This document shows positions 1 to 19,473 of a DNA stretch of 19,473 nt, one piece after another (position 1 is the stretch's first letter; each line of letters starts with the position of its first letter). Both the position numbers and the translations under genes were made by a program. Source of the stretch: a bacterium (GTDB lineage Bacteria; Patescibacteriota; Minisyncoccia; Minisyncoccales; MHMH01); assembly GCA_030648815.1 (NCBI GenBank), contig JAUSHA010000029.1, positions 1 through 19,473 of the forward strand, in the 5' to 3' direction. The notes under the pieces were generated by a model. It was given only the letters and a program-made list of their open reading frames with translations, ran no database searches and was not told the origin of the DNA.

Positions 1-1284
1 ATCTTTAATATCTATTTCTTCGAGAGTGACGCCTAAAGCTTCGCACAGTTTAATCGCATTATTTTTGGTGCGATCAGATGTGCCAAATCCGGGCATAGTC
101 AGGGCAATGATGTTTTTTCTGTCCCAGCCCAGCAGATCAAAAGTTTTTACCGCAGTAAGCAAAGCCAAGGCTGAGTCTAGACCGCCGGAAATGCCGATAA
201 GAAGTTTGCCGGCTGATCCGGTTTCCAATCTCTTGGCCAAGGCCGCCGTCTGGTCTGAAAAAATTTCTTGACATACATTATCTCTCTGCGATGGATCCAA
301 AGGTATAAAAGGATGCGCCGGCACCGCTCTTTTAAGCGGACTGCCAGTCGGTTCCGGCAAATCAAACTCCACCATCCTGAATTTTTTATTTCCCAACTCT
401 TGAGTATTATCGCCAAAACTTGTTATCTGTCTGCGGTCAAAAAGCAGTCTTTCAAAATCAATATCTTGAAAAACGAGCTGGCTTGATCTTGAAAACCTTT
501 CCGATTCGGCCAAGATTGCGCCGTTTTCGGCAATAATGCCGTGGCCGTCAAAAATTACATCAGTGGTTGATTCTCCGACGCCGCACGAACAGTAGGCATA
601 TGCTGATATGCACTTAGCTGATTGGCTCGAAACTAAGCTCCTCCGGTAATCCGCCTTGCCGATAATTGAATTGCTGGCCGAAAGATTCAAATGCAATGTC
701 GCGCCGGCCAAGGACTGATAAGCGCTTGGCGGAATAGGCACCCAAAGATCTTCGCAAATTTCCACGCCAACAACCATTTGCGGAAAATTAGCCGCCTTGA
801 AAAGAATATCCGTTCCAATCGGCACTGTCTTCCCAAAAAGTTTAATCCTTCTGGATCTAAGATTTTTTGCCGGAGAAAACCATCTTCTTTCATAAAATTC
901 TTTGTAAGTCGGTATGTAGCTCTTGGGCACAATCCCAAGAATCTTGCCTTGATGCATCATCACGCCGCAGTTGAACAACTGATTGTCGCAAATAATGGGC
1001 GCTCCGACAGCTATCAGTATTTCACAGTCTTTCGTTTCATTAAGAATTCTGCCCAACGCCTTTTGCGACGCTTCCAGTAAAACTTCCTGCTGAAAAAGAT
1101 CAGCTGCCGTATAGCTTGTCAGGCACAATTCCGGAAGCAACAAAACATCAACGTTGTTATTTTTAGCTTCCTCTATCAGCAAACAAATCTCTGTCGCGTT
1201 AAACTTAGGATCAGCCACCTTAACTTTCGGTATGGCTAAAGCCACTCTGGCGAAACTAAAATCTCGAGGCTTGTAACTTTTCAT
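1..1284 (-). CDS. nadE: Glutamine-dependent NAD+ synthetase, 5' part: CN-hydrolase/glutaminase domain plus the start of the PP-loop synthetase domain. The 3' end lies beyond the window.
   Basis: Absent from the ORF track because it has no stop in the window. My minus-strand translation from ATG 1284..1282 is open for all 428 codons: MKSYKPRDFSFARVALAIPKVKVADPKFN...DVLLLPELCLTSYT...VVGVEICEDLWVP...KLLIGISGGLDSALALL...LTMPGFGTSDRTKNNA. It shows nitrilase-type E/K/C context (PEL, EICED) followed by the SGGxDS PP-loop. An AAAGGAG SD lies just upstream of the ATG. Confidence 0.9.
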   Translation of the reverse strand, partial: MKSYKPRDFSFARVALAIPKVKVADPKFNATEICLLIEEAKNNNVDVLLLPELCLTSYTAADLFQQEVLLEASQKALGRILNETKDCEILIAVGAPIICDNQLFNCGVMMHQGKILGIVPKSYIPTYKEFYERRWFSPAKNLRSRRIKLFGKTVPIGTDILFKAANFPQMVVGVEICEDLWVPIPPSAYQSLAGATLHLNLSASNSIIGKADYRRSLVSSQSAKCISAYAYCSCGVGESTTDVIFDGHGIIAENGAILAESERFSRSSQLVFQDIDFERLLFDRRQITSFGDNTQELGNKKFRMVEFDLPEPTGSPLKRAVPAHPFIPLDPSQRDNVCQEIFSDQTAALAKRLETGSAGKLLIGISGGLDSALALLTAVKTFDLLGWDRKNIIALTMPGFGTSDRTKNNAIKLCEALGVTLEEIDIKD

Positions 1285-1324
1285 GTTTCTCCTTTTTCTA
1301 TTATCAAAGTACGGTCGAAAAATT

Positions 1325-1356
1325 ATAACAAAAAGCCCCGTTGTTGTCAACAGGGC
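1325..1356 (-). terminator. Rho-independent terminator closing the vWA/kinase cluster
   Basis: The minus strand reads GCCCTGTTG-ACAA-CAACGGGGC (9-bp stem with one G.U, 1335..1356), followed by TTTTGTTATAATTTTT. It starts 11 nt after the stop at 1367. The T-rich tail contains TATAAT, which could double as a -10 for nadE. Confidence 0.6.
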
Positions 1357-1366
1357 TTTTACATTT

Positions 1367-2230
1367 TTAAATCTTGGTTTGCTGGGTCTTCAGCAGGGTC
1401 GCTACCTCATTGGCCCGAGCTGCACCGCGAGTTGCGGCCAGACGAGCCAGATACTTATCAATATCGCCGAATTCCTTGGCGATGATGCCATGCACTACAT
1501 TGGTAAGCCGAAGGAAGTTGCTCCCCAATTCAATGAAATGATCATTCTCTTCCACCATTAATCTCTGCAGTCTTTTCATTGATACGTGTTCGCTGCAACC
1601 GATTACATAGAAAGCTTTGATTTTCTTTTTCAGGGCATCCAGCTCTATCTTCCAATCAACGCCATTCGGACACCCATTATCCCTCCCGGCATATCCTATT
1701 CCATGAGGAACGGAGTCAATCACGGCAAGCACAATTGTATTTGTATCTTGCAAATCCCATGTATTTATCTCCTTGATAGCGCACTCATATGCCTCGGGCT
1801 CGTCATCGCCGCCGGCATTCTCAATGCTATTCAGGTTATTTTTCAGGACTGCGGGATCGCCGGAAAAAGCTGTCGGCTGAAACCATAAACGCCCGTCGCA
1901 ATGATCGCTCACGCCCGTAAAGGAAAATTCTATCTTACCGGCTAATTCCGGAATAAGATCGACAATCTCTGCGCAGAGATATTCCGCCTTCTTTCTTAAA
2001 TTATCTATGTACTCCCTGGTACTTCCGCTTACATCCATTATCAGTAAGATATTCACTTTTCCCGTGGGTCGGGTAATCTTCACGACAACCGGACTCGCTT
2101 GAGCCGCTCTTCTTGTCGGTGGCGGGGTCGATCTTGCCGGTGGCGTGGACGGTGGCGCAGGCGTTGGTCGGAAAAATGACGATCCTCCGCCACTTGGTAC
2201 CCTCTTGTAGCTTTCGTCGCTGTAGCTCAT
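1367..2230 (-). CDS. von Willebrand factor A (vWA) domain protein with a Pro/Ser/Thr-rich N-terminal tail
   Basis: 287-aa ORF with ATG 2230 preceded by AAAGGAGGG. The ~45-aa low-complexity tail (RPTPAPPSTPPARSTPPPTRR) is followed by NILLIMDVSGST (DxSxS MIDAS motif). GGDDEPEAYECAI and IVLAVIDSVPHG follow in the alternating strand/helix pattern of a vWA fold. Confidence 0.8.
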   Translation of the reverse strand: MSYSDESYKRVPSGGGSSFFRPTPAPPSTPPARSTPPPTRRAAQASPVVVKITRPTGKVNILLIMDVSGSTREYIDNLRKKAEYLCAEIVDLIPELAGKIEFSFTGVSDHCDGRLWFQPTAFSGDPAVLKNNLNSIENAGGDDEPEAYECAIKEINTWDLQDTNTIVLAVIDSVPHGIGYAGRDNGCPNGVDWKIELDALKKKIKAFYVIGCSEHVSMKRLQRLMVEENDHFIELGSNFLRLTNVVHGIIAKEFGDIDKYLARLAATRGAARANEVATLLKTQQTKI

Positions 2231-2257
2231 TGGTCCCTCCTTTTTATTTTTTGCACC

Positions 2258-3079
2258 CTATGTTTGGTGCGGTTGCCAATCTTGATTTACATAATTGGTC
2301 CGGATCTTGAAAAAAATATCCTGCATCTCGCCGGCTGATTTATAACGTTCCAGCGGATTTAATTTCATCGCTTTCATTATAGCCGCCGATAACTGCGAAT
2401 GAATCGCAGAATCAATTTCATGCGGCGCTTTTAGATCTTTATCCGATTTCAATTTAATCGCTTCCAGCGGTAAAACATTAGTCAAGGCATAGTAAGCAGT
2501 GGCTCCCAAGCTATAAAAGTCGCTGGCTGGCGTACAACATTCTCCGCGATACTGCTCGGGCGAAGCGAAGTACTTAGTGTAAGAAATCTTACCTCCGCCT
2601 TCGTTTTCGGCCACAGTAACTTTATTTTTAGCTATTCCGAAGTCAACCAATACGGCTCGGTGCTCTCCCAAATTAAGAATGATATTTCCCGGCTTAATAT
2701 CACGATGGACGATGTCCATACGATGCAAATAAGCTAAGCCGGCCAATATCCGATCTAAAATCCAACAAATAGCATCTTCGCTGAACGGCTTTTTCAAATC
2801 AATAAAATCCTGCATTGACTTGCCTCTAATGTAATCCATCACCAGAAAATAATGCCCCTGATATATAAAGAAATCCTTAACTGCCGGGAAAGAAGAATGT
2901 CTGATATGCCGATAAAGTATTTTTGCTTCTTCCAGGAATTGCTTTTCCGCTTCCGGACCTTTTAGGATCAATTCTTTAATAACAACCTCTTCCTGCAAAA
3001 GGATATGCTTGCCTAAATATATCCTACCCATACCTCCTTCTTTAAATGGCTTATCAAACTCATATTGATATATTCTCAA
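2258..3079 (-). CDS. Hanks-type Ser/Thr protein kinase (kinase domain only)
   Basis: 273 aa with a Gly-rich loop EGGMGRIYLG, VVIKE (beta3 Lys), catalytic loop HRDIKPGNIIL, DFGIAK and SPEQ (APE-like). The start must be TTG at 3079, since there is no in-frame ATG upstream of the Gly loop. A GGGAGGTGA SD ~8 nt upstream overlaps the TGA stop of the upstream gene. Confidence 0.9.
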   Translation of the reverse strand: MRIYQYEFDKPFKEGGMGRIYLGKHILLQEEVVIKELILKGPEAEKQFLEEAKILYRHIRHSSFPAVKDFFIYQGHYFLVMDYIRGKSMQDFIDLKKPFSEDAICWILDRILAGLAYLHRMDIVHRDIKPGNIILNLGEHRAVLVDFGIAKNKVTVAENEGGGKISYTKYFASPEQYRGECCTPASDFYSLGATAYYALTNVLPLEAIKLKSDKDLKAPHEIDSAIHSQLSAAIMKAMKLNPLERYKSAGEMQDIFFKIRTNYVNQDWQPHQT

Positions 3080-3085
3080 AGTGCA

Positions 3086-3799
3086 TCACCTCCCTTCAAA
3101 TAATCGTTCGGCTAAAAAGACAGGCAGTCCAGCTTTCATTATTTTCTTAGCTGTCTTCTTAATATAGTAATCTATCCTAACCAGAGAAAATGTCAAACTG
3201 TCAGTATCCAGCAAGCCATAGCAAGCCGATGGATTCTTGTCTCTTGGTTGACCGACACTGCCGACATTTATGATATATCTCACGCTGTCTTTTAATTCTA
3301 CGCCGTCTTTAAACACGTCGCCATCGCTCGTAAAAATCGCAGGGTAATGCGAATGACCGACAAAACAAATCTTTTCCTGAAAACCGTTAAACTGACTTAA
3401 GGCTTCGATGGCGTTAAAAATATAATGGAATCTCCCTGGCTTAATGGGCGAGCCGTGAACCAACAGAATATCCGGCAATCTTACCGTAAAAGGCAGGCAA
3501 GCCAGATACTGCAGATTTTCCGATTTCAATAGAGCCTTCGTCCATAAAGCCGCTAGTTTGGCGGCCGGATTGAAATGCTCCAGCCATGAATCATCAACCA
3601 TCACATAATCGTGATTTCCGACGACAGTCTTAACGCCCATCTTTTTTATTCTTTCAACGCACTCATTCGGATTAGGGCCATAACCGACAATATCTCCCAG
3701 GCACAGAATTTCATCAACTCCATTTTTTTTAATGGATTTCAGAACACTCTTTAACGCTTCTAAATTTCCATGGATATCAGATATTACGGCGTAGCGCAT
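3086..3799 (-). CDS. Calcineurin-like metallophosphoesterase, a putative protein Ser/Thr phosphatase partner of the kinase
   Basis: 237 aa with the ordered metallophosphatase motifs DIHGN, GDIVGYGP, GNHD, GHSH and GSVGQPRD. A TAGGAGGG SD lies upstream of ATG 3799. Protein substrate specificity is inferred from context only. Confidence 0.85.
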   Translation of the reverse strand: MRYAVISDIHGNLEALKSVLKSIKKNGVDEILCLGDIVGYGPNPNECVERIKKMGVKTVVGNHDYVMVDDSWLEHFNPAAKLAALWTKALLKSENLQYLACLPFTVRLPDILLVHGSPIKPGRFHYIFNAIEALSQFNGFQEKICFVGHSHYPAIFTSDGDVFKDGVELKDSVRYIINVGSVGQPRDKNPSACYGLLDTDSLTFSLVRIDYYIKKTAKKIMKAGLPVFLAERLFEGR

Positions 3800-3821
3800 C
3801 TTTTCCCTCCTAAAAGAATTT

Positions 3822-3857
3822 AAAGGGACGCAATGGATTTTCCAAATGCGTCCCTTT
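3822..3857 (-). other. Strong stem-loop between the FHA and phosphatase genes (intra-cluster attenuator or RNA-stability element)
   Basis: AAAGGGACGCA (3822..3832) and TGCGTCCCTTT (3847..3857) form a perfect 11-bp stem with a 14-nt loop. It sits in the 62-nt gap between the stop at 3862 and the start at 3799. On the minus strand it is followed by AAATTCTTTT, which is not a clean U-tract. Confidence 0.45.
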
Positions 3858-3861
3858 CTTC

Positions 3862-4401
3862 TTAGACTACTTCAAAAATCACGTATCCCTCGCTGCCGCC
3901 AAAACGGAAACGAGAACCAACCAGAATCTCTTCTTCTTGATCTTTTAGAAGTTCCTTCCAATCAGTATTCTGCGGCTTAATCATTGTCTTAGCTCCGCCG
4001 ATGGCTCTAAGATACAGACGGCCCATTCTCCGGATGATAATCGCTTGCTTCCGGGAAACAGTATAGCCGACATCCTGGCCAATTTTCACTTTCTCGGCAA
4101 ACTTGGTCAGATCCACATCGGGTATTATGCCCTGGTCAAGATCTGTCCGGCCGATCGTAAATCCGAAATCATCTTTAGGAAGCTCGAATTCCCGGTCAAT
4201 AACATTACCTCCGACCACTAAACCGCAAGCCCTGCCAATAATACCGACTGCGCTCGCTGGAGTATGAGCTGCAGAAGAAGAAGCAATAATTGGAACACTT
4301 GCTCCCACTGTTACTTCTAACGGTTCACTGCAGACTTCGCACAAAATAGCTCCCGGCTTGTTATCTAAGCCGCAGTTATTGCACTTTATTTCTCCGGCCA
4401 T
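3862..4401 (-). CDS. Zinc-ribbon plus divergent FHA (phosphothreonine-binding) domain protein
   Basis: The N-terminus has CNNCG...CEVCS (CxxC-N14-CxxC), followed by an Ala/Ser linker. The C-terminus reads GFTIGR...VSRKQAIIIRRMGRLYLRAIG...ILVGSRFRFGG, matching the FHA G-R...S-R/H pattern but lacking the usual NGT. I prefer ATG 4401 (MAGEIKCNNCG) with an AAAGGAG SD 9 nt upstream. The track's start at 4425 is a TTG that overlaps the upstream gene by 23 nt. Confidence 0.65.
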   Translation of the reverse strand: MAGEIKCNNCGLDNKPGAILCEVCSEPLEVTVGASVPIIASSSAAHTPASAVGIIGRACGLVVGGNVIDREFELPKDDFGFTIGRTDLDQGIIPDVDLTKFAEKVKIGQDVGYTVSRKQAIIIRRMGRLYLRAIGGAKTMIKPQNTDWKELLKDQEEEILVGSRFRFGGSEGYVIFEVV

Positions 4402-4402
4402 T

Positions 4403-5614
4403 TTACTTAGCTCCTTTCTTGCCAATTATGCCCTTGTTGGCTTCAGTCACCGTGACCGTCCTTAGGGTTCTTTTGGCATCCTCATCACTCTTGGCTAAGG
4501 TCTCCACTTTTTTGGCCATACCAGTATTCCCGGACGTCGTAAAAAGAGTTTGGGCCCTATTGTATTGCCCGGATAGGGTCGCTTTTGTCCCCTCGGTATT
4601 CAAAACCGTATTCCTTACTGTCTTATCAACCGGCGAGATCAGCTTTTCATCGGCTGTAAAGTTGACAACCACATTCATGGATTTGACTCCTGCGCCAGCA
4701 ACGCCCTGCCAGCTTAACGCAATAGTGGCTATTTTAAAATCGCCAACTGCTTTCCCGGCGTGAACTTTAGTCTTGATAAGATATGCCTGTCCGCGGACAT
4801 CAAGCCCGGGGAATTCGTCCTTAACAATCTTACCGGAAACCGGTAAAGCTAACTGCTGGGGAACATATTTAAACGCTTCCAAAATTTCAACGACCGGCTC
4901 TGCCGTAATACCAATTCTCACATCAAGATCTTGAACGCTTTTTAGATTTTCCATTTCATCTTCCAGGCGAAGCCTCATGGCACCAACTTGCTTAACGTGC
5001 TCAAAATATGAGCCGTGGCCGGCAACTTCTGCCATATTTTTAAGAAATTTCTCGTTGTAATCAATGCCCGTGCCGAAAACGGCAAATGGAATTCCGAGCC
5101 TATTAGCTTGGCGCGCTAACTCAAGGCAAGCTCTTTCTTCAGCAGCAGCTGACGGAGCATTAACGTTGCCGTCAGTGAAAATGATAATTTTGGGCAAAGA
5201 TCCGTCCATTGGTTTTACATCTTCCAGAGTGTATCTTAGGGGGTTCGAGAGATTAGTACTGCCGCCGGTGCGTACACCATCAATCAGTTTTTTTATTGCG
5301 TTAATATCTCCCACAATCGTCGGATCAAGTATTACCTTCATGGTGTCGTCAAAAACTACGATGCAAAGACGGTCCTTGCCCTGGCGCAAAAGACTCAAAG
5401 ACTCATTTACCGCGGCCTTCAGCGCCTGGATCCTTGTCAGCCCTCCGTCGGCCGGCTCATCCATGGAACCGGAACGGTCCAAAATCTTCCTAAGATCGAG
5501 CGCAAGATCAGCCGATTGCTTTTGGCTGTCTCGCAGCAAGCGAAGTAAAAAAATTACTTCGGCCTCATCCGTGATGGGTAAATACCGCTGACCCAATGTT
5601 AGTTCAACCTGCAT
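4403..5614 (-). CDS. vWA domain protein with a C-terminal beta-rich extension
   Basis: 403 aa with KILDRSGSMDE (DxSxS MIDAS), GGSTNL (MIDAS Thr region) and KIIIFTDGNVN (MIDAS Asp strand). This is followed by a ~180-aa region of alternating beta-like segments and a Lys-rich tail. A GAAGGAGGTG SD lies 5 nt before ATG 5614. Confidence 0.85.
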   Translation of the reverse strand: MQVELTLGQRYLPITDEAEVIFLLRLLRDSQKQSADLALDLRKILDRSGSMDEPADGGLTRIQALKAAVNESLSLLRQGKDRLCIVVFDDTMKVILDPTIVGDINAIKKLIDGVRTGGSTNLSNPLRYTLEDVKPMDGSLPKIIIFTDGNVNAPSAAAEERACLELARQANRLGIPFAVFGTGIDYNEKFLKNMAEVAGHGSYFEHVKQVGAMRLRLEDEMENLKSVQDLDVRIGITAEPVVEILEAFKYVPQQLALPVSGKIVKDEFPGLDVRGQAYLIKTKVHAGKAVGDFKIATIALSWQGVAGAGVKSMNVVVNFTADEKLISPVDKTVRNTVLNTEGTKATLSGQYNRAQTLFTTSGNTGMAKKVETLAKSDEDAKRTLRTVTVTEANKGIIGKKGAK

Positions 5615-5653
5615 TTGGCACCTCCTTCTTTAATTGTCAAAAATCTCCTTTGA

Positions 5654-6286
5654 CTAAAAGACATTAACACACCGTCGAAGCATGTCAAGAACCGGGCAAA
5701 AATCGGATTCTTCTTTCAGGGCAATTTTATCTTCATCTAACACAATAACGCATTCTGAAAAAAAATTATTCCGGTATTCCGGCGACAAATAAATCTTCCT
5801 GAAAAACTTTCTAACTTTTTGCTTAGCCTTAGTTTCGTTATCATACTTTTCCAGAATATCTTCCATAATCTTGACGCCTTCTTCAAACGCCCGCAATTCT
5901 ATATATGGGCACTGCCTTTTGGCTGAAAGCCGCATAAACGGGCAATCAAGCCATTTTGTCAAATCTTCGTTCTCAAAAAAAATAATGTGGCCGAGCTCAT
6001 GGGCAAACTCAAATTCCTGACGAAATAAATCTGCTCTATCTTCCCCGGTCACCAAAAGCGTTTCCAAAGGAACCGAAATAATTTTCCAAAGGCGAGGTAT
6101 TCTCAATCTGCCTATTTCGTCAATCGTTAAGGGATTGATTACTCCCCACCAGCGAATGTTCGAAGAGGAATTGTGGGGAACGAAAAAAACATTCATTTTC
6201 ACGGCAAGCTCAATTAAGTCGGCAAAAATAAAATCCTTGTCTCTTAATCTGTCACGAGCAAATCTGTTAAACTGGCGATCATTCAT
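5654..6286 (-). CDS. Hypothetical protein with an HExxH zinc-metallopeptidase motif (ImmA/IrrE-like?)
   Basis: 210-aa ORF and first gene of the minus-strand cluster, with an AAAGGAG SD upstream of ATG 6286. The single FAHELGHIIFFE motif (HExxH) is followed by scattered Cys (CPF...CPY...C...C). I recognise no other family signature, so the CDS is likely real but its function is tentative. Confidence 0.5.
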   Translation of the reverse strand: MNDRQFNRFARDRLRDKDFIFADLIELAVKMNVFFVPHNSSSNIRWWGVINPLTIDEIGRLRIPRLWKIISVPLETLLVTGEDRADLFRQEFEFAHELGHIIFFENEDLTKWLDCPFMRLSAKRQCPYIELRAFEEGVKIMEDILEKYDNETKAKQKVRKFFRKIYLSPEYRNNFFSECVIVLDEDKIALKEESDFCPVLDMLRRCVNVF

Positions 6287-6521
6287 TTGTCAAAGAACTC
6301 CTTTCATAGGATAGAAAACATTAGCATTTCCTCATAAAAAAATCAATGTCTCAAAAACAATAATATAAAATCCTTACTATTCACAATATAATTTTAATGT
6401 GATAGCCTAATTTAGGTCAACGAGTTCGTTTAAAATTTAACTCGCCGAGGAGGAAAAAGAGAATGACTTAAAAAAAACGAGATGCCGCATTGGTTCTAAA
6501 AAAACAAAGGAGGTAATGCTT
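6287..6521. promoter_or_regulatory. Divergent AT-rich control region between the HExxH-vWA-FHA cluster and the MVP-like gene
   Basis: 235-bp non-coding gap between divergent starts. The candidate minus-strand promoter is TTGACC (6420..6415), an 18-nt spacer, then TAAAAT (6396..6391). An inverted repeat TCACA-N12-TGTGA (6381..6402) overlaps that -10. A GAGGAGGA SD followed by ATG-ACT-TAA (6463..6471) lies on the plus strand. The plus-strand promoter is not confidently placed; TTCACA-N17-TAGCCT at 6380..6408 is possible. Confidence 0.4.

Positions 6522-19473: not shown

Follow-up and report, generated by a model that had tools for sequence, protein, structure and literature searches.

The five genes that lie co-oriented on the minus strand across positions 1367-5614 of the window (the whole 19,473-nt stretch of DNA analysed here) encode two vWA proteins, a Ser/Thr kinase, a metallophosphoesterase (MPE) and a zinc-ribbon-FHA protein (ZnR-FHA), and they raise the question of which known phosphorylation system such a set belongs to. 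The initial annotation compared the locus to a TerY-P triad with the phosphatase swapped and an FHA reader inserted. According to the account given in PMC11090510, that triad is made up of a TerY-like stand-alone vWA protein, a PP2C phosphatase and a kinase that carries a zinc ribbon or OB fold at its C-terminus (Anantharaman et al. 2012), and it acts as a stand-alone defence system (Gao et al. 2020). The general logic of the comparison, in which a vWA protein, a Ser/Thr kinase, a phosphatase-like enzyme and a phosphothreonine (pThr) reader form a phosphorylation switch, is in our judgement right; what the locus represents, however, is not an altered TerY-P triad but a bacterial form of the archaeal phosphorylation switch ArnA/ArnB. 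We propose that it probably constitutes a self-contained cytoplasmic pThr switch of the ArnA/ArnB type, encoded in one operon of a Parcubacteria/Nealsonbacteria-like bacterium of the candidate phyla radiation (CPR).

All five reading frames were found on the minus strand where they had been placed and the domain calls of the initial annotation are right, with two corrections, to the start of the ZnR-FHA gene and to the extent of the unit, which is a genuine six-gene operon in the order M78-like, vWA1, ZnR-FHA, MPE, STK1 (the kinase), vWA2. The gaps among the five genes are 1-62 nt. The sixth gene (5654..6286, minus strand), 39 nt upstream of vWA1 and part of the same transcription unit, encodes a 210-aa putative Zn-metallopeptidase of ImmA/IrrE/M78-like type with an HExGH form of the HExxH motif. 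Its match to Pfam Peptidase_M78 (E 2.7e-4, 21.2 bits) lies below the cutoff of 22, and H96, E97, G99, H100 and four Cys do not vary among 5 CPR homologues. Among the loci compared it is present in L001-5, L007, L008 and L015 and was not found in the Nealsonbacteria MAG or the Asgard locus, being an accessory first operon gene in most CPR loci. The transcription unit spans from a promoter-like site upstream of this gene (6391-6420, minus strand; TTGACC-18-TAAAAT, a 10/12 consensus match) to an intrinsic-terminator-like hairpin at 1331-1360 (minus strand; 13-bp stem with 6 GC pairs, T-rich tail). The former may be the operon promoter, a weak assignment because it is a consensus match only and the 11 such sites in the sequence compare with an expectation of 8.9 from shuffles; it is placed in the divergent intergenic region common to the operon and the gene for a major-vault-protein (MVP) homologue. 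The operon adjoins a strain-variable 2.8-kb insertion that carries this homologue. The hairpin, rated strong, starts 7 nt past the vWA2 stop and is the only terminator in the operon; it overlaps a perfect TTGACA-17-TG-TATAAT promoter (1322-1350) of the downstream NAD synthase gene, a name taken from 92%-identical relatives, which is accompanied by a NUDIX hydrolase gene.

The first protein of the cassette, vWA1 (4403..5614, minus strand; 403 aa, Pfam VWA_2 3e-14), is ArnB/Sec23-core-like and not a stand-alone TerY vWA. N-terminal beta strands are followed by the vWA domain (38-225), an 8-stranded beta-sandwich (229-320) and a four-helix bundle (331-391), and the MIDAS is complete, with D46/S48/S50/T120/D148 invariant in 31 homologues. 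The sole match in a sequence search of the PDB was ArnB (8s05_A, E 2.3e-5). [quoted passage not shown] Thr makes up 16.9% of the C-terminal 83 aa as compared with 4.4% elsewhere in the protein, and each of eight Thr in the bundle is kept in 15 or more of the 16 sequences compared, which come from CPR, Asgard and deltaproteobacterial sources. We propose vWA1 as the phospho-acceptor and scaffold of the switch.

The ZnR-FHA gene (3862..4401, minus strand) starts at an internal ATG at 4401 preceded by an AAAGGAG ribosome-binding site, 1 nt from the vWA1 stop, and in its 179-aa product a RanBP2-type zinc ribbon is joined by a low-complexity linker to a divergent FHA domain. The ribbon CNNCGLDNKPGAILCEVC fits the RanBP2-type spacing C-x2-C-x3-N-x6-C-x2-C (CxxC-x10-CxxC). 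ArnA gave the only full-length sequence match in the PDB, a marginal one (profile E 0.016), and is also the top Foldseek match. Residues G92, R93, S124 and R125 (numbered on the 187-aa ORF and not on the 179-aa product) align with the GR and SxxH motif positions of FHA domains and are almost invariant in the family. A Gln replaces the His of SxxH, the NG motif is lost and a conserved 30-residue insert, modelled at a pLDDT below 50, is present; therefore pThr binding by this domain is not assured. The two genes overlap or abut in L005, L008, L011, L012 and L013, and vWA1 and ZnR-FHA form a conserved, translationally coupled core pair, as do arnB and arnA. Because the two proteins match ArnB and ArnA, the FHA reader belongs to the core of the system, and the idea that it had been inserted as an extra was abandoned.

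The kinase STK1 (2258..3079, minus strand) is a 273-aa Hanks-type Ser/Thr kinase (Pkinase 7.3e-36) whose alignment to the PknB kinase domain covers residues 6-254, with K35, HRD125, DFG146 and SPE173 intact. A scan of the whole protein revealed neither an extra domain nor a hydrophobic segment, in agreement with the description of a bare catalytic domain, and STK1 is soluble and consists of the catalytic domain only. The last gene encodes vWA2 (1367..2230, minus strand; 287 aa), in which a disordered Ser/Thr/Pro-rich tail (residues 1-58, 47% S+T+P, with a conserved FFxPTPxP motif) precedes a divergent vWA domain (MIDAS D66-x-S/T-x-S70, GGDxPEAYEC, DSVPHG) and a conserved C-terminal helical extension. 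Its Pfam vWA matches are sub-threshold only and hhalign relates it to the vWA1 family with E 1e-3 over 168 columns. The vWA2 family profile retrieved 2322 relatives, and the majority of the distant ones sampled are genuine Pfam VWA/VWA_4 proteins. Distant vWA2 relatives are also found without the remaining cassette genes, and elsewhere vWA2 co-occurs with a second kinase, STK2.

Comparison of gene neighbourhoods showed the order vWA1, ZnR-FHA, (MPE), STK1, vWA2 again in at least 8 distinct CPR loci and one Asgard MAG, and because it recurs in this way the arrangement is not due to chance. The cassette is rare, being found in a Nealsonbacteria-like clade with the Asgard MAG relative. There, vWA1, ZnR-FHA, STK1 and vWA2 show 36-52% identity (52% for the kinase; 40% for vWA2, compared with a 366-aa vWA2-ZnR protein) and have quite different flanks. 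A vWA gene is paired with a ZnR-FHA gene in a deltaproteobacterial contig too, and likewise in the metagenomic locus L029, a distant bacterial relative with the layout PP2C-vWA-ZnR-FHA-(FHA-vWA-FHA)-STK, whose vWA protein is 25% identical to vWA1 over 84%.

In Sulfolobus acidocaldarius the archaellum regulators ArnA and ArnB are served by the kinases ArnC/ArnD and the phosphatase PP2A (PDB 5A8I, 5A8J, 8S05; PMC6509490, PMC12852372, PMC7472852), and the tightening of the ArnA/ArnB complex by ArnC phosphorylation, together with the role of the phosphatase, is experimentally established (PMC6509490, PMC12852372, PMC7472852). ArnB and ArnE have the tripartite fold of vWA domain, beta-sandwich and helix bundle (PMC6509490), the bundle at the C-terminus of ArnB holding the phosphosites and the ArnA-binding region (PMC6509490), while the zinc finger of ArnA touches ArnB in structure 8S05. 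Our locus shares with this system the neighbouring genes for a RanBP2-type zinc-finger and FHA protein and for a vWA protein, the tripartite vWA1 fold with its Thr-rich bundle, a Hanks kinase as writer and a calcineurin-superfamily candidate eraser. In contrast, its kinase and phosphatase-like genes belong to the operon, while ArnC/ArnD and PP2A figure in the literature on Sulfolobus as separate components of a network; the candidate eraser is Metallophos_2/YfcE-like and not a PPP enzyme such as PP2A; the FHA domain departs from that of ArnA by the lost NG motif and the insert; and a second, unrelated-looking vWA protein and the M78-like peptidase gene are added. At identities of 16-19% and E values of 2e-5 (vWA1) and 0.016 (ZnR-FHA profile), the locus is a distant relative of ArnA/ArnB, not an orthologue. 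The host is a CPR bacterium, and we know of no archaellum in these bacteria.

In the scheme that we infer from these features, vWA1 and ZnR-FHA would be made in a fixed ratio from their translationally coupled genes and would associate loosely via the zinc ribbon. STK1 would then phosphorylate the conserved Thr cluster of the vWA1 C-terminal helix bundle, with the Ser/Thr/Pro-rich tail of vWA2 as a possible further substrate, and binding of these phosphothreonines by the FHA domain, if retained, would lock the complex tight until MPE takes the phosphates off again and so resets the switch. Output would most likely run through the MIDAS faces of both vWA domains, which would recruit or release a target; no gene for a target or output was identifiable at the locus.

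The role of MPE (3086..3799, minus strand; 237 aa) is where a different reading has most to say, namely that kinase, FHA and vWA proteins form the switch while MPE is a phosphodiesterase of nucleotides or dinucleoside polyphosphates (YfcE/ApaH/SapH-like) that either joined the operon later or couples the switch to a nucleotide signal. The protein is a calcineurin-like metallophosphoesterase and not a PP2C, as had been recognised, with the motifs then described all intact at the metal ligands (DIH(8), GD(35), GNH(61), GHSH(148)). Metallophos_2 (4.2e-22) scores ahead of Metallophos (1.6e-17) in Pfam, and the NCBIfam matches, all below cutoff, are led by YfcE-type phosphodiesterases (1.5e-14) and ApaH (7.8e-10) with the PrpA/B type behind (5e-8). 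In the PDB two uncharacterised proteins, 3rqz (1.8e-51) and 1nnw, are closest, followed by YfcE, the ApaH-like 2qjc, the Ap4A hydrolase SapH (3qfm) and lambda phosphatase (1.2e-3), and GDIVGYG and GNHD stand where the PPP signatures have GDxVDRG and GNHE. Thus the nearest characterised relatives are of the YfcE and ApaH/Ap4A-hydrolase type, with PPP protein phosphatases weaker, which goes halfway towards the outcome that the initial annotation had named as refuting it; action of MPE on protein is putative. The gene is also missing from the CPR loci L005 and L010 and the Asgard operon L012, which keep the rest of the cassette, so it is dispensable in some lineages, and NAD synthase and NUDIX hydrolase genes lie downstream. 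Nevertheless, it occupies the slot between reader and kinase, 6 nt from the kinase gene, the operons of homologous cassettes include a true protein phosphatase, PP2C, lambda phosphatase and PrpA/B remain detectable relatives, and the Sulfolobus phosphatase PP2A likewise belongs to the calcineurin-like superfamily. We regard the phosphodiesterase reading as possible but rather unlikely, and retain MPE as the candidate eraser. That the phosphatase has been swapped is a fair description, because L029 and Deinococcus radiodurans DRA0331-DRA0334 (vWA-STK-FHA-PP2C; bioRxiv 10.64898/2026.01.23.701218) carry PP2C within a like logic. Both resemble our locus in uniting a vWA protein, an FHA reader, a Hanks kinase and a phosphatase in one operon, L029 also in its vWA1 homologue and the N-terminal zinc ribbon of its FHA protein. 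They differ in having PP2C (fused to a KI-FHA domain in Deinococcus) and no vWA2-type protein; the Deinococcus kinase is transmembrane, unlike the soluble bare domain of STK1, and L029 encodes an FHA-vWA-FHA protein in addition.

We consider it improbable that the locus is a conflict or anti-phage stress module like TerY-P, with a vWA sensor, kinase and phosphatase as the metal- or infection-sensing switch of a defence response. The loose three-part logic, co-encoded and proposed to depend on phosphorylation, does stand; PADLOC models of PD-T4-6 kinases match STK1 at 1e-50, the ImmA/IrrE-like protein that opens the operon has weak matches to RmrA- and CapP-type defence regulators, and the variable MVP insertion adjoins. 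However, the kinase matches 36 different PADLOC models, a generic Hanks-kinase similarity, whereas vWA1, vWA2, MPE and ZnR-FHA have no PADLOC match even at E<=10. MPE takes the place of PP2C, absent from the operon; the kinase has neither C-terminal zinc ribbon nor OB fold, the ribbon being on the separate FHA protein; and vWA1 is ArnB-like. Of the three features that define TerY-P two fail, and the closest characterised system is ArnA/ArnB. The operon encodes no effector such as a nuclease or an NTPase, it is not associated with Ter, McrBC/CoCoNuT or further defence genes, and throughout the clade the cassette keeps one place, with leuA-like and NAD synthase genes on either side, unlike a mobile island. 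A further reading takes the five genes for unrelated neighbours held together by descent in a small, gene-dense CPR genome. Most full-order loci do come from one narrow clade with common NAD synthase, NUDIX and STK2 flanks, therefore gene-order conservation is partly simple common descent, and the solitary distant vWA2 relatives fit with this. Such an explanation is nonetheless very improbable as a whole, given the linkage of four of the genes in the diverged Asgard MAG, the vWA and ZnR-FHA pair in the deltaproteobacterial contig and, with PP2C and kinase, in L029, the short gaps on one strand with the sole terminator behind the last gene, and domains that make up a coherent writer, reader, eraser and substrate set known from ArnA/B.

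ArnAB has been called an archaeal orthologue of the Sec23/Sec24 core by its authors, and the locus likewise recalls the COPII core in combining a zinc finger, a vWA (trunk) domain, a beta-sandwich and a helical domain. The likeness is one of fold only, with no gelsolin domain and no Sar1 or membrane context, and here the zinc finger is part of another polypeptide, the one with the FHA domain; at that level the vWA1 model matches Sec23/24 chains significantly in Foldseek (E about 1e-14).

Six co-oriented ORFs on the minus strand, descending from 6286 to 1367, look like one operon of soluble proteins, because the gaps between them are short (39, 1, 62, 6 and 27 nt in gene order; 1-62 nt among the five cassette genes alone), a terminator-like hairpin follows the last gene, a promoter-like site precedes the first and no hydrophobic segment was found in any of the six proteins. 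The order begins with an M78-like protein (5654-6286, 210 aa), followed by vWA1 (4403-5614, 403 aa; VWA_2, 3e-14), the zinc ribbon-FHA protein ZnR-FHA (3862-4425 in the ORF listing, with an ATG at 4401 giving 179 aa), the metallophosphoesterase MPE (3086-3799, 237 aa; Metallophos_2, 4e-22; Metallophos, 1.6e-17), the Hanks kinase STK1 (2258-3079, 273 aa; Pkinase, 7e-36) and vWA2 (1367-2230, 287 aa; Pfam vWA matches at sub-threshold level only). With its 13-bp stem and T-rich tail, the hairpin (1331-1360, minus strand) stands 7 nt past the vWA2 stop, and such a terminator is present only after this last cassette gene. The promoter-like site (6391-6420, minus strand) is weaker than the promoter overlapping the hairpin (TTGACA-17-TG-TATAAT) and stands upstream of the M78-like gene. 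Four roles, namely vWA, FHA, kinase and phosphatase slot, are therefore encoded in a single operon, that of MPE as a phosphatase being putative. The five cassette ORFs and their domain calls had been listed in the initial annotation, and our analysis confirms them.

The MIDAS residues of vWA1 are invariant in 31 homologues. In the AF2 model (pLDDT 91), N-terminal beta strands lead into a vWA domain (38-225), which is followed by a beta-sandwich (229-320) and then by a four-helix bundle (331-391). The best full-length Foldseek matches of this model are 4FX5 (1.5e-28), ArnB (3.6e-23) and ArnE (1.3e-19), with TM values of 0.62-0.75, followed by Sec23/24 at about 1e-14; in a sequence search of the PDB the sole match was chain A of 8S05 (E 2.3e-5). 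As modelled, the succession of vWA, beta-sandwich and C-terminal four-helix bundle corresponds to the tripartite fold described for ArnB and for ArnE, its paralogue (PMC6509490). The C-terminal bundle of ArnB carries its phosphosites as well as the region that binds ArnA. The last 83 residues of vWA1 contain 14 Thr (16.9% against 4.4% elsewhere), eight of which are conserved in CPR (candidate phyla radiation), Asgard and deltaproteobacterial sequences. We regard these bundle Thr as the sequence correlate of the ArnB phospho-acceptors, and they are predicted to be the residues bound by the FHA domain.

The second half of the pair is the reader. With Pfam, the ZnR-FHA protein of the window gave no more than a weak zinc-ribbon match, and its FHA domain fell below detection; the FHA call made initially nevertheless stands, since the top Foldseek match is the FHA domain of ArnA, with the 11-stranded beta-sandwich of the FHA fold, and a 55%-identical homologue (L010) scores above the Pfam FHA (PF00498) gathering cutoff. 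In the PDB, the family profile matched chain C of 8S05, the ArnA/ArnB complex of Sulfolobus acidocaldarius, and 5A8I (E 0.016), with the zinc ribbon and the FHA domain both aligned. ArnA consists of a RanBP2-type zinc finger and an FHA domain, and the same architecture, finger N-terminal and FHA C-terminal, is found in ZnR-FHA; the ribbon has the exact spacing C-x2-C-x3-N-x6-C-x2-C and RanBP2/NZF fingers are among its matches. Within the FHA part G92-R93 (the GR motif) and S124-R125 are conserved, and the His of SxxH is Gln in the window protein and His in the homologues of L010, L011, L012 and L013. The NG motif is absent from the family, with G-[GS]-A-K-T in its place, and a conserved 30-residue insert is present. 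The two genes are adjacent: the ZnR-FHA ATG at 4401 lies one base past the vWA1 stop, with an internal ribosome-binding site (AAAGGAG) inside the 3' end of vWA1, and the genes overlap or abut in six other loci.

STK1 is a standard Hanks domain (K35, HRD125, DFG146, SPE173) whose residues 6-254 (of 273) align with the catalytic domain of PknB, and no further domain was detected, bearing out its description as a bare catalytic domain. For vWA2, sequence searches of the PDB with the single sequence and with the profile gave no meaningful match, the sub-threshold Pfam matches (in 5 of 11 members) were to vWA families only, and alignment to vWA1 by hhalign covered the whole domain at E 1e-3 with a probability of only 20%; its identity was therefore settled by a large profile search. 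This search recovered 2322 relatives among 1.84 billion representatives, and among ten sampled matches six exceeded the Pfam VWA/VWA_4 cutoffs, one was sub-threshold and three had no Pfam match. The Pfam-positive relatives include proteins fused to HSP70, Ras and BTB domains. With D66-x-[ST]-x-S70 and D172 invariant, the sequences identify vWA2 as a Rossmann-like vWA domain with a MIDAS, divergent and forming a family of its own. The N-terminal tail, residues 1-58, is rich in Ser, Thr and Pro (together 47%) and includes a conserved FFxPTPxP motif.

MPE is the weakest link of the proposed switch. Its DIH, GD, GNH and GHSH motifs are present as initially described. The best scores are with Metallophos_2 and YfcE/ApaH-type models, those with PrpA/B-type and lambda phosphatases being weaker. 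Among its relatives, the best characterised are phosphodiesterases of the YfcE type and Ap4A hydrolases resembling ApaH/SapH. In the literature on its nearest relatives (3RQZ, 1NNW, MJ0912 and PF1291) we found no functional characterisation. The consensus motifs of PPP enzymes are GDxVDRG and GNHE, and MPE carries GDIVGYG and GNHD in these places. The enzyme belongs to the calcineurin-like superfamily but differs from the PPP-family (PP2A) eraser of the ArnA/ArnB module. The initial annotation would have counted its reading as refuted if MPE grouped with nucleotide or diadenosine-polyphosphate hydrolases and had no activity on phosphoproteins; half of this applies, YfcE, ApaH and SapH being nearer relatives than lambda phosphatase and PrpA/B. 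Furthermore, the MPE gene is missing between ZnR-FHA and the kinase in L005 (2683-2912, 229 nt) and in L010 (1133-1189, 56 nt), where all the other genes are kept. If MPE is the eraser, a Metallophos_2-type enzyme would join the known Ser/Thr phosphatases; if it is not, the locus shows that cassettes of this kind have an optional phosphatase slot.

The host is a Parcubacteria-group bacterium. In 5.8 billion proteins, the homologues of ZnR-FHA form 10 clusters and those of vWA2 nine, and the close ones are all syntenic within a Parcubacteria/Nealsonbacteria-like clade, where the order is M78-like, vWA1, ZnR-FHA, MPE, STK1, vWA2, NAD synthase and NUDIX. A GTDB scan returned one Nealsonbacteria MAG only, a figure that understates the distribution because a single peptide pattern was used. 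The nearest relative of vWA1 from beyond this clade (41% identity) belongs to a MAG labelled Promethearchaeota. Its locus, L012 (GCA_054386635.1, contig JBQSIE010000196.1), contains vWA1, ZnR-FHA (36%), STK1 (52%), an acetyltransferase, a vWA2-zinc ribbon fusion (40%), STK2 (another kinase, extended at its N-terminus) and a pyruvate-kinase-like protein. No MPE was found in this operon; a Metallophos gene of 25% identity is located beyond it, 5 kb upstream. Protein identity of 36-52% between the Asgard and CPR cassettes exceeds what is usual between a bacterium and an archaeon, suggesting horizontal transfer if the contig is binned as the MAG label states.

The vWA1 and ZnR-FHA pair is present in a deltaproteobacterial contig, and a remote vWA1 homologue (25% identity) occurs in a metagenomic cassette (L029) within the series PP2C, vWA, ZnR-FHA, FHA-vWA-FHA and STK. 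Experimental work exists on a Deinococcus operon made up of vWA, STK, FHA and PP2C genes (bioRxiv 10.64898/2026.01.23.701218). Comparison of the CPR, Asgard, deltaproteobacterial, L029 and Deinococcus cassettes identifies, at the level of gene content, a conserved core of a translationally coupled vWA and ZnR-FHA pair with a kinase, and a variable phosphatase slot holding PP2C, MPE or nothing. A further vWA1 homologue (P0059) has RmuC, a helicase and BrxC as neighbours and no FHA in its context, so the YfcK/ArnB-like vWA family at large is not always accompanied by an FHA partner.

By analogy, an ArnA/ArnB-type phosphorylation switch is the probable mechanism of the cassette. The operon provides the parts, with their architectures, intact active sites and linkage; the enzymatic steps, the binding steps and the output would be as follows. 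vWA1 and the reader may associate loosely by way of the zinc ribbon. STK1 would then phosphorylate the cluster of Thr in the bundle of vWA1, perhaps also the tail of vWA2, and binding of the phosphorylated sites by the FHA domain would tighten the complex. MPE may reset the switch, and the output would come from the two MIDAS faces.

The cassette had been understood as a modified TerY-P triad, in which a TerY-type vWA and a PP2C accompany a kinase that carries a zinc ribbon or OB fold at its C-terminus (PMC11090510). Two of these elements do not hold: Pfam gave no PP2C match in any operon ORF, the slot being taken by Metallophos_2/Metallophos, and no kinase-fused zinc ribbon or OB fold was detected, the ribbon sitting on the separate FHA protein. 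As for the vWA component, neither vWA1 nor vWA2 had a PADLOC match at E<=10 or a TerY name in NCBIfam, among profiles that included no TerY-specific one; in its model, vWA1 is a 403-aa tripartite ArnB-like protein and not a single-domain vWA. Neither was the reader added to a triad, as had been thought, since it is half of the conserved core. A defence role of the operon is possible but unsupported, and we judge it quite improbable, because the PADLOC scan of the cassette proteins (E<=10, in a set from which TerY-P models may be missing) gave generic matches for the kinase and none for the other four, and the operon is not within a mobile island. Unlikely, too, is a broader reading, in which the cassette would be half of a larger signalling system spread horizontally between Asgard archaea and CPR; here a switch of vWA1, reader and STK1 resembling ArnAB and the Sec23/24 core would be joined through vWA2 to STK2 and a truncated pyruvate-kinase-like enzyme, and the Metallophos_2 enzyme would represent a new class of dedicated phosphothreonine phosphatases.

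To our knowledge, ArnA/ArnB is the only FHA-vWA switch dissected both structurally and genetically, and it has recently been proposed as a prokaryotic counterpart of the Sec23/24 core. The cassette shares with it the reader and vWA architectures and the adjacency of the vWA and ZnR-FHA genes, and no archaellum genes lie within the window. FHA-vWA-kinase-phosphatase switches are already known in Archaea (Arn) and Bacteria (Deinococcus). What is new here is the CPR host, the encoding of all partners in one operon, the Metallophos_2-type enzyme in the phosphatase slot, the extra vWA2 with its S/T/P tail, the M78-like first gene and the close Asgard counterpart, suggesting inter-domain transfer. 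The ArnA/ArnB paradigm would thereby extend from Sulfolobales to bacteria and an Asgard MAG, and the genes are better labelled ArnB-like and ArnA-like (ArnAB-like) than TerY-like. CPR bacteria have tiny genomes with few recognisable regulators, and a complete cassette of writer, reader, eraser and substrate is therefore a rare tractable entry to their signalling. Since the partners are all encoded side by side, reconstitution from four or five small soluble proteins should be straightforward.

Several neighbouring features deserve mention. The M78-like protein (5654-6286, minus strand), kept in most CPR versions of the operon, has an HExGH motif, four invariant Cys and an invariant ELRAFEEG, and shows borderline similarity to ImmA/IrrE (M78) peptidases and RmrA/CapP-type PADLOC models. 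Outside the window, vWA2-family proteins co-occur with STK2 and a short pyruvate-kinase-barrel protein (L001:15916-17367, 19514-19937; L012:13259-16951; L017:1581-8693), an association shared by CPR loci, the Asgard MAG and one unrelated metagenomic contig; STK2 is 35% identical between CPR and Asgard over its full length. L017 and the CPR loci also have a CTP_transf-like gene, and L008 and L017 one of radical-SAM type. More remote members of the vWA2 family (about 34% identity; L020:367-5731, L021:1842-4633) have ThiF/E1-like neighbours and not kinases, and profile matches include HSP70-vWA proteins and Ras- and BTB-vWA fusions with a eukaryotic-looking domain make-up; from these neighbourhoods and fusions the family looks like a widely reused adaptor.

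Downstream of the operon, the 75-nt spacer between vWA2 and NAD synthase contains a perfect extended -10 sigma-70 promoter (TTGACA-17-TG-TATAAT) that overlaps the hairpin (1322-1360, minus strand), its -35 hexamer being part of the hairpin, and serves the NAD synthase gene. Positions 1-1366 were considered as a non-coding region and rejected, the apparent ORF gap being the NAD synthase gene running past the window edge; Rfam and tRNA scans of the window gave no match. On the other side, a protein of 830 aa homologous to the major vault protein of eukaryotes (6516-9008, plus strand) is encoded inside the segment 6248-9047, with Pfam matches to MVP_shoulder (2.7e-25), Vault_3 (2.3e-12) and Band_7 and, over residues 455-800, to PDB MVP chains (E about 5e-20). 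This 2.8-kb segment is absent from 92%-identical relatives, in which a leuA-like gene abuts the M78-like gene, and is therefore a strain-specific insertion beside the operon; the MVP gene was rejected as a cassette member, being on the opposite strand and missing from those relatives, which keep the operon. The same relatives also lack two further segments, 11797-13198, with one ORF of 180 aa (11838-12380) and another of 258 aa (12423-13199, by eye a candidate IS200/REP-associated Y1 transposase), and 14273-15794, with a 420-aa Cys-rich ORF (14413-15675).
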